Part shown: positions 1 to 64,000 of the stretch, one piece after another | Layout: each line of letters opens with the position of its first letter | How positions within the stretch are numbered: the stretch's first letter is position 1 | Assembly (NCBI RefSeq): GCF_030384885.1 | Contig: NZ_CP128613.1 | Source of the DNA: Escherichia coli | Lineage (GTDB): Bacteria; Pseudomonadota; Gammaproteobacteria; Enterobacterales; Enterobacteriaceae | Direction: 5' to 3' (one strand) | DNA: 64,000 nt | Made by a program: the position numbers and the translations under genes | Notes under the pieces: model-generated | Told to the model about the DNA's origin: nothing | The model's database searches: none | What the model saw: only the letters and a program-made list of their open reading frames with translations

Positions 1-314
<314 letters not shown>

Positions 315-315
<1 letters not shown>

Positions 316-950
316 TGTATCAGCCTGATTTTCCTCATGTACCTTTTCGTTTAGGACTGTACCCGGTAGTGGATAGCGTACAGTGGATCGAACGTCTGTT
401 GGATGCAGGCGTGCGTACTCTCCAGCTGCGCATCAAAGATCGGCGCGATGAAGAGGTTGAAGCCGATGTCGTGGCAGCAATTGCGCTGGGCCGCCGCTAT
501 AACGCGCGACTGTTTATCAACGATTACTGGCGGCTGGCGATTAAGCATCAGGCGTATGGCGTCCATCTGGGGCAGGAAGATTTGCAAGCCACCGATCTCA
601 ATGCCATCCGTGCAGCGGGCCTGCGGCTGGGCGTTTCGACTCATGATGATATGGAGATCGACGTCGCGCTGGCAGCACGTCCTTCTTATATCGCGCTAGG
701 ACATGTGTTCCCGACGCAAACCAAACAGATGCCTTCTGCACCGCAGGGGCTGGAACAGCTGGCACGGCATGTTGAGCGCCTGGCTGATTATCCCACTGTA
801 GCGATTGGCGGTATCAGCCTGCCGCGCGCACCTGCGGTGATGGCGACAGGTGTTGGCAGTATCGCCGTCGTCAGTGCCATTACCCAGGCCGCAGACTGGC
901 GTTTAGCAACGGAACAGTTGCTGGAGATTGCAGGAGTTGGCGATGAATGA
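315..950 (+). CDS. thiE: Thiamine-phosphate synthase
   Basis: 211-aa product starting MYQPDFP, recognised as ThiE; ATG overlaps the thiC stop (GTGATG); AGGAGG Shine-Dalgarno at 303-308. Confidence 0.9.
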
Positions 951-1698
951 CCGTGATTTTATGCGTTATAGCCGTCAAATCCTGCTCGACGATATTGCTC
1001 TTGACGGGCAGCAAAAACTGCTCGACAGCCAGGTGCTGATTATCGGTCTGGGTGGGTTGGGTACACCTGCTGCACTATACCTGGCGGGAGCTGGTGTCGG
1101 GACGCTGGTACTGGCAGATGACGACGATGTGCATTTGAGCAATCTGCAACGACAAATCCTCTTTACGACTGAAGATATCGATCGCCCGAAATCGCAGGTC
1201 AGCCAACAGCGACTGACACAGTTGAATCCCGACATTCAACTGACAGCATTACAACAACGGTTAACGGGTAAGGCGTTAAAAGATGCGGTAGCACGGGCCG
1301 ATGTGGTGCTCGACTGTACCGACAACATGGCGACTCGCCAGGAGATTAATGCCGCCTGCGTAGCACTTAACACACCGCTTATCACCGCCAGCGCGGTCGG
1401 ATTTGGTGGTCAGTTGATGGTGCTGACACCGCCCTGGGAACAGGGGTGTTACCGCTGCCTGTGGCCGGATAACCAGGAGCCTGAACGCAACTGCCGCACG
1501 GCAGGCGTGGTTGGCCCGGTGGTCGGGGTCATGGGCACGTTACAGGCACTGGAAGCAATTAAGCTATTGAGTGGTATAGAGACCCCTGCGGGATATCTTC
1601 GACTGTTTGACGGTAAATTAAACCAATGGCGCAACCTGGCGTTGCGCCGCGCCAGCGGTTGCCCGGTATGCGGAGGAAGCAATGCAGATCCTGTTTAA
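943..1698 (+). CDS. thiF: ThiS adenylyltransferase (E1-like, MoeB/ThiF family)
   Basis: Product [15 protein letters not shown]... with GLGGLG nucleotide-binding motif and C-terminal CxxC; start overlaps the thiE stop (ATGAATGA). Confidence 0.9.
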
Positions 1699-1882
1699 CG
1701 ATCAACCGATGCAGTGCGTCGCCGGACTAACTGTTCACGAACTGCTGGAGCAACTCGATCAACAACAAGCAGGTGCGGCACTGGCGATTAATCAGCAAAT
1801 CGTCCCGCGGGAACAATGGGCGCAACATATCGTGCAGGATGGCGACCAGATCCTGCTTTTTCAGGTTATTGCAGGGGGTTGA
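1682..1882 (+). CDS. thiS: Sulfur-carrier protein ThiS
   Basis: 66-aa product ending in Gly-Gly (..VIAGG), the hallmark of ThiS; overlaps the thiF 3' end. Confidence 0.9.
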
Positions 1883-1883
1883 G

Positions 1884-2654
1884 ATGTTACATATTGCGGA
1901 CAAAACGTTTGATTCACATCTGTTTACTGGCACCGGAAAATTCGCCTCTTCACAACTGATGGTGGAGTCTATTCGCGCTTCCGGCAGCCAACTGGTGACG
2001 CTGGCGATGAAACGTGTCGACTTGCGCCAGCACAACGACGCTATCCTCGAACCGCTTATCGCGGCGGGTGTGACCCTGCTGCCGAATACTTCCGGGGCGA
2101 AAACCGCGGAAGAAGCCATTTTCGCCGCCCATCTGGCACGTGAAGCGTTAGGCACAAACTGGCTAAAATTAGAGATTCACCCTGACGCCCGCTGGCTGTT
2201 GCCCGATCCCATCGAAACCCTGAAAGCCGCCGAAACGTTGGTGCAACAGGGATTTGTCGTGCTGCCTTACTGCGGTGCCGATCCGGTGTTGTGCAAACGT
2301 CTGGAAGAAGTCGGCTGTGCAGCGGTGATGCCGCTCGGCGCGCCGATTGGCTCGAATCAGGGACTGGAAACCCGCGCCATGCTGGAGATTATTATCCAGC
2401 AAGCCACGGTTCCGGTGGTCGTTGATGCTGGCATTGGCGTTCCCAGCCATGCCGCGCAGGCGCTTGAAATGGGAGCCGATGCGGTGTTAGTGAATACGGC
2501 GATTGCCGTCGCGGACGATCCCGTCAACATGGCGAAGGCATTTCGTCTGGCGGTAGACGCCGGCCTGCTGGCACGTCAGTCCGGGCCGGGCAGTCGCAGT
2601 CATTTTGCTCATGCCACTAGCCCGCTGACCGGATTTCTGGAGGCATCGGCATGA
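1884..2654 (+). CDS. thiG: Thiazole synthase
   Basis: 256-aa product starting [20 protein letters not shown]; ATG one nt after the thiS stop. The ORF-track upstream extension from 1773 is rejected. Confidence 0.9.
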
Positions 2655-3784
2655 AAACCTTCAGTGATCGCTGGCGACAACTGGACTGGGACGACATCCG
2701 CCTGCGAATCAACAGCAAAACGGCAGCTGACGTAGAGCGGGCGCTCAATGTTTCGCAACTCACTCGCGACGATATGATGGCATTGCTATCACCTGCCGCC
2801 GGTGAATACCTGGAACCACTGGCTCAACGGGCGCAGCGTCTGACCCGTCAGCGATTTGGCAACGTCGTCAGCTTCTACGTCCCGCTTTATCTTTCCAATC
2901 TTTGCGCTAACGACTGCACGTACTGCGGATTTTCCATGAGCAATCGCATCAAGCGTAAAACGCTGGATGAAGCGGATATCGCCAGGGAAAGCGCCGCTAT
3001 CCGGGAGATGGGCTTTGAACATCTATTGCTGGTCACTGGTGAACATCAGGCGAAAGTGGGGATGGATTACTTTCGTCGTCATCTCCCTGTCCTGCGTGAA
3101 CAGTTCTCTTCACTACAGATGGAAGTACAGCCACTGGCGGAAGCGGAATACGCCGAGTTAAAGCAACTTGGTCTGGATGGGGTGATGGTTTATCAGGAGA
3201 CATATCACGAGGCGACATACGCCCACCATCATCTGAAAGGGAAAAAACAGGACTTCTTCTGGCGGCTGGAAACGCCGGATCGGCTGGGCCGTGCGGGGAT
3301 AGATAAGATAGGCCTCGGCGCGCTAATCGGCCTTTCCGACAGCTGGCGCGTTGACTGCTATATGGTTGCCGAACATTTGCTATGGCTGCAACAACATTAC
3401 TGGCAAAGCCGTTACTCTGTCTCCTTCCCGCGCCTGCGCCCGTGTACTGGCGGGATTGAGCCAGCGTCGATTATGGATGAACGCCAGTTAGTGCAAACTA
3501 TCTGCGCCTTCCGCCTACTTGCGCCGGAGATTGAACTGTCACTCTCCACGCGGGAATCACCGTGGTTTCGCGATCGCGTTATTCCGCTGGCGATCAATAA
3601 CGTCAGCGCCTTCTCGAAAACGCAACCTGGTGGCTATGCCGACAATCATCCGGAGCTGGAGCAATTCTCACCGCACGACGATCGCAGGCCGGAAGCCGTT
3701 GCTGCTGCATTAACTGCTCAGGGTTTGCAGCCGGTATGGAAAGACTGGGACAGCTATCTGGGACGTGCCTCGCAAAGGACATGA
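2651..3784 (+). CDS. thiH: 2-iminoacetate synthase (tyrosine lyase), radical SAM
   Basis: 377-aa product with the radical-SAM cysteine motif CANDCTYC; ATGA overlap with the thiG stop. Confidence 0.92.
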
Positions 3785-3829
3785 GACAGAATGTAAGAAC
3801 GTAAATTTATTCCGAGCAGCTACGGAAGA

Positions 3830-3868
3830 TGAAAAACGCAAGGTTGTTGAAAGCGTTGCGTTTTTTTA
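3830..3868 (+). terminator. Putative intrinsic terminator after thiH
   Basis: Inverted repeat aacgcaa / ttgcgtt followed by a run of 7 T, about 50 nt after the thiH stop. Confidence 0.45.
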
Positions 3869-3977
3869 TGTTAGTACCGTCAGCAGGAATGTTGTCCAGG
3901 GCGAAAAGCTTCTTCCTCGTTTCGCCCTGCCTTTCTTAATATTTCCCATGAAGAATTTGCCCTCTGAATAACACCCA

Positions 3978-4005
3978 TAAAAAAACCCGCCGAAGCGGGT
4001 TTTTA
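3978..4005 (-). terminator. rpoC intrinsic terminator (hairpin usable in both directions)
   Basis: Stem acccgc / gcgggt with cgaa loop, flanked by an A-run and a T-run, immediately after the rpoC stop. Confidence 0.75.
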
Positions 4006-4025
4006 CGTTATTTGCGGATTAACGA

Positions 4026-7000
4026 TTACTCGTTATCAGAACCGCCCAGACCTGCGTTCAGCAGTTCTGCCAGGCTGGCAGATGCGTCTTCTGCAGTCAC
4101 CTGCGGTGCAGCCGGAGCTTCACCCGCAGCACGGCGACGCATACGATCCTGGTGGTACGCGTAACCGGTACCTGCCGGGATCAGACGACCTACGATAACG
4201 TTCTCTTTCAGGCCGCGCAGTTCGTCGCGTTTGCCCGCAACGGCTGCTTCGGTCAGCACGCGAGTGGTCTCCTGGAACGATGCCGCGGAGATGAAGGACT
4301 CGGTTGCCAGAGACGCTTTGGTGATACCCAGCAGATCGCGGGAGTAAGTTGCACCCACTTTGCCGTTCGCTTCCAGTTCGCGGTTTGCGATCTTGACGCG
4401 AGAGTATTCAACCTGTTCACCTTCCAGGAAGTCGGAGCTGCCCGCGTTAACGATGGTAGCTTTACGCAGCATCTGACGAACGATAACTTCGATGTGTTTA
4501 TCGTTAATCTTAACGCCCTGCAGACGGTATACGTCCTGTACTTCGTTAACGATGTAACGAGTCACAGCATGAACACCACGCAGACGCAGAATGTCATGCG
4601 GCGCTTCCGGACCATCGGAAATTACGTCACCACGTTCTACACGTTCACCTTCGAACACGTTGAGCTGACGCCATTTCGGAATCATCTCTTCGTACGGCTC
4701 GCTACCGTCTACCGGGGTGATAACCAGACGACGTTTACCTTTGGTTTCTTTACCGAAGGAAACCACACCGCTGATTTCAGCCAGGATTGCCGGCTCTTTC
4801 GGACGACGTGCTTCGAACAGGTCCGCAACGCGTGGCAGACCACCGGTGATGTCCTTGGTACCGCCAGATTCTTGCGGAATACGCGCCAGGGTGTCACCAG
4901 AGCTGATCTGTACGCCATCTTCCAGCTGAACAATCGCTTTACCCGGCAGGAAGTACTGCGCAGGCATGTCGGTACCCGGGATCAGAACGTCGTTACCCTG
5001 AGCATCAACGATTTTCAGTGCCGGACGCAGATCTTTACCACCTGCGGTACGTTCTGCGGAATCCAGAACCACCAGCGAAGACAGACCGGTCAATTCGTCG
5101 GTCTGACGAGTAATGGTCTGGCCGTCGATCATGTCAGTAAAGCGTACAAAACCGCTTACTTCGGTGATAACCGGCATGGTGTGCGGGTCCCAGTTTGCAA
5201 CGGTCTCGCCGCCAGCAACCTGTTCGCCATCGCCTTTCGCCAGTACTGCACCGTAAGGCACTTTATAGCTTTCTTTGGTACGACCGAATTCGTCGATCAA
5301 TTTCAGTTCGGTGTTACGGGAAGTGATAACCAGTTTGCCGCTGGAGTTCACAACCGACTTCACGTTGCTGAGCTTGATGCTACCTTTGTTTTTCACCTGG
5401 ATGCTGGATTCAGCAGCCGCACGAGATGCCGCACCACCGATGTGGAACGTACGCATGGTCAGCTGTGTACCCGGTTCACCGATGGACTGTGCCGCGATAA
5501 CACCGATTGCTTCACCTTTGTTGATGATGTGGCCACGCGCCAGGTCACGACCGTAGCAGTGCGCACATACACCAAAGTCGGTGTCACAAGATACAACAGA
5601 ACGTACTTTTACCGCGTCGACAGAGTTCTCTTCCAGCAGGTCACACCACTGTTCGTGCAGCAGCGTGTTGCGCGGAACGAGGATATCAGCAGTACCCGGC
5701 TTCAGAACGTCTTCAGCAGTTACACGACCCAGTACGCGATCGCGCAGCGGCTCTTTAACATCACCACCTTCGATAACCGGAGTCATCATGATACCTTCAT
5801 GAGTACCACAATCGTCTTCGGTAACCACCAGGTCCTGCGCCACGTCAACCAGACGACGAGTCAGGTAACCGGAGTTCGCAGTTTTCAGTGCGGTATCCGC
5901 CAGACCTTTACGAGCACCGTGGGTTGAGATGAAGTACTGGAGTACGTTCAGACCTTCACGGAAGTTCGCGGTGATTGGCGTTTCGATGATGGAGCCATCC
6001 GGCTTCGCCATCAGACCACGCATACCCGCCAGCTGACGAATCTGTGCCGCAGAACCACGCGCACCGGAGTCGGCCATCATGTAGATGCTGTTGAAGGAAA
6101 CCTGCTTCTCTTCCTGACCGTCACGGTTAATAACGGTTTCAGTTTGCAGATTATCCATCATCGCTTTGGATACACGATCGTTCGCCGCAGCCCAGATATC
6201 GATAACTTTGTTGTAGCGTTCGCCCGCAGTTACCAGACCAGACTGGAACTGCTCCTGAATCTCAGCAACTTCAGCTTCTGCCTCGGAGATGATTTCGTGT
6301 TTCTTCTCCGGGATGACCATGTCATCGATACCAACAGATGCACCAGAACGCGCTGCATATGCAAAGCCGGTGTACATGATCTGGTCCGCAAAAATAACGG
6401 TCGGTTTCAGACCGAGAATGCGGTAGCAGGTGTTCAGCATTTTGGAGATTGCTTTCTTACCCAGCGCCTGGTTGACAATGGAGTAAGGCAGACCTTTCGG
6501 TACAATCATCCACAGAATGGCACGGCCAACGGTCGTATCTTTCAGGCTGGTTTTCGCTACTAATTCACCGTTAGCATCTTTTTCATACTCGGTGATACGC
6601 ACTTTAACGCGCGCATGCAGAGAGGCCAGACCAGAGCGATACAGACGTTCTGCTTCTTTCGGGCCAGTCAGCACCATGCCTTCGCCTTTGGCGTTAACAC
6701 AGTCACGGGTCATGTAGTACAGACCCAGTACAACGTCCTGAGACGGAACGATGATTGGTTCGCCGTTCGCCGGGGACAGGATGTTGTTGGTAGACATCAT
6801 CAGCGCACGCGCTTCCAGCTGGGCTTCCAGCGTCAGCGGTACGTGAACAGCCATCTGGTCACCATCGAAGTCGGCGTTATATGCCGCACAAACCAGCGGG
6901 TGCAGCTGGATAGCTTTACCTTCGATCAGTACCGGTTCAAATGCCTGGATACCCAGACGGTGCAGAGTCGGTGCACGGTTCAGCAGTACCGGGTGTTCGC

Positions 7001-8249
7001 GGATAACTTCGTCCAGGATATCCCAAACGACAGCTTCTTCGCGCTCAACCATTTTCTTCGCAGCTTTAATGGTGGTAGCAAGACCACGCAGTTCCAGCTT
7101 GCCGTAGATGAACGGTTTGAACAGTTCCAGTGCCATTTTCTTCGGCAGACCGCACTGATGCAGACGCAGGTATGGACCTACGGTGATTACAGAACGACCG
7201 GAGTAGTCAACACGCTTACCGAGCAGGTTCTGACGGAAACGACCCTGTTTACCTTTGATCATGTCGGCCAAAGATTTCAGAGGACGCTTGTTAGAACCAG
7301 TGATCGCACGACCGCGACGACCGTTATCCAGCAGGGCGTCTACCGCTTCCTGCAGCATACGTTTTTCGTTACGTACGATGATGTCCGGCGCAGCCAGATC
7401 CAGCAGACGTTTGAGACGGTTGTTACGGTTAATGACGCGACGATACAGATCGTTCAGGTCAGAAGTCGCGAAACGACCACCATCCAGCGGAACCAGCGGA
7501 CGCAGATCTGGCGGCAGTACCGGCAGAACGGTCAGGATCATCCACTCTGGTTTGTTACCAGACTGAACGAACGCTTCCAGCAGTTTGATACGCTTGGTCA
7601 GCTTTTTACGCTTGGTTTCGGAGTTGGTTTCGTTCAGCTCTTCACGCAGCTGTTCGCACTCTTGCTCCAGATCCATGCTCTTCAGCAGAGCCTGGATTGC
7701 TTCCGCACCCATCTTCGCGTCGAATTCGTCACCGAACTCTTCCAGCGCATCCAGATACTGCTCTTCAGTCAGGATCTGCTGACGTTCCAGGTTGGTCATA
7801 CCGCCTTCGATAACTACATAGGATTCGAAGTACAGTACGCGTTCGATATCGCGCAGCGGCATATCGAGCAGCAGGCCGATACGGGACGGCAGCGATTTCA
7901 GGAACCAGATGTGCGCAGTCGGGGAAGCCAGTTCGATGTGGCCCATACGCTCACGACGTACTTTGGTCTGGGTCACTTCAACGCCGCACTTCTCACAGAT
8001 GACGCCACGGTGTTTCAGGCGCTTGTACTTACCGCACAGGCACTCGTAATCTTTTACCGGCCCAAAGATACGGGCGCAGAAAAGGCCGTCACGTTCTGGT
8101 TTGAACGTACGGTAGTTGATGGTTTCCGGCTTTTTAACTTCACCGAAAGACCATGAACGGATCATGTCTGGCGAAGCCAGAGCAATTTTGATCGCATCAA
8201 ACTCTTCGGTTTTAGTCTGCGCTTTCAGAAACTTTAATAAATCTTTCAC
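4026..8249 (-). CDS. rpoC: RNA polymerase beta-prime subunit
   Basis: 1407-aa ORF; product [33 protein letters not shown]... with NADFDGD catalytic motif. Confidence 0.97.
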
Positions 8250-8325
8250 GGATTTGCTCCCGTCGGAGTTAGCACAATCCGCTGCCGGGTTTTACCCCGA
8301 CAGCAGTGACCTGTTTGAGCGAGAA

Positions 8326-11300
8326 TTACTCGTCTTCCAGTTCGATGTTGATACCCAGCGAACGAATCTCTTTCAACAATACGTTGAAGGATTCTGGCAT
8401 GCCCGGCTCCATCTGATGGTTGCCGTCCACGATGTTTTTATACATCTTGGTACGACCGTTCACGTCATCAGACTTAACGGTGAGCATTTCCTGCAGGGTG
8501 TATGCTGCGCCGTATGCTTCCAGCGCCCACACTTCCATCTCCCCGAAACGCTGACCACCGAACTGTGCCTTACCACCCAGCGGCTGCTGAGTAACCAGGC
8601 TGTAAGAACCGGTGGAACGCGCGTGCATCTTGTCGTCGACCAGGTGGTTCAGTTTCAGCATGTACATGTAACCCACGGTTACCGGACGTTCGAACTGTTC
8701 ACCAGTGCGACCGTCGTACAGGCGGATCTGACCAGAAGTCGGCAGGTCGCCAAGTTTCAGCAGTTCTTTAATTTCTGCTTCTTTCGCACCGTCGAAGACC
8801 GGCGTTGCGATTGGCATACCTTTGCGCAGGTTTTCAGCCAGACGCATAACTTCTTCATCGCTGAAGGTACTCAGGTCAACTTTCTGACGAACGTCAGCGC
8901 CCAGATCGTATGCACGCTGGATGAATTCGCGCAGTTTCGCGACTTCTTGCTGCTGTTTCAGCATGGCGTTGATCTTGTCGCCGATACCTTTCGCAGCCAT
9001 ACCCAGGTGGGTTTCGAGGATCTGACCGATGTTCATACGAGACGGTACGCCCAGCGGGTTCAGTACGATGTCTACCGGCGTACCGTTTTCATCGTAAGGC
9101 ATATCTTCGATCGGGTTGATCTTAGAAATTACACCCTTGTTACCGTGACGACCTGCCATCTTGTCACCAGGCTGGATACGGCGTTTAACCGCCAGATATA
9201 CCTTAACAATCTTCAGCACGCCCGGTGCCAGATCGTCGCCCTGGGTGATTTTGCGGCGTTTCGCTTCGAGTTTCTTCTCGAACTCGTGTTTCAGTTCGTC
9301 ATACTGCTCAGCCAGCTGTTCCAGCTGATTTTGTTTCTCTTCGTCGGTCAGGCCCAGCTCTAGCCAGCGATCGCGCGGCAGTTTGTCGAGCTTCTCAGCT
9401 TCAACGCCACCGGCTACCAGCACAGCACGGATACGGCTGAACAGACCCGCTTCGAGGATCTGCAGTTCTTCAGACAGGTCTTTCTTCGCCTGTTTGAGCT
9501 GCATTTCTTCGATTTCCAGCGCACGTTTGTCTTTTTCTACGCCATCGCGAGTAAAGACCTGAACGTCGATAACCGTACCGGATACACCGTTTGGTACACG
9601 CAGAGAAGAGTCTTTAACGTCAGACGCTTTCTCACCGAAGATCGCACGCAGCAGTTTCTCTTCTGGAGTCAGCTGGGTTTCACCTTTCGGCGTTACCTTA
9701 CCAACCAGAATGTCGCCACCGGTCACTTCCGCACCAATGTAAACGATACCGGATTCATCCAGTTTGGAGAGCGCAGCTTCACCTACGTTCGGGATGTCAG
9801 CAGTGATCTCTTCTGGCCCCAGCTTGGTGTCACGGGACACACATGCCAGTTCCTGAATGTGGATGGTGGTGAAACGGTCTTCCTGAACAACACGCTCGGA
9901 TACGAGGATGGAGTCTTCGAAGTTGTAACCATTCCACGGCATGAACGCTACGCGCATGTTCTGACCGAGCGCCAGTTCACCGAGATCGGTGGACGGACCG
10001 TCTGCCAGCACGTCGCCGCGCTCTACCGGTTCACCCAGAGACACACACGGCATCTGGTTGATACAGGTGTTCTGGTTAGAACGGGTGTATTTGGTCAGGT
10101 TGTAGATGTCGATACCCGCTTCGCCCGGATACATCTCGTCTTCGTTAACTTTGATAACGATACGGGAAGCATCCACGTACTGAACGACACCACCACGTTT
10201 AGCAACCGCAGTTACACCGGAGTCAACGGCAACAGCACGTTCCATACCCGTACCAACCAGCGGCTTATCAGCACGCAGAGTCGGAACGGCCTGACGTTGC
10301 ATGTTCGCACCCATCAATGCACGGTTGGCGTCATCGTGTTCAAGGAACGGGATCAGGGACGCACCGACGGATACCACCTGCTGGGTGGATACGTCCATGT
10401 AGTCAACCTGGTCGCGGCTGAACAAGCTGGATTCGCCTTTGCTACGGCAAGTTACCAGGTCTTCTACGAAGTGGCCTTCTTCATCCAGGTTGGAGTTCGC
10501 CTGGGCGATAACGTAGTTGCCTTCTTCGATAGCAGACAGGTAGTGAATTTCGTCGGTTACAACACCGTCGATCACTTTACGGTACGGCGTCTCAAGGAAG
10601 CCATATTCGTTAGTCTGTGCGTACACGGACAGGGAGTTGATCAGACCGATGTTCGGGCCTTCAGGAGTTTCGATTGGACATACGCGACCGTAGTGAGTCG
10701 GGTGTACGTCTCGAACTTCGAAGCCTGCACGTTCACGGGTCAGACCGCCTGGGCCGAGTGCGGAGATACGACGCTTGTGCGTAATCTCAGACAGCGGGTT
10801 GTTCTGGTCCATAAACTGAGACAGCTGGCTGGAACCAAAGAACTCTTTCACTGCTGCGGAAATCGGTTTGGCGTTGATCATATCCTGAGGCATCAGGGTA
10901 TCCAGATCGCCCAGAGACAAACGCTCTTTCACCGCACGCTCTACACGTACCAGGCCAACGCGGAACTGGTTTTCCGCCATTTCGCCAACGGAACGGATAC
11001 GACGGTTACCGAGGTGGTCGATATCATCGACTTCGCCTTTACCGTTACGGATATCGATGAGCTTTTTCATAACATCAATGATGTCGTCTTTGCTCAGGAT
11101 ACCGGAACCTTCGATTTCGTCGCGCAGCAGAGAGCGGTTGAACTTCATACGACCAACCGCAGACAAGTCATAGCGGTCTTCGGAGAAGAACAGGTTCTCG
11201 AACAGGCTTTCAGCGGCTTCACGAGTCGGCGGCTCGCCAGGGCGCATCATGCGGTAGATTTCTACCAGTGCGCTCAGACGGTCGTTAGTTGGGTCGACAC

Positions 11301-12354
11301 GTAAGGTTTCAGAGATATACGGGCCGTGATCCAGATCGTTGGTGAACAGCGTTTCGATACGCTTGTGACCAGACTGGCTCAGCTTAGCCAGCAGATCCAG
11401 GCTCAGCTCCATGTTCGCAGCACAGATAAGCTCACCAGTAGACTCATCAATGTAGTCTTTAGCAACCACTTTACCTGCGATGTACTCAACCGGGACTTCG
11501 ATCAGTTTGACGTCGTCTTTTTCCAGCTGGCGAATGTGGCGCGCAGTAATACGGCGGCCTTTTTCTACGTACACTTTACCGTTAGCTTCGATGTCAAAAG
11601 ATGCGGTTTCACCACGCAGGCGTTCCGGCACCAGTTCCATCTGCAGCTTGTTATCACGGATTTCAAAGATAACTTTTTCAAAGAACAGGTCGAGGATCTG
11701 CTCTGTGGTGTAGTTCAGGGCACGCAGAATGATGGTCGCAGGCAGTTTACGGCGACGGTCGATACGTACGAACAGGTTGTCCTTCGGATCGAATTCGAAG
11801 TCCAGCCAGGAACCACGGTAAGGGATGATGCGCGCGTTATACAGCACTTTACCCGAAGAGTGGGTTTTACCTTTGTCGGAGTCAAAGAAGACGCCCGGAC
11901 TACGGTGCAGCTGGGAAACGATAACACGCTCAGTACCGTTGATAACAAAGGTACCGTTGTCCGTCATGAGCGGAATTTCGCCCATGTAGACTTCTTGTTC
12001 TTTAATGTCTTTTACGGTGCCTTCCGGCGCTTCGCGCTCATAGATCACCAGACGCAGTTTAACGCGCAGCGGTGCGGAATAGGTCACGCCACGGATTTGA
12101 CATTCCTGGACGTCAAACACCGGTTCGCCAAGGCGGTAGCTGACGTATTGCAGCTCGGAATTACCGCTGTAGCTCTGAATCGGGAATACGGAACGGAAAG
12201 CAGCTTCCAGACCATACTGCCCTTCAGGATCTTGCTCGATAAATTTCTGAAACGAGTCAAGCTGGATAGAAAGGAGATAAGGTACATCCAGAACTTGTGG
12301 ACGTTTACCAAAATCCTTACGAATACGTTTTTTCTCGGTATAGGAGTAAACCAT
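8326..12354 (-). CDS. rpoB: RNA polymerase beta subunit
   Basis: 1342-aa product starting [18 protein letters not shown]; the 11-codon upstream extension in the ORF track is rejected. Confidence 0.97.
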
Positions 12355-12600
12355 AGGGTTCCTCAGCTCGCTGACAAGTCGACCCATCTGTCCATTGAGC
12401 GGACAGTTTGTGCAACACTATTTTGTTGACCGGAAAATGGAACACTTTCCGCAATGCCTGTTGCTATCACGCTTAAACCATTTCATTGCGATTTACACAG
12501 AACGGGCGTCCTGTCGCAGTATATTAAGTCGTCGATAGAAACAAGCATTGAAAGGCACAGCAGTAGTCAAACAGTGTGAAACGCTACTGGCGCCTTACAG

Positions 12601-12634
12601 CGCAAAAAGGCTGGTGACTAAAAAGTCACCAGCC
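12601..12634 (-). terminator. rplL-rpoB intercistronic attenuator (partial terminator)
   Basis: Perfect 10-bp inverted repeat ggctggtgac / gtcaccagcc with a 6-nt loop, followed on the minus strand by a U-run; lies between rplL and rpoB where the known attenuator sits. Confidence 0.6.
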
Positions 12635-12673
12635 ATCAGCCTGATTTCTCAGGCTGCAACCGGAAGGGTTGGC

Positions 12674-13039
<366 letters not shown>

Positions 13040-13105
13040 TTAAATTGTTCCTGAATATCAGAATAAGTTTATACGTAAGCGAATGCGTTAAAAAGATAAC
13101 TGCGA

Positions 13106-13603
13106 TTAAGCAGCTTCTTTCGCATCGCGTACAGCAGCCAGAGTACGAACCAGTTTGCCAGCCGAAGCTTCTTTCATGGTTGCCATCAGGCGTGCAATTG
13201 CTTCTTCGTAGGTCGGCAGAGTTGCCAGGCGGTCGATCTGAGACGCCGGGATCAGCTCACCTTCAAAGGCAGCGGCTTTGACCTCAAATTTTGCATTCGC
13301 TTTCGCGAACTCTTTGAACAGACGAGCAGCTGCGCCCGGGTGTTCCATAGAGTATGCAATCAGGGTCGGACCAACAAACGCGTCTTTCAGGCACTCGAAC
13401 GGAGTACCTTCAACAGCACGGCGCAGCAGGGTGTTACGAACAACACGCATGTATACGCCAGCTTCGCGACCTGCTTTACGCAGTTCAGTCATTTTATCTA
13501 CAGTTACGCCACGGGAATCCGCAACTACTGCAGACAGCGCGCCTTTGGCTACTTCGCTGACTTCAGCAACAATCGCTTGTTTGTCTTGAAGATTTAAAGC
13601 CAT
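13106..13603 (-). CDS. rplJ: 50S ribosomal protein L10
   Basis: 165-aa product [43 protein letters not shown]... Confidence 0.97.
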
Positions 13604-14015
13604 TAGCTTTGCTCCTGGATGTTTGCCAGAGAAAATCTCTGGAACTCACTTCACTCCTCCAAACGGAGAGAGCGTCTTAATTACGGTGAGCAGAAACAAG
13701 CCAGAATATAAAAGAATAATCTTAGCGTTCTGTCACCGTCTACGCAGGGGATTAAGTTTCTTGCGAAACTCCTGCGGTCTTCGACGGAGGCCTGGATAGG
13801 CCAGGCTCCAACGAACAAATCTTTTCTATCCGTCGCTATTCAGCTTGTAGCGGCGTTGGCTTCCTTCGTTCGCACCAGTCACATAGTTAGCTATGCTCCT
13901 GGCGACTCACTCAGTTGCCGCCTTGCTACAACCCAAATATCTCGGATATACGTCTGCATTAAGCATTATACGTGGGGGTAAGATTGTAGACAAAATCACC
14001 GCCCACGTAAAGGCA
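13604..14015 (-). promoter_or_regulatory. rplJ leader and promoter region (site of L10-L12 translational autoregulation)
   Basis: 412-bp non-coding spacer between rplA and rplJ; assignment follows the known organisation of the rplJL-rpoBC operon. Individual elements were not mapped. Confidence 0.5.
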
Positions 14016-15215
<1,200 letters not shown>

Positions 15216-15231
15216 TTACGGGCAAGGCCCA

Positions 15232-15275
15232 TAAAAACAAAAGGCGCGAAATTGTATTCCAATCTCGCGCCTTGT
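15232..15275 (-). terminator. Putative nusG terminator within the rplK leader region
   Basis: Inverted repeat aaggcgcga / tcgcgcctt followed on the minus strand by a U-rich tract, about 40 nt after the nusG stop. Confidence 0.5.
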
Positions 15276-15310
15276 GCAACGATTAAATCGCCGCTTTTTT
15301 GATCGCTGGG

Positions 15311-15856
15311 TTAGGCTTTTTCAACCTGGCTGAAGTCCAGCTCTACCGGGGTCGCACGACCGAAGATAGAAACAGACACTTTCAGACGAGATTTCTCGTA
15401 ATCAACTTCTTCAACAACGCCGTTGAAGTCAGCGAACGGACCATCATTAACACGAACCATTTCACCCGGTTCAAACAGCGTTTTCGGACGCGGCTTATCG
15501 CCAACCTGCTGCAGGCGATTCATAATCGCATCCACTTCTTTATCGCTGATTGGCGCAGGACGATCGGAAGTACCGCCGATGAAGCCCATCACACGCGGTA
15601 CGCTGCGCACCAGGTGCCAGCTCGCGTCGTTCATCACCATCTGAACGAGGACGTAGCCAGGGAAGAATTTGCGTTCGCTTTTGCGACGCTGTCCGCCACG
15701 GATTTCAACCACTTCTTCGGTTGGTACCATGACTTCACCAAACAAATCTTCCATGTTATGTAATTTGATATGCTCACGTAGCGACGTTGCTACGCGGCCT
15801 TCAAAACCGGAAAACGCCTGAACGACGTACCAGCGCTTTTTAGGAGCTTCAGACAT
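15311..15856 (-). CDS. nusG: Transcription termination/antitermination factor NusG
   Basis: 181-aa product [42 protein letters not shown]... Confidence 0.97.
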
Positions 15857-15857
15857 C

Positions 15858-16241
15858 TCAGAACCTCAGGCCAGTGATAAAGGATACCAGGCGAACCAGA
15901 ATACCATCCAGTCCCCACAGGATCAGTGACATTACTGCGGTAACCGCAGCCACAATCAGCGTGGTGTGCAATGTTTCCTGGCGAGTCGGCCAAATGACCT
16001 TACGGACTTCGGTACGCGCTTCACGGGCAAAAGCAACGGTTGCTTTTCCTTTTGTCGTTAACAGCGCGACACCACCCGCTGCAGCAATCAGAATTACTAC
16101 GGCCAGCGCACGCAGCGGCAGCATAATGTCGCGATAAAGGTAGTTGCCGACAATTGCTACCAGGAGCAATGCCACCACAACGACCCACTTCATCGCTTCC
16201 AGGCCGCGCCCGCTTCCTTGAGCTTCGGTATTCGCACTCAT
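15858..16241 (-). CDS. secE: Protein translocase subunit SecE
   Basis: 127-aa membrane protein [37 protein letters not shown]...; one-nt gap to nusG. Confidence 0.95.
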
Positions 16242-16413
16242 AAACCAACCTGTCAGAAGTATTCTACAAACATTTTCACCCCGCGATCGCGAGGCAAACC
16301 AAATCGAAACGCGTATTAGCTTTTCGGATTATACGCCCTCAACAGAGCCTGTCTCAGCAATGATTATGACAAAGAAAATCACTGATGAGCCAGGTTCTGG
16401 TACGAAAGCGTGC

Positions 16414-16440
16414 AAAAAGGGCATCAAATGATGCCCTTTT
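16414..16440 (-). terminator. tufB intrinsic terminator
   Basis: Stem gggcatc / gatgccc with aaat loop, flanked by A- and T-runs, about 30 nt after the tufB stop. Confidence 0.7.
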
Positions 16441-16470
16441 AGTGCGCATTGCGTCAAATGTTATCGGCAA

Positions 16471-17691
<1,221 letters not shown>

Positions 17692-17769
17692 TCACCACAT
17701 CAACCAGGCAACATGCCCGACTTGTTGAATGCAATAAACAGAAGGAAAAAACAGGGAGGAGAAAAGAAG

Positions 17770-17845
17770 TGGTGCTGATAGGCAGATTCGAACTGCCGAC
17801 CTCACCCTTACCAAGGGTGCGCTCTACCAACTGAGCTATATCAGC
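17770..17845 (-). tRNA. thrT: tRNA-Thr
   Basis: Reverse complement reads GCTGATATAGCTCAGTTGGTAGAGC...CCA; 76 nt. Confidence 0.9.
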
Positions 17846-17851
17846 ACATCT

Positions 17852-17926
<75 letters not shown>

Positions 17927-18042
17927 ATCCTGGAACTCGGCTACCTGATTTTCATTCTGCACTGAATATCGAGAGAAGCTCTCTTTATTCGAGCCGGTAA
18001 GCGAACTTATCGTCTCGGGCTACGCCATCGCGTGGCCGAAAT

Positions 18043-18127
<85 letters not shown>

Positions 18128-18135
18128 GGACTTGA

Positions 18136-18211
<76 letters not shown>

Positions 18212-18572
18212 ATCAAGTAGCGCGCATTCTATGGAGACATGCGAGTTCATGCAACTAAAAAATTGCATAATTTGTTTTATTGGTCACATTTTATGCGACG
18301 CGATGAAGAAACAGTCGAACAGAGGGCAAATTAGCACACTTTTTCAACATCATTGTTCTCAACAATGCGCTCCTTCTAAAGCGCAATTCTTTTTATCAGA
18401 TGGAATATCTGTCACATTGCTTTTCAACGATAGCTTCCTGGGAGAGATTTTTTCTTATTATTCCTCCCCATCTGGTGTTACCCTCCTGCCCATTAACCCA
18501 TTCAACAGAACTGTGACGCGCCATGGCAAATATCGTTTTGCCGATAGAGCTATGACCGCCAGAAACATGCTT

Positions 18573-19523
18573 ATGAGTATAAAAGAGCAAACGTTAATGA
18601 CGCCTTACCTACAGTTTGACCGCAACCAGTGGGCAGCTCTGCGTGATTCCGTACCTATGACGTTATCGGAAGATGAGATCGCCCGTCTCAAAGGTATTAA
18701 TGAAGATCTCTCGTTAGAAGAAGTTGCCGAGATCTATTTACCTCTGTCACGTTTGCTGAACTTCTATATAAGCTCGAATCTGCGCCGTCAGGCAGTTCTG
18801 GAACAGTTTCTTGGTACCAACGGGCAACGCATTCCTTACATTATCAGTATCGCAGGTAGCGTCGCGGTGGGGAAAAGTACAACCGCCCGTGTATTGCAGG
18901 CACTATTAAGCCGTTGGCCGGAGCATCGTCGTGTTGAGCTGATCACTACAGATGGCTTCCTTCACCCTAATCAGGTGCTGAAAGAACGTGGTCTGATGAA
19001 GAAGAAAGGCTTTCCGGAATCGTATGATATGCATCGCCTGGTGAAGTTTGTTTCCGATCTCAAATCCGGCGTGCCAAACGTTACGGCACCTGTTTACTCG
19101 CATCTTATTTATGATGTGATCCCGGATGGAGATAAAACTGTTGTTCAGCCTGATATTTTAATTCTTGAAGGGTTAAATGTCTTACAGAGCGGGATGGATT
19201 ATCCACACGATCCACATCATGTTTTTGTTTCTGATTTTGTCGATTTTTCGATATATGTTGATGCACCGGAAGACTTACTTCAGATGTGGTATATCAACCG
19301 TTTCCTGAAATTCCGCGAAGGGGCTTTTACAGACCCGGATTCCTATTTTCATAACTACGCGAAATTAACTAAAGAAGAAGCGATTAACACTGCCATGACA
19401 TTGTGGAAAGAGATCAACTGGCTGAACTTAAAGCAAAATATTCTACCTACTCGCGAGCGCGCCAGTTTAATCCTGACAAAGAGTGCTAATCACGCGGTAG
19501 AAGAGGTCAGACTACGCAAATAA
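18573..19523 (+). CDS. coaA: Pantothenate kinase (type I)
   Basis: 316-aa product starting [20 protein letters not shown] with P-loop GSVAVGKST; the long upstream extension in the ORF track (from 18231) is rejected. Confidence 0.9.
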
Positions 19524-19526
19524 TTT

Positions 19527-19550
19527 AAAGGGGAGCTAATGCTCCCCTTT
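19527..19550. terminator. Bidirectional hairpin between convergent coaA and birA
   Basis: Inverted repeat aaggggagc / gctcccctt with taat loop, lying between the two stop codons. Confidence 0.55.
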
Positions 19551-19551
19551 C

Positions 19552-20517
19552 TTATTTTTCTGCACTACGCAGGGATATTTCACCGCCCATCCAGGGTTTT
19601 ATTATTCCATCCTGCTCAAGCAATAAAGCGCCTTGTTTGTCTATTCCGCGTGAAATGCCAAATATTTCTTTATCACCAATGATAAGTTTCACTGGGCGAT
19701 TAATAAAATTATCCAGTTTTTCCCAGCGCGACAGATAAGGTGCCAATCCTTCTTGCTCGAAGAGTTCCAGCGCCGCACGTAATTCACGTATTAGCATGGC
19801 CGCCAACGCATTACGATCGAGATTGATCCCAGCTTCCTGCAGCGTGATCCACCCCTGATTAACGACACTCTCTTCAACACGACGCATTGCCATGTTGATC
19901 CCGGCACCAACGACTATTTGCGCCGCATCGCCGGTTTTGCCAGTCAGCTCCACAAGAATACCTGCCAGCTTGCGATCCTGCAGATAGAGGTCATTCGGCC
20001 ATTTAACACGAACTTTATGAGCGCCCAACTTGCGTAATACTTCCGCCATCACGATACCGATAACCAGACTTAAACCAATCGCCGCAGCCGGGCCTTGTTC
20101 CAGACGCCAGAACATCGACAAATATAAGTTTGCGCCAAAAGGTGAAAACCATTTCCGACCTCGGCGACCACGTCCTGCCTGCTGGTATTCAGCAACGCAG
20201 GCATCACCCGATTTAAGCTCTCCGATACGATCAAGAAGATACTGATTCGTGGAGTCAATAACTGGCAGCACGGCTACACTACCGCTATCCAGCTGACTCA
20301 ATATCTGTTCAGCATTAAGTAACTGGATGGGCTCAGGCAGGCTGTATCCTTTACCCGGAACGGTAAAGACATCAACGCCCCAGTCACGCAGTGTTTGAAT
20401 ATGTTTATTAATGGCCGCCCGGCTCATTCCTAACGTTTCACCCAGCTGCTCACCAGAGTGAAATTCGCCATTCGCTAATAGCGTGATTAATTTTAGCGGA
20501 ACGGTATTATCCTTCAT
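19552..20517 (-). CDS. birA: Biotin-protein ligase / biotin operon repressor
   Basis: 321-aa product [43 protein letters not shown]... (N-terminal HTH plus ligase domain). Confidence 0.95.
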
Positions 20518-21542
20518 GAAATCGTCTCCACTGCGCTAACTTCACCTGATGTACCAATAAAGCGAACTTCTGGCTCAAGCCAGACATTAAATTTTTCACC
20601 CACTTTCTGTCTTACATGATGTGCCAGCTGCACAATATCTTCGCTTTTTGCATTGCCTTCATTAATGAGAACTAACGCCTGTTGACGGTGTACCGCAGCC
20701 CCACCAATTTGTGTTCCTTTTAGCTGGCACTGATCGATAAGCCAACCAGCGGCCAGTTTTACTGAACCATCCGTCTGGGGATAATTTGGTGCTGTTGGAA
20801 ATTGTGCCAGTAATGCTTTAGCCGTTTCGGCAGATACAACAGGGTTTTTGAAGAAACTACCGGCATTGCCATTCACTTTTGGATCAGGGAGTTTGGTGGT
20901 GCGCATATGACACACCGCATCAAATACTTGCTGTGGCGTTACGGTTGTAGGATCCAGACGAGTTAAGTCACCATACGTTAGTACAGGTTGCCACTCTTTT
21001 GGCAGGCGCAGACCTACGGCTACAATGGCGAAGCGGTCCTGGTATTCATGTTTAAAAATACTGTCGCGATAGCCAAAACGGCACTCTTTGGCAGTTAAGC
21101 GCACTTGCTTGCCTGTCGCCAGTTCAACACAGTCAACATAAGCGCAAACTCGCTGTAATTCTACGCCATAAGCACCAATATTCTGGATAGGTGATGAGCC
21201 GACACAACCAGGAATTAACGCCAGATTTTCCAGACCTGGCATACCTTCCTGCAAAGTGTATTTTACCAGGCGATGCCAGTTTTCTCCGGCTCCTACATGT
21301 AAATACCACGCATCAGGTTCATCATGAATTTCGATACCTTTGATCCGGTTGATGATCACCGTGCCGCGATAGTCTTCCAGAAAAAGTACATTACTTCCTT
21401 CACCCAGAATAAGAACGGGTTGCCCTTCTGCGGTTGCATGCTGCCAGGCATTGAGTAGTTGTTGTTCGTCTTCGGCACATACAATGTGCTGAGCATTATG
21501 ATCAATGCCAAATGTGTTCCAGGGTTTTAAGGAGTGGTTCAT
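20514..21542 (-). CDS. murB: UDP-N-acetylenolpyruvoylglucosamine reductase
   Basis: 342-aa product [34 protein letters not shown]...; 4-nt overlap with birA. Confidence 0.95.
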
Positions 21543-21633
21543 AGCTGCTTTCCTGATGCAAAAACGAGGCTAGTTTACCGTATCTGTGGGGGGATGGCTT
21601 GTAGTTATGACGACAGGAAGAGTTTGTAGAAAC

Positions 21634-21664
21634 GCAAAAAGGCCCAGTCTTCCGACTGGGCCTT
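21634..21664 (-). terminator. rRNA operon intrinsic terminator (single T1/T2-like hairpin)
   Basis: Stem ggcccagtc / gactgggcc followed by a U-run on the minus strand, 13 nt after the 3' end of 5S rRNA. Confidence 0.65.
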
Positions 21665-21676
21665 CTGCTTAATTTG

Positions 21677-21796
21677 ATGCCTGGCAGTTCCCTACTCTCG
21701 CATGGGGAGACCCCACACTACCATCGGCGCTACGGCGTTTCACTTCTGAGTTCGGCATGGGGTCAGGTGGGACCACCGCGCTAAGGCCGCCAGGCA
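21677..21796 (-). rRNA. rrfB: 5S ribosomal RNA
   Basis: 120 nt; reverse complement reads TGCCTGGCGGCCTTAGCGCGGTGGTCCCACCTGACCCCATGCCGAACTCAGAAGTGAAACGCC...GGGAACTGCCAGGCAT. Confidence 0.95.
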
Positions 21797-21894
21797 AATT
21801 CTGTTTATCAACACGTCATGTTCTGACCTGTCGATGTCATCTGTATCAAGCTTACTTGTCGATGTCTCTTCCGCCAAAACATCTTCGGCGTTGT

Positions 21895-24799
<2,905 letters not shown>

Positions 24800-24983
24800 T
24801 CACAACCCGAAGATGTTTCTTGCGATTCATCATCGTGTTGCGAAAATTTGAGAGACTCACGAACAACTTTCGTTGTTCAGTGTTTCAATTTTCAGCTTGA
24901 TCCAGATTTTTAAAGAGCAAATATCTTAAACATGACTCGTAAGTCATCTTTAACGATATCAAGGTCGGCGACTTTCACTCACA

Positions 24984-25059
24984 AACCAGCAAGTGGCGTC
25001 CCCTAGGGGATTCGAACCCCTGTTACCGCCGTGAAAGGGCGGTGTCCTGGGCCTCTAGA
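24984..25059 (-). tRNA. gltT: tRNA-Glu (16S-23S spacer tRNA)
   Basis: Reverse complement reads GTCCCCTTCGTCTAGAGGCCCAGGACACCGCCCTTTCACGGCGGTAACAGGGGTTCGAATCCCCTAGGGGACGCCA. Confidence 0.92.
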
Positions 25060-25154
25060 CGAAGGGGACGTATCAGTCTGCTTCGCAAGACGCCTTGCTT
25101 TTCACTTTTCATCAGACAATCTGTGTGAGCACTGCAAAGTACAGTTCTTTAAGG

Positions 25155-26696
<1,542 letters not shown>

Positions 26697-26864
26697 AAAA
26701 GTTTGATGCTCAAAGAATTAAACTTCGTAATGAATTACGTGTTCACTCTTGAGACTTGGTATTCATTTTTCGTCTTGCGACGTTAAGAATCCGTATCTTC
26801 GAGTGCCCACACAGATTGTCTGATAAATTGTTAAAGAGCAGTGCCGCTTCGCTTTTTCTCAGCT

Positions 26865-26910
26865 GCGCGGGGTGTGCATAATACGCTTTCCCGCTTCAGA
26901 GTCAAGCATT
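26865..26910 (-). promoter_or_regulatory. rRNA operon promoter P2
   Basis: Minus strand reads TTGACT ... TATTAT (aaaaatgcTTGACTctgaagcgggaaagcgTATTATgcacacc), matching the known rrnB P2. Confidence 0.65.
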
Positions 26911-26984
26911 TTTTTGCTTTTCTCTGTCGAGATTCTCAGGAGAACCCCGCTGACCCGGCGGCGTGTTTGCCGTTGTTCCGTGTC

Positions 26985-27050
26985 AGTGGTGGCGCATTAT
27001 AGGGAGTTATTCCGGCCTGACAAGAGGAAATTTAAAATAATTTTCCGACC
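26985..27050 (-). promoter_or_regulatory. rRNA operon promoter P1 with A/T-rich UP element
   Basis: Minus strand reads cctcTTGTCAggccggaataactcccTATAATgcgccacc, preceded by agaaaattattttaaatttcct; matches rrnB P1. Fis sites would lie further upstream inside the murI 3' end and were not mapped. Confidence 0.7.
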
Positions 27051-27068
27051 GCGCAACATTCAACCAAA

Positions 27069-27926
27069 TCAGTCTAAAACTGCCAGTTTTTCGAGCGTTT
27101 CGAAGCCGTAGCGCTGTAAAACGGGCAATAATTGTTCAGCTTCTGGCGTCATTGCCATACAAAAGGCAATATTCACATCGGCGGATTTTGCATCCGGGGC
27201 TTCATGCTCTAGCAACCATGCCGTTCGGCGAGCAATCGCTGCGCCAGAATCCACCAGCCGGGTTCCCTCTGGCAGCACCTGTAGCAGTTCTTCTTGTAGT
27301 AGAGGGAAATGGGTACACCCCAGTACAACGGTATCTGGCGGCTCTTTCATTCTTAACCACGGACGCAAGATACGTTTTAGCGCATCCAGAGAAACATCTT
27401 CGCCATGCAGCTTCGCTTCAGCCAACTCAACCATCTCTGCCGAGCCCAGCATTTCTATCTGGCATTCATTAGCGAAACGCGCGATCAGCTCATGAGTATA
27501 AGAACGTTTAACTGTTCCGCGGGTTGCCAGTAATCCGACAATGCCATTTGCCGTCAGACGTGCAGCAGGTTTAATCGCCGGCACGACTCCAACAACCGGG
27601 AAGTCGAACTTTTCGCGTAAGGCAGGAAGTGAAACGGTACTGGCAGTGTTGCAAGCGACCACAGCCAACGCAAGGGGATAACGCTCTTGTACCGCAGTGA
27701 CAATTTCCACCACTCGCTCAACAATAAACTCTTCGCTTTTTTCGCCATAAGGGAAAGCGACGTTATCGAAAGCATAAATGTAATGGAGATCCGGTAAGAG
27801 ATGCCGGATCTCGTCATAGACCGACAACCCACCGACGCCGGAGTCAAACACCAGCACGGTGGGACGTGGTTCAGAAGGTGTAGCTGCCAGACAAGGTGTA
27901 TTCCCGTCCTGCAGTTTGGTAGCCAT
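27069..27926 (-). CDS. murI: Glutamate racemase
   Basis: 285-aa product starting [37 protein letters not shown]; its start lies inside the btuB 3' end. Confidence 0.92.
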
Positions 27927-29715
27927 AGACTGTCTCATAATCTTTGTCGAACAGGTTGGCTATTTTACCACGAACTGTCAGGTGAGAGGTGACCGGATAC
28001 GCAACCGCAAGATCCCACAAGCTCACACCGCCCATTTTCACGGTTTGATACGGCCAGGAGGAGTAATCCTTATCATAGCGAGTGCCTAAATACTGATAAG
28101 TAATACCCCAGTCGAAGTCATACAACTGCCAGTCGAGCTGGTATTTCACCTGCTGTTTAGCACGGCGTAACAACGGCGTGTCGGTAATTGCATTGCGCGC
28201 ATCGACATAATCATAACTCACAGTATGCGTCAGTGGTCCGGTATCAAAATTGGCGGTCGCCTCGACGCCCTTAATTCGCGCTTTCCCTTCGTTATAGTAT
28301 TTCAGGGTGTGATCATCGTAATCGATCAAGTCACTGACATCGTTACGATATCCGGAAATACGCCAGTTCACCCCAGCGGTTAAGCCTTCAAACGCGCCTT
28401 CCCACTGTTTGCTTTTCTCAGGTTCCAGATTTGGATTTCCGTAGAAGCCATACAGTTGTCCAAGATTTGGTGCCTTATAAGATGTCCCGTAGGAAGCAAT
28501 GAAGCGATAGCCTTCGATGAATTCCCAACCAGCGCTGGTTTGCCAGGTTCCATGACGACCAAACTGTGAGTTATCGTCGCTGCGTGCTGCGCCTTCAAAG
28601 GTAAAATCGCCGACTTGTTGCAGCCCGGTCAGATAGATGCCGGTATTACGTTGATCATATCCATCCTCAACATAACCTGTACCCGGCGTCGTAGTCTGTT
28701 TCTGCCAGTCGACACCCGCACCAATACTACCGTGACCAACGATGACATTGTTTGCCCACTGGACGGTGTATTGCTTCATCTCATCAAGCGTCGCCGACGA
28801 ATCATAACGACCATAATGGGGATCGTAGTTGTAATCTTTGCTATGGCTATAGCTGGTAATGAGTTGTGATTTAATCAGTTCGCCGTTATAGCGCAGCCCG
28901 GCGTCCCAACTTTGGCTATAGAGTTTACGGGTATCGAGCAACGGTGAGCCGGGAGAATAATATGCGTCATAATTGGTACGGTTATCATAGCCATAGCCGC
29001 GCACAAAACCGCTCCAGACATCAGTAAAGTTATGCTCCAGCGCGCCATAAAGCGTTTTACTTAAAAAACCATCGTTATCTGGCTGAGCTTGCGTTCCGGT
29101 ATTACCATAGGCAACAACATCATAACCATGAGTATGGGCATAATCGCCCAACAGCGTTACCCGTGTCTTATCTCCCAGTTGTTGCTGTGTAGAAACATCA
29201 TAGTTCTGATAGTTATTGCTTCCCCACCCTGCTGAAATTTCCGTTCCGGGTTGATCGCGCGTCGTGATGATATTCACGACCCCACCTATTGCATCGGAAC
29301 CATAGACGGCGGAGCGCGGCCCACGGATATATTCAACACGCTGGACAAGCGCAATAGGGAACTGGCTAAGGTCGGCAGAACCACTCACCCCCGCCAGATT
29401 CAGGCGTACGCCATCAATTAACACCAACACATGACTGGCATTTGTACCGCGAATAAAAATAGAAGAGAGTTGACCTGAACCGCCGTTTTGGGTGATATCG
29501 ACACCCGGAAGACGGCGCAGCACATCATTGACCGAGGTCGACTGCCAGCGGTCGATATCCTGACGCGTCACAACGGTGGTTGGTGCAAGCACAGTGCTGC
29601 GCGGCTGTTCAAAACGGTTAGCAGTAACGACGAGAGTATCCGGGCTGGTATCCTGTGCCCAAGCGGAAAATGCCGTGACGGAACACGCCGTCAGCAGCGA
29701 AGCTTTTTTAATCAT
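27871..29715 (-). CDS. btuB: TonB-dependent vitamin B12 outer-membrane transporter
   Basis: 614-aa product starting [35 protein letters not shown] (TonB box DTLVVTA) and ending in an aromatic residue (..SGSYTF). Confidence 0.95.
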
Positions 29716-29955
29716 TGTAAAGCATCCACAATAGAAGAAGGATGCCGCAGGCTTCATCAATATTACGCGATGATGAGAACCAGATGCGACGTTAGCCGGC
29801 AGGTCTTCGGGCTTGGAGGGGTATATAAAATACTAAGAGATGATGACTTCCCACCGGATGGCAGTGTCCGCATAACGCAATCATCGCACCTTTCCTTACC
29901 GCTGCGCGTCAGCTCCAGATTTGCACTGGATTCCCTATTAACTCACAGGACCGGC
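29716..29955 (-). ncRNA. Cobalamin (adenosylcobalamin) riboswitch in the btuB 5' leader
   Basis: About 240-nt leader; minus strand begins GCCGGTCCTGTGAGTTAATAGGGAATCCAGTGCAAATCTGGAGCTGACGCGCAGCGGTAAGGAAAGGTGCG..., matching the known btuB leader. Confidence 0.8.
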
Positions 29956-30083
29956 GAGTGGATGCTACAGGTTGTAACAAGTTGCTGTCCAGACGTAGCT
30001 CACAAATAGGAATACATCAAGATCTGGACATCTGATGAGCAATCCCTACAATCGCCGCGTACATTTCATTTTCAGGATACATC

Positions 30084-31184
30084 ATGACCCCCGAACACCT
30101 TCCAACAGAACAGTATGAAGCGCAGTTAGCCGAAAAAGTGGTACGTTTGCAAAGTATGATGGCGCCGTTTTCTGACCTGGTTCCGGAAGTGTTTCGCTCG
30201 CCGGTCAGTCATTACCGGATGCGTGCGGAGTTCCGCATCTGGCACGATGGCGATGACCTGTACCACATCATTTTCGATCAACAAACCAAAAGCCGTATCC
30301 GCGTGGATAGCTTCCCCGCCGCCAGTGAACTTATCAACCAGTTGATGACGGCGATGATTGCGGGTGTGCGTAATAATCCCGTTCTGCGCCACAAGCTATT
30401 CCAGATTGATTACCTCACTACGCTGAGTAATCAGGCGGTGGTTTCCCTGCTGTACCATAAAAAGCTGGATGACGAATGGCGTCAACAGGCGGAAGCTCTG
30501 CGCGATGCGTTGCGCGCACAAAATTTAAATGTGCATCTGATTGGTCGGGCAACGAAAACCAAAATCGCGCTGGATCAAGATTACATCGACGAACGTCTGC
30601 CGGTCGCAGGGAAAGAGATGATCTACCGTCAGGTAGAAAACAGTTTTACCCAGCCGAACGCGGCGATGAATATTCAGATGCTGGAATGGGCGCTGGACGT
30701 CACCAAAGGCTCAAAAGGCGATTTACTGGAGCTGTACTGCGGCAACGGTAACTTCTCATTAGCCCTGGCGCGCAATTTTGATCGGGTATTAGCCACCGAA
30801 ATCGCCAAGCCTTCGGTCGCTGCCGCGCAATACAACATTGCCGCTAACCATATTGATAACGTCCAAATTATTCGTATGGCGGCAGAAGAATTTACTCAGG
30901 CGATGAATGGTGTGCGCGAATTTAATCGCCTGCAAGGGATCGACTTAAAGAGTTATCAGTGCGAAACCATTTTTGTCGACCCACCGCGCAGCGGTCTGGA
31001 CAGTGAAACCGAGAAAATGGTGCAGGCGTATCCACGTATTCTGTATATCTCCTGCAATCCGGAAACGTTATGCAAGAATCTGGAAACATTAAGCCAGACG
31101 CACAAGGTTGAACGTCTGGCTCTGTTTGATCAGTTCCCCTACACGCACCATATGGAGTGCGGCGTACTACTGACCGCGAAGTAA
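30084..31184 (+). CDS. trmA: tRNA (uracil54-C5)-methyltransferase
   Basis: 366-aa product [33 protein letters not shown]... Confidence 0.95.
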
Positions 31185-31187
31185 AAT

Positions 31188-31219
31188 CTATGCCGGATGC
31201 GCCAGCATCCGGCATGATA
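31188..31219. terminator. Bidirectional hairpin (REP-like) between convergent trmA and yijD
   Basis: Inverted repeat atgccggatgc / gcatccggcat with gcca loop, directly after the trmA stop. Confidence 0.5.
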
Positions 31220-31223
31220 CCGA

Positions 31224-31583
31224 TTACTCAGCAACTTCCTGCTTACGGTTACGCATCTTCGCGCCAATCCAGAACACCATAATGACGGACAGTACTGCCG
31301 GGAAGAAGTTAGAGCCGATATCCGGATATTCCGCACGAACTACCGTGCTGTACAGCAGAACGCCGAGAATAAAACAGGCAGCTGCCAGACCCGGCAAGCC
31401 TACCGGCATAGTGCGATTAAGATAACGTTGATGCAGGCAGTAAACTGTCAGCACCAGGGAAATAATGGGGAATACAGAAAATGGCACAATGGAGCTAAAC
31501 AGCGCTGCGAAAGTACCATTAATCGATAAGCCAGCCACCAGCGCCAGCAGCAGCGTACCTCTATCTTGATTTGCTTGTTTCAT
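31224..31583 (-). CDS. yijD: Inner-membrane protein YijD (DUF1422)
   Basis: 119-aa hydrophobic product [29 protein letters not shown]...; start overlaps the fabR stop by 1 nt. Confidence 0.88.
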
Positions 31584-32230
31584 TACTCGTCCTTCACATT
31601 TCCCGGAATAATTGCGGTTTTCTCTTGTTCACGGCGATACCAGTAATAAGCCCCTTTCGAAATCATTCGCAGTTGCAGTACCAGTCGCTCTTCTAATTGC
31701 CGACGTTGTTCGACGCCGACGTCCAACGCCTCGGCACCCGCACTGAAGACAATCGTCACCATGGCTTCGGCTTGCGCTTCAGTAAACGCACGCGGCATAT
31801 GGTTTTCGAGTTCCAGATAGTCCGCAAGTTCCGCAATGAAGTGCTGAATTTCACGCGCAACGGCGGCACGAAACGCAGCGGAGGTGCCGGAGCGTTCCCG
31901 CAATAATAACCGGAAGGCGTTAGGATTATTACCGATGAACTCCATAAATGTGGAGACCGAGGTGCGGATCACACTCCCGCCTTTGGCGATACGCTGACGC
32001 GCCTGGCGCATGAGTTGGCGTAGCATTAAACCGCTCTCATCAACCATGGTCAGACCCAGTTCGTCTACGTCGCGGAAATGCCGATAAAAAGAGGTGGGAG
32101 CAATGCCCGCTTCACGCGCCACTTCACGCAAACTCAGGCTGGCGAAGCTGCGTTCAGCACTTAATTGGCTAAATGCGGCTTCCACCAACGAACGGCGGGT
32201 TTTTTCTTTTTGTTGCGCTCTTACGCCCAT
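31583..32230 (-). CDS. fabR: TetR-family repressor of unsaturated fatty-acid synthesis
   Basis: 215-aa product from [20 protein letters not shown]... with N-terminal TetR HTH. The longer ORF to 32326 is an alternative start that cannot be excluded. Confidence 0.85.
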
Positions 32231-32564
32231 CACGATGTCTGAATCCTTGCCAAAAGTACTGCTGGCACTATACCAGAGAATGAACATACTGGATTGCTCC
32301 AGTGTTGTGAATGAACCGTAACGCAATAAAACATATTTACTGCAATTCTTTGGCTGGTTCTTTTACGAACATCGGAAACCTGCCGCTTAAACGGTGAGTA
32401 TTGGCGATAAAAATCCAATAAAACGTTCAAGGCAAAAGTAAGAAACAGACAAAGCAAAGGCCGCTCACGATATAGCCAGATAAATGACGGGGATCAATTG
32501 GCTTACCCGCGATAAAATGTTACCATTCTGTTGCTTTTATGTATAAGAACAGGTAAGCCCTACC

Positions 32565-33965
32565 ATGCCACATTCCTACGATTACGATGCCATAGTAATA
32601 GGTTCCGGCCCCGGCGGCGAAGGCGCTGCAATGGGCCTGGTTAAGCAAGGTGCGCGCGTCGCAGTTATCGAGCGTTATCAAAATGTTGGCGGCGGTTGCA
32701 CCCACTGGGGCACCATCCCGTCGAAAGCTCTCCGTCACGCCGTCAGCCGCATTATAGAATTTAATCAAAACCCACTTTACAGCGACCATTCCCGACTGCT
32801 CCGCTCTTCTTTTGCCGATATCCTTAACCATGCCGATAACGTGATTAATCAACAAACACGTATGCGTCAGGGATTTTACGAACGTAATCACTGTGAAATA
32901 TTGCAGGGGAACGCTCGCTTTGTTGACGAGCATACGTTGGCGCTGGATTGCCCGGACGGCAGCGTCGAAACACTAACCGCTGAAAAATTTGTTATTGCCT
33001 GTGGTTCTCGCCCTTATCATCCAACAGATGTTGATTTCACCCATCCACGCATTTACGACAGCGACTCAATTCTTAGCATGCACCACGAACCGCGCCATGT
33101 ACTTATCTATGGTGCTGGAGTGATCGGCTGTGAATATGCGTCGATCTTCCGCGGTATGGATGTAAAAGTAGATCTGATCAATACCCGCGATCGCCTGCTG
33201 GCATTTCTCGATCAAGAGATGTCAGATTCTCTCTCCTATCACTTCTGGAACAGTGGTGTAGTGATTCGTCACAACGAAGAGTACGAGAAAATCGAAGGCT
33301 GTGACGACGGTGTGATCATGCATCTGAAGTCGGGTAAAAAACTGAAAGCTGACTGTCTGCTCTATGCCAACGGTCGCACCGGTAATACCGATTCGCTAGC
33401 GTTACAGAACATTGGGCTGGAAACTGACAGCCGCGGACAACTTAAAGTCAACAGCATGTACCAGACCGCACAGCCGCACGTTTACGCGGTGGGCGACGTG
33501 ATTGGTTATCCGAGCCTGGCGTCGGCGGCCTATGACCAGGGGCGCATTGCCGCGCAGGCGCTGGTGAAAGGCGAAGCCACCGCACATCTGATTGAAGATA
33601 TCCCTACCGGTATTTACACCATCCCGGAAATCAGCTCTGTGGGCAAAACCGAACAGCAGCTGACCGCGATGAAAGTGCCATATGAAGTGGGCCGCGCCCA
33701 GTTCAAACATCTGGCACGCGCACAAATCGTCGGCATGAACGTGGGCACGCTGAAAATTTTGTTCCATCGGGAAACAAAAGAGATTCTGGGCATTCACTGC
33801 TTTGGCGAGCGCGCTGCCGAAATTATTCATATCGGTCAGGCGATTATGGAACAGAAAGGTGGCGGCAACACTATTGAGTACTTCGTCAACACCACCTTTA
33901 ACTACCCGACGATGGCGGAAGCCTATCGGGTAGCCGCGTTAAACGGTTTAAACCGCCTGTTTTAA
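32565..33965 (+). CDS. sthA: Soluble pyridine nucleotide transhydrogenase
   Basis: 466-aa flavoprotein [36 protein letters not shown]... with GxGxxG motif. Confidence 0.95.
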
Positions 33966-34865
33966 CACTTTATCGAAATGGCCATCCATTCTTGCGCGGA
34001 TGGCCTCTGCCAGCTGCTCATAGCGGCTGCGCAGCGGTGAGCCCGGACGATAAACCAGGCCAATAGTGCGGCGTGGTTCCGGCTTAATACACGGCAAATA
34101 AACAACCCCATCGCGTTTGCGCTCCGGCGGCACAGCCAGTGCAGGCAGTAAAGTGATCCCGCTACCTGCCGCCACCATGTTGCGCAGAGTTTCCAGGCTG
34201 GTCGCGCGGAAGTGTGTATCTTCATCCGCCCCGGCTTCAAAGCAGAAACCCATTGCCTGATCGCGCAAACAGTGACCATCTTCCAGCATCAGCAGTTTTT
34301 CCCCTGCCAGATCGGCCATTGGTACGCATTCGCGGTTCGCCCACGGGTGATCTTCATAGATAGCCAGCAACATTGGCTCATCAAACAACGGCACTTCAAT
34401 GAATGCTTCGCTCTCTTTCACCAACGCGAGGATCACGCAATCGAGTTTGCCACTGTCCAGTTGCGCCAGTAACTGGTGGGTCTGTGCTTCATGCAGATAC
34501 ATTTCCAGCTTTGGAAAGGTCTGGTGCAGCATCGGGATAATATGTGGTAGCAGGTACGGTCCGACCGTGGGAATCAAACCAATATGCAGCGGCCCGGACA
34601 TTGTCTCGCCCTGCTGGCTTGCCATCTCTTTAAGGACTTTCACCTCACGCAGCACGGTACGCGCCTGATCCACCAGCAGCATTCCCGCCTGGGTGAATAA
34701 CACTTTACGGCTGGTCCGCTCCAGCAACATCACGCCCAGCTCATCTTCCAGCTTACGAATTTGCCCGCTAAGCGTCGGCTGGCTAACGTGGCAGGAATCT
34801 GCCGCACGCCGAAAATGACGGTGTTCAGCCAATGCCACCAGGTACTCAAGATCACGAATATTCAT
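33948..34865 (-). CDS. oxyR: LysR-family peroxide-sensing transcriptional regulator
   Basis: 305-aa product starting [40 protein letters not shown]; 3' end overlaps the sthA 3' end by 18 nt (convergent). Confidence 0.95.
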
Positions 34866-34960
34866 TATCCATCCTCCATCGCCACGATAGTTCATGGCGA
34901 TAGGTAGAATAGCAATGAACGATTATCCCTATCAAGCATTCTGACTGATAATTGCTCACA

Positions 34961-35073
34961 GAAACGGAGCGGCACCTCTTTTAACCCTTGAAGTCACTGC
35001 CCGTTTCGAGAGTTTCTCAACTCGAATAACTAAAGCCAACGTGAACTTTTGCGGATCTCCAGGATCCGCTTTT
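34961..35073 (+). ncRNA. oxyS: OxyS small regulatory RNA
   Basis: Reads GAAACGGAGCGGCACCTCTTTTAACCCTTGAAGTCACTGCCCGTTTCGAGAGTTTCTCAACTCG...GCGGATCTCCAGGATCCGCTTTTTTTT, matching OxyS including its terminal hairpin and U-run; divergent from oxyR. The 3' end is approximate. Confidence 0.88.
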
Positions 35074-35116
35074 TTTTATTCTACAGGCCCACAGCAAGAG
35101 AGCCTGATAGTAACAG

Positions 35117-36400
35117 TTACTCAATCCGATCTTTGACAATAAAGAAGTAACACAGCGCCCCGGTGAACGTCACACAGGCCGCGATAACCAGCGCCAGATT
35201 AAACGAGTGCGTGGTATCCACTACCCAACCGGTTACGATCGGAGCAAAGGAAGCAAAAACAAAACTGCCAAAGTTTTGAATCCCGGCGATGGAAGCCACT
35301 TTTGTTTCTGACACCATCACCTGCACCAGTCCCCATGCAGATGTTCCCGCGAAATGCACGCAGAACAGCGCCATTGAGATAAACGCTACAGCCTGGGCTG
35401 GCGAGGAGGATTGCACTACCAGCAACGTGCCTAATGCCGACATCATCAAACCGCAGACAATAGCCGTTTTACGCGTCTTCGCCAGGTCGTAGCCTTTTTT
35501 CGCCAGCCGATCGACAACAATACCGTTAACCCACATCCCGACCGCCGCCGCGAGGAAAGGAATCGCCGCCACCCAACCGGTTTTCGCCAGACTGAAGCCT
35601 TGCTCGGCTTGTAAATAACCGGGTAACCACGCGATGTAGAGCCAACCGGTATAATTGACGCCAGAGAAACCTAAAATCATCCCCCAGGTTGTCCGATGCT
35701 TAAACAGCGCCAGCCACTCGCTAAATTGTAATTGTGGACGCGGTTTAACCGGCGCGGAGAGATAGGTCCGTTCTTCGTCGGTCAGGACAAACTGCGCCCG
35801 GTTGCGATACCACGCGTACCAACAGATCCCAACCAGAATCCCCGCCACGCCGATGATGACGAACATTGCCCGCCAGCCCCATGCCAGCTGCATCAATACA
35901 AGAGCAGGAGGCGCAATAGCCTGACCGATAACGGTAGATGAGTTAAAAATCCCCAGCGCCGTGCCGCGTTCTTTTTGCGCATACCAGTCGGTGATCGACT
36001 TTACTCCCGCAGGCATAAATGGCGCTTCGCCAATACCCAGACCGATACGCATTAAAATAAAGTGGCTAAAAGAATTAACCATTCCTGTTAATGCCTGCAT
36101 TAATGACCAGAATATTAAGCCTGCGCCTAAAACTATTCGTGGGCCAAAGCGGTCTAGCAAAATACCGGAAGGGAGTTGTGAAAAACCATAAGACAGAGAA
36201 AATGCAGAAAGCAAAACGCCAAATTCTGTCGCCGATAATCCTAACTCGCCACGAATCGCTTCGCCTGCCACGCTCAATGACGAACGGTCGAGGAAATTAA
36301 CGATCCCCGCCATAAATAATAAAACCAGCGTTACTGTCTGAATACGACGAATCCGTTGCGGTTTATTACCCGCAACACTGGTTGACACATCAACGTCCAT
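35117..36400 (-). CDS. MFS transporter, anion:cation symporter (ACS) family, sugar-acid (hexuronate/aldonate) type
   Basis: 427-aa polytopic membrane protein with N-terminal ...LLFMAGIVNFLDRSSLSVAG... typical of DgoT/ExuT/GudP-like transporters; 66 nt downstream of the dehydratase gene on the same strand. Not present at this position in K-12 as I recall it. Confidence 0.8.
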   Translation of the reverse strand: MDVDVSTSVAGNKPQRIRRIQTVTLVLLFMAGIVNFLDRSSLSVAGEAIRGELGLSATEFGVLLSAFSLSYGFSQLPSGILLDRFGPRIVLGAGLIFWSLMQALTGMVNSFSHFILMRIGLGIGEAPFMPAGVKSITDWYAQKERGTALGIFNSSTVIGQAIAPPALVLMQLAWGWRAMFVIIGVAGILVGICWYAWYRNRAQFVLTDEERTYLSAPVKPRPQLQFSEWLALFKHRTTWGMILGFSGVNYTGWLYIAWLPGYLQAEQGFSLAKTGWVAAIPFLAAAVGMWVNGIVVDRLAKKGYDLAKTRKTAIVCGLMMSALGTLLVVQSSSPAQAVAFISMALFCVHFAGTSAWGLVQVMVSETKVASIAGIQNFGSFVFASFAPIVTGWVVDTTHSFNLALVIAACVTFTGALCYFFIVKDRIE

Positions 36401-36466
36401 TTTTAGCTCCTTGAGCGGAATTAATCGATTTGCTGACTATTCAGAAAATAATTAAGCGAACCGTTA

Positions 36467-37681
36467 TTACCAGTTCCACAATGTGCCATCTTCCAGTCGT
36501 GCGACGGGGAGATACGCCGGGTCATACGGATATTTCGCCGCCAGTTTCTCATCGAAAGAAATACCCAGCCCCGGTTCATCGCCTGGGTGCATATAACCTT
36601 CATCGAAGCGCCAGCTGTGCGGGAAGACTTCAAGCATTTGTTCGGAATAGCCCATGTACTCCTGAACACCAAAGTTTGGCACCCAGAGGTCAAAATGCAG
36701 CGCCGCCGCATGACAAACAGGCGATAAATCTGAAGGGCCATGCGAACCGGTACGTACCTGATAAAGCGATGCAAAATCGGCAATCCGTCGCATCCCGGTA
36801 ATGCCGCCTGCATGGGTAATCGTCGTGCGAATATAGTCAATCAGCTGCTCTTCGATTAACTGCTTGCAGTCCCAGATACTGTTAAACACTTCACCGACCG
36901 CAATCGGCGTCACAGTATGCTGGCGAATCAGACGAAAACATTCCTGGTTCTCGGCAGGCGTCGGATCTTCCATCCAGAACAGGCGGTAATCCTCTATGCT
37001 CTTCCCAAAGCGTGCCGCTTCGATAGGAGTCAGGCGATGGTGCATGTCATGCAACAGATGTTCGTTAAAACCGAACTTATTACGCACCGCTTCAAATAAC
37101 TTCGGTGTAAAATCGAGATACTTTTCTGAAGACCACAAATGCTCTTCCGGCCACAGGCCTTTGGTTGCCGGTTCATACGCCAGTCCTTTGCCCTTCGCCA
37201 GGCCATAAGTGGTTTGCATACCCGGTACACCGCACTGCACACGAATCGCCTTAAAGCCCATCTGCTGGTGCTTTGCATAGTCTTCAAGGACTTCATCAAT
37301 CGTGCGCCCGGTGGTGTGGCAATAAACCATCACGCCTTCACGAGAAGCCCCACCAAGCAGTTGATACAATGGCATATTTGCCGCTTTGGCTTTGATATCC
37401 CACAACGCCATATCAATGGCAGAAATGGCCGACATCGTGACGGGGCCACGTCGCCAGTAAGCACCTTTATAAAAGAATTGCCAGATATCTTCAATACGGC
37501 TGGCATCGCGGCCAATTAATTGTGGACAAAGATGATCTTTCAGATAAGAAGCGACCGACAATTCGCGACCATTTAATGTGGCATCTCCCAATCCACAAAG
37601 TCCGCTTGCAGTGGTTATTTTAAGCGTAACGAAATTACGTCCTGGGCAAGTAACAAAAACATCTGCAGCAATAATTTTCAT
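36467..37681 (-). CDS. Enolase-superfamily dehydratase, RspA / D-mannonate dehydratase (ManD)-like
   Basis: 404-aa product from [43 protein letters not shown]..., recognised as a close relative of starvation-sensing protein RspA; AGGAG Shine-Dalgarno 8 nt before the ATG at 37681. The ORF-track extension to 37741 is rejected. Confidence 0.82.
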
Positions 37682-38165
37682 TATTGCAATCTCCTGTGTT
37701 GTAAATAGACGCTTCAAACTTAATTTTACGCCTACTACCATACAAGAGAGAAAGAGCGATTATTCAACCGTGATCACATTAAAAATAAAAATTTCCGCCG
37801 AGGAGCCCCCCCCCCTCAAAAACCACCTGAATAATTAACCATCATCGTTAAAACAACACGTTAAATAATCACATAACAAACTCCATTAATCATTAAAAAT
37901 GAGCGCAGCAATAGAAATGAATTATATTCAATTAATTAAAATATGTATTGATTGATGTATTGAAAATATGATTTTCATGGGGAGAGTGAAGGTAAAGAAG
38001 ACGCAAGAATAAAAAGGAATATGACAAATAATAGTTCTGGTTGGGCGTTAAATTTAAGGTCACCAGAATGCTGACAAATTTCTGCCTGAGGCAGTCCGCC
38101 TACGTAGTGTCGCTACTTTATAGGCGTGGTAAGCTCCCCATTTTCAGGGGAGCAATATAAACCAA

Positions 38166-39539
38166 TTACCCCAACCGCGCCTGCGCAAAAGCAATCGCCT
38201 GCGCCACCTGCTGCGGTGAGACGCCGCCTTTTGCCGCACGCTTGTCGAGGCACGATTGCAGCGACAGAATCGGATAGACATCTTCGCCAATCACCTGACT
38301 GAATTTCTGCAACTCACTGAGCGGCAGTTCTTCCAGCGGTTTGCCCTGACGAATGGCTTCCACCACCGCTTCACCCACAATATGATGCGCCTCGCGGAAA
38401 GGTACGCCTTTCGCCACCAGGTAATCCGCCAGTTCAGTGGCGTTGGCGTAACCCTGCTGAGCCGCTTCCTGGCAACGCGGACGTTTCACCTGAATCCCGT
38501 CCAGCACCAGCGCCGCCATATGCAGGCAGTCCAGCCAGGTATCGAGCGCGTCGAACAGACCTTCTTTATCTTCCTGCATATCTTTGTTATAGGCCAGCGG
38601 CAGACCTTTCAGCGTCATCATCATGCCGGTCAACGCGCCCTGAACACGACCGCATTTACCCCGAATCAGCTCCAGCGCATCCGGGTTTTTCTTCTGCGGC
38701 ATTAATGATGAACCGGAAGTAACACGATCAGAAAGCTCCACAAAACCCGCTTCGCCGGTGTTAAAGAAAATCAGATCTTCGGCAAAACGCGACAAATGCA
38801 CCATACCGATAGCGGCGGCAGAAAGCAGTTCCAGCACGTGGTCGCGGTCAGAAACGCTGTCGAGACTGTTACGGGTCGCCGAGGCAAAGCCCAGCCAGCC
38901 TGCTAACTGTTCACGGTCGATTTCATAGGCCGTTCCCGCCAGTGCGCCACAGCCTAACGGGCTGACATCCAGACGCTTAAGCGCATCCTGCAAACGGCTT
39001 TCATCACGCGCCAGCATCTCAACATAGGCCAGGCACCAGTGCGCAAACGTCACCGGCTGGGCGCGTTGCAGGTGAGTGTAACCAGGCATTACCGCGTCCT
39101 GATTATTCTGCGCGGTCTCGACCAGAGCGGATTGTAACTGTCGGTTAGCCGTCAGCAACTCGCTAACGGTATCCTTGCACCACAGTTTCAGGTCAGTCGC
39201 TACCTGATCATTACGGCTACGCCCGGTATGCAATTTTTTGCCTAACTGGCCCACTTTGTCGATCAGTTTGCCTTCCACCCAGCTATGGATATCTTCGGCG
39301 TCGCTTTCAAGAATTTGTTGTGGCCTGGCGCGAACATCTTCCAGCAGCACATTGAGCGCCTCTTCCAGTTGCACCTGTTCTTCTGCGGTTAACACGCCTA
39401 CCGTTACCAGCGCTTTGGACCAGGCCACAGAGCCAACAATATCCTGCTCCGCCAGACGGTAATCAAAGCGCAGTGAGTCGTTGAATTGTTTAAACCGTTG
39501 ATCTGCTGCCTGGGTAAAACGCCCGCCCCAAAGTGCCAT
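38166..39539 (-). CDS. argH: Argininosuccinate lyase
   Basis: 457-aa product [42 protein letters not shown]... Confidence 0.96.
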
Positions 39540-39599
39540 AACTCTGTTTCCTTATTTTGAAATTCAATGCCAGAAAGCTACGTCTCCGGCCAACAAAAC

Positions 39600-40376
39600 T
39601 TAAGCTAAAATCCGCGTACCCATCGGCATACCGTTAAACAGTGCCGGAAGCTGTTCCGCATGACGCCAGGAGGCAATATCTACCGGGCGACCCAGCGTGC
39701 GCGCAGCGTCCAGCGCCGCGTTCACTTTCACTATCATGCCGTCAGTAATAATGCCCTGCTCAATCAGTTGTTCTGCTTTCGCTGCGGTCATTTCGGCAAT
39801 ACGTTGCCCTTTGCCGTCGAGAATACCGCTGACATCAGAGAGCAAAATCAGATCCGCGCCCAGCGTTGCCGCCAGCGCCGTCGCCGCCTGGTCAGCATTG
39901 ACGTTCATCAGTTGCCCTTCGTCCGTTACGCCAATGGAGCTGACCACTGGTAGATAACCGTTTTCCAGCAACGTGTTGATAAGCTTAGGCGAACCTGGCT
40001 GCGCCAGTCCAACATGGCCTAACTCTTCATCGAGCTGGGTCACTTTTACGCTGTCGCCGTCACCGAGAAACAAACCTACGGCTGCAATCTGATGTTTCTT
40101 CGCCCATGCCAGCAGGGTTTTATTTGCCGTTCCCGCCAGCGCTCCGGTGATAATGTCTATCTGATCCGCAGGCGTCACCCGCAGGCCGTTTTTCTTTTTC
40201 ACCGGCAGATTCAGTCCTTTCATCAGCTCATCCACCACGCAGCCGCCGCCGTGGACAATCACCAGCGGACGCTGATGTGACTCGCGATAATTCACCAGGG
40301 CGCTAAACAGACGTTCCAGCGCCTCTTCACTATCCAGCAGTACGCCGCCCAGTTTGATAATTAATGGATTCATCAT
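39600..40376 (-). CDS. argB: Acetylglutamate kinase
   Basis: 258-aa product from [24 protein letters not shown]...; the 11-codon upstream extension is rejected. Confidence 0.92.
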
Positions 40377-40383
40377 TGCACCC

Positions 40384-41388
40384 CTAAATAAGAGACTGCG
40401 TTTCCGCATAGCCGAAACGAATATTGGCGCACTGTACCGCTTGTGCTGCCGCGCCTTTCAATAAGTTGTCTTCGGTCGCCACAATAATCAGATGTTCCCC
40501 CTGAACGGCAAAACCGATATCGCAGAACGGCAGCCCGACGACATTTTTCAGCGCCGGAACGCCTTTGTCATACAACCGTACCAGCGGTTTATGGGCATAC
40601 GCCTGCTGTAACGCTTGCGCGACTTGCGCCTGGTTCACGCCAGGCTTCAGGCGGCAGGTAATGGTTTCGAGAATGCCGCGCGGGAAATTGCCCAGATGCG
40701 GGGTAAAAATAACGTCAGCACCGAGATGCGTGGCGATCTCCGGCTGGTGGCGATGGGTAAAGACACCATACGGTTGCAGGCTAACTTCACAAAAACTATT
40801 TGAAATCGCTGCCTTACGTCCTGCTCCGCTCACACCACTGGTGGCGTTGATAACCGGCCACTGATTGAGGTCAAGAAGATCGGCATCAATCAACGGTTTC
40901 AGCGCCAATTGCGCCGCCGTCGGATAACAGCCAGGCACCGCAATTAAGTTCGCTTCTTTTAATTTATGACCGCACCACTCCGCCAGACCGTAAGCTGCCT
41001 GTTCCAACAGTTCCGGGTATTGATGGCTAAAGCCGTAATATTTTTCATAGAAGGTGGCGTCGTTAACACGAAACGCGCCGGAAAGGTCGAACACCACACA
41101 GCCCGCTTCAAGAAATTGTGGCGCTAAATCGTGACTAACTTCATGGGCAGTAGCAAGAAACACCACGTCCACCCCTGGGCTAAACTCACTGATATCCGAC
41201 ATCGGCTGCAACGGCAGATCAACGATGCCTTTTAGCTGCGGATGCAAATCGGAGATTAACTTTCCCGCATCATTGCTTTGCGCTGAAACAGTCAAAGCGG
41301 TTATGTTCATATGCGGATGGCGATTTACATAGGTCACTAGCTCTGCGCCAGCGTAACCGCTGGCACCCACAATCAGCGTATTCAACAT
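40384..41388 (-). CDS. argC: N-acetyl-gamma-glutamyl-phosphate reductase
   Basis: 334-aa product [43 protein letters not shown]... Confidence 0.95.
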
Positions 41389-41541
41389 CGGGGCTATTCA
41401 CCTTCTTATGTCTGGTTGCCTGGTTAAACGTAAAACATTCACCTTACGGCTGGTGGGTTTTATTACGCTCAACGTTAGTGTATTTTTATTCACAAATACT
41501 GCATGAATATTGATACTATCATGACCAGAGGTGTGTCAACA
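41389..41541. promoter_or_regulatory. Divergent argE / argCBH control region with ArgR operator (ARG boxes)
   Basis: A/T-rich spacer between divergent argC and argE containing ...tttttattcacaaatactgcatgaatattgatactatcatga..., with TGAAT/ATTCA-type ARG-box repeats; assignment follows the known argECBH bipolar operon. Confidence 0.6.
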
Positions 41542-42693
41542 ATGAAAAACAAATTACCGCCATTTATCGAGATTTACCGTGCTCTGATTGCCACACCTTC
41601 AATAAGCGCCACGGAAGAGGCACTCGATCAAAGCAATGCAGATTTAATCACTCTGCTGGCGGACTGGTTTAAAGATTTGGGCTTCAATGTGGAAGTGCAG
41701 CCCGTGCCGGGAACTCGCAACAAATTTAATATGCTGGCAAGTACCGGACAGGGAGCTGGCGGTTTGCTGCTGGCGGGGCATACCGATACGGTGCCATTTG
41801 ATGACGGCCGCTGGACGCGCGATCCGTTTACGCTGACGGAGCATGACGGCAAGCTTTACGGCTTAGGCACCGCCGACATGAAAGGCTTTTTTGCGTTTAT
41901 CCTCGATGCACTACGCGATGTCGACGTCACGAAACTGAAAAAACCGCTCTACATTCTGGCGACTGCCGATGAAGAGACCAGTATGGCAGGAGCGCGTTAT
42001 TTTGCCGAAACTACCGCCCTGCGCCCGGATTGCGCCATCATTGGCGAACCGACGTCGCTGCAACCGGTACGCGCGCATAAAGGCCATATCTCGAACGCCA
42101 TCCGTATTCAGGGCCAGTCGGGGCACTCCAGCGATCCAGCACGCGGAGTTAACGCGATCGAATTGATGCACGACGCCATCGGGCATATTTTGCAATTGCG
42201 CGATAATCTGAAAGAACGTTATCACTACGAAGCATTTACCGTGCCATACCCTACGCTCAACCTCGGGCATATTCACGGTGGCGATGCATCTAACCGTATT
42301 TGCGCTTGCTGTGAGTTGCATATGGATATTCGTCCGTTGCCAGGCATGACACTCAATGAACTTAATGGTTTGCTCAACGATGCATTGGCTCCGGTGAGCG
42401 AACGCTGGCCGGGTCGTCTGACGGTCGACGAGCTGCATCCACCGATCCCTGGCTATGAATGCCCACCGAATCATCAACTGGTTGAAGTGGTTGAGAAATT
42501 GCTCGGAGCAAAGACCGAAGTAGTGAACTACTGTACCGAAGCGCCGTTTATTCAGACGTTATGCCCGACGCTGGTGCTGGGACCTGGCTCAATTAATCAG
42601 GCTCATCAGCCTGATGAATACCTGGAGACACGGTTTATCAAGCCCACCCGCGAACTGATCACCCAGGTGATTCACCATTTCTGCTGGCATTAA
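41542..42693 (+). CDS. argE: Acetylornithine deacetylase
   Basis: 383-aa product from [43 protein letters not shown]...; the upstream ATG at 41503 is rejected. Confidence 0.92.
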
Positions 42694-42696
42694 AAC

Positions 42697-42800
42697 GTAG
42701 TCCGGATAAGGCGCTCGCGCCGCATCCGGCACTGTTGCCAAACTCCAGCACCGCAATAATGTCGGATGCGATGCTTGCGCATCTTATCCGACCTACACCT
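42697..42800. repeat. REP/BIME repetitive extragenic palindromes between argE and ppc
   Basis: Two canonical REP units (gtagtccggataaggcgctcgcgccgcatccggcact and tgtcggatgcgatgcttgcgcatcttatccgacctac). Confidence 0.65.
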
Positions 42801-43044
42801 TTGGTGTTACTCAAGGCGATTTTTTAACATTTCCATAAGTTACGCTTATTTAAAGCGTCGTGAATTTAATGGCGTAAATTCCTGCTATTTATTCGTTTGC
42901 TGAAGCGATTTCGCAGCATTTGACGTCATCGCTTTTACGTGGCTTTATAAAAGACGACGAAAAGCAAAGCCCGAGCATATTCGCGCCAATGCGACGTGAA
43001 GGATACAGGGCTATCAAACGATAAGATGGGGTGTCTGGGGTAAT

Positions 43045-45696
43045 ATGAACGAACAATATTCCGCATTGCGTAGTAATGTCAGTATGCTCGGCAAAGTGCT
43101 GGGGGAAACCATCAAGGATGCGTTGGGAGAACACATTCTTGAACGCGTAGAAACTATCCGTAAGTTGTCCAAATCTTCACGCGCTGGCAATGATGCTAAC
43201 CGCCAGGAGTTGCTCACCACTTTACAAAATTTGTCGAACGACGAGCTGCTGCCCGTTGCGCGTGCGTTTAGTCAGTTCCTGAACCTGGCCAACACCGCTG
43301 AGCAATACCACAGCATTTCGCCGAAAGGCGAAGCTGCCAGCAACCCGGAAGTGATCGCCCGCACCCTGCGTAAACTGAAAAACCAGCCGGAACTGAGCGA
43401 AGACACCATCAAAAAAGCAGTTGAATCGCTGTCGCTGGAACTGGTCCTCACGGCTCACCCAACCGAAATTACCCGTCGTACGCTGATCCACAAAATGGTG
43501 GAAGTGAACGCCTGCTTAAAACAGCTCGACAACAAAGATATCGCCGACTACGAACATAACCAGCTGATGCGCCGCCTGCGCCAGTTGATCGCCCAGTCAT
43601 GGCATACCGATGAAATCCGTAAGCTGCGCCCAAGCCCGGTAGATGAGGCCAAATGGGGCTTTGCCGTAGTAGAAAACAGCCTGTGGCAAGGCGTACCGAA
43701 TTACCTGCGCGAACTGAACGAACAACTGGAAGAGAACCTCGGCTACAAACTACCCGTCGAATTTGTTCCGGTGCGTTTTACCTCGTGGATGGGCGGCGAC
43801 CGCGACGGAAACCCGAACGTCACTGCCGATATCACCCGCCACGTCCTGCTGCTCAGCCGCTGGAAAGCCACCGATCTGTTCCTGAAAGATATTCAAGTTC
43901 TGGTTTCTGAACTGTCGATGGTTGAAGCAACTCCGGAACTGCTGGCGCTGGTCGGCGAAGAAGGTGCCGCAGAACCGTATCGCTATCTGATGAAAAACCT
44001 GCGTTCCCGCTTGATGGCGACACAGGCATGGCTGGAAGCGCGCCTGAAAGGTGAAGAAGTACCAAAACCAGAGGGTCTGCTGACGCAGAACGAAGAACTG
44101 TGGGAGCCGCTCTACGCTTGCTACCAGTCCCTTCAGGCGTGTGGCATGGGTATTATTGCCAACGGCGATCTGCTCGACACCCTGCGCCGCGTGAAATGTT
44201 TCGGTGTACCGCTGGTCCGTATTGATATCCGTCAGGAGAGCACCCGTCATACCGAAGCGCTGGGCGAACTGACCCGCTACCTCGGCATCGGCGACTACGA
44301 AAGCTGGTCAGAGGCCGACAAACAGGCGTTCCTGATCCGCGAACTGAACTCCAAACGCCCTCTTCTGCCGCGTAACTGGCAACCGAGCGCCGAAACGCGC
44401 GAAGTACTTGATACCTGTCAGGTAATTGCTGAAGCACCGCAAGGTTCCATTGCCGCCTACGTGATCTCGATGGCAAAAACGCCGTCCGACGTCCTGGCTG
44501 TACACCTGCTGCTGAAAGAAGCGGGTATTGGATTTGCGATGCCGGTTGCACCGCTGTTTGAAACCCTTGATGACCTGAACAACGCCAACGATGTCATGAC
44601 CCAGTTGCTCAATATCGACTGGTATCGCGGCCTGATTCAGGGCAAACAGATGGTGATGATTGGCTATTCCGACTCAGCAAAAGATGCGGGGGTGATGGCG
44701 GCTTCCTGGGCGCAATATCAGGCACAGGATGCATTAATCAAAACCTGCGAAAAAGCGGGTATTGAACTGACGCTGTTCCACGGCCGCGGCGGTTCCATTG
44801 GTCGCGGCGGCGCACCTGCCCATGCGGCGCTGCTGTCACAACCGCCAGGAAGCCTGAAAGGCGGCCTTCGCGTGACCGAACAGGGCGAGATGATCCGCTT
44901 TAAATATGGTCTGCCAGAAATCACTGTTAGCAGCCTGTCGCTGTACACCGGGGCAATTCTGGAAGCCAACCTGCTGCCACCGCCGGAGCCGAAAGAGAGC
45001 TGGCGTCGCATTATGGATGAACTGTCAGTCATCTCCTGCGATCTCTACCGTGGCTACGTACGTGAAAACAAAGATTTTGTGCCGTACTTCCGCTCCGCTA
45101 CGCCGGAACAAGAGCTGGGCAAACTGCCGTTGGGTTCACGTCCGGCGAAACGTCGCCCGACCGGCGGCGTCGAGTCACTGCGCGCCATTCCGTGGATTTT
45201 TGCCTGGACACAAAACCGCCTGATGCTCCCCGCCTGGCTGGGTGCAGGTACGGCGCTGCAAAAAGTGGTCGAAGATGGCAAGCAGAGCGAACTGGAAGCC
45301 ATGTGCCGCGACTGGCCATTCTTCTCGACGCGTCTCGGCATGCTGGAGATGGTCTTCGCCAAAGCAGACCTGTGGCTGGCGGAATACTATGATCAACGTC
45401 TGGTAGACAAAGCATTGTGGCCGTTAGGTAAAGAGTTACGTAATCTGCAAGAAGAAGACATCAAAGTGGTGCTGGCGATTGCCAACGATTCTCACCTGAT
45501 GGCCGATCTGCCGTGGATTGCGGAGTCTATTCAGCTGCGAAATATTTACACCGACCCACTGAACGTATTGCAGGCCGAGTTGCTGCACCGCTCCCGCCAG
45601 GCAGAAAAAGAAGGCCAGGAACCGGATCCTCGCGTCGAGCAAGCGTTAATGGTTACTATTGCCGGGATTGCGGCAGGTATGCGTAATACCGGCTAA
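43045..45696 (+). CDS. ppc: Phosphoenolpyruvate carboxylase
   Basis: 883-aa product [40 protein letters not shown]... ending ...GMRNTG. Confidence 0.97.
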
Positions 45697-45712
45697 TCTT
45701 CCCCTCCTGCAA

Positions 45713-45742
45713 ACCCTCGTGCTTTTGCGCGAGGGTTTTCTG
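45713..45742 (+). terminator. ppc intrinsic terminator
   Basis: Stem accctcg / cgagggt followed by a T-run, about 20 nt after the ppc stop. Confidence 0.55.
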
Positions 45743-45877
45743 AAATACTTCTGTTCTAACACCCTCGTTTTCAATATATTTCTGTCTGCATTTTATTCAA
45801 ATTCTGGATATCCCTTCAGATATCCTTAAGGAATTGTCGTTACATTCGGCGATATTTTTTCAAGACAGGTTCTTACT

Positions 45878-47611
45878 ATGCATTCCACAGAAGTCCAGGC
45901 TAAACCTCTTTTTAGCTGGAAAGCCCTGGGTTGGGCACTGCTCTACTTTTGGTTTTTCTCTACTCTGCTACAGGCCATTATTTACATCAGTGGTTATAGT
46001 GGCACTAACGGCATTCGCGACTCGCTGTTATTCAGTTCGCTGTGGTTGATCCCGGTATTCCTCTTTCCGAAGCGGATTAAAATTATTGCCGCAGTAATCG
46101 GCGTGGTGCTATGGGCGGCCTCTCTGGCGGCGCTGTGCTACTACGTCATCTACGGTCAGGAGTTCTCGCAGAGCGTTCTGTTTGTGATGTTCGAAACCAA
46201 CACCAACGAAGCCAGCGAGTATTTAAGCCAGTATTTCAGCCTGAAAATTGTGCTTATCGCGCTGGCCTATACGGCAGTGGCAGTTCTGCTGTGGACACGC
46301 CTGCGCCCGGTCTATATTCCAAAGCCGTGGCGTTATGTTGTCTCTTTTGCCCTGCTTTATGGCTTGATTCTGCATCCGATCGCCATGAATACGTTTATCA
46401 AAAACAAGCCGTTTGAGAAAACGTTGGATAACCTGGCATCGCGTATGGAGCCTGCCGCACCGTGGCAATTCCTGACCGGCTATTATCAGTATCGTCAGCA
46501 ACTAAACTCGCTAACAAAGCTACTGAATGAAAATAATGCCTTGCCGCCGCTGGCTAATTTCAAAGATGAATCGGGTAACGAACCGCGCACCTTAGTGCTG
46601 GTGATTGGCGAGTCGACCCAGCGTGGACGCATGAGTCTGTACGGTTATCCGCGTGAAACCACGCCGGAGCTGGATGCGCTGCATAAAACCGATCCGAATC
46701 TGACCGTGTTTAATAACGTGGTGACGTCTCGTCCGTACACCATTGAAATCCTGCAACAGGCGCTGACTTTTGCCAATGAAAAGAACCCGGATCTGTATCT
46801 GACGCAGCCGTCGCTGATGAACATGATGAAACAGGCGGGTTATAAAACCTTCTGGATCACCAACCAGCAGACGATGACCGCCCGCAATACCATGCTGACG
46901 GTATTTTCGCGCCAGACCGACAAGCAGTACTACATGAACCAGCAACGTACGCAGAGTGCGCGTGAATACGACACCAACGTGCTGAAGCCGTTCCAGGAAG
47001 TACTGAATGACCCTGCGCCGAAGAAACTGATCATCGTTCATCTGCTGGGTACGCATATCAAATACAAATACCGCTACCCGGAAAATCAGGGCAAGTTTGA
47101 TGGCAATACCGATCATGTTCCGCCGGGACTAAGCGCAGAAGAGCTGGAGTCATATAACGATTATGATAACGCTAACCTGTATAACGATCATGTGGTTGCC
47201 AGCCTGATTAAAGACTTTAAAGCAGCAGACCCGAACGGTTTCCTGGTTTACTTCTCTGACCACGGTGAAGAGGTTTACGACACGCCGCCGCACAAAACTC
47301 AGGGGCGTAATGAGGACAACCCGACGCGTCATATGTACACCATTCCGTTCCTGCTGTGGACGTCAGAAAAATGGCAAGCGACTCATCCGCGTGATTTCTC
47401 GCAGGATGTTGATCGTAAATACAGCCTGGCGGAACTGATCCACACTTGGTCAGATTTGGCGGGCTTATCTTACGACGGTTACGATCCAACCCGTTCAGTG
47501 GTGAATCCGCAGTTCAAAGAAACTACCCGCTGGATTGGTAACCCGTACAAGAAAAACGCGCTGATCGATTACGACACTCTGCCGTATGGCGATCAGGTGG
47601 GTAATCAGTAA
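45878..47611 (+). CDS. eptC: Phosphoethanolamine transferase (LPS core modification)
   Basis: 577-aa product MHSTEVQAKPLFSWKALGWALLYFWFFSTLLQ... with N-terminal transmembrane segments and a sulfatase-like domain. Confidence 0.92.
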   Translation: MHSTEVQAKPLFSWKALGWALLYFWFFSTLLQAIIYISGYSGTNGIRDSLLFSSLWLIPVFLFPKRIKIIAAVIGVVLWAASLAALCYYVIYGQEFSQSVLFVMFETNTNEASEYLSQYFSLKIVLIALAYTAVAVLLWTRLRPVYIPKPWRYVVSFALLYGLILHPIAMNTFIKNKPFEKTLDNLASRMEPAAPWQFLTGYYQYRQQLNSLTKLLNENNALPPLANFKDESGNEPRTLVLVIGESTQRGRMSLYGYPRETTPELDALHKTDPNLTVFNNVVTSRPYTIEILQQALTFANEKNPDLYLTQPSLMNMMKQAGYKTFWITNQQTMTARNTMLTVFSRQTDKQYYMNQQRTQSAREYDTNVLKPFQEVLNDPAPKKLIIVHLLGTHIKYKYRYPENQGKFDGNTDHVPPGLSAEELESYNDYDNANLYNDHVVASLIKDFKAADPNGFLVYFSDHGEEVYDTPPHKTQGRNEDNPTRHMYTIPFLLWTSEKWQATHPRDFSQDVDRKYSLAELIHTWSDLAGLSYDGYDPTRSVVNPQFKETTRWIGNPYKKNALIDYDTLPYGDQVGNQ

Positions 47612-47694
47612 ATGACCGTTGTATCGCGTCTGGCGCTATTTGCCGGATGCGATACTGGCACAATGTTTACATCGCACTCCCATCAGGCCACACT

Positions 47695-47712
47695 TTTCAG
47701 GTGGCCTTTTTT
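47695..47712 (+). terminator. Putative eptC terminator
   Basis: Stem ggccac / gtggcc followed by a run of 6 T. Confidence 0.4.
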
Positions 47713-47759
47713 AATAATGCCAGTTACTGTTTTCCCGACTACCTACCTAAGGGAATAAC

Positions 47760-48611
47760 ATGTATCACGACGTCAGCTATCTGCTCTCCCGCCTGATAAA
47801 CGGCCCACTGTCGCTGCGCCAGATTTACTTTGCCAGCAGCAACGGCCCGGTGCCCGATCTTGCGTATCAGGTCGATTTTCCACGGCTGGAAATTGTGCTG
47901 GAAGGTGAGTTTGTTGATACCGGCGCTGGAGCAACGTTAGTTCCCGGCGATGTGCTGTACGTTCCCGCTGGTGGCTGGAATTTTCCACAATGGCAAGCCC
48001 CCGCCACTACCTTTAGCGTGCTGTTTGGCAAACAGCAACTCGGCTTCAGCGTCGTGCAATGGGATGGCAAACAATATCAAAATCTGGCGAAGCAACACGT
48101 CGCCCGACGCGGCCCGCGCATTGGTTCTTTTCTGCTACAAACGCTCAATGAAATGCAAATGCAGTCGCAAGAGCAGCAAACGGCAAGGCTTATCGTCGCC
48201 AGCCTGCTTAGCCACTGCCGCGATTTGCTTGGCAGCCAAATCCAGACCGCCTCACGCAGCCAGGCACTGTTCGAAGCTATTCGTGATTATATCGACGAAC
48301 GCTATGCCTCCGCGCTTACCCGCGAATCTGTCGCACAGGCATTCTATATTTCGCCAAATTACCTCTCGCACCTGTTTCAAAAAACGGGGGCCATTGGTTT
48401 TAACGAATACCTGAATCACACGCGACTGGAGCACGCTAAGACGTTATTGAAAGGCTATGACCTGAAGGTAAAAGAAGTGGCGCACGCCTGCGGCTTTGTC
48501 GACAGCAACTACTTCTGCCGTCTGTTTCGTAAAAACACCGAACGCTCGCCGTCGGAATATCGCCGGCAGTACCACAGCCAACTGACAGAAAAACCGACTA
48601 CTCCAGAATAA
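47760..48611 (+). CDS. yijO: AraC-family transcriptional regulator
   Basis: 283-aa product with a C-terminal AraC-type HTH (...YISPNYLSHLFQK...FVDSNYFCRLFRK...). Confidence 0.9.
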   Translation: MYHDVSYLLSRLINGPLSLRQIYFASSNGPVPDLAYQVDFPRLEIVLEGEFVDTGAGATLVPGDVLYVPAGGWNFPQWQAPATTFSVLFGKQQLGFSVVQWDGKQYQNLAKQHVARRGPRIGSFLLQTLNEMQMQSQEQQTARLIVASLLSHCRDLLGSQIQTASRSQALFEAIRDYIDERYASALTRESVAQAFYISPNYLSHLFQKTGAIGFNEYLNHTRLEHAKTLLKGYDLKVKEVAHACGFVDSNYFCRLFRKNTERSPSEYRRQYHSQLTEKPTTPE

Positions 48612-48939
48612 GATGGGTTTGCTGCGGCGCAGAAAGCACTTTGCGCACCGCGCTCATTACCCGCTGCGGCTCACGCAGGAATGCGTAGATGCTGCATTGC
48701 ACATAGCGGCAATGTTCAAATCGCTCGGCACCGGCAAGCTCGATATCCGTAATCAACAGCGCAACATCCGCCCGACGGATATCCTCGTCCGCTAAACGAT
48801 TCTCCGTCCCCAGCGCGCCCTGAGTTTCAATGCTGACGCCCCACTTCTCTAACTGGCACAACTTTTCCAGCCGTTCCGCCGCCATATAAGTATGCGCCAC
48901 GCCACTGACGCAGGCGGTTACTGCCACCAGGTATGCCAT
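48598..48939 (-). CDS. frwD: Fructose-like PTS EIIB component 2
   Basis: 113-aa product from MAYLVAVTACVSGVAHTYMAAERLEKL...; 3' end overlaps the yijO 3' end by 14 nt (convergent). Confidence 0.88.
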   Translation of the reverse strand: MAYLVAVTACVSGVAHTYMAAERLEKLCQLEKWGVSIETQGALGTENRLADEDIRRADVALLITDIELAGAERFEHCRYVQCSIYAFLREPQRVMSAVRKVLSAPQQTHLILE

Positions 48940-48940
48940 T

Positions 48941-49819
48941 TTAACCTCCCACGGTAACCTGAAATCCGGCCCGTTCTGCCATTTCGCGCATCGTTGCCAC
49001 ATCGGCTGACGACGGCGCTGGCACCTCTTTCATCGACCATGTTTTCCCCAGCAGACGGTATTTTGGTTCGCCGTACTGATGAAACGGTAACAGATGGATC
49101 TGCCTGATATTCAGCGGGATCAGCACGTCCAGCGCCTGCTGCATATTCTCCCGGCTGAGTGTGAAACCAGGGATCAGCGGTAAACGCGGGGTCACGTTGA
49201 CACCCTCACTCACCAGCAAACGCAAGTTCTCCAGCACGCGTGGCAAGTTCATCTTCACCACATCCCGCGCCTGAGTCACGTCCATAATTTTTAAATCGAA
49301 CAACACTTCATCGCACAATTTCGCCAGCGGTAACAACTTGCTGGTCGGCGCGTCTCCGGCAGTTTCGATAGCGCATGACACGCCCCACAGACGAAGTCGC
49401 TGTAAAAAACGGGTAGCAAACTCCGCCTGCATTAACACTTCGCCGCCAGAAAGCGTGACGCCGCCGCCGGACGCGCGAAAGAAAATGTCATCTTTCATCA
49501 CTTCCCGCTCCAGCGCGTCAAGGCTGATATCGCGACCAATCCGTTCAAACGCACCGGAAGGGCATTCATCCGCATCACGCAAACATTTCGCGCAGTGCAG
49601 GCATTTCGCCTCTCTGCGTACCGTCTGGATTTTGCCGGAGATCGACTCCGGATTAGCACACCACGGGCAAAGATGCGGGCAGCCTTTAAAAAAGACCACC
49701 GTACGAATGCCCTCGCCGTCATTCAGTGAATAACGCTGAATGTTGAAAATGCGCGCCACATCATTGCGGCGCGTTTCCACAACGTTACAGCTGATGCGCT
49801 GTCCGGCGGATGATGTCAT
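48941..49819 (-). CDS. pflC: Glycyl-radical enzyme activating protein (radical SAM)
   Basis: 292-aa product from MTSSAGQRISCNVVETRRNDVARIF... with CPHLCPWC radical-SAM motif; start overlaps the pflD 3' end by 35 nt. Confidence 0.9.
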   Translation of the reverse strand: MTSSAGQRISCNVVETRRNDVARIFNIQRYSLNDGEGIRTVVFFKGCPHLCPWCANPESISGKIQTVRREAKCLHCAKCLRDADECPSGAFERIGRDISLDALEREVMKDDIFFRASGGGVTLSGGEVLMQAEFATRFLQRLRLWGVSCAIETAGDAPTSKLLPLAKLCDEVLFDLKIMDVTQARDVVKMNLPRVLENLRLLVSEGVNVTPRLPLIPGFTLSRENMQQALDVLIPLNIRQIHLLPFHQYGEPKYRLLGKTWSMKEVPAPSSADVATMREMAERAGFQVTVGG

Positions 49820-52082
49820 CCTGGATCTCCTTCGACAATTCAACAAAGAAGGCGCTGTATCCGGCTACGCGCACCACCAGCCCGGCATAGTCCTGTGGGC
49901 GCTGTTGGGCTTCCCGCAACGTGTCAGCGTTCACCACGTTAAACTGAATATGCTGCAACTTAAGCTGGGTAAATGCCCGTAAGAAGTCGGCTAGTTTGCG
50001 TAATCCCGCTTCACCTTCCAGGGTCGCCGGAGTGAATTTCACGTTCAGCAACGTACCGTTAGAAAGCAGCGTGTTATCGAGCTTGCTGACTGATTTCAGT
50101 ACCGCCGTTGGTCCTTGTGCATCCTGGCCCAGCATGGGAGACAAACCACCGTCTGCCAGTTGTTCCCCGGCAAAACGGCCGTCTGGCGTCGCACCAACCA
50201 CCGATCCCAACGGGACGTGAGCAGAAACGGTATACGATCCCGGCGTGAAGTAGCCGCCGCGCGGGTTCTGGTATTTTTCCACTTCTTTGCAGTAATGACG
50301 CAGGAGTTCGGCGCTAATGTTATCCACCTCGTCGATATCGTTACCGTATTTCTCAAAGCGGTTAATTAAGCGAGCGCGGACTTTTTCGCCTTCTGGCGTT
50401 GCGAAGTTGGCTTTTAATACCGACAGCAATTCGTCAAAACTTAAACGCTGTTGCTCAAAAACCATCCCTTTCAACGCATGGAGAGAATCGCTCAGGTTGG
50501 CGATACCGATCCCCTGTACGCCGGAGAAGTTATAACGCGCGCCGCCATCGGTAATATCGCGGCCTTTTTCCAGACAATCGCTGATAAACGACGAGAGCAG
50601 CGGTACAGGGGCCCAGTCACGGTGACCGATATCACAAATATTGCTGCCTTCAACCATCAGGGTGATGTAGTGGCTGATCTTGGCGCGGATCTGTTCCAGC
50701 AAACCTTCATAACTCAGCGTGGCATTACCTTCATTTTCATGCAGGCAGATTTCCATCACTTTCAGCAGGTTAAACATCGCGATGTCATGCAGACCATAGG
50801 TTCTGCCAGGAATAGATAACTCCACGCAACCCACTACGGAATAATCGCGCGCATCTTCCAGCGAAACGCCACGATTGAGGAACGCTGGCACCACCACTTC
50901 ATCGTTGAAGATTTGCGGAATACCCGTGCCGAGGCGAATGGTTTCTGCGGTTATCATCAGGAACGGCGTGTCGATCAAGGCGTTAGTGCGCACACCCAGG
51001 TTCGGTTGTGGTAATTGCACGCTTTGATAGGCATCGAGGCAAAGGAACGAAAGCACGTTCACCGCGCTACGTCCGTTTTCGGTTAACCCACCGAGCAGGG
51101 CGGTATAGCCGGTCGGGAAACCTGCGAAATAGCGCGCGCTGCTGGTGGAGCGCAACAGCACGATGTCGTTGCATTTCACCCATAAAGATTCGAGCAGTTC
51201 TTTCAGGAACGCCGGATCTTCGCCCTGGGTTAATGATGCCTGATAGAATGGCAACATATACTGGTCGAAGCGCCCTAAAGACAGCGAGCTGGCGTTGGAT
51301 TCGTATTGCAGAATGATGTTCATGTACCAGAACAACTGGCACGCTTGCCAGAACGTCTGCGGCTTATGTTCGGCGTTATGGCGGGAGATCTCCGCGATAG
51401 TCAGCAGTTCTTCGCGACGCTGGGCATCGGTGCAGTTTGCCGCCATCGTTTCCGCCAGTTCGGCGTAACGCAAAATGTGTTTCTGCGAGGCTTCGAGCAA
51501 TAACAGCGCAGCCTGATAAAAGTGATTCTCCGGCTGTTGCTGGCAATGTTGCTGCATCTGCGCCACCAGCTCACCCAGCCCGTGATTCAGCAGGCGCGGG
51601 TAATCAATAATGATGTGCCCCTGGCCTTTATCTGTCTGGTTGATACTGAAAATCTGCGTGCTGGTCGCGGCTTTTACTTCATCCGTCATCTGCCCGTTAA
51701 TGAAATCTTTCATCGAGCGTTTTTCCCAGTATGGGAACAGCTCTTCGCGGTAGATACGTTTATCTTCTTCACTAATGGCGAAGCGGTCCTGCGGTCGCGT
51801 CGGAAATTGATCCAGCTCTTTCAGCAGCCAGTAAGGGTCCATTTCCGGCGACATAATCCCGGCGCGCGGTTTTACGGTACGGTTACCAGCAATCAGTTCT
51901 TCATCACGAATCGAAATTTCAACATGTTCAAGGATATACGCTGTTGCTTTCGCCCGGCGCAATATCACTGGTTCGCCTTCGGTTTGCCGATGGCTGGCGG
52001 TATAAAGCAGCGCCCGCTCCAGCGAGATTTCACGGGTATTAGCAAACAGTGCAGTTTTAAGGCGAGAGATACGATTCGTCAT
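49785..52082 (-). CDS. pflD: Glycyl-radical enzyme (formate acetyltransferase 2 / PFL-like)
   Basis: 765-aa product ending with the glycyl-radical motif region ...VVRVAGYSAFFVELSKEIQDDIIRRTAHQL. Confidence 0.95.
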   Translation of the reverse strand: MTNRISRLKTALFANTREISLERALLYTASHRQTEGEPVILRRAKATAYILEHVEISIRDEELIAGNRTVKPRAGIMSPEMDPYWLLKELDQFPTRPQDRFAISEEDKRIYREELFPYWEKRSMKDFINGQMTDEVKAATSTQIFSINQTDKGQGHIIIDYPRLLNHGLGELVAQMQQHCQQQPENHFYQAALLLLEASQKHILRYAELAETMAANCTDAQRREELLTIAEISRHNAEHKPQTFWQACQLFWYMNIILQYESNASSLSLGRFDQYMLPFYQASLTQGEDPAFLKELLESLWVKCNDIVLLRSTSSARYFAGFPTGYTALLGGLTENGRSAVNVLSFLCLDAYQSVQLPQPNLGVRTNALIDTPFLMITAETIRLGTGIPQIFNDEVVVPAFLNRGVSLEDARDYSVVGCVELSIPGRTYGLHDIAMFNLLKVMEICLHENEGNATLSYEGLLEQIRAKISHYITLMVEGSNICDIGHRDWAPVPLLSSFISDCLEKGRDITDGGARYNFSGVQGIGIANLSDSLHALKGMVFEQQRLSFDELLSVLKANFATPEGEKVRARLINRFEKYGNDIDEVDNISAELLRHYCKEVEKYQNPRGGYFTPGSYTVSAHVPLGSVVGATPDGRFAGEQLADGGLSPMLGQDAQGPTAVLKSVSKLDNTLLSNGTLLNVKFTPATLEGEAGLRKLADFLRAFTQLKLQHIQFNVVNADTLREAQQRPQDYAGLVVRVAGYSAFFVELSKEIQDDIIRRTAHQL

Positions 52083-52132
52083 GAGGAACTCCTGTGGGGA
52101 AGCGAACCCGCCCTTGCGAGCGGGATAAGGAC

Positions 52133-52453
52133 TTAAGCGGTTTGTGCCAGGTGAGCTTCAATTTTGCTCATAATGGCGTCAGCGCGTTTTACCGCGTCGC
52201 TGATGTTGACGCGCACAATGGTCTTGCCAGCAAAACGCTCTTCAAACTTGATGCCGATATCTTTGGTCAGAATCACCATATCGGCGCTCGCCACGTCTTC
52301 CGCAGTCAGTTCATTTTCCAGACCAATCGAGCCCTGAGTTTCTACTTTCACTTCCCAACCTTTCGCTTTCGCAGCGCTTTCAAGCGCCTCTGCCGCCATA
52401 TAAGTATGGGCAACACCAGATGGACATGCGGTTACTGCAATAATTTTCGTCAT
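52133..52453 (-). CDS. frwB: Fructose-like PTS EIIB component 1
   Basis: 106-aa product MTKIIAVTACPSGVAHTYMAAEALESAAKAKGWEVKVETQG... Confidence 0.92.
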   Translation of the reverse strand: MTKIIAVTACPSGVAHTYMAAEALESAAKAKGWEVKVETQGSIGLENELTAEDVASADMVILTKDIGIKFEERFAGKTIVRVNISDAVKRADAIMSKIEAHLAQTA

Positions 52454-52467
52454 GGCTCGTTCCTCAA

Positions 52468-53547
52468 TTAATTAATTTCAAAATCCAGATCCAGGTCGTC
52501 TTCCTTCTCATCAGTCGAAGGCCCATTTTTACGCGCCAGACTTTTCAGCACGTTCACACAAACTGCTGTCACTACTGCCCCGACAGCCACTGCGGCGATA
52601 TAACCCAGCTTGCCTTCAACCACAGGCAGCACAATCAGACCACCCCAGCCTGCATAGCACTGCGCACCGACCAGCGCCGCAGTCACTGCACCACAAACTG
52701 AACCGACCATGATGGAAGGAATGACACGCAGCGGATCGGCAGCGGCGAAAGGAATCGCCCCTTCAGTAACCCCAACACACCCCATCACCAACGCCGCTTT
52801 GCCGGTTTCGCGCTCTTCTGCAGAGAAATTTTTACGACCAATCAGCGTCGCCAGCCCCATGCCCAACGGTGGAACACAAATCCCCACGGCAGCAATGGCC
52901 ACCACGGTATAAACGCCCTGAGCCACACAGATCAGCATGAAGGCATAGGCCACTTTGTTAACCGGGCCGCCCATATCAAAGGCCAGCATCAATCCCATGA
53001 TCACCGCCAGCATCACTACGCTGCCTTGTTGCATGCCCTGAAGCCACTGGGTCAGGCTGTTGGTCAACGCCCCCACCGGCTCGCCCAGTCCCCACATCAT
53101 GACACCAGCGGTAATCAGTGTGCCGACGATCGGAATGATGAAGATTGGCATCACCGAGCGCAGAACTTTATGCACCGGAATTTTCTTCAGGTAATGCACC
53201 ACGATGCCGCCGATAATCCCGGCGATCAGCGCGCCAAAGAAGCCCGCACCAAAGCTGTTACCAACCCAGGCACCGATAGCGCACGGAGCCAGCGCAGAAC
53301 GTTCTGCAATGGAATAACCGATGTACGCTGCGAGGAAAGGCACCATCAGCGTCAACCCCGCAACGCCGATATCAAACAGTTTTTTTAGATTCGGATCGGC
53401 TACGGCATCCGGCACTGCGCCTTTGCCATACAACATGACGGAAACCGCCAGCAAAATACCGCCCGATACCACGAAGGGAATCATATGTGAAACGCCCGTC
53501 ATTAAATGCTGACGGGTATTTTTCAGGATCTGCACCAACTCATTCAT
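52468..53547 (-). CDS. frwC: Fructose-like PTS EIIC permease
   Basis: 359-aa polytopic product from MNELVQILKNTRQHLMTGVSHMIPFVVSGGILLAV...; the 7-codon upstream extension is rejected. Confidence 0.9.
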   Translation of the reverse strand: MNELVQILKNTRQHLMTGVSHMIPFVVSGGILLAVSVMLYGKGAVPDAVADPNLKKLFDIGVAGLTLMVPFLAAYIGYSIAERSALAPCAIGAWVGNSFGAGFFGALIAGIIGGIVVHYLKKIPVHKVLRSVMPIFIIPIVGTLITAGVMMWGLGEPVGALTNSLTQWLQGMQQGSVVMLAVIMGLMLAFDMGGPVNKVAYAFMLICVAQGVYTVVAIAAVGICVPPLGMGLATLIGRKNFSAEERETGKAALVMGCVGVTEGAIPFAAADPLRVIPSIMVGSVCGAVTAALVGAQCYAGWGGLIVLPVVEGKLGYIAAVAVGAVVTAVCVNVLKSLARKNGPSTDEKEDDLDLDFEIN

Positions 53548-53855
53548 AAGCTGCTCCCGGGCTTGCAAAAGCCCATGTCCATATTTTTGATGGAGGAAAC
53601 AATAGGCAATCGCAGGCGGAGCAAACAGTGGATAAAAAGGCCATTTACTGGACTTTTGTAATATCAGTACAAAAATGCGATCCGCCTCATAACTTGCGAT
53701 AACCCGGAAGCATGCCGCAGAACGGCGTCTTGTGAGACGCGTCGCAAATTGACGGTTACATTACATTTGTCCAGCTTTTGGCAGATTTGTCACATGGCAG
53801 GCCGTTGCCGTGCGCTCTTATCCTGTAAACAGAAAACCGTACCGGGAGAGAGGCA

Positions 53856-56357
53856 ATGGCCCTGATTGTGGAATTTATTTGTGAGCTACCTAACGGCGTA
53901 CATGCGCGTCCGGCAAGCCACGTTGAAACGCTGTGTAATACTTTTTCATCACAAATTGAGTGGCATAACCTGCGCACTGACCGCAAGGGCAACGCCAAAA
54001 GCGCCCTTGCGCTGATTGGCACCGATACGCTGGTGGGCGATAACTGCCAGTTACTGATTTCCGGGGCCGACGAGCAGGAAGCGCACCAGCGTTTAAGCCA
54101 ATGGCTGCGCGATGAATTCCCCCACTGCGACGCACCGCTGGCAGAAGTAAAATCTGACGAACTGGAGCCGCTGCCGGTTTCACTGACCAACCTGAATCCG
54201 CGAATTATCCGCGCCCGCACCGTGTGCAGCAGTAGCGCAGGCGGCATTCTGACGCCGATCTCTTCTTTAGATCTCAATGCGCTGGGTAATCTTCCCGCTG
54301 CCAAAGGCGTTGACGCCGAGCAATCCGCGCTGGAAAACGGCCTGACGCTGGTACTGAAAAACATTGAGTTTCGTCTGCTGGATAGCGACGGTGCTACCAG
54401 CGCGATTCTGGAAGCGCACCGATCCCTGGCTGGCGATACTTCCCTGCGCGAACATTTACTGGCAGGCGTCTGCGCCGGATTAAGCTGCGCCGAAGCAATT
54501 GTTACCAGTGCGAATCACTTTTGCGAAGAGTTTTCCCGTTCCAGCAGCAGCTACCTGCAAGAACGCGCGCTGGATGTGCGCGATGTCTGCTTCCAGTTAC
54601 TCCAGCAAATCTACGGCGAGAAACGCTTTCCGGCACCGGGCAAGCTGACGCAGCCCGCCATTTGTATGGCTGATGAACTGACCCCTAGCCAGTTCCTCGA
54701 ACTGGATAAAAATCACCTCAAAGGATTGTTGCTCAAAAGTGGCGGCACTACCTCACACACGGTGATCCTTGCCCGTTCGTTCAACATTCCGACGCTGGTT
54801 GGTGTGGATATTGATGCCCTTACTCCGTGGCAGCATCAAACGATTTATATCGACGGCAACGCTGGGGCGATTGTGGTTGATCCTGGAGAAGCCGTAGCCC
54901 GTTATTATCAGCAAGAAGCCCGCGTACAGAACGCCCTTCGTGAGCAACAGCGTGTCTGGCTGACCCAACAAGCCCGTACCGCTGACGGTATCCGCATTGA
55001 AATTGCCGCTAACATCGCTCACTCCGTCGAAGCGCAGGCCGCATTCGGCAATGGTGCGGAAGGCGTTGGTTTGTTCCGCACTGAAATGCTCTATATGGAT
55101 CGCACCAGTGCACCGGGCGAAAGCGAGCTGTACAACATTTTTTGTCAGGCGCTGGAGTCCGCCAACGGACGCAGCATTATTGTGCGCACTATGGATATTG
55201 GCGGTGACAAACCCGTTGATTATCTGAATATTCCCGCAGAGGCAAACCCGTTCCTCGGTTATCGCGCCGTGCGTATTTATGAAGAGTACGCGTCGTTATT
55301 TACCACGCAGCTACGATCGATCCTGCGCGCCTCCGCTCATGGTAGCCTGAAAATCATGATCCCGATGATCTCTTCAATGGAAGAGATCTTATGGGTGAAA
55401 GAAAAACTGGCAGAAGCTAAACAGCAGCTGCGTAACGAACACATTCCGTTTGATGAGAAGATCCAGCTCGGTATCATGCTTGAAGTGCCGTCAGTAATGT
55501 TCATCATCGATCAATGCTGTGAGGAGATTGATTTCTTTAGTATTGGTAGTAATGACCTGACGCAATATCTGCTGGCAGTGGATCGCGATAACGCTAAGGT
55601 AACTCGTCACTACAACAGCCTGAATCCGGCATTCTTACGAGCGCTTGATTACGCCGTGCAGGCAGTGCATCGCCAGGGCAAATGGATTGGTCTGTGCGGT
55701 GAACTGGGGGCGAAAGGTTCCGTGCTGCCGTTGCTGGTCGGTTTAGGGCTGGATGAGTTGAGCATGAGTGCACCGTCAATTCCGGCGGCGAAAGCGCGAA
55801 TGGCGCAACTTGATAGCCGCGAATGCCGCCAGTTACTCAACCAGGCAATGGCCTGCCGTACTTCGCTGGAAGTGGAACACCTGCTGGCACAATTCCGCAT
55901 GACGCAACAGGATGCACCACTGGTCACCGCCGAGTGCATCACGCTGGAAAGCGACTGGCGCAGCAAAGAAGAAGTGCTCAAAGGCATGACCGATAACCTG
56001 CTGCTGGCGGGCCGCTGCCGCTATCCGCGTAAACTGGAAGCCGACTTGTGGGCGCGCGAGGCCGTTTTCTCTACCGGTCTGGGCTTTAGTTTTGCCATTC
56101 CACACAGCAAATCAGAACACATTGAGCAGTCCACCATCAGCGTGGCGCGTCTGCAAGCGCCAGTGCGCTGGGGCGATGATGAAGCACAATTCATCATTAT
56201 GTTAACCCTTAACAAACACGCTGCCGGCGATCAGCATATGCGCATTTTCTCGCGCCTCGCTCGCCGCATCATGCACGAAGAATTCCGTAACGCGCTGGTT
56301 AACGCCGCCTCTGCCGACGCTATCGCCAGCCTGCTGCAACATGAACTGGAACTGTAA
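53856..56357 (+). CDS. ptsA: Multidomain PTS protein (HPr-like, Enzyme I-like, EIIA-Fru-like)
   Basis: 833-aa product [28 protein letters not shown]... (HPr-like His), central PEP-utilising Enzyme I domain, C-terminal EIIA-like domain. Confidence 0.93.
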
Positions 56358-56368
56358 AAGGAAACATC

Positions 56369-57031
56369 ATGGAACTGTATCTGGACACCGCTAACGTCGC
56401 AGAAGTCGAACGTCTGGCACGCATATTCCCGATTGCCGGGGTAACAACTAACCCGAGCATTATCGCGGCCAGCAAGGAGTCCATCTGGGAAGTACTGCCG
56501 CGTTTGCAAAAAGCGATTGGTGATGAGGGTATTTTGTTTGCTCAGACCATGAGTCGTGACGCACAGGGGATGGTGGAAGAAGCGAAGCGCCTGCGCGACG
56601 CCATTCCGGGCATCGTGGTGAAAATCCCGGTGACTTCCGAAGGTCTGGCCGCCATTAAGATGCTGAAAAAAGAGGGTATTACTACACTTGGCACCGCTGT
56701 ATATAGCGCCGCACAAGGATTATTAGCCGCGCTGGCAGGGGCAAAATATGTTGCTCCGTATGTTAACCGCGTCGACGCCCAGGGCGGTGACGGCATTCGT
56801 ACGGTTCAGGAGCTGCAAGCGCTGTTGGAAATGCACGCGCCAGAAAGCATGGTGCTGGCTGCCAGTTTTAAAACACCGCGTCAGGCGCTGGATTGTTTGC
56901 TGGCAGGATGTGAGTCCATCACCCTACCCTTAGATGTAGCGCAACAAATGCTCAACACTCCTGCGGTAGAGTCGGCTATAGAGAAGTTTGAGCACGACTG
57001 GAATGCCGCATTTGGCACTACTCATCTCTAA
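56369..57031 (+). CDS. fsaB: Fructose-6-phosphate aldolase 2 (transaldolase-like)
   Basis: 220-aa product [37 protein letters not shown]... Confidence 0.93.
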
Positions 57032-57041
57032 AGGAGCAATT

Positions 57042-58145
57042 ATGGACCGCATTATTCAATCACCGGGTAAATACATCCAGGGCGCAGATGTCATTAATCG
57101 TCTGGGCGAGTACCTGAAGCCGCTGGCAGAACGCTGGTTAGTGGTGGGTGACAAATTTGTTTTAGGTTTTGCTCAATCCACTGTCGAGAAAAGCTTTAAA
57201 GATGCTGGACTGGTAGTAGAAATTGCGCCGTTTGGCGGTGAATGTTCGCAAAATGAGATCGACCGTCTGCGTGGCATCGCGGAGACTGCGCAGTGTGGCG
57301 CAATTCTCGGTATCGGCGGCGGTAAAACCCTCGATACAGCCAAAGCACTGGCACATTTCATGGGTGTTCCGGTCGCCATTGCCCCGACCATTGCTTCAAC
57401 CGACGCGCCTTGTAGCGCTCTTTCCGTTATCTACACTGACGAAGGTGAATTTGACCGCTATCTGCTGTTGCCAAATAACCCGAATATGGTCATTGTCGAC
57501 ACCAAAATCGTCGCGGGCGCACCTGCACGTCTGTTAGCGGCGGGTATCGGCGATGCGCTGGCGACCTGGTTTGAAGCGCGTGCTTGCTCTCGTAGCGGTG
57601 CGACCACAATGGCGGGCGGTAAGTGTACTCAGGCAGCGCTGGCGCTGGCTGAACTGTGCTACAACACGCTGCTGGAAGAAGGCGAAAAAGCGATGCTTGC
57701 CGCCGAACAGCATGTAGTAACTCCAGCACTGGAACGCGTGATTGAAGCGAACACCTATTTGAGCGGCGTTGGCTTTGAAAGCGGTGGGCTGGCTGCGGCG
57801 CACGCGGTGCATAACGGCCTGACTGCAATACCTGATGCCCATCACTATTATCATGGTGAAAAAGTGGCATTCGGTACGCTGACGCAGCTGGTTCTGGAAA
57901 ATGCGCCGGTGGAAGAAATCGAAACCGTAGCTGCACTTAGCCATGCGGTAGGTTTGCCAATAACCCTCGCTCAACTGGATATTAAAGAAGATGTCCCGGC
58001 GAAAATGCGGATTGTGGCAGAAGCGGCATGTGCAGAAGGTGAAACCATCCACAACATGCCTGGCGGCGCGACGCCAGATCAGGTTTACGCCGCACTGCTG
58101 GTAGCCGACCAGTACGGTCAGCGTTTCCTGCAAGAGTGGGAATAA
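57042..58145 (+). CDS. gldA: Glycerol dehydrogenase
   Basis: 367-aa product from [39 protein letters not shown]...; the upstream ATG at 56988 is rejected. Confidence 0.93.
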
Positions 58146-58152
58146 TCTATGC

Positions 58153-58330
58153 CAAACTCCCGGCTTGTCCGGGAGTTTGAACGCAAAATTGCCTGATGCG
58201 CTACGCTTATCAGGCCTACGAAATATCTGCAACGCATTGAATTTACGTGTTTTTTATGTCTGACAAGGCGTTCACGCCGCATCCGGCACTCTGTGCCATT
58301 AATCTGATACTCCCACGTTGTTCGGGAGTT
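58153..58330. repeat. Terminator hairpins plus REP elements between gldA and yijF
   Basis: Hairpin aaactcccgg / ccgggagttt right after the gldA stop; two REP units (gcctgatgcgctacgcttatcaggcctac and aggcgttcacgccgcatccggcact); a second hairpin (ctccc / gggag) followed by a T-run. Confidence 0.55.
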
Positions 58331-58416
58331 TTTATCCGCTTCTGGACATTTTCTCCACAGAACAATCGTTAGCCCGGAAGGTCGAATCTGTGAATATTTT
58401 TTCACGGACGAAACAG

Positions 58417-59034
58417 ATGAAAGCTTCACTGGCGTTGTTCAGTCTTCTGACGGTATTTACCAGTTACTCCTTAAAATCTCCCGCTGTTCCACCAACCGTG
58501 GTACAAATCCAGGCCAACACCAATCTTGCCATCGCAGACGGTGCCAGACAGCAAATTGGCAGCACGCTATTTTACGATCCGGCGTATGTGCAGCTTACTT
58601 ATCCTGGCGGTGATGTCCCGCAAGAACGCGGCGTATGTTCCGATGTGGTAATCCGTGCATTGCGCAGCCAGAAGGTCGATTTGCAGAAACTGGTGCACGA
58701 AGATATGGCGAAGAATTTTGCTGCGTACCCGCAAAAATGGCAGTTAAAGCGCCCGGACAGCAACATCGATCACCGTCGGGTGCCTAATCTGGAAACCTGG
58801 TTTACCCGCCACGATAAAACACGCCCCACCAGCAAAAACGCCAGTGACTACCAAGCGGGCGATATTGTCTCCTGGCGATTAGATAATGGGCTGGCACATA
58901 TTGGGGTGGTTTCAGATGGCTTCGCCCGCGACGGTACGCCGCTGGTGATACATAACATTGGCGCAGGCGCGCAGGAAGAAGACGTGCTGTTTAGCTGGCG
59001 GATGGTGGGGCATTATCGGTATTTTGCTAAATGA
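58417..59034 (+). CDS. yijF: Secreted DUF1287-family protein YijF
   Basis: 205-aa product from MKASLALFSLLTVFTSYSLKSPAVPP... (signal-peptide-like N-terminus); the upstream extension from 58318 is rejected. Confidence 0.85.
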   Translation: MKASLALFSLLTVFTSYSLKSPAVPPTVVQIQANTNLAIADGARQQIGSTLFYDPAYVQLTYPGGDVPQERGVCSDVVIRALRSQKVDLQKLVHEDMAKNFAAYPQKWQLKRPDSNIDHRRVPNLETWFTRHDKTRPTSKNASDYQAGDIVSWRLDNGLAHIGVVSDGFARDGTPLVIHNIGAGAQEEDVLFSWRMVGHYRYFAK

Positions 59035-59058
59035 GCGCTCGCCCCACCTGTAAAAAAT

Positions 59059-59964
59059 TCAGATCCTTTTTACGCTGACGGCTTCTTTTTTCTTACGGCT
59101 CACCAGCGCCAGTGCCAGCACAATCAGCACAATGCCGCTACCTTCAACGGTCCCCGGATTTTCACCGAGCAGCCACCAGGAAAAGAGTACGCCGCAAACA
59201 GGAACTGCTAACGTGCTTAGGCTGGCGATACTGGCGGGTAAGTTTTTCAATACAAACAGCCATAAGCTCCAGGCCAGCGCTGTCGCCAGAATCGCACTGT
59301 AGGCCAGCGCCCAGAACACGGTGGGCTGCCAGTCAATTTCACGTTGCGGCACCAGCCAAGCGACCACGCTCATCACCAGCGCCGCATAAAGCATCTGCCA
59401 GGATGTTAACGACAATAAATCCACGCGTGGATGGCGGGCGTATAGGCGTTTCGCGACAATCGCGCTCGCCCCCCAACTAACACCGGAGAGGATCGCCAGC
59501 ATGGCGCTTTTCATCGAAGAGAAATCGAGTTGCCACGGCTGCAACACCAAAAATAAGCCGAAAGCGGCAATCAGAATCGCCAAATATTGCCCGCGTCGCA
59601 GGCGTTCACCGAGAAACAACGCGGCGAAAATCACCACCCAGAATGGCATGGTATAGCTCAGGATTGCCACCTTCCCTGCTCCGCCGCTCACCAGCGCCCA
59701 CTGCGCCAGGCCAACCATCCCGCAGGTTTGTAACAGGGCAATGGCTAAGGTGTATTTAAACGGCGTCGGGCGCATTCCGCGACCACGTAATAAAAGGACG
59801 ATGAATAAAACGAGAGCGCCGAAAATGCAGCGTAAAGCGGTAAAGTCGAAGGCACCGATGTAGCTGGTGACTTGCTTCATGAAAATCCAGCTATAACTCC
59901 AGATAAGTGTGAGCACAACCAGGCCACTGATTGCCAGTGGGTTGCTCTTTCCTGCGGCAGACAT
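59059..59964 (-). CDS. yijE: EamA/DMT-family inner-membrane exporter (cystine/cysteine exporter-like)
   Basis: 301-aa polytopic membrane protein from [32 protein letters not shown].... Start choice is uncertain: a GTG at 59997 would add 11 codons. Confidence 0.82.
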
Positions 59965-60057
59965 GAGAGATCCAGTGTGTAGTTTTCCTGTGGACACTAT
60001 ACGCTGGTAAAGAAACTTCAGCGACTGCCAGACAGACAGTCGCTGAAGAAGGTTAGA

Positions 60058-62292
<2,235 letters not shown>

Positions 62293-62565
62293 TTATAATT
62301 GAATTAATCCACGGATGCGATAGTTGAGATCTTACATATTGTTGGTTAAAGAGATGTAGATCAAATTGATCGTAATTAAGACTTTTTGATTATGTCCGAT
62401 TTCGGACAAATGCTTTATAAAAAAGGTTTTAGCTTCGTAAGCTTCAAGAAATGAGGGAGAAAACAAGGCTGACTACCTTATTTTCTCACTCGCATTTCGA
62501 GGCAGCATTTTGTGCTCTGTTTAAAATTTGTGATCACAGTGTGATTTTCACAAAAGGCGCACTAT

Positions 62566-63459
<894 letters not shown>

Positions 63460-63499
63460 TTACCTCATCAATCGCTTGTAGTTATATGTTGTGTTGTGC

Positions 63500-63545
63500 A
63501 CATCTATCCGTTTAGACGTCCAGATGTAAAGATGAAGGAAAAGCT
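63500..63545 (-). promoter_or_regulatory. Putative MetJ operator (tandem met-box-like octamers) in the metF promoter
   Basis: Minus strand reads acatctgg-acgtctaa-acggatag-atgtgcac, degenerate repeats of the AGACGTCT met box, 45-90 nt upstream of the metF ATG. Confidence 0.5.
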
Positions 63546-63808
63546 GAAGGGCGTCAACCGAAAAATGACCAATGATGGTGAGGAAAAATCAGGGAAGATG
63601 AAAAAAATTCAGGATAAAGGCCAAAGTTCCTCGTACCTGAACATGTGGAATATACCTCATTTAAGATGATATTTATTTGTTTAATTATTTTTTCTATTAA
63701 CCGGTGCAACGAGTGTTAAAGCGTGTAATTTTAGGATTATATCAATAGTCACGGTTATACAAACAGTGATAATTTATGAAATAATTTTATTTACCAGAGG
63801 AATAGCGC

Positions 63809-64000
63809 ATGTATCTTAATACTCAAGTTCAATATAATAAGTTAAATAAAGATGAAAAAAAGATCCTGTTGTTACAAAAGCTAGCCCATTTAACTGATTT
63901 TACTTTTGACAGAATAGAGACATTTTCAGCATTTGGACAATCTACTGAAACAGGTGTTTTTAAATATAAAGATGGCAATGAATTTGTTGTTGTCCCCGGG
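63809..64000 (+). CDS. Hypothetical protein, N-terminal fragment (runs off the window); AT-rich, probably accessory
   Basis: ATG at 63809 with AGAGGA Shine-Dalgarno 8 nt upstream; open for 64 codons to the window end (MYLNTQVQYNKLNKDEKKILLLQKLAHLTDFTFDRIETFSAFGQSTETGVFKYKDGNEFVVVPG); base composition and codon usage are markedly AT-rich relative to the rest of the window. No family recognised. Confidence 0.4.
   Translation, partial: MYLNTQVQYNKLNKDEKKILLLQKLAHLTDFTFDRIETFSAFGQSTETGVFKYKDGNEFVVVPG

Follow-up and report, generated by a model that had tools for sequence, protein, structure and literature searches.

The 241-bp interval between thiH and rpoC in the window (by which we mean the whole 64-kb stretch of Escherichia coli DNA analyzed here) most plausibly represents this intergenic region in its ancestral, unoccupied state, and the 920-bp block with yjaZ and sroH that is found there in K-12 is most plausibly the result of a single old insertion; we place the probability of this reading at about 0.8. 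This empty allele, ancestral on this reading, is common and already catalogued, and it is no notable loss beside the rpoBC operon.

Under the scenario that we favor, the ancestral interval would have consisted of the convergent terminators of the thiCEFSGH and rpoBC operons, one further conserved hairpin and a spacer that is both short and variable. A 920-bp block made up of yjaZ with its promoter, a bidirectional terminator common to the two genes and a convergent sroH with its own promoter would have been inserted into that spacer, with damage to neither terminator. The boundaries of the block are identical in every filled allele examined, and hence a single insertion event is likely. The insertion would be old and would by now have come to reside in about 69% of the complete E. 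coli genomes, and the cryptic clade I strain 2013C-4282 would carry the empty allele with no copy of the block at any other place. Two parts of this scenario we infer rather than observe: how the block was first inserted, and that clade I has been without it throughout, as against having exchanged it by homologous recombination.

The thiH-rpoC interval in the window and in K-12

The window matches the chromosome of E. coli 2013C-4282 (NZ_CP027579.1) at 100% identity. Here thiH, which codes for the 2-iminoacetate synthase and is the last gene of the thiCEFSGH operon, occupies positions 2651-3784 of the plus strand (a 377-aa ORF), and rpoC, which codes for the RNA polymerase beta' subunit, occupies positions 4026-8249 of the minus strand (a 1407-aa ORF), both in agreement with the annotation of NZ_CP027579.1. 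With the thiH stop at 3784 and the stop side of rpoC at 4026, the reading of the ORFs leaves exactly 241 bp between them (3785-4025), just as the original prediction had given. The PGAP annotation of NZ_CP027579.1 runs through thiCEFSGH and continues with rpoC, with no features annotated between thiH and rpoC. The thiH of the window shows 93.3% nucleotide identity to that of K-12, and the 3' 2 kb of rpoC shows 98.4%.

The interval had been thought to hold two terminator hairpins; we find three. The first of these is the thiH-side terminator (3832-3867, plus strand), which has a stem of ACGCAA/TTGCGT together with A/T pairs, a 14-nt loop and a run of seven T, and appears in both the MFE and the centroid folds. 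It was missed by the consensus terminator scan because its loop is longer than 8 nt. This terminator is kept in K-12, E69, E. albertii and E. ruysiae, and Salmonella retains a counterpart. The second is a GC-rich hairpin (3897-3929, plus strand; CAGGGCGAAA / TTTCGCCCTG with a 13-nt loop), recognized from its sequence and fold and followed by a T-rich stretch, which is possibly a further terminator; it is invariant across every aligned Escherichia allele, be it filled or empty. The third is the terminator of the rpoBC operon (3979-4004, minus strand), which was recovered by the scan (as a match at 3981-4004) and by the minus-strand fold. Its stem CCCGC/GCGGG of five G-C pairs and its 4-nt loop CGAA are identical in K-12, and it looks bidirectional as it is followed by seven U on the rpoC strand and five T on the other. 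With a stem-loop and a U/T run each, the hairpins at 3979-4004 and 3832-3867 are both predicted to be intrinsic (Rho-independent) terminators. Between the convergent terminators, alignments of empty and filled alleles delineate a hypervariable spacer of about 30 nt (3945-3973); nowhere else in the interval do the empty alleles of four lineages vary as much. The point at which the 920-bp yjaZ-sroH insert of the K-12 type is lodged lies within this spacer, at about 3950-3956, and is vacant in the window.

A 68-aa plus-strand ORF (3765-3971) in the ORF list, with a GTG start inside thiH in another frame, is not called by PGAP and had been rejected from the outset. Its rejection is borne out by comparison: the GTG start is missing in B2 E. 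coli, E. albertii, E. ruysiae and K-12, with GCC or GCG at its position in the first three, and the frame stays open solely because the hairpin DNA is conserved. The interval had been said to hold no minus-strand ORF, but a 43-aa minus-strand ORF (3710-3841) overlaps its edge. No Rfam family reaches threshold within the interval, and a permissive scan yielded sub-threshold matches anchored on the rpoC terminator hairpin. Elsewhere in the window the Rfam scan recovered a P26-family match (12608-12669), a tRNA cluster (17773-18211), an rRNA operon with StyR-44 (21679-26696), a cobalamin riboswitch (29781-29970) and OxyS (34961-35070); these features fit a K-12-like rpoBC-rrn-btuB-oxyR neighborhood.

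In K-12 MG1655 the corresponding interval measures 1,161 bp (4189574-4190734) and holds two genes: yjaZ (b3989), which has 540 bp and shares the strand of rpoC, and sroH (b4691), which has 161 nt and shares that of thiH. The original prediction had thus correctly given the K-12 position and strand of yjaZ, but had overlooked that sroH is part of what is missing. The alignment of the two intervals that it had called for shows that both flanks align cleanly and that the surplus of K-12 is one contiguous block in the spacer, with a net length of 920 bp. Within this block lie a promoter-like sequence for sroH (TTGTAA-17-TATGAT), sroH itself, a shared hairpin, yjaZ and about 210 bp upstream of yjaZ, such that the shared hairpin sits between the convergent sroH and yjaZ. 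The K-12 region (b3988-b3989-b4691-b3990) and the window have in common an identical rpoC terminator, the conserved GC-rich hairpin and the order of the flanking genes, and their thiH-side terminators are conserved save for a single stem substitution; in the filled allele both flanking terminators are undamaged. What sets K-12 apart is the extra 920 bp in the spacer, with yjaZ, sroH, their promoters and the shared terminator, all of which the window lacks.

With a GC content of 41.5%, as against 54-55% for thiH and rpoC, the block is foreign as judged by its composition. It does not resemble a transposon, an IS element or an integrase-borne island, as it encodes just yjaZ and sroH and is without terminal inverted repeats, none of which were found on the insert, or a target-site duplication. 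Flanking direct repeats were considered as a target-site duplication or as a guide for deletion, and were set aside as no better than controls: a match of about 14 nt on the two flanks (TTTCTTAAAAATTC / TTCCTTAAATATTC) is equaled or exceeded in score by 20 of 179 control windows, and an 11-nt imperfect two-copy direct repeat (D6) was treated as being at chance level. The filled alleles measure 1,161 bp in K-12, 1,162 bp in FDAARGOS_1288, 1,161 bp in E69 and 1,090 bp in O157. The O157 allele (180-PT54; L021, 1501-1944) is shorter because of a 71-bp deletion of yjaZ nucleotides 401-471, which causes a frameshift and leaves a 147-aa 'HtrC'; the sroH beside this frameshifted yjaZ is 100% identical to that of K-12.

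The absence of yjaZ from the window was upheld by every search. Neither an ORF nor any similarity to YjaZ was detected by tblastn with nine diverse homologues in any frame of the interval or in the 64-kb window (all E > 1), and an Rfam scan for SroH (RF00372) returned no matches in the window, whether at the gathering threshold or at E<=1. As controls, the K-12 YjaZ scores 430 bits against NF007263 and the K-12 sroH 201 bits against RF00372. Having neither a YjaZ coding sequence nor sroH, the window does not carry a filled allele of the K-12 type.

Empty and filled alleles across Escherichia

The polarity of the polymorphism was examined using other Escherichia loci, which were reached via members of the ThiH cluster; they represent a handful of outgroup genomes, with species labels taken from the names of the source proteins. 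In contigs with a ThiH labelled E. albertii and E. ruysiae the thiH-rpoC gap is exactly 241 bp each, and their divergence fits that of separate species. At 241 bp each, the intervals of the window, the B2 strain E2348/69, E. albertii and E. ruysiae align from end to end with no gaps, with identities to the window of 96.3% (E2348/69), 93.4% (E. albertii) and 94.2% (E. ruysiae), alongside 96-97% in rpoC. As this divergence tracks the divergence of the lineages, the empty alleles are likely to have been inherited independently rather than exchanged lately. The length of 241 bp, the gap-free collinearity and the presence of the same form in the small sample of outgroups thus mark the window as probably bearing the ancestral empty allele.

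The empty alleles of B2 strains (E2348/69, clone D i2 and Seattle 1946/ATCC 25922) resemble that of the window in their 241-bp length, their three hairpins and their junction, and they likewise have no annotated feature between thiH and rpoC. They differ from it by a few substitutions, mainly in the spacer at 3945-3973, and their thiH is just 94% identical to that of the window, a low value that is explained by the window coming from cryptic clade I. Contigs with a ThiH labelled E. fergusonii (including the chromosome CP079891.1) are empty too and show 97-99.5% identity to the window across the thi-rpoC region; since the labels are unconfirmed and the loci nearly identical to the window, we left them out as independent outgroups. 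Either clade I and E. fergusonii share an allele family or the 'E. fergusonii' assemblies are mislabelled.

Both alleles are widespread. We found yjaZ DNA in 3,738 of the 5,426 complete E. coli genomes (69%) and sroH in 3,740 of them, and these near-equal counts suggest that the two are co-inherited. The empty junction of the window, counted as full-length matches to a 120-nt probe across it, is present in 1,630 of the same 5,426 genomes (30%), among them the B2 strains E2348/69, clone D i2 and Seattle 1946; from the yjaZ and empty-junction counts we calculate that about 58 genomes have neither allele. The filled allele occurs in the backgrounds of E. coli A/B1/E, of strain 042 (group D) and of the ruysiae-like E69.

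The last of these (CP089930.1), although labelled E. coli, has an rpoC that is 99.0% identical to that of E. ruysiae, and it is on this ground that we take it to be a cryptic-clade strain. It has a filled allele with the standard boundaries, in which yjaZ is 8.7% diverged from that of K-12 and sroH is 98.8% identical; in a search of 100,044 species representatives it was the only one with a close YjaZ. The combination of these boundaries with the divergence of its yjaZ suggests that the filled allele is old, or has crossed lineages by recombination, or both. With E69 filled while the E. ruysiae contigs are empty, the polymorphism spans species-level lineages.

This presence/absence polymorphism of yjaZ and sroH is ordinary and already documented. 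The absence of sroH has been recorded in B2+D strains, ATCC 8739, S. flexneri and S. sonnei Ss046 (Skippington & Ragan 2012, PMC3318445), and the sroH row in Table 1 of that study describes the same polymorphism as that seen in the window. The study drew no link between sroH and yjaZ or plasmid-borne copies, which the present analysis does, and its parsimony reconstruction, made without outgroups, scored the absence in B2+D as a loss (PMC3318445).

Lineage of the strain and competing explanations

The strains 2013C-4282 and EC42405 are cryptic clade I strains of Escherichia (Okuno et al. 2023, PMC10100065). In line with this, the thiH of EC42405 is a 99.9% match to that of the window, and the thi operon of the window (1-3784) together with ppc-argECB (40001-44000) shows 92-96.5% identity to mainstream E. 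coli. The ppc-argECB segment, which lies 36 kb away, does not exceed 96.5% identity to any mainstream E. coli, and just 16 of the 5,426 complete genomes reach 99% or more. The presence of a saa/ehxA/espP plasmid and 99% identity to contigs labelled 'E. fergusonii' had raised the idea that the strain is a STEC of the B1 type with an empty allele acquired from E. fergusonii; we rejected this on account of the identity of at most 96.5% at the second locus and of the published clade I status.

The alternative that fares best, though we regard it as unlikely, is a secondary loss by allelic replacement, whereby a filled ancestor of clade I later imported an empty allele by recombination through the rpoC and thiH flanks. 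The occurrence of the filled allele with identical boundaries in very different backgrounds points to recombination or to great age, and the thiH alleles are roughly equidistant (92-94%) among all the Escherichia lineages compared, which is not the case for rpoC; such a star-like pattern fits frequent recombination at this locus. Further, the cassette is found in three genomes whose thiH allele is clade-I-like (97.7%). However, the window has no positive sign of an import, and since the identity of the strain to mainstream E. coli is about 96% at this locus and likewise at a distance of 36 kb from it, the region is not a local mosaic. Moreover, of the complete genomes, the 15 that are closest in thiH, EC42405 included, all lack the cassette. 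Even if such a replacement had occurred, the allele in the window would be an ancestral sequence and not a product of deletion.

The original prediction offered a lineage-specific loss as one explanation for the missing gene, and the genes are indeed present in K-12 and missing in the window; further, one published analysis scored absences of sroH as losses (PMC3318445). A de novo deletion of yjaZ and sroH in the lineage of the window is nonetheless highly improbable. It would have to recreate, exactly, the 241-bp length and the junction seen in E. albertii, E. ruysiae and B2 strains, and to do so with no significant flanking repeats as a guide. That a fresh deletion must rebuild both length and junction to the base in this way argues for the empty state being ancestral, as does the sharing of the 241 bp and of an orthologous junction by these lineages, which leaves no deletion scar to be explained. 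No truncated remnants of yjaZ or sroH were found in the interval, and the junction is orthologous to the outgroup sequence. With the same allele recurring in 1,630 genomes as well as in E. albertii and E. ruysiae, the proposal of a loss is not supported.

A relocation of yjaZ to another locus or a plasmid of the same strain has a similarly slim chance of being correct. YjaZ homologues are plasmid-borne in other bacteria, which lends the idea some appeal, and a search for the gene elsewhere in the strain had been suggested. The chromosome was searched by sensitive blastn with a chimeric probe, in which the thiH of the window was joined to yjaZ and sroH of K-12 in a non-native orientation that prevents a joined match. 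When this probe was run on the complete genomes, NZ_CP027579.1 ranked top and was matched at a single place, thiH, and no yjaZ or sroH was detected on the 2013C-4282 chromosome with blastn, whose reach extends to about 65% nucleotide identity; the same search picked up plasmid copies of 60-80% identity in other genomes. On the two plasmids of the strain, NZ_CP027580.1 and NZ_CP027581.1 (54.5 kb and 118.8 kb), tblastn with the nine YjaZ homologues gave no match, as it did in the window, although the positive controls worked, and neither plasmid carries an annotated YjaZ-type product.

Finally, a gain of yjaZ specific to K-12 or to a laboratory lineage, the other explanation originally offered, has nothing more than the contrast between K-12 and the window in its favor and is virtually eliminated by the presence of yjaZ in 3,738 of the 5,426 complete E. 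coli genomes, from many hosts and pathotypes, as well as in E69.

A possible mobile protein-RNA cassette

The YjaZ family (NF007263 / PF27200) is patchily distributed across E. coli, Salmonella, Raoultella, Pantoea, Serratia, Aeromonas, Oceanimonas and cyanobacteria, with identities of 47-78%, and its relatives are found in 559 plasmid records and in no phage records. Outside the thiH-rpoC site the homologues are found in mobile contexts: one is on an 88-kb replicon beside a HigB-type toxin-antitoxin pair, another on a Salmonella element with an N6 methyltransferase and PcfJ, and others have umuDC-like neighbors, have ParA and integrase neighbors, or are on two 5-kb ColE1-type plasmids. In each of the 12 loci with enough flanking sequence (L001, positions 5787-6488, from K-12; L003, L004, L006, L007, L010 and L031-L036), a match to sroH (RF00372) lies convergent to the YjaZ gene, from a few to about 20 nt from its stop. 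Plasmids and mobile elements are among these loci, and the sroH matches by the YjaZ gene extend to Aeromonas (E = 1e-15) and a cyanobacterium (E = 2e-14). Given this pairing of YjaZ homologues with an sroH-like RNA in 12 of 12 loci, yjaZ and sroH appear to constitute one mobile protein-RNA cassette.

The sroH RNA, which is roughly 150 nt long, combines invariant single-stranded blocks with hairpins that show compensatory changes. We counted 11 compensatory pairs, as against 3.9 ± 1.4 in shuffles (0/500) and 0-4 when the pairing partners were slid, and three invariant G·U pairs allow the fold to be assigned to the sroH strand. The possibility that sroH is a gene for a small protein was considered and rejected: the 29-aa ORF of K-12 starts in a non-conserved region, and an ORF from the ATG of an invariant block meets a stop after five codons in L007, with inserts of variable length breaking the frame. 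Within E. coli the RNA is the more conserved of the two, being at least 99% identical in 3,734 of 3,742 records, as against 2,943 of 3,738 for yjaZ.

YjaZ itself is a confidently modelled protein of 179 aa, for which the structural neighbors, all of them weak, are RelE/ParE/HigB-type ribonuclease toxins only. Searches with a single sequence or a profile returned no match that might indicate its function in Pfam, PADLOC, PHROGs or the PDB sequences. The function formerly ascribed to yjaZ as htrC has been retracted, and SroH has been described as 'under-characterised' (PMC11551758, PMC6172242).

More distant YjaZ-like proteins are encoded on about 540 plasmids of Klebsiella, Enterobacter and Citrobacter, where they are labelled 'hypothetical protein' (about 29% identity), and sroH was not detected beside such plasmid proteins of 28-36% identity. 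For instance, the YjaZ-like gene of the K. pneumoniae plasmid pKPS13 (70632-71195) adjoins a restriction endonuclease gene and lies between IS elements. On two plasmid-like replicons (L004, 1-2849; L010, 1-2829), yjaZ-sroH is placed divergent to a conserved block of four genes, whose products of about 263, 255, 328 and 208 aa have no Pfam matches; the two loci are collinear over 3.7 kb at 69% nucleotide identity.

The gap between thiH and rpoC is occupied in Salmonella enterica as well, where it spans 2.3 kb with a GC content of 33.5% and holds an SseK/NleB-family effector gene along with small ORFs (L017/L018, 7135-9478). The effector gene is presumably sseK1 (STM4157). The thiH-side terminator is retained there, with 68% identity over positions 3737-3871 of the window. 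This islet is akin to the K-12 block in being foreign low-GC DNA between the thiH terminator and rpoC; it differs in its unrelated cargo, the 2.3-kb size of the gap, another rpoC terminator and an insertion point that is not comparable, and the window for its part is free of any insert. The presence of a different low-GC islet in Salmonella suggests that the thiH-rpoC gap tolerates insertions, and the space between the terminators has taken up unrelated foreign DNA at least twice.

A functional partnership between the YjaZ protein and the sroH RNA is a reasonable hypothesis, and a toxin-antitoxin-like role for the pair is speculation. The most far-reaching version, in which the block is a self-contained mobile module with YjaZ and SroH as obligate partners and the thiH-rpoC gap as a recurrent landing pad for cargo of this kind, we hold to be doubtful; if true, the pair might be, for instance, an RNA-controlled addiction or defence module, or YjaZ might bind or process SroH.

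At this locus K-12 misleads when it is used as the yardstick, as K-12 has the derived state, and the Escherichia outgroups turn the published 'loss' of sroH in B2+D into a gain on the complementary branch. The interval in the window, an unremarkable intergenic region of ancestral form in a cryptic clade I E. coli, is in itself of little import. The link between yjaZ and sroH, however, is a cheap experimental lead for two orphan genes of K-12.

Follow-up and report, generated by a model that had tools for sequence, protein, structure and literature searches.

A single terminator with T2-type flanks and a T1-like hairpin is a common allele at the rrnB-murB junction of Escherichia coli

The rrnB operon of E. 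coli K-12 carries a T1-T2 terminator cluster, as established in the early rrnB sequencing work. In the 64,000-nt stretch of E. coli DNA analyzed here (the window), a single hairpin stands between the 5S rRNA gene and murB, and an initial annotation described it as a hybrid with the flanks of T2 and the stem-loop of T1, arising either by recombination between the two terminators or as an ancestral single-terminator state. The questions raised by this locus are therefore whether the hairpin is likely to end rrnB transcription, whether its departure from K-12 is unusual, and how it arose.

The locus is the E. coli rrnB-murB-birA-coaA-thrU/tyrU/glyT/thrT neighborhood, with a cluster of four tRNA genes located further 3′ of birA, and murB is annotated in all of the matching E. 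coli records. The features are listed in Table 1. The 5S gene matched Rfam family RF00001 at 21679-21794 with a score of 93.2 bits, and the 3.25-kb murB-birA-coaA stretch together with the junction was 100% identical to that of E. coli 2013C-4282 (NZ_CP027579.1). An origin outside E. coli, considered when a first search gave a best match of 98% identity over 551 nt, was dismissed on the basis of the match over 3.25 kb. The 5S-murB intergenic region is 134 nt long and corresponds exactly to 21543-21676, with the murB ATG at 21542. The distance from the 5S gene to the hairpin was read as 14 nt, a trivial difference of one from the 13 nt given initially. The 3′ end of the 5S gene, AACTGCCAGGCAT, is the stretch that is partially duplicated in K-12-type tandem alleles. 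The spacer at 21543-21629 was nearly invariant in the E. coli alignment and presumably contains the murB promoter and ribosome-binding site; a simple scan gave no sigma-70 consensus match or murB promoter. Further Rfam matches in the window were to the OxyS sRNA (34961-35070, plus strand), a cobalamin riboswitch (29781-29970, minus strand), "Pseudomonas sRNA P26" (12608-12669, minus strand) and StyR-44 (24807-24915, minus strand, just upstream of the 23S gene), none of which is unexpected in this part of the E. coli genome or else falls within the feature.

Table 1. Features of the rrnB operon, its 3′ end and the adjacent genes in the window.
Feature	Position	Strand	Basis or remark
16S rRNA	25155-26696	minus	rRNA call
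Spacer tRNA	24997-25069	minus	tRNA call
23S rRNA	21895-24799	minus	rRNA call
5S rRNA (rrfB), last rrnB gene	21677-21796	minus	ends from alignment to the 120-nt K-12 rrfB
Linker CAAATTAAGCAGAA, 14 nt, T2-type 5′ flank	21676-21663	minus	read directly and alignment
Terminator hairpin, 22 nt	21662-21641	minus	read directly, folding and alignment
Hairpin 5′ arm GGCCCAGTC	21662-21654	minus	
Hairpin loop GGAA	21653-21650	minus	
Hairpin 3′ arm GACTGGGCC	21649-21641	minus	
U-tract TTTTT, then GCGTTT	21640-21636 (TTTTT)	minus	read directly
U-tract TTTTTGCGTTT, T2-type 3′ flank, expected release site	21630-21640	minus	
Terminator-murB spacer, 87 nt	21543-21629	minus	alignment
murB (UDP-N-acetylmuramate dehydrogenase), 342-aa ORF	20514-21542	minus	first gene 3′ of rrnB
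birA, 321-aa ORF, overlaps the murB stop codon	19552-20517	minus	RefSeq annotation of NZ_CP027579.1; belongs to the murB-birA unit

The window hairpin has a perfect 9-bp stem, with seven G-C pairs, closed by a GGAA tetraloop. Its predicted folding energy was -26.8 kcal/mol (z = -4.25 to -6.3), and none of 200 shuffled sequences was predicted to be as stable. The UUUUUGCGUUU tract starts at the base immediately after the stem, and the T-run columns were invariant among 46 aligned sequences. In the minimum-energy fold, the GCAGAA of the linker (21668-21663) is able to pair with the U-tract, which lengthens the stem. A simple consensus terminator scan did not flag the hairpin, the likely reason being that the upstream A residues pair with the T-run and leave fewer than five T residues in the scoring window. 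Across species, changes on both sides of the stem (compensatory double changes) were found in 6 of the 10 hairpin pairs. For example, stem pair 6 is A-U in the window, G.U in O157:H7 and G-C in E. albertii, and stem pair 4 is U.G in T1, C-G in the window and in Kosakonia, and U-A in E. whittamii.

The hairpin has the GC-rich stem-loop, the adjoining U-tract and the compensatory substitutions of an intrinsic terminator, and it lies 14 nt 3′ of the 5S gene on the same strand, where the transcription unit is expected to end. It is very probably the functional Rho-independent terminator of rrnB in this genome, in the form of a common natural allele. The nascent RNA past the 5S sequence would fold into this hairpin, with its GC-rich 9-bp stem and GGAA tetraloop, immediately before the UUUUUGCGUUU tract, and the hairpin and U-tract would together destabilize the elongation complex, so that the rRNA precursor would be released approximately 40-45 nt past the 5S sequence and before murB. 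We infer termination at this site from the anatomy and predicted stability of the hairpin and from the conservation of its structure.

The junction was compared with rrnB of the K-12 strains MG1655 and a DH5alpha derivative (NEB5-alpha). In these references, the order after the 5S gene is T1, a spacer of about 130 nt, a partial copy of the 5S 3′ end, and T2, as described in the initial annotation. A 168-nt K-12 block consisting of T1, the spacer and the partial 5S end is absent from the window, and the intergenic distance is 134 nt versus 300 nt in K-12. The organization is thus not K-12-like: one hairpin was found, in place of two hairpins separated by a spacer of about 130 nt with a partial 5S duplicate, in agreement with the description of a single terminator at this position.

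The K-12 T2 terminator (CAAATTAAGCAGAAGG-CCATCCTGACGGATGG-CCTTTTTGCGTTTCTAC) resembles that of the window in its position next to murB, its 5′ flank CAAATTAAGCAGAAGG, its 3′ flank CCTTTTTGCGTTTCTACAAACTCTT and its outer GGCC/GGCC stem base pairs, and the window linker is identical to the T2 5′ flank of both K-12 and E. coli B. The alignment showed that only the inner 14 nt of the window hairpin depart from K-12 T2: these are CAGTCGGAAGACTG in the window, whereas T2 has the 12-nt ATCCTGACGGAT, resulting in a 9-bp stem with a GGAA loop in the former and an 8-bp stem with a UGAC loop in the latter. Furthermore, K-12 T2 follows the partial 5S-end duplicate, whereas the window hairpin follows the genuine 5S gene. 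The window terminator therefore has the flanks and position of an rrnB T2 orthologue, but its core is GGCCCAGTCGGAAGACTGGGCC and not the K-12 core GGCCATCCTGACGGATGGCC.

The hairpin itself resembles T1, which in K-12 has the core GGCTCAGTCG(A/G)AAGACTGGGCC between the flanks CAAATAAAACGAAAGG ... TTTCGTTTTATCTG. The T1 hairpin GGCTCAGTCGGAAGACTGGGCC is also located directly 3′ of the 5S gene, and the window hairpin is identical at 21 of 22 positions to the T1 hairpin of K-12 rrnA, K-12 rrnD and DH5alpha rrnB, and at 20 of 22 to that of MG1655 rrnB, in which the loop is GAAA. In contrast to the window hairpin, T1 is extended by its own flanks to a 20-bp stem, pairs U.G at the position of a C-G pair in the window, and precedes a spacer of about 130 nt, after which come the partial 5S end and another terminator. 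Neither the long AAAACGAAAGG / CCTTTCGTTTT stem nor the spacer module of T1 is present in the window, and the match is restricted to the 22-nt core. The description of a T1-like stem-loop between T2 flanks was thus borne out. Within K-12, the T1 loop is GAAA in MG1655 rrnB versus GGAA in the DH5alpha-derived rrnB and in rrnA and rrnD, a difference that is consistent with gene conversion between operons.

The same arrangement of 5S gene, linker of about 14 nt, hairpin and U-tract, without the T1-spacer module, was found where a single T2 follows the 5S gene, as in rrnB of E. coli B/BL21, rrnG of K-12 and rrnA of 2013C-4282. These terminators differ from that of the window in having an ATCC-TGAC-GGAT core, and those of K-12 rrnG and 2013C-4282 rrnA differ also in their downstream flanks, which contain a REP-like element.

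The frequencies of these alleles were evaluated with allele-discriminating BLAST queries against 5,426 complete E. coli genomes; the counts are approximate, being based on coverage and identity bands for purpose-built queries, with the single-T2 class obtained by subtraction. The window-type 53-mer with rrnB flanks was found in 2,141 genomes (~39%, a count that takes in O157:H7 and ST131 variants with 1-4 differences), the K-12-like long (tandem) allele in 2,521 (~46%), and a lone T2 of the K-12 type or a variant form, as in E. coli B, in about 700-750 (~14%). A single terminator is thus present at the rrnB-murB junction in ~53% of E. coli. An even-step sample of an earlier junction search, in which 23 of 39 rows were short and 16 were long, agreed with these values. 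The exact 152-nt junction was present in four genomes, and about 2,300 more had 95-99% identity to it. Because the window allele class occurs in ~39% of genomes, K-12 is not the norm at this junction, and the unusualness implied in the initial annotation was not upheld. In the library searched, natural variation of the rrnB terminator was not the subject of any paper. The element is of a known type, and its allele is very common.

To place these alleles in the family, species-representative genomes were scanned using the conserved murB N terminus as an anchor, yielding 83 loci, of which 28 were unclassifiable. Of the enterobacterial species, 45 could be assigned to a class: in 39, a genuine 5S gene is directly followed by a single terminator, three have a K-12-like tandem with a spacing of ~168 nt (Kluyvera genomosp. 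3, Klebsiella indica and Enterobacter sp. CC120223-11), and three are tandem-like, on contigs that begin inside a spacer, including that of Salmonella diarizonae. Within Escherichia, the single form was found in E. whittamii, Escherichia sp. E1V33 and E. coli E69. Whereas the hairpin core differs among species, the surrounding frame, CAAA-AAG-GAAG ... TTTTTGCGTTT, is kept. A hairpin with a T-run after it was predicted at each of the 45 outgroup junctions, with folding energies between -19.8 and -30.5 kcal/mol and a median of -25.4 kcal/mol. As judged from folding predictions, the window hairpin appears to be of ordinary, strong and family-typical strength, with a stability (-26.8 kcal/mol) between those of K-12 T2 (-22.7 kcal/mol) and T1 (-32.6 kcal/mol).

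A window-type core in a T2 frame was found in Kosakonia oryzendophytica, E. albertii, E. whittamii and a Pluralibacter MAG, and the first three have a CAGTC/GACTG-type core in common with the window. The 22-mer of the K. oryzendophytica rrnB-murB terminator is identical to that of the window, in a T2-type frame, although this identity could be due to independent conversion from a T1-type hairpin instead of shared ancestry. The E. albertii terminator, also in a T2-type frame, reads GGCCCGGTC-GAAA-GACCGGGCC, with compensatory stem changes and a GAAA loop relative to the window; the contig begins inside the terminator, and so E. albertii is informative about the core and not about the single or tandem state. 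E. whittamii and the Pluralibacter MAG have GGCTCAGTC-GAAA-GACTGAGCC, again with compensatory stem changes and a GAAA loop in E. whittamii. One 1.2-kb contig labeled "MAG: Flavobacterium psychrophilum" (QFQM01000754.1) contained an enterobacterial 5S end, a T2-type terminator and a murB sequence near-identical to that of Phytobacter, and is likely a contaminating or mis-binned contig.

The other rrn operons were compared in the same way. In K-12, the tandem is present at rrnA, rrnB and rrnD (after rrfF), rrnG has a single T2-type hairpin, and rrnE has a hairpin of its own; rrnC and rrnH run on into tRNA genes that have their own terminators and are for that reason less relevant to the comparison. 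For 2013C-4282, the window strain, the comparison covered rrnA, rrnB, rrnD and rrnE. It was found that rrnA of this strain has a single K-12-type T2 without the module, rrnE is as in K-12, and rrnD has a full tandem in which the T1 core (GGCTCAGTCGGAAGACTGGGCC) is one base different from the window-type single hairpin of rrnB.

In the E. coli genome set, the T1-spacer module is present in 3,977 of the 5,426 genomes, in 1-10 copies (median 2), and individual genomes have the window-type hairpin at as many as three sites. On each side of the 168-nt module is an 18-nt direct repeat derived from the 5S 3′ end (AACTGCCAGGCATCAAAT), and the module therefore may easily be gained or lost. In E. coli HS, the window-type hairpin is found at rrnE (NC_009800.1, ~4242719-4242900), followed by sequence like that downstream of K-12 rrnG (a REP-like element, CCCACATACGCCAGATTCAGCAACGGATAC), with yjaA missing and yjaB directly next, which suggests an inter-operon exchange or rearrangement at this 3′ end.

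Several observations bear on the module itself. In rrnD of 2013C-4282, a 153-nt insertion is present between rrfD and thrV (tRNA-Thr; L101 24743-24895), where K-12 has only 12 nt, and this insertion corresponds to the T1-T2 spacer module in a diverged form (GAGTAGGACAAA...TTTGAACGTTGCGAAGCAACGGCCCG.AGGGTG...CATAAACTGCCAGGCAT) that lacks the T1 hairpin. Contigs of Phytobacter diazotrophicus and Enterobacter sp. 10-1 have non-5S sequence ahead of a partial 5S end, and that of P. diazotrophicus ends like the T1-T2 spacer module (...GTGATTCATAAACTGCCAGGCAT). One possibility is that the module represents a 5S/tRNA-distal remnant that has decayed. Matches to the T1-spacer and T2 sequences were also obtained at 28-70 plasmid places in the complete-genome set, which presumably are rrnB T1T2 cassettes derived from cloning vectors.

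Of the two origins proposed for the single hairpin, the ancestral one is the better supported, given the 39 of 45 species with a single terminator. We consider it probable, though not firmly established because gene conversion can erase history, that the rrnB-murB junction ancestrally had a single terminator and that the core seen in the window is a variant of long standing; the polarity, with the single state ancestral and the tandem derived, is a parsimony argument from one genome per species. In this interpretation, a T2-frame single terminator would be the ancestral and majority arrangement at this junction in the Enterobacteriaceae, and homologous recombination or gene conversion would have added a cassette of T1, spacer and partial 5S end to some rrn operons and removed it from others. 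The hairpin at the T2 position would have had the window-type core as one of its old variants, which differs from the T1 core by a single U.G to C-G change and whose stem was kept whole by compensatory substitutions. Both the direction of change and gene conversion as its mechanism are what we infer from these comparisons.

The proposed recombination between terminators had a mixed outcome. A single crossover between T1 and T2 is excluded as the origin of the window allele, because it predicts a T1-type 5′ flank and both window flanks are T2-type. At the level of the population, rrn terminator cassettes do recombine, as seen in mosaic alleles of other strains. The rrnB operon of strain 06-00048 has T1, the spacer and the partial 5S end followed by a window-type hairpin in a T2 frame. 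In the rrnB 5S-murB interval of O103:H2 12009 (NC_013353.1, 4882224-4882525), a chimeric first terminator, in which the window-type core GGCCCAGTCGGAAGACTGGGCC is set between the 5′ flank of T2 and the 3′ flank of T1, is followed by the spacer and a normal K-12 T2; this looks like the expected product of a crossover inside the hairpin core shared by T1 and the window type, and the two-piece match pattern recurs in many STEC genomes. A further variant was observed at the rrnB-murB junction of O169:H41 F6326-C1, in which a single T2 hairpin has an inverted loop (GGCCATCC-GTCA-GGATGGCC, versus TGAC), as though the hairpin had been reverse-complemented, and its 5′ flank (CAAATAAAGCGAAAGG) resembles that of T1; the GTCA-loop form is also present in Escherichia sp. 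ESNIH1.

These mosaics bring up an alternative to an ancestral single terminator, namely that the window allele was derived by deletion from a tandem that already had the window core, with recombination between the 18-nt repeats removing the 168-nt block after the core had arisen by short-patch conversion of T2 by T1. The ingredients of such a history can be found: the direct repeats (AACTGCCAGGCATCAAAT) flank the block, the precursor architecture exists at rrnB in a handful of genomes (e.g., 06-00048), the rrnD T1 of 2013C-4282 is only 1 nt different from the rrnB hairpin, and the shared core demonstrably supports crossovers, as in O103:H2 12009. However, the precursor is rare, with about 14 top matches versus roughly 2,100 genomes that have the single form, and it could equally be explained as a single allele that gained the module; in addition, the outgroups are mostly single, and among them the lone terminator of E. 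whittamii has a related core. We therefore regard the deletion as unlikely. A far less probable explanation is that a T1-T2 tandem was collapsed in assembly, as an assembler might in principle be misled by the 18-nt repeat and the similarity of the two hairpins. The single organization recurs in 39 other species and in complete genomes that were assembled independently and number in the thousands, a collapse of T1 and T2 would yield a pure T2 or a T1 5′ flank and not T2 flanks around a distinct core, and the same assembly resolves the full tandem at rrnD. Together, these observations effectively refute a collapse, which the initial annotation had named as a finding that would refute its interpretation.

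A different kind of alternative concerns function, and holds that the single hairpin leaks rrnB transcription into murB-birA-coaA in a strain-specific way, resulting in a growth-rate coupling of these genes that differs from that of K-12. The murB-birA-coaA genes have been described as an insertion between the ancient rrnB and tufB operons (PMC6735719), a history that fits with such a coupling, as does the presence of one terminator rather than two between a very strong operon and a gene 134 nt away, and the variation in predicted stability among the window-type, T2 and T1 hairpins (-26.8, -22.7 and -32.6 kcal/mol). Yet the single terminator is the baseline, being in the majority in the Enterobacteriaceae and in ~53% of E. 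coli, and the alleles look like neutral mosaics shuffled by recombination. Functional tuning is thus improbable, and since the single terminator is the common state, no abnormal read-through or phenotype is expected in the window strain.

A broader version of the same idea is that the rrn 3′ ends of enterobacteria form a recombining pool of interchangeable hairpin cores and a 168-nt module (0-10 copies per E. coli genome), and that the combination present at rrnB in a given strain (single window-type, single T2, tandem or chimeric) alters leakage into murB-birA-coaA. We think it doubtful that the pool has this effect; if it did, there would be heritable strain differences in the growth-rate coupling of genes for cell-wall, biotin and CoA functions.

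The window feature itself matters little, as a normal intrinsic terminator in the form of a common allele. Although many cloning vectors contain the K-12 rrnB T1-T2 tandem, it does not represent E. coli as a whole: a single terminator precedes murB in about half of the complete genomes and in most enterobacteria, and therefore departures from K-12 at this junction should not be taken for anomalies. Of modest interest, as a by-product of the analysis, is the mosaicism that rrn terminator cassettes show at the level of the population. With its gain and loss of the module, swaps of hairpin cores and chimeric terminators, it would offer a convenient natural system for the study of short-patch gene conversion, and the rrn 3′ ends would be suited as well to studies of compensatory evolution in terminator stems and of read-through from one versus two terminators into essential genes.

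What the first reader, a model, noticed from the sequence alone, without database searches (positions are those of the whole stretch)
27871..29955. btuB with intact cobalamin riboswitch leader and 56-nt overlap with murI
The roughly 240-nt btuB leader matches the known B12 riboswitch, and the last 56 nt of btuB overlap the start of the essential murI gene. Both are known from K-12; recorded because the overlap couples an essential cell-wall gene to the 3' end of a riboswitch-controlled transporter.
Basis: established knowledge. Interest (0 to 1): 0.15.

Follow-up and report, generated by a model that had tools for sequence, protein, structure and literature searches.

The report
Known btuB riboswitch and btuB–murI overlap
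This is the ordinary, long-described E. coli vitamin B12 receptor gene btuB with its B12-sensing riboswitch, and its last 56 bases also encode the start of the essential cell-wall gene murI. The one addition is that the roughly 55 bases just before the murI start hardly vary across 80 related species, which suggests that murI keeps its own expression signals inside btuB.

Summary

- **Leader and riboswitch:** the 240-nt btuB leader (29955..29716) holds a full-length cobalamin riboswitch (Rfam RF00174, 87.0 bits, the same score as K-12).
- **Genes:** btuB (29715..27871, 614 aa) and murI (27926..27069, 285 aa) are both intact.
- **Overlap:** they share 56 nt (27926..27871).
- **Conservation:** RefSeq annotates the same layout in K-12 and in a 100%-identical strain. 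In 80 Enterobacteriaceae species the overlap is 56 nt in 79. The murI ATG is kept in 80 of 80, while the alternative upstream ATG (27938) is ACG in 79 of 80.

All of this is already known.

The implied regulatory coupling is doubtful. Published work shows that the riboswitch triggers Rho termination early in btuB, yet murI is essential. The 18 btuB codons just upstream of the murI ATG have a third-position entropy of 0.37 bits, against at least 1.14 bits everywhere else in the btuB body. They contain an invariant TGGTAAAAT (27970..27962). I infer that this block carries murI's own promoter and translation start region, but I could not find a mapped transcription start.

In passing, btuB occurs as two roughly 55%-identical classes with constant ends.

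The parts
29962..29991 (-). btuB sigma-70 promoter: -35 TGGACA (29991..29986), 18-nt spacer, -10 TAGCAT (29967..29962)
   Evidence: Consensus scan. Both hexamers are invariant or nearly so across 81 sequences while the spacer varies. The transcript start at 29955 is assigned by homology to K-12.
29716..29955 (-). 240-nt btuB leader (5' UTR)
   Evidence: Sequence. It differs from K-12 at 6 positions, and all 6 lie in columns that vary between genera. The -240 numbering is used in PMC11162775.
29781..29970 (-). Cobalamin (AdoCbl) riboswitch aptamer, Rfam RF00174. The first ~15 nt of the match are unpaired model flank upstream of the transcript start.
   Evidence: 87.0 bits, E 1e-20, model positions 1-189 of 189. 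K-12 scores the same. 20 of 20 other genera score 76-105 bits.
29795..29814 (-). B12 box (AAGCCCGAAGACCTGCCGGC), including the 3' strand of P1
   Evidence: Located. These columns are invariant in 81 sequences.
29722..29745 (-). Hairpin of the expression platform that covers the btuB ribosome-binding region (GCATCC, 12-nt loop, GGATGC)
   Evidence: Located and present in the centroid fold. The stem arms are invariant and the loop is variable across 81 sequences. Its role is taken from the K-12 literature, not tested here.
27871..29715 (-). btuB coding sequence, 614 aa, TonB-dependent B12 receptor
   Evidence: ORF. NCBIfam NF007926 at 1111 bits against a cut-off of 836. TonB box DTLVVTANR at residue 26 and C-terminal Phe.
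29506..29635 (-). Region homologous to K-12 btuB +81..+210, where riboswitch-triggered Rho-dependent termination was reported
   Evidence: PMC11162775. Here it is 32% C against 24% for the whole gene. Position assigned by homology only.
27927..27980 (-). Block with strong synonymous-site constraint inside btuB (codons 579-596), just upstream of the murI ATG. Inferred to be murI's own promoter and translation initiation region.
   Evidence: Mean third-position entropy is 0.37 bits, against a minimum of 1.14, mean 1.41 and sd 0.11 for 541 other 18-codon windows. The drop is sharp within each BtuB class. The 126-nt query 27985..27860 that contains it matches 5425 of 5426 E. coli genomes.
27962..27970 (-). 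Candidate extended -10 element TGGTAAAAT (hexamer 27967..27962). The predicted start is around 27957..27953, which is about 4165397..4165401 in K-12.
   Evidence: Codons GTT CGT GGT are invariant in all 79 sequences with a full-length btuB alignment and AAA in 78 of 79. The single exception, Cedecea TGGTAGAAT, changes only hexamer position 3. The motif alone occurs at chance frequency. No transcription start data were found.
27871..27926 (-). 56-nt dual-coding overlap: the last 18 codons plus stop of btuB and the first 19 codons of murI (+1 frame)
   Evidence: The overlap is 56 nt in 79 of 80 species. Mean column identity is 0.977 and there are 0 differences from K-12.
27069..27926 (-). murI coding sequence, 285 aa, glutamate racemase
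   Evidence: NCBIfam NF002034 at 515.6 bits against a cut-off of 408. The profile starts at residue 24, so the overlap encodes an N-terminal extension. PDB 2JFN is the same 285-aa form.
27936..27938 (-). Alternative in-frame upstream ATG (would give 289 aa and a 68-nt overlap). Not the conserved start.
   Evidence: ACG in 79 of 80 species and in CFT073. SD:anti-SD pairing is -0.9 kcal/mol, against -2.7 for the ATG at 27926.

Best explanation
The interval is the standard Escherichia coli btuB locus on the minus strand.

**Shown here.** A sigma-70 promoter (29991..29962) is followed by a 240-nt leader whose first ~175 nt fold into the adenosylcobalamin riboswitch aptamer. The leader's 3' part carries a hairpin over the btuB ribosome-binding site. 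Both btuB and murI are intact, and the last 56 nt of btuB (27926..27871) are also the first 56 nt of murI in the +1 frame. Translation of murI starts at the ATG at 27926. The 19 residues encoded in the overlap form an N-terminal extension outside the conserved racemase core.

**Taken from the K-12 literature.** When AdoCbl binds, btuB translation initiation is blocked. Rho then terminates transcription early in the btuB ORF.

**Inferred.** Because murI is essential, it is probably not left to the riboswitch. The ~55 nt of btuB just upstream of the murI ATG (27980..27927) are held nearly invariant at synonymous sites across Enterobacteriaceae. Most likely they contain murI's own extended -10 promoter (TGGTAAAAT, 27970..27962) and its translation initiation region. 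On this reading the overlap is a physical constraint, with dual coding and embedded signals, rather than a regulatory coupling.
For: - **Riboswitch:** RF00174 at 87.0 bits, full length, the same score as K-12, and present in 20 of 20 genera tested. The B12 box and the stems of the RBS hairpin are invariant while the loops vary.
- **Genes:** NCBIfam equivalog models are passed for BtuB and MurI.
- **Overlap and start codon:** RefSeq annotates 56 nt in K-12 and in the identical strain. The overlap is 56 nt in 79 of 80 species and the start is ATG in 80 of 80, while the upstream ATG is ACG in 79 of 80. PDB 2JFN uses the 285-aa form.
- **Published mechanism:** AdoCbl leads to a translation block and then Rho termination at +81..+210 (PMC11162775). 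Term-seq found RNA 3' ends at -75 and +40 of btuB (PMC7815308).
- **Independence of murI:**
  - A deletion of the first ~1000 bp of btuB is viable (preprint).
  - Third-position entropy is 0.37 bits in codons 579-596, against at least 1.14 bits in all 541 other windows. The most protein-conserved windows still show about 1.3 bits.
  - The drop is sharp within both BtuB classes.
  - The codons GTT CGT GGT AAA are invariant apart from one change in Cedecea, which falls at hexamer position 3.
  - As a positive control, the known btuB promoter hexamers give the same kind of conservation footprint in this alignment.
Against: - No transcription start for murI was found in any accessible data set or paper.
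- Current literature and databases call btuB-murI an operon, and the two genes were reported as co-upregulated by btuB promoter mutations.
- The motif TGNTANAAT occurs at chance frequency in the window, 7 observed against 6.6 expected, and there is no -35 match.
- The viable btuB deletion carried a kanamycin cassette whose promoter could read through into murI.
- Synonymous diversity in murI recovers only gradually over about 150 nt after the overlap. Some of the conservation may therefore reflect recombination around the exchangeable btuB body rather than a discrete element.
- Only the family Enterobacteriaceae was sampled.
Confidence: 0.9

Rival explanations
1. btuB-murI is a simple operon. 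murI is transcribed only from the btuB promoter and therefore falls under riboswitch and Rho control. The conserved block upstream of the murI ATG is only a translation initiation or standby region that captures ribosomes on the long transcript.
For: The literature calls it the btuB-murI operon and reports a ~300-fold rise of the btuB-murI transcript with btuB promoter and RBS mutations. No terminator-like site was found anywhere in 26600..30200. The block is A/U-rich and contains the weak SD sequence GAG.
Against: AdoCbl triggers Rho termination at +81..+210 of btuB, yet murI is essential and cells grow with B12. A deletion of the btuB 5' kilobase is viable. The conservation reaches -54, further than a usual initiation region, and its most invariant part is an extended -10-like sequence.
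Confidence: 0.2
2. The conserved 3' block is not a discrete functional element. It is a recombination anchor, homogenised because the variable btuB body is repeatedly exchanged between species by homologous recombination through its flanks.
For: Two BtuB classes of ~55% identity are scattered within genera, with a sharp boundary near 28050..27990. Synonymous diversity in murI recovers only gradually with distance: 0.09, 0.66, 0.75, 1.06, 1.17, then about 1.3-1.5 bits.
Against: Within each single class, the btuB side still drops abruptly at codon 579: from 0.81 to 0.35 in class A and from 0.96 to 0.23 in class B. Pairs with the same class, such as E. coli and S. enterica arizonae, are about 80% identical in the body but 95-97% identical in the block. 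The few variable sites in the block fall just after the hexamer and in wobble positions away from the ATG.
Confidence: 0.2
3. The block is conserved because it forms an RNA hairpin. UAGCCA (27962..27957) would pair with UGGCUA (27925..27920) and mask the murI AUG on long transcripts until ribosomes translating btuB open it.
For: The pairing appears in both the minimum-energy and centroid folds.
Against: The fold is no more stable than shuffled sequence (z = -0.69). 24 of 81 sequences carry A to C at 27961, which breaks a pair without any compensating change.
Confidence: 0.07
4. murI starts elsewhere. Either it starts at the upstream ATG at 27938 (289 aa, 68-nt overlap, as in the original ORF description), or it starts downstream of the btuB stop so that no real coding overlap exists.
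For: ATG 27938 is in frame in this window and in K-12. TraDIS insertions inside the overlap are tolerated in one orientation, which suggests a shorter MurI can function.
Against: ATG 27938 is ACG in 79 of 80 species and in CFT073 and has a weaker SD. ATG 27926 is invariant in 81 of 81 sequences. The downstream GTGs at 27857 and 27851 have no SD, and TTG 27827 lies inside the conserved DSGVGGL motif. The K-12 annotation and the PDB construct use the 285-aa form.
Confidence: 0.04

Closest known systems
E. coli K-12 btuB adenosylcobalamin riboswitch (Rfam RF00174; the btuB leader of the Kadner, Breaker and Lafontaine work)
   Same: Same locus, same 240-nt leader and same covariance-model score of 87.0 bits. 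The B12 box and RBS hairpin are identical. The promoter has the same hexamers.
   Different: It differs from K-12 at six leader positions (29922, 29857, 29829, 29825, 29794, 29752). All six lie in columns that vary between genera. Two of them remove one pair from a peripheral hairpin.
K-12 btuB-murI 56-nt gene overlap (b3966/b3967)
   Same: Identical length, frame and sequence, with 0 differences in the 56 nt.
   Different: None in the overlap. MurI differs from K-12 at 5 residues elsewhere.
Translational riboswitches of E. coli that secondarily trigger Rho-dependent termination (btuB, lysC, ribB, thiM/thiC, mgtA)
   Same: By homology, the same published mechanism should operate here.
   Different: btuB is followed by an essential gene that overlaps it. 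The papers on btuB and Rho that I read do not discuss murI: the term occurs 0 times in PMC11162775.
Promoters for essential genes embedded in the coding sequence of the upstream gene (for example the ftsZ promoters within ddlB, ftsQ and ftsA of the E. coli dcw cluster; cited from established knowledge, not checked here)
   Same: The inferred arrangement is the same: expression signals for an essential cell-wall gene sit inside the 3' end of the preceding ORF and constrain its synonymous sites.
   Different: For murI the promoter is only inferred from conservation. No transcription start was located.

Membership tests
Cobalamin riboswitch (Rfam RF00174) | Covariance-model score at or above the curated gathering score, over the full model | tested here: met
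   87.0 bits against 31.5, model positions 1-189 of 189, not truncated
Cobalamin riboswitch (Rfam RF00174) | Conserved B12 box adjoining the 3' strand of P1 | tested here: met
   AAGCCCGAAGACCTGCCGGC at 29814..29795, invariant in 81 sequences
Cobalamin riboswitch (Rfam RF00174) | Position in the 5' leader of a cobalamin transport or metabolism gene, same strand | tested here: met
   The match ends 65 nt upstream of the btuB ATG. The arrangement is the same in 20 of 20 genera.
Cobalamin riboswitch (Rfam RF00174) | Binds adenosylcobalamin and represses the downstream gene | not testable with these tools
   Shown for the K-12 orthologue in the literature. Here it is inferred from near-identity.
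TonB-dependent vitamin B12 receptor BtuB (NCBIfam NF007926 / TIGR01779) | Equivalog model passed over the full length | tested here: met
   1111 bits against a cut-off of 836, residues 1-614. TIGR01779 scores 904.8 against 599.7.
TonB-dependent vitamin B12 receptor BtuB (NCBIfam NF007926 / TIGR01779) | Uninterrupted ORF with signal peptide, TonB box and C-terminal aromatic residue | tested here: met
   614 aa with no internal stop. DTLVVTANR at residue 26. The protein ends ...SGSYTF.
Glutamate racemase MurI (NCBIfam NF002034 / TIGR00067) | Equivalog model passed | tested here: met
   515.6 bits against a cut-off of 408, residues 24-283. Near-identical to PDB 2JFN, differing at 4 of the 284 aligned residues.
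Glutamate racemase MurI (NCBIfam NF002034 / TIGR00067) | The two catalytic cysteine motifs (ACNTAS and GCTHFP) | tested here: met
   VVACNTAST and VLGCTHFPL are both present in the translation
Overlapping gene pair btuB/murI as annotated in K-12 | murI start codon lies 56 nt upstream of the end of the btuB stop codon, and the start is conserved | tested here: met
   27926 against 27871. Same layout in K-12 and in RefSeq strain 2013C-4282. 79 of 80 species have a 56-nt overlap and 80 of 80 have ATG.
Sigma-70 extended -10 promoter (candidate murI promoter) | TGn upstream of a TATAAT-like hexamer with A at position 2 and T at position 6 | tested here: inconclusive
   TGGTAAAAT at 27970..27962 fits and is invariant at synonymous sites. 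The motif itself occurs at chance frequency and there is no -35 match.
Sigma-70 extended -10 promoter (candidate murI promoter) | A primary transcript 5' end 5-9 nt downstream of the hexamer | not testable with these tools
   Supplements of five E. coli transcriptome papers gave no murI TSS entry and a sixth (Thomason 2015) was not held. No paper in the searchable library contains 'murI promoter'.

The most novel reading that the evidence does not exclude
The last ~110 nt of btuB may act as a fixed 'service module' for murI. It would consist of a dedicated extended -10 promoter and initiation region (27980..27927) followed by the dual-coding overlap. This module would insulate the essential racemase from the AdoCbl riboswitch and Rho switch. 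It would also form the constant 3' end against which two ~55%-identical BtuB receptor bodies are swapped among Enterobacteriaceae. I found no description of such a murI promoter in the searchable literature. Older papers that I could not read may contain one (Baliko et al. 1988 and 1993; Doublet et al. 1992 and 1993; cited from memory).
Probability: 0.3. Interest if true: 0.35.

Novelty: already known. Interest (0 to 1): 0.13.

Why it matters
As recorded, the finding adds nothing new. The btuB riboswitch is among the best-studied riboswitches, and the 56-nt btuB-murI overlap is part of the K-12 annotation.

It has practical weight. By one preprint's account, the overlap is why the Keio collection has no btuB knockout and why murI shows up as an artefact in phage-receptor screens.

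The modest added value concerns mechanism. Recent work showing that the riboswitch causes Rho termination early in btuB does not ask how the essential downstream murI escapes that termination. The conservation pattern found here points to a specific ~55-nt stretch and a 9-nt motif where this question can be tested.

Tried and rejected
- **Internal promoter-like site at 28099..28072** (TTATCA, 16-nt spacer, TATGAT). Rejected as a murI promoter because it lies in the least conserved bin of btuB, at 1.72 bits.
- **Upstream ATG 27938 as the murI start.** Rejected: it is ACG in 79 of 80 species.
- **Downstream GTG or TTG starts.** Rejected: they have no SD or lie inside the catalytic motif.
- **Antisense ORFs 27801..27992(+) and 27859..28089(+)** as the cause of conservation. 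Rejected: they are open in only 38 of 81 and 1 of 81 sequences.
- **RNA hairpin over the murI AUG.** Not supported.
- **Whole-leader minimum free energy as evidence of structure.** Uninformative, z = +0.42. The Rfam model and the conservation pattern were used instead.
- **Search for a mapped murI TSS.**
  - The Ettwiller 2016 supplement is cut before 4.16 Mb.
  - Thomason 2015 is not held.
  - The Conway 2014, Sci Adv 2025, Kim 2012 and Yan 2018 supplements contain nothing on murI.
  - Goodall 2018 does not mention murI or btuB.
  - Doublet 1993 and Baba 2006 are not held.
- **Reaching beyond Enterobacteriaceae** (Yersinia, Serratia, Vibrio). This failed. The single genome scan kept only the 80 closest species, and the protein search listed only hits of at least 86% identity.
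Full report
**What is there**

All features of the finding lie on the minus strand. ORF listing and direct reading give:
- btuB at 29715..27871, 614 aa. The protein begins MIKKASLL and the TGA stop is at 27873..27871.
- murI with an ATG at 27926 and its stop codon at 27071..27069, 285 aa.

The two genes share 27926..27871, exactly 56 nt, with murI in the +1 frame relative to btuB.

Rfam places a full-length cobalamin riboswitch (RF00174) at 29970..29781. It scores 87.0 bits against a gathering score of 31.5, with E about 1e-20. The K-12 sequence gives the same score. The K-12 transcript start (GCCGGUCC...) maps to 29955, which makes the leader 240 nt. This agrees with the -240 numbering in PMC11162775.

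A promoter-like site sits in the expected place just upstream: TGGACA, an 18-nt spacer, then TAGCAT, at 29991..29962.

NCBIfam equivalog models confirm both proteins:
- BtuB matches NF007926 at 1111 bits against a cut-off of 836.
- MurI matches NF002034 at 515.6 bits against a cut-off of 408.

**Is it the known thing?**

Yes. The 3.1-kb region matches E. coli strain 2013C-4282 at 100% and K-12-like genomes at 97.4%. RefSeq annotates a riboswitch, btuB and murI with a 56-nt overlap in that strain, and the same btuB and murI coordinates in K-12.

Compared with K-12, the leader has six substitutions and the overlap has none. All six leader substitutions fall in columns that vary between genera. 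The aptamer is therefore intact by every test available here.

Recent papers describe the overlap and the 'btuB-murI operon' explicitly.

**Which murI start?**

This window and K-12 carry a second in-frame ATG at 27938. That start would give 289 aa and a 68-nt overlap.

I fetched the locus from 80 Enterobacteriaceae species representing some 30 named genera. Across these loci:
- The overlap is 56 nt in 79 of 80. The exception is a Citrobacter assembly with a frameshift near the btuB 3' end.
- The annotated ATG is ATG in 80 of 80.
- The upstream ATG is ACG in 79 of 80. It is also ACG in E. coli CFT073.

Three further points agree. SD:anti-SD pairing is weak but better for 27926 (-2.7 kcal/mol) than for 27938 (-0.9 kcal/mol). 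The crystal-structure construct 2JFN is the 285-aa form. No credible start lies downstream of the btuB stop.

The MurI family profiles and the Gram-positive MurI structures align only from about residue 24. The 19 residues encoded in the overlap are thus an N-terminal extension outside the racemase core.

**How it works**

The mechanism of the riboswitch is taken from the K-12 literature, not tested here:
1. AdoCbl binding blocks btuB translation initiation.
2. Rho-dependent termination then follows within +81..+210 of the ORF (PMC11162775). By homology this is 29635..29506, and the stretch is C-rich here.
3. Term-seq in K-12 found RNA 3' ends at -75 and +40 of btuB (PMC7815308). These map to 29790 and 29675 in the window.

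In my 81-sequence alignment, the two promoter hexamers, the B12 box and the two arms of the RBS hairpin (29745..29722) are invariant, while spacers and loops vary. A full-length RF00174 hit precedes btuB in 20 of 20 genera tested.

**The coupling question**

Physically this is true. A 2025 preprint states that the Keio collection lacks a btuB knockout for this reason. It also reports that TraDIS insertions in the overlap are tolerated mainly in one orientation, and that deleting the first ~1000 bp of btuB is viable.

Regulatory coupling is a different matter. If murI depended only on the btuB promoter, AdoCbl-induced Rho termination would starve the cell of an essential enzyme. PMC11162775 never mentions murI.

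I therefore measured nucleotide-level constraint along btuB. In a codon alignment of 79 full-length sequences:
- Third-position entropy averages 1.41 bits over 18-codon windows of the body (sd 0.11, minimum 1.14, n = 541).
- Even the most protein-conserved windows have about 1.3 bits.
- The dual-coding overlap has 0.15 bits, as expected.
- The 18 codons upstream of the murI ATG (codons 579-596, 27980..27927) have only 0.37 bits. Dual coding cannot explain this, because the murI frame is closed by a TAG at 27962..27960.

The drop at codon 579 is sharp within each of the two BtuB classes described below.

The most invariant part of the block is GTT CGT GGT AAA AT, which contains TGGTAAAAT (27970..27962), an extended -10-like element. 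The two positions immediately after the hexamer vary. The single change inside the motif, TGGTAGAAT in Cedecea, falls at hexamer position 3.

As a control, the known btuB promoter leaves the same kind of conservation footprint in this alignment.

I infer that this block holds a murI-specific promoter and the translation initiation region. The predicted start is around 27957..27953, which is about 4165397..4165401 in K-12.

**Caveats on that inference**

- The motif alone occurs at chance frequency, 7 observed against 6.6 expected, and there is no -35 match.
- I found no mapped TSS. Supplements of several transcriptome papers were absent, truncated or silent on murI. The phrase 'murI promoter' occurs nowhere in the searchable library. 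Older papers that may bear on this were not held.
- Synonymous diversity in murI recovers only gradually after the overlap: 0.09, 0.66, 0.75, 1.06, 1.17, then about 1.3-1.5 bits. Recombination around the exchangeable btuB body may therefore add to the conservation.
- A predicted hairpin over the murI AUG is not supported.
- The antisense ORFs are not conserved.
- The promoter-like hit at 28099..28072 lies in the least conserved part of btuB.

**Side observation**

BtuB identity to the window protein is bimodal across the 80 species. Forty-four species fall at 50-60% identity, while MurI stays at 86-98%.

Clustering gives two classes of 35 and 43 sequences. Both classes occur within Escherichia, Salmonella, Citrobacter and Enterobacter. 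One E. coli genome (L004) carries the other class, with breakpoints near 29640 and 28060.

The exchangeable part is thus the mature receptor body. The promoter, riboswitch and signal-peptide end stays constant, and so does the last ~110 nt. A 126-nt query spanning the 3' block (27985..27860) matches 5425 of 5426 complete E. coli genomes, at 99% identity or better in 5284. By contrast, only 5050 genomes cover 80% or more of the 3.1-kb region in one piece.

**Verdict**

The one thing worth following up is the synonymous-site-frozen block upstream of the murI ATG. It offers a concrete and cheap test of how an essential gene escapes a riboswitch and Rho switch that acts on the gene it overlaps.

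Noticed in passing
window 29640..28050 (btuB body); loci L003-L082: BtuB occurs as two classes only ~55% identical in protein, with 35 and 43 of 79 sequences. They sit at the same locus and are distributed patchily within Escherichia, Salmonella, Citrobacter and Enterobacter, while MurI stays 86-98% identical. An E. coli genome (L004) carries the other class, with breakpoints near 29640 and 28060. This suggests cassette-like exchange of the phage and colicin receptor body between constant regulatory ends.
   Followed up: partly
window 27881..27700 (murI codons ~16-75): Synonymous diversity in murI stays depressed well past the overlap and recovers gradually over about 150-200 nt: 0.66, 0.75, 1.06, 1.17, then about 1.4 bits. 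The cause is unexplained. It could be an mRNA constraint at the 5' end of the coding sequence, or recombination hitch-hiking next to the btuB cassette.
   Followed up: no
window 29715..29656 (first 20 btuB codons): Third-position entropy is only 0.59-0.61 bits, against about 1.4 in the body. This fits published regulatory use of the early coding region, where an OmrA pairing site was tested with a -240..+99 fusion, but I did not dissect it.
   Followed up: no
window 27936..27938: The upstream in-frame ATG that gave the historical 289-aa murI ORF is a lineage-specific polymorphism. It is ATG here, in K-12 and in Escherichia sp. E1V33, but ACG in 79 of 80 species and in CFT073.
   Followed up: yes
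window 27000..34700: The source is a rare E. coli lineage. Only 1 of 5426 complete genomes (2013C-4282, human stool, USA) is at least 99% identical over trmA-btuB-murI, and only 2 over fabR-sthA-oxyR, where the match to 2013C-4282 is 99.9% rather than 100%. Divergence from K-12 is about 2.6% and spread evenly.
   Followed up: partly
window 26878..27132: The rrnB P1 promoter (27023..26996, TTGTCA, 16-nt spacer, TATAAT) and P2 promoter (26905..26878) follow murI directly. No terminator-like site was found anywhere in 26600..30200. Third-position entropy in murI falls to 0.87 bits in its last 45 nt, where, from established knowledge, the upstream activating (Fis) region of rrnB P1 lies.
   Followed up: no
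   Followed up: partly
L055 (Intestinirhabdus alba) and L074 (Citrobacter amalonaticus AUH_CA_2023_1): L055 btuB has an in-frame stop at codon 392, although 85% identity extends over the full length. L074 shows a frame change between residues ~560 and 580. In both, the 3' block and the murI start are intact. I did not determine whether these are pseudogenes or assembly errors.
   Followed up: partly
window 29790 and 29675: Published Term-seq RNA 3' ends in K-12 at 4163564 (75 nt upstream of the btuB ATG, flagged 'riboswitch') and 4163679 (+40 in the ORF) map here, just after the aptamer and early in the coding sequence.
   Followed up: no
E. coli genome search: Two of the 5427 matches to the 126-nt btuB-3'/murI-5' block lie on plasmids. 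I did not look at them.
   Followed up: no

What the first reader, a model, noticed from the sequence alone, without database searches (positions are those of the whole stretch)
35078..38165. Accessory two-gene sugar-acid module (RspA/ManD-like dehydratase plus ACS-family MFS transporter) between oxyS and argH
In K-12 as I recall it, argH is followed almost directly by oxyS. Here about 3.1 kb separates them and carries a same-strand pair with a 66-nt spacer: an enolase-superfamily dehydratase closely resembling RspA / D-mannonate dehydratase (36467-37681) and an aldonate/hexuronate-type MFS transporter (35117-36400). The pair has no regulator, kinase or aldolase of its own, so the product (presumably a 2-keto-3-deoxy sugar acid) would have to enter core KdgK/Eda metabolism. 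Composition of the two genes looks host-like, so this may be an ancestral locus lost in K-12 rather than a recent import; no IS, integrase or flanking direct repeats are visible. Substrate and regulation are not evident from sequence.
Basis: partly seen in the sequence, partly recalled or inferred. Interest (0 to 1): 0.6.

Follow-up and report, generated by a model that had tools for sequence, protein, structure and literature searches.

The report
Strain-variable RspA-like sugar-acid gene pair
Between argH and oxyS this E. coli carries an intact two-gene operon, a sugar-acid importer plus a mannonate-type dehydratase, that about a third of E. coli strains have and K-12 lacks; it is an old offshoot of the known rsp sugar-acid locus rather than anything new in kind.

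Summary
K-12 has 54 nt between the oxyS terminator and the argH stop. The window has 3,088 nt there (35078-38165), holding an intact MFS transporter (35117-36400, minus strand) and an intact ManD-subgroup dehydratase (36467-37681, minus strand), 66 nt apart.

The pair is present in 1,860 of 5,426 complete E. coli genomes, including CFT073, E2348/69 and IAI1. It is absent from K-12, a B-derived strain and O157:H7. RefSeq already names it manD plus "MFS transporter".

It is not a recent import:
- It occupies the same site in E. whittamii and two unnamed Escherichia species, with synonymous divergence matching the flanks. A decayed copy sits there in Citrobacter sp. R56.
- It has no IS, integrase or flanking repeats, and no plasmid copies.
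- dN/dS is 0.01-0.06.

New here: the module derives from the enterobacterial rsp locus. ManD is a 91% identical, anciently diverged paralogue of RspA. Orthologues of the transporter sit beside rspA in ten other genera. The manD promoter is homologous to the rspA promoter but keeps only half of the RspR operator palindrome.

The likely function is hexonate uptake and dehydration to 2-keto-3-deoxygluconate. Substrate and regulation remain untested. Ordinary; low interest.

The parts
34961..35070 (+). oxyS sRNA gene; left boundary of the module, convergent with the MFS gene
   Evidence: Rfam RF00035, 139.5 bits, full length. Homology to K-12 ends at the terminator T-run at 35077.
35078..35116 (-). 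39-nt gap between the MFS stop codon and the oxyS terminator; no intrinsic terminator on the minus strand
   Evidence: The terminator scan finds only the plus-strand oxyS terminator at 35051-35069. Sequence.
35117..36400 (-). MFS transporter, 427 aa, anion:cation-symporter (DgoT-like) type; predicted H+-coupled hexonate importer
   Evidence: ORF intact. Best NCBIfam match is TIGR00893 at 275 bits, below its cut-off of 395. E 4e-57 to E. coli DgoT 6E9N over residues 13-424, with the D-R pair and the GxxEAP glutamate conserved. Orthologues at 82-89% identity lie beside rspA in other genera. dN/dS 0.01-0.06.
36401..36466 (-). 66-nt spacer with an AGGAG ribosome-binding site 9 nt before the MFS ATG; the two genes are presumably co-transcribed
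   Evidence: Sequence (win_MFS upstream). Only a weak hairpin with a T-poor tail at 36476-36458.
36467..37681 (-). ManD-subgroup enolase-superfamily dehydratase, 404 aa; paralogue of RspA
   Evidence: NF043051 731 bits (cut-off 550), aligned 1-404. 896 bits to CFT073 RspA 4IL2; R147, Y159, D212, H214, E238 and E264 are all present. 91.3% amino-acid and 79.8% DNA identity to K-12 RspA. Forms its own clade. dN/dS 0.02-0.05.
37717..37749 (-). Inferred promoter homologous to the rspA promoter: half RspR box TCTCTTGTAT (37749-37740), -35 TTGTAT (37745-37740), 17-nt spacer, -10 TAAGTT (37722-37717)
   Evidence: Alignment with the rspA promoters of K-12, Raoultella, Cedecea and Kluyvera. The exact 12-mer CTTGTATGGTAG occurs once in the window, at 37735-37746. 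The K-12 RspR box ATACnnGTAT, the footprint and the TSS 30 nt before the ATG are from PMC8249747. The consensus promoter scan did not flag this site.
37770..37778 (-). TGTGATCAC element, 23 nt upstream of the CTTGTAT motif; the TGTGA core and its spacing are conserved in rspA promoters. Possibly half of a CRP site (inference).
   Evidence: Alignment. Conserved in all Escherichia alleles.
37806..37815 (-). G10 homopolymer (C10 on the plus strand), specific to this lineage
   Evidence: G8 in the 99.94% identical strain 2013C-4282; GGGTGTTTTTTC in all other alleles.
37779..38132 (-). AT-rich (about 36% GC) argH-manD intergenic region, conserved across Escherichia species, with a REP-like remnant near 38070-38130
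   Evidence: Alignment of six alleles and species. No Rfam match. Composition.
38133..38153 (-). Hairpin GCTCCCC-N7-GGGGAGC just after the argH stop; the module-type argH terminator candidate, different from the K-12 argH terminator
   Evidence: Sequences. Conserved. K-12 sequence.
38166..39539 (-). argH; right boundary
   Evidence: ORF; RefSeq annotation of the identical locus.

Best explanation
This is a chromosomal, non-mobile two-gene operon (promoter, manD, MFS) that is an old detached copy of part of the enterobacterial rsp sugar-acid locus. It has been resident between argH and oxyS since before E. coli split from its sister Escherichia species, and it is now polymorphic in E. coli.

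Proposed mechanism:
1. Inferred: the MFS protein, a DgoT-like proton-coupled organic-anion symporter, imports a six-carbon aldonic acid. D-mannonate is most likely. L-gulonate or D-gluconate are alternatives.
2. The catalytic apparatus is shown by sequence; the substrate is inferred. ManD carries the complete ManD-subgroup catalytic set (Arg147/Tyr159 base, His214 acid, Asp212/Glu238/Glu264 Mg2+ ligands) and dehydrates D-mannonate and/or D-gluconate to 2-keto-3-deoxy-D-gluconate.
3. Established pathway knowledge: the core enzymes KdgK and Eda convert that product to pyruvate and glyceraldehyde-3-phosphate.
4. The homology is shown; the function is inferred. Transcription starts from a sigma-70 promoter homologous to the RspR-repressed rspA promoter. 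The -35 TTGTAT, the GGTAGTAG block and the upstream TGTGATCAC are kept. The left half of the RspR palindrome is changed (ATAC to TCTC). Control by the unlinked repressor RspR is therefore probably weakened or lost.
For: Family and integrity:
- NF043051 731 bits (cut-off 550).
- Full-length match to RspA 4IL2 at 896 bits with the catalytic residues conserved.
- DgoT homology, E 4e-57, with the D-R and E motifs conserved.
- Both ORFs are intact, with dN/dS 0.01-0.06 within E. coli and between Escherichia species.

Derivation from the rsp locus:
- The MFS orthologues (82-89% identity) sit next to rspA, within ynfA-rspA-rspB-ydfJ-ydfI-rspR, in Raoultella, Cedecea, Kluyvera, Enterobacter, Pluralibacter, Klebsiella, Atlantibacter, Lelliottia, Siccibacter and Citrobacter.
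- Lelliottia, Siccibacter and Kluyvera have the same rspA-then-MFS order as the window.
- The manD promoter aligns with rspA promoters.
- All 14 rspA promoters examined have ATACTTGTATGGTAG. The manD copies have TCTCTTGTATGGTAG.
- The 12-mer CTTGTATGGTAG is unique in the window.
- RspR box, footprint and TSS are from PMC8249747.

Age and non-mobility:
- Same site in E. whittamii, E. sp. E1V33 and E. sp. MOD1-EC7003.
- Module dS 0.26 against flank dS 0.30-0.33.
- Decayed copy at the same site in Citrobacter sp. R56.
- manD against rspA is saturated at synonymous sites (dS > 2) and forms a separate clade.
- No repeats or IS; 0 plasmid copies.
- Present in 1,860 of 5,426 genomes, spanning B1 (IAI1) and B2 (CFT073, E2348/69).
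Against: - No experiment bears on substrate, transport or regulation.
- From my own recollection of Wichelecki et al. 2014 (Biochemistry 53:2722 and 53:5692; texts not obtainable here): the nearest characterised enzyme, CFT073 RspA, is a low-efficiency D-mannonate/D-gluconate dehydratase with no demonstrated physiological role, and E. coli already has UxuA for D-mannonate.
- The NCBIfam 'ManD' model scores K-12 RspA higher (744 bits) than this protein (731 bits), so the RefSeq name carries no information on specificity.
- The transporter is below the TIGR00893 cut-off, and its orthologues sit in loci thought to handle L-gulonate. The imported compound may therefore not be the dehydratase's direct substrate.
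- The consensus promoter scan did not call the inferred promoter.
- Two thirds of E. coli do without the module. Individual genes have decayed in some lineages.
Confidence: 0.65

Rival explanations
1. The pair is an evolutionary relic. It is transcribed little or not at all, and the dehydratase is a low-efficiency enzyme made redundant by UxuA and RspA, so the module has no physiological role and is slowly being lost.
For: - Absent from about 66% of complete E. coli genomes.
- manD is reduced to stubs in Citrobacter sp. R56.
- An in-frame 276-nt deletion in the MFS gene occurs in strains 4973 and DSM 101139.
- Truncated copies are recorded in Shigella flexneri.
- The closest characterised relative was reported as low-efficiency, with 'cryptic' pathways (title cited; content from my own knowledge).
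Against: - dN/dS is 0.01-0.06 for both genes across E. coli alleles and across Escherichia species at dS about 0.26. That is as low as for argH (0.012-0.016).
- The 485-nt upstream region is conserved between species.
- Both ORFs are intact in the window and in every other E. coli allele inspected except one lineage.
Confidence: 0.2
2. The module handles a different acid sugar. The ManD paralogue has shifted specificity, for example to D-gluconate, L-idonate-derived or another aldonate, and the transporter imports that compound. The RefSeq name 'D-mannonate dehydratase' would then be wrong.
For: - The ManD clade sits on a long branch separate from all RspA orthologues.
- Ten positions have residue sets disjoint from RspA, including Q156 and L161 on either side of the catalytic Tyr159.
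- The HMM name does not discriminate within the subgroup.
- The ManD subgroup is known not to be isofunctional (own knowledge of Wichelecki 2014).
Against: - All catalytic and metal-binding residues are identical to RspA, with 91% overall identity.
- The clade-specific changes are conservative (K/E to Q, M to L).
Confidence: 0.25
3. The module is a recently acquired genomic islet, imported by horizontal transfer into some E. coli lineages.
For: - Patchy distribution in E. coli.
- The site is a hot spot: 147 genomes carry a further nine-gene cluster there, which did arrive with a foreign oxyS fragment.
- The closest transporter relatives outside Escherichia are in other genera.
Against: - Host-like GC.
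- No IS, integrase or repeats and no plasmid copies.
- Same junctions in B1 and B2 strains and in three other Escherichia species.
- Module dS tracks flank dS.
- No sampled genus has a protein closer than 92% (MFS) or 94% (ManD).
Confidence: 0.05
4. Like the original proposal for RspA, the dehydratase degrades a starvation or quorum signal (homoserine lactone) rather than a sugar acid.
For: 91% identity to RspA, named 'starvation-sensing protein' after Huisman and Kolter 1994 (cited in PMC8249747).
Against: - RspA-family enzymes crystallise and assay as acid-sugar dehydratases (PDB names).
- The partner gene is an organic-anion transporter of the sugar-acid type.
- The rsp loci contain sugar-acid oxidoreductases.
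Confidence: 0.03

Closest known systems
RspA (E. coli K-12 b1581; CFT073 RspA, PDB 4IL2) of the RspR-repressed rspAB operon
   Same: - Same length (404 aa).
- 91.3% amino-acid identity, with identical catalytic residues.
- Homologous promoter with the same -35, the same GGTAGTAG block and the same upstream TGTGA element.
   Different: - Different locus: argH-oxyS instead of ynfA-rspA-rspB.
- The downstream partner is an MFS transporter instead of the dehydrogenase RspB.
- The left half of the RspR palindrome is lost.
- Separate clade with saturated synonymous divergence.
- Present in only about 34% of E. coli.
rsp-locus MFS transporter of Raoultella, Kluyvera, Cedecea, Lelliottia, Siccibacter, Enterobacter, Klebsiella and others (uncharacterised)
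   Same: - Orthologous: 82-89% identity, same 427-aa length.
- Adjacent to an RspA-type dehydratase.
- Preceded by the CTTGTATGGTAG motif when it has its own promoter.
   Different: In those genera it is embedded with rspB, ydfJ, ydfI and the regulator rspR. In Escherichia it has left that locus together with a dehydratase copy.
DgoT-DgoD of the E. coli dgo (D-galactonate) operon
   Same: Same logic: an anion:cation-symporter MFS plus an enolase-superfamily aldonate dehydratase producing a 2-keto-3-deoxy acid. DgoT is the closest solved relative of the transporter. The galactonate dehydratase model matches at 249 bits.
   Different: By established knowledge, the dgo operon also encodes its regulator, kinase and aldolase. 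Both matches are distant and below family cut-offs.
High-efficiency ManD (Novosphingobium aromaticivorans 2QJJ, Caulobacter)
   Same: Same ManD subgroup; full-length match, E 3e-182; passes the NF043051 equivalog cut-off.
   Different: By my own knowledge of Wichelecki 2014, those enzymes replace UxuA in glucuronate catabolism in organisms that lack it. E. coli has UxuA, and its RspA-type enzymes were reported to be low-efficiency.

Membership tests
Enolase superfamily, D-mannonate dehydratase (ManD) subgroup | Full-length match to the subgroup profile above its curated cut-off | tested here: met
   NF043051 731 bits against a cut-off of 550, aligned 1-404/403. NF011654 805 bits against 430.
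Enolase superfamily, D-mannonate dehydratase (ManD) subgroup | Catalytic set: Arg147/Tyr159 base dyad, His acid two residues after the first Mg ligand, and three carboxylate Mg2+ ligands (D, E, E) | tested here: met
   R147, Y159, D212, H214, E238 and E264 were read from the residue-by-residue alignment to RspA 4IL2, and all are identical. The roles of these residues are from my own knowledge of Rakus et al. 2007. No direct alignment to 2QJJ was printed.
Enolase superfamily, D-mannonate dehydratase (ManD) subgroup | Measured dehydration of D-mannonate (kinetic class: high or low efficiency) | not testable with these tools
   Needs an enzyme assay. The HMM score does not separate RspA (744 bits) from this protein (731 bits).
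RspA orthologues (rspAB operon, RspR regulon) | Position in the ynfA-rspA-rspB locus | tested here: not met
   The gene lies between argH and oxyS. The same genome has a separate rspA (second place in the record).
RspA orthologues (rspAB operon, RspR regulon) | Groups with RspA orthologues in a tree | tested here: not met
   The argH-site copies form their own long branch outside 14 RspA orthologues. dS to E. coli rspA is above 2.
RspA orthologues (rspAB operon, RspR regulon) | Complete RspR box ATACnnGTAT over the -35 | tested here: not met
   The box reads TCTCTTGTAT in all Escherichia alleles and AATCTTGTAT in Citrobacter R56, against ATACTTGTAT in 14 of 14 rspA promoters. Whether RspR still binds was not tested.
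Anion:cation symporter (ACS) family of MFS transporters, DgoT-like | Full-length MFS homology, with DgoT as the closest solved relative and the conserved D-R (TM1) and E (TM4) proton/carboxylate-coupling residues | tested here: met
   E 4e-57 to 6E9N over residues 13-424. The LDR and GEAP motifs align with DgoT VDR and FEAP. Pfam PF07690.
Anion:cation symporter (ACS) family of MFS transporters, DgoT-like | Score above the TIGR00893 (D-galactonate transporter subfamily) cut-off | tested here: not met
   275 bits against a cut-off of 395. It is a relative, not a member, of that curated subfamily, so the substrate cannot be transferred from it.
Mobile genomic island | Integrase or transposase, flanking direct repeats, tRNA or att site, atypical composition | tested here: not met
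   No such ORFs. Only short chance repeats. Gene GC is about 0.50. No plasmid copies.

The most novel reading that the evidence does not exclude
The ManD paralogue and its transporter may have acquired a substrate of their own. That would give the roughly one third of E. coli that carry them a growth substrate K-12 cannot use, and would supply a physiological role for a 'low-efficiency' ManD-subgroup enzyme.

In addition, no terminator separates the MFS stop codon from the convergent oxyS gene 46 nt away. Induced transcription of the operon could therefore run antisense through oxyS and couple sugar-acid availability to the OxyS/OxyR peroxide response in carrier strains only.
Probability: 0.08. 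Interest if true: 0.55.

Novelty: new member of a known kind. Interest (0 to 1): 0.22.

Why it matters
The importance is modest.

1. This is a clean example of strain-variable sugar-acid catabolism in E. coli. It is present in the B1 and B2 reference strains checked and absent from K-12, a B-derived strain and O157:H7, so it may bear on niche differences in the gut.

2. It shows that the RefSeq name 'D-mannonate dehydratase ManD' is a profile label that does not distinguish this protein from RspA, so it should not be read as a substrate assignment.

3. CFT073, the strain I recall being used to probe the physiological role of RspA, carries this second RspA-like enzyme. Any rspA knockout phenotype there could be masked by it as well as by UxuA.

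4. The locus documents how a piece of a regulon (promoter, enzyme, transporter) can detach from its regulator and persist for a long time. It also shows that the oxyS-argH interval is a recurrent landing site for sugar catabolic genes.

Tried and rejected
- The two Wichelecki 2014 papers on ManD-subgroup function could not be obtained. What I say about 'low-efficiency' RspA rests on memory and on the title quoted.
- Literature searches for this specific locus or its protein accessions found nothing. The only relevant context paper notes that the oxyR-argH interval varies between families.
- A search for the published RspR box ATACnnGTAT (up to 1 mismatch) found no site upstream of manD. Only alignment of promoters revealed the half box.
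- The consensus promoter scan found nothing upstream of manD, and the terminator scan found no minus-strand terminator after the MFS gene.
- A permissive Rfam search of the whole module found only OxyS.
- A search for remnants of the K-12 54-nt spacer in carrier loci found only chance matches. I therefore could not decide whether the empty allele is a deletion derivative or an equally old alternative haplotype.
- Flanking repeats or IS as signs of insertion: none.
- A recent intra-E. coli duplication of rspA is rejected: 79.8% DNA identity and dS above 2.
- Two look-ups in strain IAI39 missed the locus because of a rearrangement. Phylogroup mapping therefore rests on a few reference strains whose phylogroups I know from the literature.
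Full report
**Observation.**
The window holds sthA (+), oxyR (-), oxyS (+, 34961-35070; Rfam 139.5 bits), then two intact minus-strand ORFs and argH (-, 38166-39539). The ORFs are a 427-aa MFS protein (35117-36400) and a 404-aa enolase-superfamily dehydratase (36467-37681), separated by 66 nt. In K-12 MG1655 the oxyS terminator T-run is followed by 54 nt and then the argH stop codon. Homology between K-12 and the window stops at 35077 and resumes at 38166. The K-12 54-mer has no counterpart in the window or in any other carrier locus I examined.

**What the two proteins are.**
- The dehydratase matches the NCBIfam ManD equivalog end to end (731 bits, cut-off 550).
- It matches the solved structure of E. 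coli CFT073 RspA (4IL2) at 896 bits. Arg147, Tyr159, Asp212, His214, Glu238 and Glu264 are all conserved. These are the base dyad, the acid and the three Mg2+ ligands of the ManD subgroup; the roles are from my knowledge of Rakus et al. 2007.
- K-12 RspA itself scores 744 bits on the same 'ManD' model. The RefSeq name manD is therefore a subgroup label, not a substrate assignment.
- The transporter's best curated family is the D-galactonate-transporter subfamily TIGR00893, but below its cut-off (275 against 395 bits).
- Its closest solved relative is E. coli DgoT (E 4e-57, residues 13-424). The Asp-Arg pair and the GxxEAP glutamate that mark proton-coupled organic-anion symporters of this family are conserved.

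**Distribution in E. coli.**
- Of 5,426 complete genomes, 1,860 carry at least 80% of the module. About eight more carry part of it. None of the copies is on a plasmid.
- Carriers include IAI1, CFT073, E2348/69 and an APEC O1:K1:H7 strain.
- K-12, a B-derived strain and O157:H7 have the empty site.
- The sampled empty sites all span 362-383 nt across the flanks, which corresponds to a spacer of 49-70 nt. This suggests one or few origins of the empty allele.
- RefSeq annotates the pair as 'manD: D-mannonate dehydratase ManD' and 'MFS transporter'.
- The window's own allele is matched at 99% identity or more in 155 genomes. The remaining carriers are 96.3-96.9% identical.

**Age of the module.**
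- A scan of one genome per bacterial species found the transporter at the same oxyR-oxyS / argH site in E. whittamii and Escherichia sp. E1V33. It lies beside oxyS and oxyR on a short contig of Escherichia sp. MOD1-EC7003. Protein identity is 99% in all three.
- Synonymous divergence between the window and these species is 0.26 for the MFS gene and 0.30-0.33 for the flanking oxyR and argH. The module has therefore co-diverged with its flanks.
- Within E. coli, module dS (0.07-0.12) is no greater than that of argH (0.12-0.21).
- dN/dS is 0.01-0.06 for both genes throughout.
- Citrobacter sp. R56 has a homologous promoter at the same site, a manD reduced to its first about 32 and last about 33 codons, and an intact MFS gene (92% protein identity).
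- No IS, integrase or flanking direct repeats are present, and gene GC is host-like.

A recent import is therefore excluded. Whether the K-12 state is a loss or an equally old alternative allele is not settled, because the two haplotypes share no spacer sequence.

**Origin from the rsp locus.**
- Outside Escherichia, the transporter's orthologues (82-89% identity) lie inside the rsp locus. They sit next to rspA, within ynfA-rspA-rspB-ydfJ-ydfI-rspR-ydfG-dcp, in Raoultella, Cedecea, Kluyvera, Enterobacter, Pluralibacter, Klebsiella, Atlantibacter, Lelliottia, Siccibacter and a Citrobacter.
- In Lelliottia, Siccibacter and Kluyvera the order is rspA then MFS, as in the window.
- E. coli's own rsp locus lacks this transporter.
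- The window ManD is 91.3% identical in protein and 79.8% in DNA to K-12 RspA, and 90.8-93.8% identical to RspA of other genera. RspA orthologues are 93-95% identical to one another.
- In a neighbour-joining tree, the argH-site copies form their own long branch outside all RspA orthologues. dS against E. coli rspA is saturated.
- Ten positions carry residues never seen in RspA, including Gln156 and Leu161 on either side of the catalytic Tyr159.

**Promoter.**
- The 100 nt before the manD ATG align with rspA promoters of four genera.
- In K-12, RspR (YdfH) protects 31 bp centred on ATACnnGTAT, the transcript starts 30 nt before the ATG, and RspR represses it (PMC8249747). This places the box over a -35 TTGTAT, with TAGATT as the -10.
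- All 14 rspA promoters examined read ATACTTGTATGGTAG, 66-81 nt before the ATG.
- Every Escherichia manD copy reads TCTCTTGTATGGTAG at the same distance, and Citrobacter R56 reads AATCTTGTATGGTAG. The -35, the right half-site, the GGTAGTAG block, the spacing and an upstream TGTGATCAC are kept. The left half-site is not.
- The promoters of the MFS gene and of ydfI in other genera carry similar one-sided variants, (A/C/G)TTCTTGTATGGTAG.
- The exact 12-mer CTTGTATGGTAG occurs once in the 64-kb window, at 37735-37746. In the K-12 loci fetched it occurs only at rspA.
- I infer a promoter with -35 at 37745-37740, -10 TAAGTT at 37722-37717 and a start near 37710. RspR control is probably weakened. 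None of this was tested, and the generic promoter scan did not flag the site.
- The rest of the 484-nt, 36% GC intergenic region is well conserved between Escherichia species and matches no Rfam family.

**How it most likely works.**
1. A hexonate is imported by the proton symporter.
2. ManD dehydrates D-mannonate (or D-gluconate) to 2-keto-3-deoxy-D-gluconate.
3. The core enzymes KdgK and Eda finish the pathway.

The self-contained transporter-plus-dehydratase design favours D-mannonate as the imported compound. The orthologues' association with RspB and YdfI leaves L-gulonate open, since these enzymes are, from my recollection of Wichelecki et al. 2014, an L-gulonate to fructuronate to mannonate route. 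The same papers, as I recall them, found RspA-type enzymes to be low-efficiency with no demonstrable role. The relic hypothesis therefore deserves weight, but strong purifying selection argues against it.

**Variants and side observations.**
- 147 genomes carry nine additional genes between manD and argH: an araD-like epimerase, a DeoR regulator, a four-gene ABC transporter, an L-ribulose-5-P 3-epimerase and an FGGY kinase. This cluster is bounded on the manD side by a degenerate second oxyS copy (81.6% identity; 35.5 bits). This shows the cluster came from a donor in which it also lay next to oxyS.
- Strains 4973 and DSM 101139 have an in-frame 276-nt deletion in the MFS gene.
- The window has a G10 tract 124-133 nt before the manD ATG. 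It is G8 in the otherwise 99.94% identical strain 2013C-4282 and absent from all other alleles.
- No minus-strand terminator separates the MFS stop from oxyS, so read-through antisense to oxyS is conceivable.

**Verdict.**
The module is an uncharacterised but already annotated member of well-known families. The added value here is its derivation from the rsp regulon, its age at this site and its half-lost operator. Interest is low.

Noticed in passing
window 37806-37815: A G10 homopolymer (C10 on the plus strand) lies 124-133 nt upstream of the manD ATG. It is G8 in the 99.94% identical strain 2013C-4282 and is replaced by GGGTGTTTTTTC in every other allele and species. It could be a slippage-prone tract or a sequencing artefact.
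   Followed up: partly
L006 5414-16012 (E. coli ECSC054): 147 of 5,426 E. coli genomes carry a further nine-gene sugar cluster between manD and argH: an araD-like epimerase, a DeoR regulator, a four-gene ABC transporter (IS5-disrupted in this strain), an L-ribulose-5-P 3-epimerase and an FGGY kinase. It looks like an L-xylulose or pentitol-type pathway.
   Followed up: partly
L006 5565-5687: A degenerate second copy of oxyS (81.6% identity over 97 nt; Rfam 35.5 bits, below gathering) sits between the manD upstream region and the FGGY kinase gene. It is a scar showing that the nine-gene cluster came from a donor where it also abutted oxyS.
   Followed up: partly
L004 2981-2993 and L036 (strains 4973, DSM 101139); corresponds to window ~35573-35848: An in-frame 276-nt deletion in the MFS gene, between 13-nt direct repeats, leaves a 335-aa product while manD stays intact.
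   Followed up: partly
L029 5160-6000 (Citrobacter sp. R56): At the same argH/oxyS site there is a homologous promoter, a manD reduced to N-terminal and C-terminal stubs, and an intact transporter (92% identity). The transporter therefore seems to be retained without its dehydratase.
   Followed up: yes
L037 25897-28422 (CFT073): CFT073 has two extra genes (an M20 aminoacylase and a citrate-proton symporter) between sthA and fabR. They are absent from the window's lineage, IAI1 and K-12. This is a second polymorphic site 2 kb from the module.
   Followed up: no
L008, L017-L024, L030, L031 (rsp loci of other genera): The motif CTTGTATGGTAG recurs before rspA (with a perfect ATAC left half) and before the MFS and ydfI genes (with the left half as NTTC). 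This suggests two or three RspR-type operators per rsp locus outside E. coli.
   Followed up: partly
L007 11846-13126 (Raoultella) versus L011/L012 (K-12): A phage integrase lies directly after rspB in one Raoultella genome, where a sister genome has ydfJ. This is the same position at which the Qin prophage interrupts the K-12 rsp locus, so it may be a shared prophage integration spot.
   Followed up: no
window 38166-39539 (argH): argH is unusually divergent among E. coli strains (95.5-97.2% DNA identity; dS 0.12-0.21). That is more than the adjacent module or oxyR.
   Followed up: no
L019 (record titled Chryseobacterium sp. 18061): This record carries a typical enterobacterial MFS-rspA-rspB-ydfJ locus, nearly identical to that of Citrobacter sp. 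18056. The assembly is probably mislabelled or contaminated.
   Followed up: no

What the first reader, a model, noticed from the sequence alone, without database searches (positions are those of the whole stretch)
37806..37815. 10-nt C/G homopolymer in the putative promoter region of the accessory dehydratase-transporter operon
A run of exactly 10 C (G10 on the coding strand of the operon) sits about 125-135 bp upstream of the dehydratase ATG, inside an AT-rich stretch. Tracts this long are uncommon in E. coli intergenic DNA and are the classic substrate for slipped-strand mispairing; a length change could alter promoter spacing or a regulator site, giving heritable on/off switching. It could equally be a homopolymer sequencing or assembly artefact.
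Basis: seen in the sequence. Interest (0 to 1): 0.5.

Follow-up and report, generated by a model that had tools for sequence, protein, structure and literature searches.

The report
Young unstable poly-C run upstream of manD
The ten-C run is real and its recorded length differs between near-identical strains, but it is a recent quirk of one small E. coli lineage lying upstream of the manD promoter inferred by homology, so it is more likely an ordinary slippery repeat than a genetic on/off switch.

Summary
The C10 run (G10 on the gene strand) is at 37806-37815, 125-134 nt upstream of the ManD start codon. It is the only homopolymer of 9 or more in the window, and no G/C run of 8 or more occurs in 566 kb of related enterobacterial DNA. 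It lies in a two-gene islet (manD plus an MFS transporter) between argH and oxyS/oxyR, present in about a third of complete E. coli genomes.

Every other sampled haplotype, all 17 metagenome contigs and E. whittamii carry an interrupted sequence here, 11 nt in all but one (A6CAC3 or A6TAC3). The pure C run is confined to one rare lineage, and intermediates exist (A7C4, A5C6, A+C9, A+C10). Among genomes with identical flanks the run is C8, C9 or C10. It is the only indel in 49.9 kb between the window and its closest complete genome.

The promoter was mapped by homology to the experimentally studied rspA promoter and to 80 orthologous loci. This puts the run 27 nt upstream of a conserved CRP-like site, about -95 to -104 from the inferred start, in the most variable part of the region.

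Verdict: a real, slippage-prone, lineage-specific repeat. A promoter-spacing on/off switch is not supported; a modest tuning effect is not excluded.

The parts
37806..37815 (-). The homopolymer: C10 on the + strand, G10 on the manD coding strand. It replaces the common 11-nt AAAAAA(C/T)ACCC.
   Evidence: sequence and run statistics; alleles in other genomes.
37763..37778 (-). CRP-like site TGTGATCACGGTTGAA. The left half-site is perfect and the right half-site is poor. Its centre is about -60 from the inferred start, and 27 nt separate it from the run.
   Evidence: TGTGA lies at a fixed distance (N24/25) from the ATACTTGTATGGTA-type box in 60 of 80 rspA/manD orthologous loci, and the same spacing holds here. 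CRP binding itself is inferred, not tested.
37740..37749 (-). Degenerate RspR box TCTCTTGTAT (ATACTTGTAT in most orthologues). It overlaps the inferred -35 hexamer TTGTAT (37745..37740).
   Evidence: 64 of 80 loci have ATAC; this islet has TCTC. The RspR box ATACnnGTAT was defined by DNase I footprinting in PMC8249747.
37717..37722 (-). Inferred -10 hexamer TAAGTT, 17 nt after TTGTAT. The inferred transcription start is about 37710-37711.
   Evidence: Colinearity with K-12 rspA: 65 versus 66 nt from the CTTGTATGG box to the ATG. The rspA start was mapped about 30 nt upstream of its ATG by primer extension (PMC8249747). This is inference. The consensus promoter scan found nothing in the region.
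36467..37681 (-). manD, D-mannonate dehydratase of the enolase superfamily, 404 aa, intact.
   Evidence: RefSeq annotation of near-identical records. NCBIfam equivalog NF043051 scores 731 bits against a cut-off of 550.
35117..36400 (-). MFS transporter, 427 aa, intact. It resembles the D-galactonate transporter subfamily but scores below the cut-off. It is the second gene of the islet.
37682..38165 (-). The 484-nt argH-manD intergenic region that holds the run. Its distal part is very AT-rich (13-35% G+C) and carries a REP-like element next to argH.
38166..39539 (-). argH, the upstream flanking core gene (context).
34961..35070 (+). oxyS sRNA, the downstream boundary of the islet (context).
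   Evidence: Rfam RF00035, 139.5 bits.

Best explanation
The C10 run is a real, evolutionarily young mononucleotide repeat private to one small E. coli lineage.

Origin (inferred). It arose from the interrupted spacer AAAAAA(C/T)ACCC, which every other sampled carrier of the manD-MFS islet has (11 nt in all but one). The likely route is run-extending changes at the A/C boundary, by transient-misalignment substitutions and/or paired slippage. Surviving intermediates are A7C4, A5C6 and A+C10.

Instability (shown as recorded differences; read-level proof is missing). Once pure and 9-10 nt long, the run became prone to replication slippage. Near-identical genomes now record C8, C9, C10, A+C9 and A+C10.

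Position (inferred by homology). The run lies in weakly constrained spacer DNA, 27 nt upstream of the CRP-like site of an rspA-type promoter: CRP-like site at about -60, -35 TTGTAT, -10 TAAGTT, start about 30 nt before the ATG. That places it at about -95 to -104.

Consequence. Length changes cannot alter the -35/-10 spacing or the spacing between the CRP-like site and the promoter. The run is most likely a neutral or nearly neutral hypermutable microsatellite that at most fine-tunes expression. It is not a programmed on/off switch.
For: Run and rarity.

Distribution: the islet is in 1864 of 5426 complete E. coli genomes. Only two of them match the 221 nt around the run at 99% or more over full length, and those carry C8 and A+C9. 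All 17 metagenome contigs, CFT073, the other complete genomes fetched and the other draft-assembly loci fetched carry interrupted alleles, 11 nt in all but one (12 nt in L024). Divergent haplotypes and E. whittamii have GGATATTTTTG-type sequences of the same 11-nt length. No match was found in GTDB species representatives.

Youth: outside the run, the poly-C clade differs from the core haplotype by one private SNP in 821 nt, yet by 7 substitutions plus 1 deletion inside 11 nt. Intermediates A5C6 and A7C4 sit on near-identical flanks.

Instability: six sequences with zero flank differences carry C10 four times, C9 once and C8 once. The sister haplotype carries A+C9 and A+C10. The run is the only indel in 49.9 kb between the window and strain 2013C-4282. 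Other runs, including a T8, do not differ.

Position: 60 of 80 orthologous loci share TGTGA-N24/25-ATACTTGTATGGTA (64 with ATAC at any captured spacing; 70 matched the looser pattern), and the window has the same spacing. The RspR box and the rspA start are experimental (PMC8249747). In the five orthologous loci read, the upstream gene ends, by my reading of the sequence, within roughly 20-130 nt of TGTGA, so their regulatory regions are short and show no resemblance to the DNA that holds the run here.

Constraint: over 31 unique haplotypes, -100 to -1 is nearly invariant, while the run and its flanks form the most variable cluster of the proximal 170 nt.
Against: No transcription start, expression data or read pile-ups exist for this lineage, so the promoter position rests on homology to a paralogue.

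DNA upstream of a class I CRP site can still contact RNA polymerase alpha-CTD or nucleoid proteins. Replacing a T6 tract by G10 and shifting the AT-rich upstream DNA by 1-3 bp could therefore change expression.

Seven changes concentrated in 11 nt against about one elsewhere could reflect selection rather than mutation bias.

Most alleles, including intermediates, keep a total length of 11. That could hint at a spacing constraint.

The length differences could be homopolymer sequencing errors.

Poly-C alleles on divergent haplotypes among the 1864 genomes would not necessarily have surfaced in my rankings.
Confidence: 0.58

Rival explanations
1. Functional contingency or rheostat element. Slippage in the G tract changes the helical phasing or bending between the AT-rich upstream DNA (or a factor bound there) and the CRP-RNA polymerase complex. 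Subpopulations would then express manD-MFS at different, heritable and reversible levels.
For: The tract is long enough to slip and its length differs among near-identical genomes. It lies within about 100 bp of the inferred start, on the promoter side of a 13-30% G+C block. Upstream homopolymers do modulate transcription in other bacteria, for example the Bordetella fim C-stretch and fimX C7 versus C8 with a 3.8-fold effect (PMC1891110).
Against: The tract lies outside the conserved promoter module and in its most variable neighbourhood. It is absent from all other sampled haplotypes of the same operon and from E. whittamii. C10 is modal (4 of 6), not a broad length distribution. The operon encodes a metabolic enzyme and a transporter, not a surface antigen.
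Confidence: 0.14
2. The tract is real but effectively stable (C10, and A+C10 in the sister haplotype). The C8, C9 and A+C9 records would be homopolymer miscalls of individual assemblies.
For: C10 recurs in four separate sequences with identical flanks (the window and three other assemblies). The A+C10 contig is reported from 7 samples. Each deviant length is seen once (L001, L112, L006). G/C homopolymers of about 10 nt are error-prone on all platforms (general knowledge, not tested here).
Against: No other homopolymer differs between the window and 2013C-4282 in 49.9 kb, although A7, T7 and T8 runs are present. Deviations occur in both haplotypes and in different assemblies.
Confidence: 0.2
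3. The sequence change matters, not the length. Replacing the T6/A6 tract by G/C was positively selected as a cis-regulatory mutation, for example by breaking an A-tract bend or blocking H-NS spread from the AT-rich upstream DNA into the promoter. This would raise manD-MFS expression in this lineage. Length wobble would be a by-product.
For: Seven substitutions fall in 11 nt against one private SNP in the other 810 nt. Two haplotypes that share no other derived SNP both carry near-pure C runs. The change extends a GC-rich block between 13-30% G+C DNA and the promoter.
Against: Run-purifying mutation bias explains the same pattern without selection, and other run-purified alleles (A7C4, A5C6) occur elsewhere. 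There are no expression data. The site tolerates many different sequences across haplotypes.
Confidence: 0.08

Closest known systems
Promoter homopolymers that give phase-variable or graded transcription, e.g. the Bordetella pertussis fim2/fim3/fimX 'C-stretch' (PMC1891110)
   Same: It is a G/C mononucleotide run of about 8-10 nt or more upstream of a gene, with length polymorphism between closely related isolates. Replication slippage is the presumed mechanism.
   Different: In Bordetella the C-stretch overlaps the functional promoter, is conserved across fim paralogues and species, and its length was shown to change transcript levels. Here the run lies about 35 bp upstream of the centre of the CRP-like site, outside the conserved module, and exists in one lineage only. 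No expression effect is known.
Neisseria meningitidis nspA promoter poly(A) tract (PMC6389960)
   Same: A promoter-region homopolymer whose length differs between lineages.
   Different: For nspA the 5A and 6A alleles were shown to set expression level. [quoted passage not shown] Here neither an expression effect nor switching has been measured, and the tract is longer and G/C.
E. coli K-12 rspAB promoter (RspR/YdfH-repressed; PMC8249747)
   Same: The manD promoter is colinear with it. Both have TGTGATC, then the same spacing to CTTGTATGGTAGT, then 65 versus 66 nt to the ATG. ManD is about 91% identical to RspA-type proteins.
   Different: The left half of the RspR box (ATAC) is TCTC in the islet. 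rspA has no homopolymer and no long AT-rich upstream region. The downstream gene here is an MFS transporter and not rspB.
Polymorphic mononucleotide microsatellites in bacterial intergenic DNA (general class)
   Same: A lineage-specific run whose length differs between strains, without demonstrated function.
   Different: It is unusually long for G/C in enterobacterial DNA: none of 8 or more in 630 kb examined. Its stepwise origin from an interrupted A/C sequence can be traced through surviving intermediates.

Membership tests
Slipped-strand contingency locus acting on a promoter | A repeat tract long and pure enough to be hypermutable | tested here: met
   An uninterrupted C10. It is the only run of 9 or more in 64 kb, and no G/C run of 8 or more occurs in 566 kb of related loci.
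Slipped-strand contingency locus acting on a promoter | Tract length differs between clonally related isolates | tested here: met
   C8, C9 and C10 (four times) on identical flanks, and A+C9 and A+C10 on the sister haplotype. The run is the only indel in 49.9 kb against 2013C-4282. Sequencing error is not excluded because no reads are available.
Slipped-strand contingency locus acting on a promoter | Tract lies within or between functional promoter or operator elements, so that length sets promoter geometry | tested here: not met
   The run is 27 nt upstream of the conserved CRP-like site and about -95 to -104 from the start inferred by homology to the mapped rspA promoter. The neighbourhood is the least conserved part of the proximal region. 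This is a comparative inference, not a mapped start.
Slipped-strand contingency locus acting on a promoter | The repeat is maintained at the locus across strains or species | tested here: not met
   Every allele sampled outside the run-purified variants (A7C4, A5C6 and the poly-C lineage) is interrupted: 17 of 17 metagenome contigs, CFT073 and the other complete genomes and draft-assembly loci fetched, and E. whittamii. Only 2 of 1864 complete genomes match the run region at 99% or more.
Slipped-strand contingency locus acting on a promoter | Reversible, high-frequency switching within a culture, with length-dependent expression | not testable with these tools
   This needs read pile-ups, colony sectoring or fragment analysis, and reporter fusions.
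rspA-type promoter (CRP-like site plus RspR operator) | TGTGA half-site at a fixed distance from the TTGTATGGTA box | tested here: met
   The window has the same 24-nt gap as 40 loci with the ATAC box (44 counting box variants); 20 more ATAC loci have 25.
rspA-type promoter (CRP-like site plus RspR operator) | Palindromic RspR box ATACnnGTAT | tested here: not met
   The window and E. whittamii have TCTCTTGTAT, so only the right half is kept. The box is defined in PMC8249747.
D-mannonate dehydratase ManD (enolase superfamily) | Full-length match above the curated equivalog cut-off | tested here: met
   NF043051 scores 731 bits against a cut-off of 550 over residues 1-404. RefSeq names it ManD. 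Enzyme activity was not tested.

The most novel reading that the evidence does not exclude
One E. coli lineage has recently evolved, from non-repetitive spacer DNA, a working G-tract rheostat. Slippage between G8 and G11 would re-phase or re-bend the AT-rich upstream DNA relative to the CRP-dependent manD promoter and produce heritable, reversible expression states of a sugar-acid uptake and dehydration operon. That would be an observed birth of a contingency locus in a species where homopolymer-based promoter switching is, to my knowledge, rarely reported.
Probability: 0.1. Interest if true: 0.55.

Novelty: new member of a known kind. Interest (0 to 1): 0.25.

Why it matters
If the run only wobbles in length without effect, it is a routine microsatellite. 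Its main practical use is as a caution for assembly and SNP/indel pipelines, and possibly as a fast-evolving marker within this lineage.

Its traceable origin is a modestly instructive natural example of how homopolymers are born by run-purifying mutation: A6CAC3, then A5C6, then A+C10, then C10, C9 and C8.

If length did tune manD-MFS expression, it would be an unusual case of slippage-based regulation of a metabolic operon in E. coli. It would be easy to test with a handful of reporter constructs.

Tried and rejected
1. The consensus sigma-70/terminator scan of 37600-38250 found no promoter. The inferred promoter (TTGTAT-17-TAAGTT) is too weak for its thresholds.

2. My first reading was a class II CRP promoter with TATGGT as -10, putting the run at -76 to -85. 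I dropped it after finding that the paralogous rspA start was mapped about 30 nt upstream of the ATG (PMC8249747). The colinear model puts the CRP-like site at about -60.

3. Rfam finds nothing at or near the run, even at E up to 1. Only OxyS scored significantly in 34000-39000; one other match, RAGATH-25 at 38739-38773, was at chance level (E = 0.86).

4. A pattern scan of GTDB species representatives gave 0 hits. The exact flanks are specific to E. coli and E. whittamii.

5. An 8-nt inverted repeat, ATTATTCA/TGAATAAT, brackets the run and the CRP-like site. The upstream arm is not conserved in E. whittamii or in divergent E. coli haplotypes, so I treat it as chance.

6. A second TGTGA at 37868-37872 has no recognisable second half-site, so I did not pursue it.

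7. The + strand ORF 37578-37838 (86 aa) covers the run. It is antisense to the manD start and promoter, and none of the 60 RefSeq records listed annotates any feature there, so I rejected it as a gene.

8. I could not retrieve the papers I recalled on ManD enzymology and physiology. Nothing in this report rests on them.

9. Repeated encoding-contig look-ups with different flanks returned the same representative contigs. The tract lengths of the roughly 35 'similar places not shown' remain unknown.

Full report
OBSERVATION. Window 37806-37815 is an uninterrupted C10, i.e. G10 on the minus, gene-coding strand, in the context CCGCCGAGGAG-C10-TCAAAAACC. It is the only homopolymer of 9 or more in the 64 kb. 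The next-longest G/C run is 6. About 0.11 C runs and 0.04 G runs of 10 or more are expected under independent bases. In 566 kb from 80 enterobacterial loci fetched later, the longest G/C run is 7.

LOCUS. The run lies in the 484-nt spacer between argH (38166-39539, minus) and a two-gene islet. The islet is manD (36467-37681, minus) plus an MFS transporter (35117-36400, minus). manD encodes a D-mannonate dehydratase of the enolase superfamily and scores 731 bits against a cut-off of 550 on the NCBIfam equivalog. Next come oxyS (34961-35070, Rfam 139.5 bits) and oxyR. The islet is accessory. The 221 nt around the run are found in 1864 of 5426 complete E. coli genomes. The identical ArgH protein also occurs in genomes where argH is followed directly by oxyR (L113, L116).

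WHAT OTHER GENOMES HAVE AT THIS SITE. I read the sequence between the conserved flanks CCGAGGAG and TCAAAAACC.
- CFT073, the other complete genomes fetched outside the run-purified alleles, the other draft-assembly loci fetched and all 17 metagenome contigs carry AAAAAACACCC or AAAAAATACCC. These are 11 nt; one contig (L024) has 12.
- More divergent E. coli haplotypes and Escherichia whittamii read GGATATTTTTG or GGATGTTTTTG on the gene strand, also 11 nt.
- A scan of one genome per GTDB species found the flanks nowhere else.
- Pure or nearly pure C runs occur only in sequences very close to the window. These are C10 (window, L109, L111, L117), C9 (L112), C8 (strain 2013C-4282, L001), A+C9 (strain 2020CK-00188, L006/L110) and A+C10 (L108, a contig reported from 7 samples).
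- Two further complete genomes carry partly purified alleles of unchanged length: A5C6 (L007) and A7C4 (L008).
- Among complete genomes, only two match the run region at 99% or more over full length. The exact ManD protein of this lineage is nevertheless indexed in about 175 blocks of draft assemblies. The lineage is therefore small but not a singleton.

A YOUNG AND UNSTABLE TRACT. I compared 821 nt around the run with the run itself masked.
- The window, L001, L109, L111, L112 and L117 are identical, yet they carry C10, C8, C10, C10, C9 and C10.
- This clade differs from the 'core' haplotype that carries A6CAC3 (L114, L124) or A5C6 (L007) by a single private SNP (37493). Inside the 11-nt site it differs by seven substitutions and one deletion.
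- The A+C9/A+C10 haplotype has three private SNPs of its own. It shares no derived SNP with the window clade apart from the C run.
- Independent point mutation cannot plausibly give seven changes in 11 nt against about one in 810.
- The intermediates, and the fact that A7C4, A5C6 and A+C10 keep a total of 11, point to stepwise run-extending events at the A/C boundary. These could be substitutions by transient misalignment, or paired slippage. This mechanism is an inference from the allele series. It was not tested.
- Over 49.9 kb the window and 2013C-4282 differ by about five SNPs outside the rrn operon, a diverged patch in the 5S-23S spacer, and exactly one indel: the 2-nt difference in this run. 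A7, T7 and T8 runs in the same stretch are identical.
- The run is therefore either truly more mutable than anything around it, or uniquely hard to sequence. Without reads I cannot separate the two.

WHERE THE PROMOTER IS. The consensus scan found no sigma-70 promoter, so I used comparative evidence.
- ManD is about 91-93% identical to RspA-type dehydratases across Enterobacterales.
- In 60 of the 80 loci fetched, the upstream region contains TGTGA-N24/25-ATACTTGTATGGTA, about 60-75 nt before the ATG. 64 loci have the ATAC form of the box at any captured spacing, and 70 matched the looser pattern used.
- For E. coli K-12 rspA this region has been studied experimentally. RspR (YdfH) protects 31 bp centred on the palindrome ATACnnGTAT, and primer extension places the start about 30 bp upstream of the ATG (PMC8249747).
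- The window is colinear with rspA. Both have TGTGATC, 32 nt from the start of TGTGA to CTTGTATGGTAGT, then 65 versus 66 nt to the ATG.
- This gives an inferred promoter: TTGTAT (37745..37740), 17 nt, TAAGTT (37722..37717), start near 37711, and the CRP-like site (37778..37763) centred near -60, the usual class I position. CRP binding is my inference from the half-site and its position.
- On this map the run lies 27 nt upstream of the CRP-like site, at about -95 to -104.
- In the five orthologous loci I read, the upstream gene appears to end within roughly 20-130 nt of TGTGA, judged from the sequence. Their regulatory regions are therefore short, and they show no resemblance to the DNA that holds the run here.
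- Across 31 unique E. coli and E. whittamii haplotypes, positions -100 to -1 are almost invariant. The run and its flanks (-137 to -113) form the most variable cluster of the proximal 170 nt.

INTERPRETATION. The other half, a switch through promoter spacing or an operator, does not fit for three reasons.
- The run lies outside the -35/-10 spacer and outside the interval between the CRP-like site and the promoter.
- It occupies the least constrained DNA of the region.
- It is not maintained at this locus in any other lineage or in the sister species.
My best explanation (confidence about 0.58) is a recently born, neutral or nearly neutral hypermutable microsatellite. Three weaker alternatives remain.
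- A rheostat-like effect, through re-phasing or re-bending of the AT-rich upstream DNA relative to the CRP-polymerase complex (0.14).
- A stable C10 whose deviating lengths are miscalls (0.20).
- Selection on the replacement of the T/A tract by G/C, with length wobble as a by-product (0.08).
A pure assembly artefact is excluded for the existence of the run. It recurs with identical flanks in three other assemblies.

COMPARISON WITH KNOWN SYSTEMS. Mechanistically the nearest models are promoter homopolymers such as the Bordetella fim 'C-stretch'. There the tract overlaps the functional promoter, is conserved among paralogues and species, and changes transcript level with length, for example fimX C7 versus C8 (PMC1891110). 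This run shares the repeat type and the inter-strain length polymorphism. It fails two defining features that I could test, position within promoter elements and maintenance across strains. The decisive feature, reversible length-dependent expression, cannot be tested here. The meningococcal nspA poly(A) tract is a useful contrast. Its length alleles set expression level, yet that paper has a section titled 'No evidence for phase variation' (PMC6389960). I therefore file the run as a new instance of an ordinary class, a polymorphic intergenic mononucleotide repeat, and not as a member of the contingency-locus family.

LIMITS.
- There are no reads, no start mapping and no expression data.
- The promoter map is by homology to a paralogue.
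- Only eight sequences of the poly-C lineage could be read, because the contig look-up collapses similar places.
- Poly-C alleles on divergent haplotypes among the 1864 complete genomes would not necessarily have ranked high enough to be seen.
- The papers I recalled on ManD enzymology and physiology could not be retrieved, and nothing here depends on them.

Noticed in passing
window 37740-37749 (minus strand): The manD promoter of the E. coli/E. whittamii islet keeps the CRP-like site and the TTGTATGGTA box of rspA-type promoters. The left half of the RspR operator is TCTC, whereas 64 of 80 orthologous loci have ATAC (box defined in PMC8249747). The islet may therefore have escaped RspR repression.
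   Followed up: partly
window about 38085-38110: The REP-like element just downstream of argH is 13 nt shorter in the window lineage than in CFT073 and most other haplotypes: GCCTGAGGCAG|TCCGCC versus GCCTGATGCGGCGTAAACGCCTTATCCGCC.
   Followed up: no
L119 and L122; hits H41-H43; homology to the window ends near 37884: A subset of E. coli genomes (roughly 130 by the ranking) has an FGGY-family kinase gene, not argH, immediately upstream of manD. The distal half of the intergenic region is replaced. Their tract site reads GGATATTTTTG.
   Followed up: partly
L113 and L116 versus window 35117-38165: Genomes encoding the identical ArgH protein lack the manD-MFS islet altogether, with argH followed directly by oxyR. 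Presence and absence of the islet are therefore polymorphic even among close argH alleles.
   Followed up: no
window 21806-21869: The 5S-23S spacer of the rrn operon in the window differs in a dense patch from the otherwise near-identical strain 2013C-4282. This is probably exchange between rrn operon copies.
   Followed up: no
window 37771-37774: A Dam site (GATC) lies inside the CRP-like half-site TGTGATCAC. The TGTGATC motif is shared by the six loci aligned. It is a single site, so there is no resemblance to pap/agn43-type methylation switches.
   Followed up: no
window 35070-35077: The second-longest homopolymer of the window, T8, begins at the 3' end of oxyS and is probably its terminator tail. 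It is identical in 2013C-4282.
   Followed up: no

Follow-up and report, generated by a model that had tools for sequence, protein, structure and literature searches.

Expression of rspA in Escherichia coli is repressed by RspR, and derepression is seen in an rspR mutant (PMC8249747). The footprint of RspR at the E. coli rspA promoter covers 31 bp and has the palindrome ATACnnGTAT at its centre, and the transcription start of rspA has been mapped 30 nt upstream of the ATG codon (PMC8249747); a CRP site at rspA has been given as known (bioRxiv 10.1101/2025.05.13.653802). With respect to 3' ends, those of Rho-dependent transcripts lie at stable stem-loops that lack U-tracts, and C exceeds G just downstream (Dar and Sorek 2018, PMC6061677); REP elements located between tandem genes have been described as stabilisers of mRNA and as terminators that depend in part on Rho (bioRxiv 10.64898/2026.03.23.713779). 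The noncoding gap between argH and the D-mannonate dehydratase gene manD in the window (the whole stretch of 64,000 nucleotides of E. coli DNA that was analysed) is probably a composite spacer, made up of the 3' end of argCBH and a manD promoter of the rspA family.

The minus strand of the window carries, in this order, argC, argB, argH, the gap, manD and a gene for an MFS transporter, after which come oxyS (on the plus strand) and oxyR (Table 1). Two genes only, manD and the transporter gene, constitute an islet that is bounded by the oxyS terminator on one side and by the stop codon of argH on the other, and the original prediction that this accessory operon has no regulator gene is borne out by the content of the DNA between oxyS and argH. 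The islet form has 3.09 kb of replacement DNA (35078..38165) where the K-12-type junction has approximately 54 bp. Approximately 1,714 of 5,426 complete E. coli genomes contain the islet, with upstream DNA that is 90-99% identical, and it occurs, with the common allele of the gap, in Nissle 1917 and in the E. coli type strain (ATCC 11775). In approximately 146 genomes a DeoR-regulated sugar module is located between argH and manD (the big-island form), and one genome has an IS1-mediated deletion. E. whittamii also carries the islet, and its copy diverges from that of E. coli by 7% overall and by 20% at third codon positions; this species-level divergence indicates that the islet is ancient, not a recent import. 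When the gap was sought at 80 loci encoding ManD/RspA homologues, E. whittamii alone was found to share it. A literature search on the islet, on ManD in CFT073 or UPEC, and on transcripts yielded nothing specific to the islet.

The gap extends from 37682 to 38165 and is 484 bp long, because manD starts at the ATG at 37679-37681, as annotated in RefSeq, and 80 of 80 homologues align over residues 1-404; the point for annotation is that the manD start is 37681. The gap had been predicted to exist, as it does, but at a length of 424 bp, which results from placing the start of the dehydratase at the first ATG in frame (37741). It is genuinely AT-rich and poor in ORFs: the GC content is 36%, whether 424 or 484 bp are counted, versus 52% for the window, and declines to 27% over 37830-38060 (231 bp). 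Among the 21 ORF-free gaps of the window this one has the lowest GC content, and only 0.17% of 230-bp windows have a GC content of 28% or less. Inside the gap there is no ORF of 60 codons or more, as originally stated. An ORF of 86 amino acids on the plus strand (37578..37838) enters the gap from within manD.

Table 1. Features of the argH-oxyS interval of the window; strand is that of the feature.
Feature	Coordinates	Strand	Remarks
oxyS	34961..35070	+	OxyS Rfam match, 139 bits
MFS transporter gene	35117..36400	-	D-galactonate transporter subfamily; second and last gene of the islet
manD (D-mannonate dehydratase)	36467..37681	-	Enolase superfamily; RefSeq, 404 aa
Shine-Dalgarno sequence AGGAG	37691-37695	-	9 nt upstream of the manD ATG
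Predicted -10 hexamer TAAGTT	37717-37722	-	17 bp after TTGTAT; positional homology with the rspA promoter
rspA-family core motif TCTCTTGTATGGTAGT	37734..37749	-	Invariant in all islet alleles
Predicted -35 hexamer TTGTAT	37740-37745	-	Within the core motif
CRP-like site TAATGTGATCACGGTTGAATAA	37760..37781	-	Perfect left half-site; 13 of 22 positions match the consensus
Weak inverted repeat GAGG...CCTC	37800..37817	-	Loop is the G10 run (37806-37815) in this strain; fold z = -0.8 to -1.7
Invariant 33-bp block TTTGTTATGTGATTATTTAACGTGTTGTTTTAA	37848..37880		Identical in all 35 islet sequences that contain the position
AT-rich spacer	37885..38075 (191 bp)		29% GC; near-neutral drift
C-rich, G-poor untranslated tract	37907..38060	- (argH/manD sense)	19-29% C, 3-6% G
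Decayed REP element	38082..38126	-	Two small hairpins, 38097-38126 and 38082-38094
argH 3' stem-loop GCTCCCC-N7-GGGGAGC	38133..38153	-	-16.8 kcal/mol, z = -4.0; kept in E. coli alleles and in E. whittamii
argH (argininosuccinate lyase)	38166..39539	-	Last gene of argCBH; its stop codon is the upstream edge of the spacer

The product of manD, which matches the NCBIfam ManD equivalog, is paralogous to RspA and shares 91-94% of its amino acids with the RspA proteins of Enterobacterales; at the DNA level, manD is approximately 80% identical to enterobacterial rspA and to the rspA gene of E. coli itself. Orthologues of the islet transporter (84-89%) adjoin rspA in several genera, in either order. 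These two lines of evidence, the similarity of ManD to RspA and the transporter orthologues next to rspA, indicate that the islet arose long ago as a paralogous offshoot of the rspA locus. The possibility that the islet transporter corresponds to YdfJ of the rsp region was rejected, the identity being just 21%. Both islet genes have a host-like GC content (50-51%).

The manD-proximal 120 bp of the gap is, judging by its sequence, a homologue of the rspA promoter, and presumably has promoter activity. The core CTTGTATGGTAG is kept in 77 of the 79 rspA loci outside the islet, with the palindrome ATACnnGTAT in register in 70 of the 79, and of the 71 rspA loci in which both elements were found, 70 have TGTGA at a distance of 32-33 nt from the core, on its upstream side. 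Upstream of manD, the core is present as CTTGTATGGTAG(T) at 37734-37746, 65 nt from the ATG, and lies 32 nt downstream of a TGTGA element (TGTGATCA, 37771-37778). Conservation within the islet was assessed by alignment of ten E. coli alleles, E. whittamii and the big-island form. Neither TGTGATC nor CTTGTATGGTAGT varies in alignment A2, and both are in register with the rspA loci; the promoter and untranslated region are 95-100% identical across alleles, whereas third codon positions of manD differ by 6-20%. The predicted transcription start of manD is near 37710, which would give a 5' untranslated region of approximately 29 nt. Thus, the gap does include the promoter region of the operon, as had been suggested for the gap as a whole; its distal AT-rich part is better read as a zone of argCBH termination and insulation (see below). 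A scan for the sigma-70 consensus called no promoter in the gap, and the scores of an approximate sigma-70 position weight matrix (PWM) were near background; empty scans are expected of an activator-dependent promoter, and do not constitute positive evidence for one.

The centre of the CRP-like site is approximately -60.5 from the predicted transcription start, which is class I geometry. The right half of the site is poor, TGTGATC alone being conserved across species, and a factor other than CRP could act there; the islet operon is putatively under CRP control. The RspR box of the islet is degenerate (TCTCTTGTAT versus ATACTTGTAT in rspA), matching the palindrome at 7 of 10 positions: the left half ATAC has become TCTC in all islet alleles. 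Because the left half is replaced in every allele, control of the islet by RspR has probably been weakened or lost. No local regulator gene is needed, since the regulators of the rspA family, CRP and the GntR-type repressor RspR, act in trans: CRP is universal, and rspR, which 5,417 of 5,426 E. coli genomes carry, belongs to the core. With its palindrome broken, RspR is a weaker case than CRP for this argument. The regulator gene of rspA in K-12 is likewise not adjacent to its target (PMC8249747).

Besides the argH tail, the only strong fold signal of the gap is over the manD start (z = -3.8 to -3.9). Here, base pairing is possible between TCTCTTGT (37742-37749), which is specific to the islet, and the Shine-Dalgarno region ACAGGAGA (z = -3.8); because TCTCTTGT is upstream of the predicted transcription start, this pairing would take place in read-through transcripts only. 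The pairing region is invariant, and so displays no covariation.

Strong constraint acts on a 33-bp block located approximately 140-170 bp upstream of the predicted start. Each of the 16 genome-derived sequences (15 fetched loci and the window) has the full 33-mer without a change, and 20 metagenome contigs, all of the islet type and 19 of them independent of the 16, match a 27-nt core of it exactly; an invariant run as long as the block was obtained in none of 5,000 permutations. There are no approximate copies of the block in the fetched loci, and a scan of metagenomes with the 27-mer found E. coli-type islet contigs only. The islet and the big-island form are homologous from the block onwards, the boundary lying exactly there, at 37884. 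The block contains a second TGTGA, approximately 95 bp (about nine helical turns) upstream of the promoter-proximal TGTGA, and contains no second CRP half-site; comparison by eye with a set of operator consensus sequences revealed no match. Another factor may bind the block, which would then serve as a distal operator or an activator site, and together with the altered RspR box the block marks the informative spots for regulation of the islet.

The most variable part of the gap (65-89%) is the stretch of 64 bp that separates the block from the promoter, and on the other side of the block the AT-rich spacer differs by at least 16% in comparisons for which the block is 100% identical. This spacer is 84% identical to that of E. 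whittamii, versus 80% for manD third codon positions, and is barely alignable with the big-island form (55% in the alignment, 68% over 132 bp by BLAST). Derivation of the block or spacer from a decayed ynfA, the gene upstream of rspA, was considered and rejected as a chance resemblance: a match of 14 out of 15 nt to the start of ynfA is in the wrong orientation, and the BLASTN E values are 1.5-4. Derivation of the distal spacer of the window from a decayed copy of oxyS is not supported (Smith-Waterman alignment versus shuffles, p ~0.27). A decayed oxyS copy occurs in the big-island form.

Invariance of the block might also be expected if manD had a second promoter farther upstream, or a long regulatory leader of 150-230 nt that includes the block. 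A perfect TATAAT is present at 37921-37926, within a stretch (37920-37940) that is invariant among E. coli alleles; TGn-GATTAT is present at 37865-37873; and a transcript started upstream would contain both TCTCTTGT and the ACAGGAGA with which it pairs (z = -3.8). The existence of such a promoter or leader is nevertheless unlikely: the PWM scores of 8-9 are near the median of the best scores of random 560-bp segments, E. whittamii has TATGAT, the predicted fold partner of the block is in the most variable segment and exhibits no compensating changes, and the block has no Rfam match. Similarly low in probability is a two-part proposal: that control of the islet passed, once the RspR half-site had been lost, to another factor that binds the block, and that the TCTC in place of that half-site acts as an anti-Shine-Dalgarno sequence, silencing translation of manD on argCBH read-through. 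If this proposal were true, only transcripts from the manD operon's own promoter would be translated. The preferred reading remains an rspA-type promoter in the proximal 120 bp.

Where this strain has its run of ten G residues, most alleles have GGGTGTTTTTT. The alleles form a series (G3TGT6, G6T5, G9T, G10, G8) with T6/T7 variation as well, and four near-identical sequences, which differ in total length by 1-3 bp, have the G10, G9, G8 and G6 alleles. Such differences in run length among close relatives (G10, G9T, G8, G6T5), along with the short distances from the run downstream to the CRP-like 22-mer (22 bp) and to its TGTGA (28 bp), could be taken for signs of a contingency (phase-variation) tract, at which slipped-strand mispairing shifts the geometry of the promoter. 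This is very improbable, however: a long G run is limited to the window plus three genomes, with GGGT(G/A)T6-7 in more than 1,700 genomes and in 20 metagenome contigs; homopolymer length is prone to error in assemblies; and the 33-bp block is the only upstream element to which spacing could be relevant. The weak GAGG...CCTC hairpin that surrounds the run was also considered as a terminator and was rejected, being no better than shuffles.

A leader peptide or an unannotated small RNA had also been proposed for the gap. The two short ORFs on which attention had been focused (37899-37955, 18 codons; 38021-38074, 17 codons) do exist, but the AAGGA reported approximately 4 nt before the second of them actually ends 2 nt before its ATG, and neither has a usable Shine-Dalgarno sequence. 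The first is intact in most alleles but begins with ATA in four, and no Shine-Dalgarno sequence precedes it; the second has an ATG start in the window type only and GTG in the others, and has lost its stop codon in E. whittamii. A third, a minus-strand ORF of 43 codons, is frameshifted in five alleles. Differences between alleles in these ORFs are nearly all nonsynonymous. The search of Rfam suggested by the original prediction was performed with Rfam 15, permissively for 36000-40000 and with the gathering threshold for the whole window; no family matched in 37682-38165 at E <= 1, and OxyS was recovered as a positive control. In the AT-rich core (37840-38060), folding on either strand gave z = -2.1 to +1.8, which is no structure above that of shuffles, and no terminator-like site was found. 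Thus, even though the first ORF is intact in most alleles and the region is long for a simple spacer, it is very improbable that the AT-rich core encodes a small RNA, a small protein or a leader peptide, given the lack of Rfam matches, fold signals and terminator-like sites, the lack of workable Shine-Dalgarno spacing, the mostly amino-acid-changing substitutions and the loss of starts, stops and frames. The gap should not be annotated with a small RNA or a small ORF.

In line with the nucleoid-protein-silenced promoter of the original prediction, the same AT-rich DNA might be a nucleation site for H-NS or StpA that keeps the acquired manD operon off until a counter-silencer acts. Its composition would suit such a function: the 191 bp at 29% GC and the 231 bp at 27% GC, as against 52% for the window, are its lowest-GC intergenic stretch. 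In addition, the locus is accessory, and there are many weak promoter-like sites on both strands, as is usual in AT-rich DNA. Silencing of this kind is a possibility, but a less likely one, because the islet genes have the GC content of the host, the islet is old and shared with E. whittamii, and the AT-rich stretch evolves neutrally in sequence. A scan for the high-affinity H-NS motif TCGATAAATT yielded just two weak matches in the gap, each with two mismatches, and is uninformative. H-NS silencing is compatible with the composite spacer reading rather than exclusive of it. A literature search for H-NS ChIP data on the region found none.

At the argH end, a 7-bp GC-rich stem immediately follows the stop codon and is itself followed by UUACC, not by a U-run. 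Of the two hairpins originally described, gctcccc/ggggagc is exactly at 38133-38153, whereas ctgcc-tga-ggcag, at 38082-38094, had been placed 2 nt away; compared with shuffles, the hairpin region has fold z = -3.0 to -5.2. The former hairpin, which had been thought possibly to be the argH terminator, is indeed a stem-loop at the 3' end of argH, but for want of a U-run it is not a classical intrinsic terminator, and a scan for intrinsic terminators called none in the gap with either the window allele or the common allele. It is likely to be the protective 3' end of the argCBH mRNA. The REP element next to it has a 12-bp deletion in the window relative to the intact REP of most alleles (alignment A1), and this deletion is what creates the ctgcc/ggcag hairpin. 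The intact allele (42 nt) is a member of a dispersed family, to which it matched at 22-72 places or more in each of 5,425 genomes, and E. whittamii has a pair of REPs at the same place.

Downstream of these hairpins the RNA would be exceptionally rich in C and poor in G. The C/G ratio is 4-8.5 in 78-nt windows, for which the 99.9th percentile is 3.4, and there is no other such stretch on the strand in 64 kb. The skew is retained in all E. coli alleles (8.5-18) despite drift of the sequence; in the big-island form and in E. whittamii it is less pronounced (3.2). In composition the tract is like a Rho utilisation site, which makes it a candidate for Rho-dependent termination of transcripts that read through from argCBH. 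The order of elements, namely a stem-loop (z = -4.0) without a U-tract and then C-rich and G-poor RNA, in which no ORF is conserved, corresponds to that described for Rho-dependent 3' ends of E. coli (PMC6061677). Because the genes are in tandem, argCBH must be insulated from manD, and the stem-loop, the REP and the excess of C over G suggest that the distal part, about one to two thirds of the gap, is a zone of argCBH termination and insulation. Insertion of the islet removed the native intrinsic terminator of argH, and the arrangement of stem-loop, REP and Rho-type tract appears to make good this loss at the junction.

In the mechanism proposed, the argH-proximal 90 bp, with the stem-loop that lacks a U-run and the decayed REP, followed by the approximately 150 nt of C-rich, G-poor RNA, would probably end and stabilise the argCBH transcript via Rho and shield manD from read-through. 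The manD-proximal 120 bp would act as an rspA-type promoter, with its CRP-type half-site, TTGTAT, TAAGTT and AGGAG, and the manD operon would be served in trans by CRP and perhaps by RspR. The intervening AT-rich DNA, which has no conserved peptide or recognisable RNA, shows near-neutral drift. A small accessory operon may thus work without a regulator of its own by means of an rspA-family promoter that host factors can read. The gap is an ordinary one, its promoter being a recognisable paralogue of a characterised promoter, and the overall picture would not surprise a specialist.

The K-12-type argH-oxyS junction occupies the same chromosomal position between the same flanking argH and oxyS sequences, but has a canonical intrinsic argH terminator within its approximately 54 bp, whereas there is none after argH in the islet form. 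The islet resembles the Rho-dependent 3' ends of Dar and Sorek (2018) in its stem-loop without a U-tract and its excess of C over G downstream, although the skew is far stronger than the 'mild enrichment' that is seen genome-wide; it resembles REP/BIME terminators in having a REP after a stem-loop between tandem genes, although the REP of this strain is truncated. With acquired genes silenced by H-NS the islet has in common an AT-rich tract upstream of the promoter and an accessory location, but its genes are ancient and host-like in GC content. With rspA of K-12 and other Enterobacterales (rspAB, with RspR = YdfH), it shares TGTGATC and the CTTGTATGGTAGT core at a spacing of 32 nt, and the distance of the core from the ATG (65 nt) is similar in both. 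It differs from rspA in the sequence downstream of the core and upstream of the CRP-like site, which is unrelated, and in its neighbours, having neither ynfA upstream nor rspB downstream, the MFS transporter gene being next instead. The hexamers of the rspA promoter are TTGTAT-18 bp-TAGATT, and those predicted from it by position for the islet are TTGTAT-17 bp-TAAGTT.

The argH-oxyS junction (window 35078-38165) is a hotspot that takes at least four forms among the compared genomes: an empty one, the islet of manD and the MFS transporter gene, a 13-kb island, and a deletion mediated by IS1 (see table). No direct repeats were seen flanking the islet at its edges. In its big-island form, found in about 146 genomes, the argH-oxyR hotspot carries a decayed second OxyS-like copy between an FGGY-kinase gene and the upstream region of manD, as in the fetched locus L085 and also in L116 and L117 (35.5 bits, E = 8.6e-5 against the Rfam OxyS model, below its gathering score of 75). 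The true oxyS is 3 kb from this copy. The arrangement suggests that the locus was built by insertions adjoining oxyS, and that oxyS was duplicated in the process.

The spacer upstream of manD (the gap, 37682-38165) has a strand asymmetry that reverses within it: the + strand of 37801-37902 is rich in C and poor in G (C/G of at least 4), mirroring the - strand of 37907-38060. Since the asymmetry flips between these two tracts, the gap is, judged by base composition, rut-like against incoming transcription from either direction. Across near-identical strains, a homopolymer tract lengthens stepwise from the common GGGTGTTTTTT to G6T5, G9T, and then either G10 (the allele of the window) or G8 (strain 2013C-4282). 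This growth looks like T-to-G conversion beside the G run followed by slippage, and homopolymer assembly error could be part of the tract-length differences.

The manD reading frame remains open for 20 codons 5' of its annotated start, up to an ATG at 37741 (36467-37741) that overlaps the core of the predicted promoter, and longest-ORF callers will wrongly place the manD start there. A long hairpin predicted at 37660-37759 (- strand; z = -3.8) pairs the Shine-Dalgarno sequence of manD with the promoter's -35 region (TCTCTTGT), and the predicted fold includes a second, AU-rich stem of 8 bp with the AUG within it; such a hairpin would be restricted to transcripts begun upstream of the predicted promoter. 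The annotation of strain STEC17-183 (NZ_CP075652.1) lists manD as a pseudogene with a frameshift, and the same allele has an argH 3' stem-loop weakened by two changes.

Elsewhere in the window, a second strongly AT-rich stretch occupies the end (63560-64000, GC down to 25%), and in a 327-bp intergenic region there (62239-62565) GC stands at 37% and C outnumbers G 3.2-fold on the sense strand. A REP consensus pattern had a sole match in the window, between argE and ppc. The P26, StyR-44 and cobalamin riboswitch elements are all expected for this region of the E. coli chromosome.

Features of the junction, its comparison loci and the remainder of the window
Feature	Location	Strand	Description
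Homopolymer	window 37806-37815		C10 on +, G10 on -
Empty junction			K-12 type, about 54 bp
manD-MFS islet	window 35078-38165		
13-kb island			DeoR/ABC-transporter/kinase/epimerase module plus manD-MFS
IS1-mediated deletion	L084		MFS gene truncated
Decayed second OxyS-like copy	L085 (NZ_AP022049.1) 4773-4895	+	Rfam OxyS
REP-like element	window 42765-42796	+	argE-ppc intergenic region; REP consensus pattern
P26	window 12608-12669	-	Rfam gathering-score match
StyR-44	window 24807-24915	-	Rfam gathering-score match; within rrn operon
Cobalamin riboswitch	window 29781-29970		upstream of btuB
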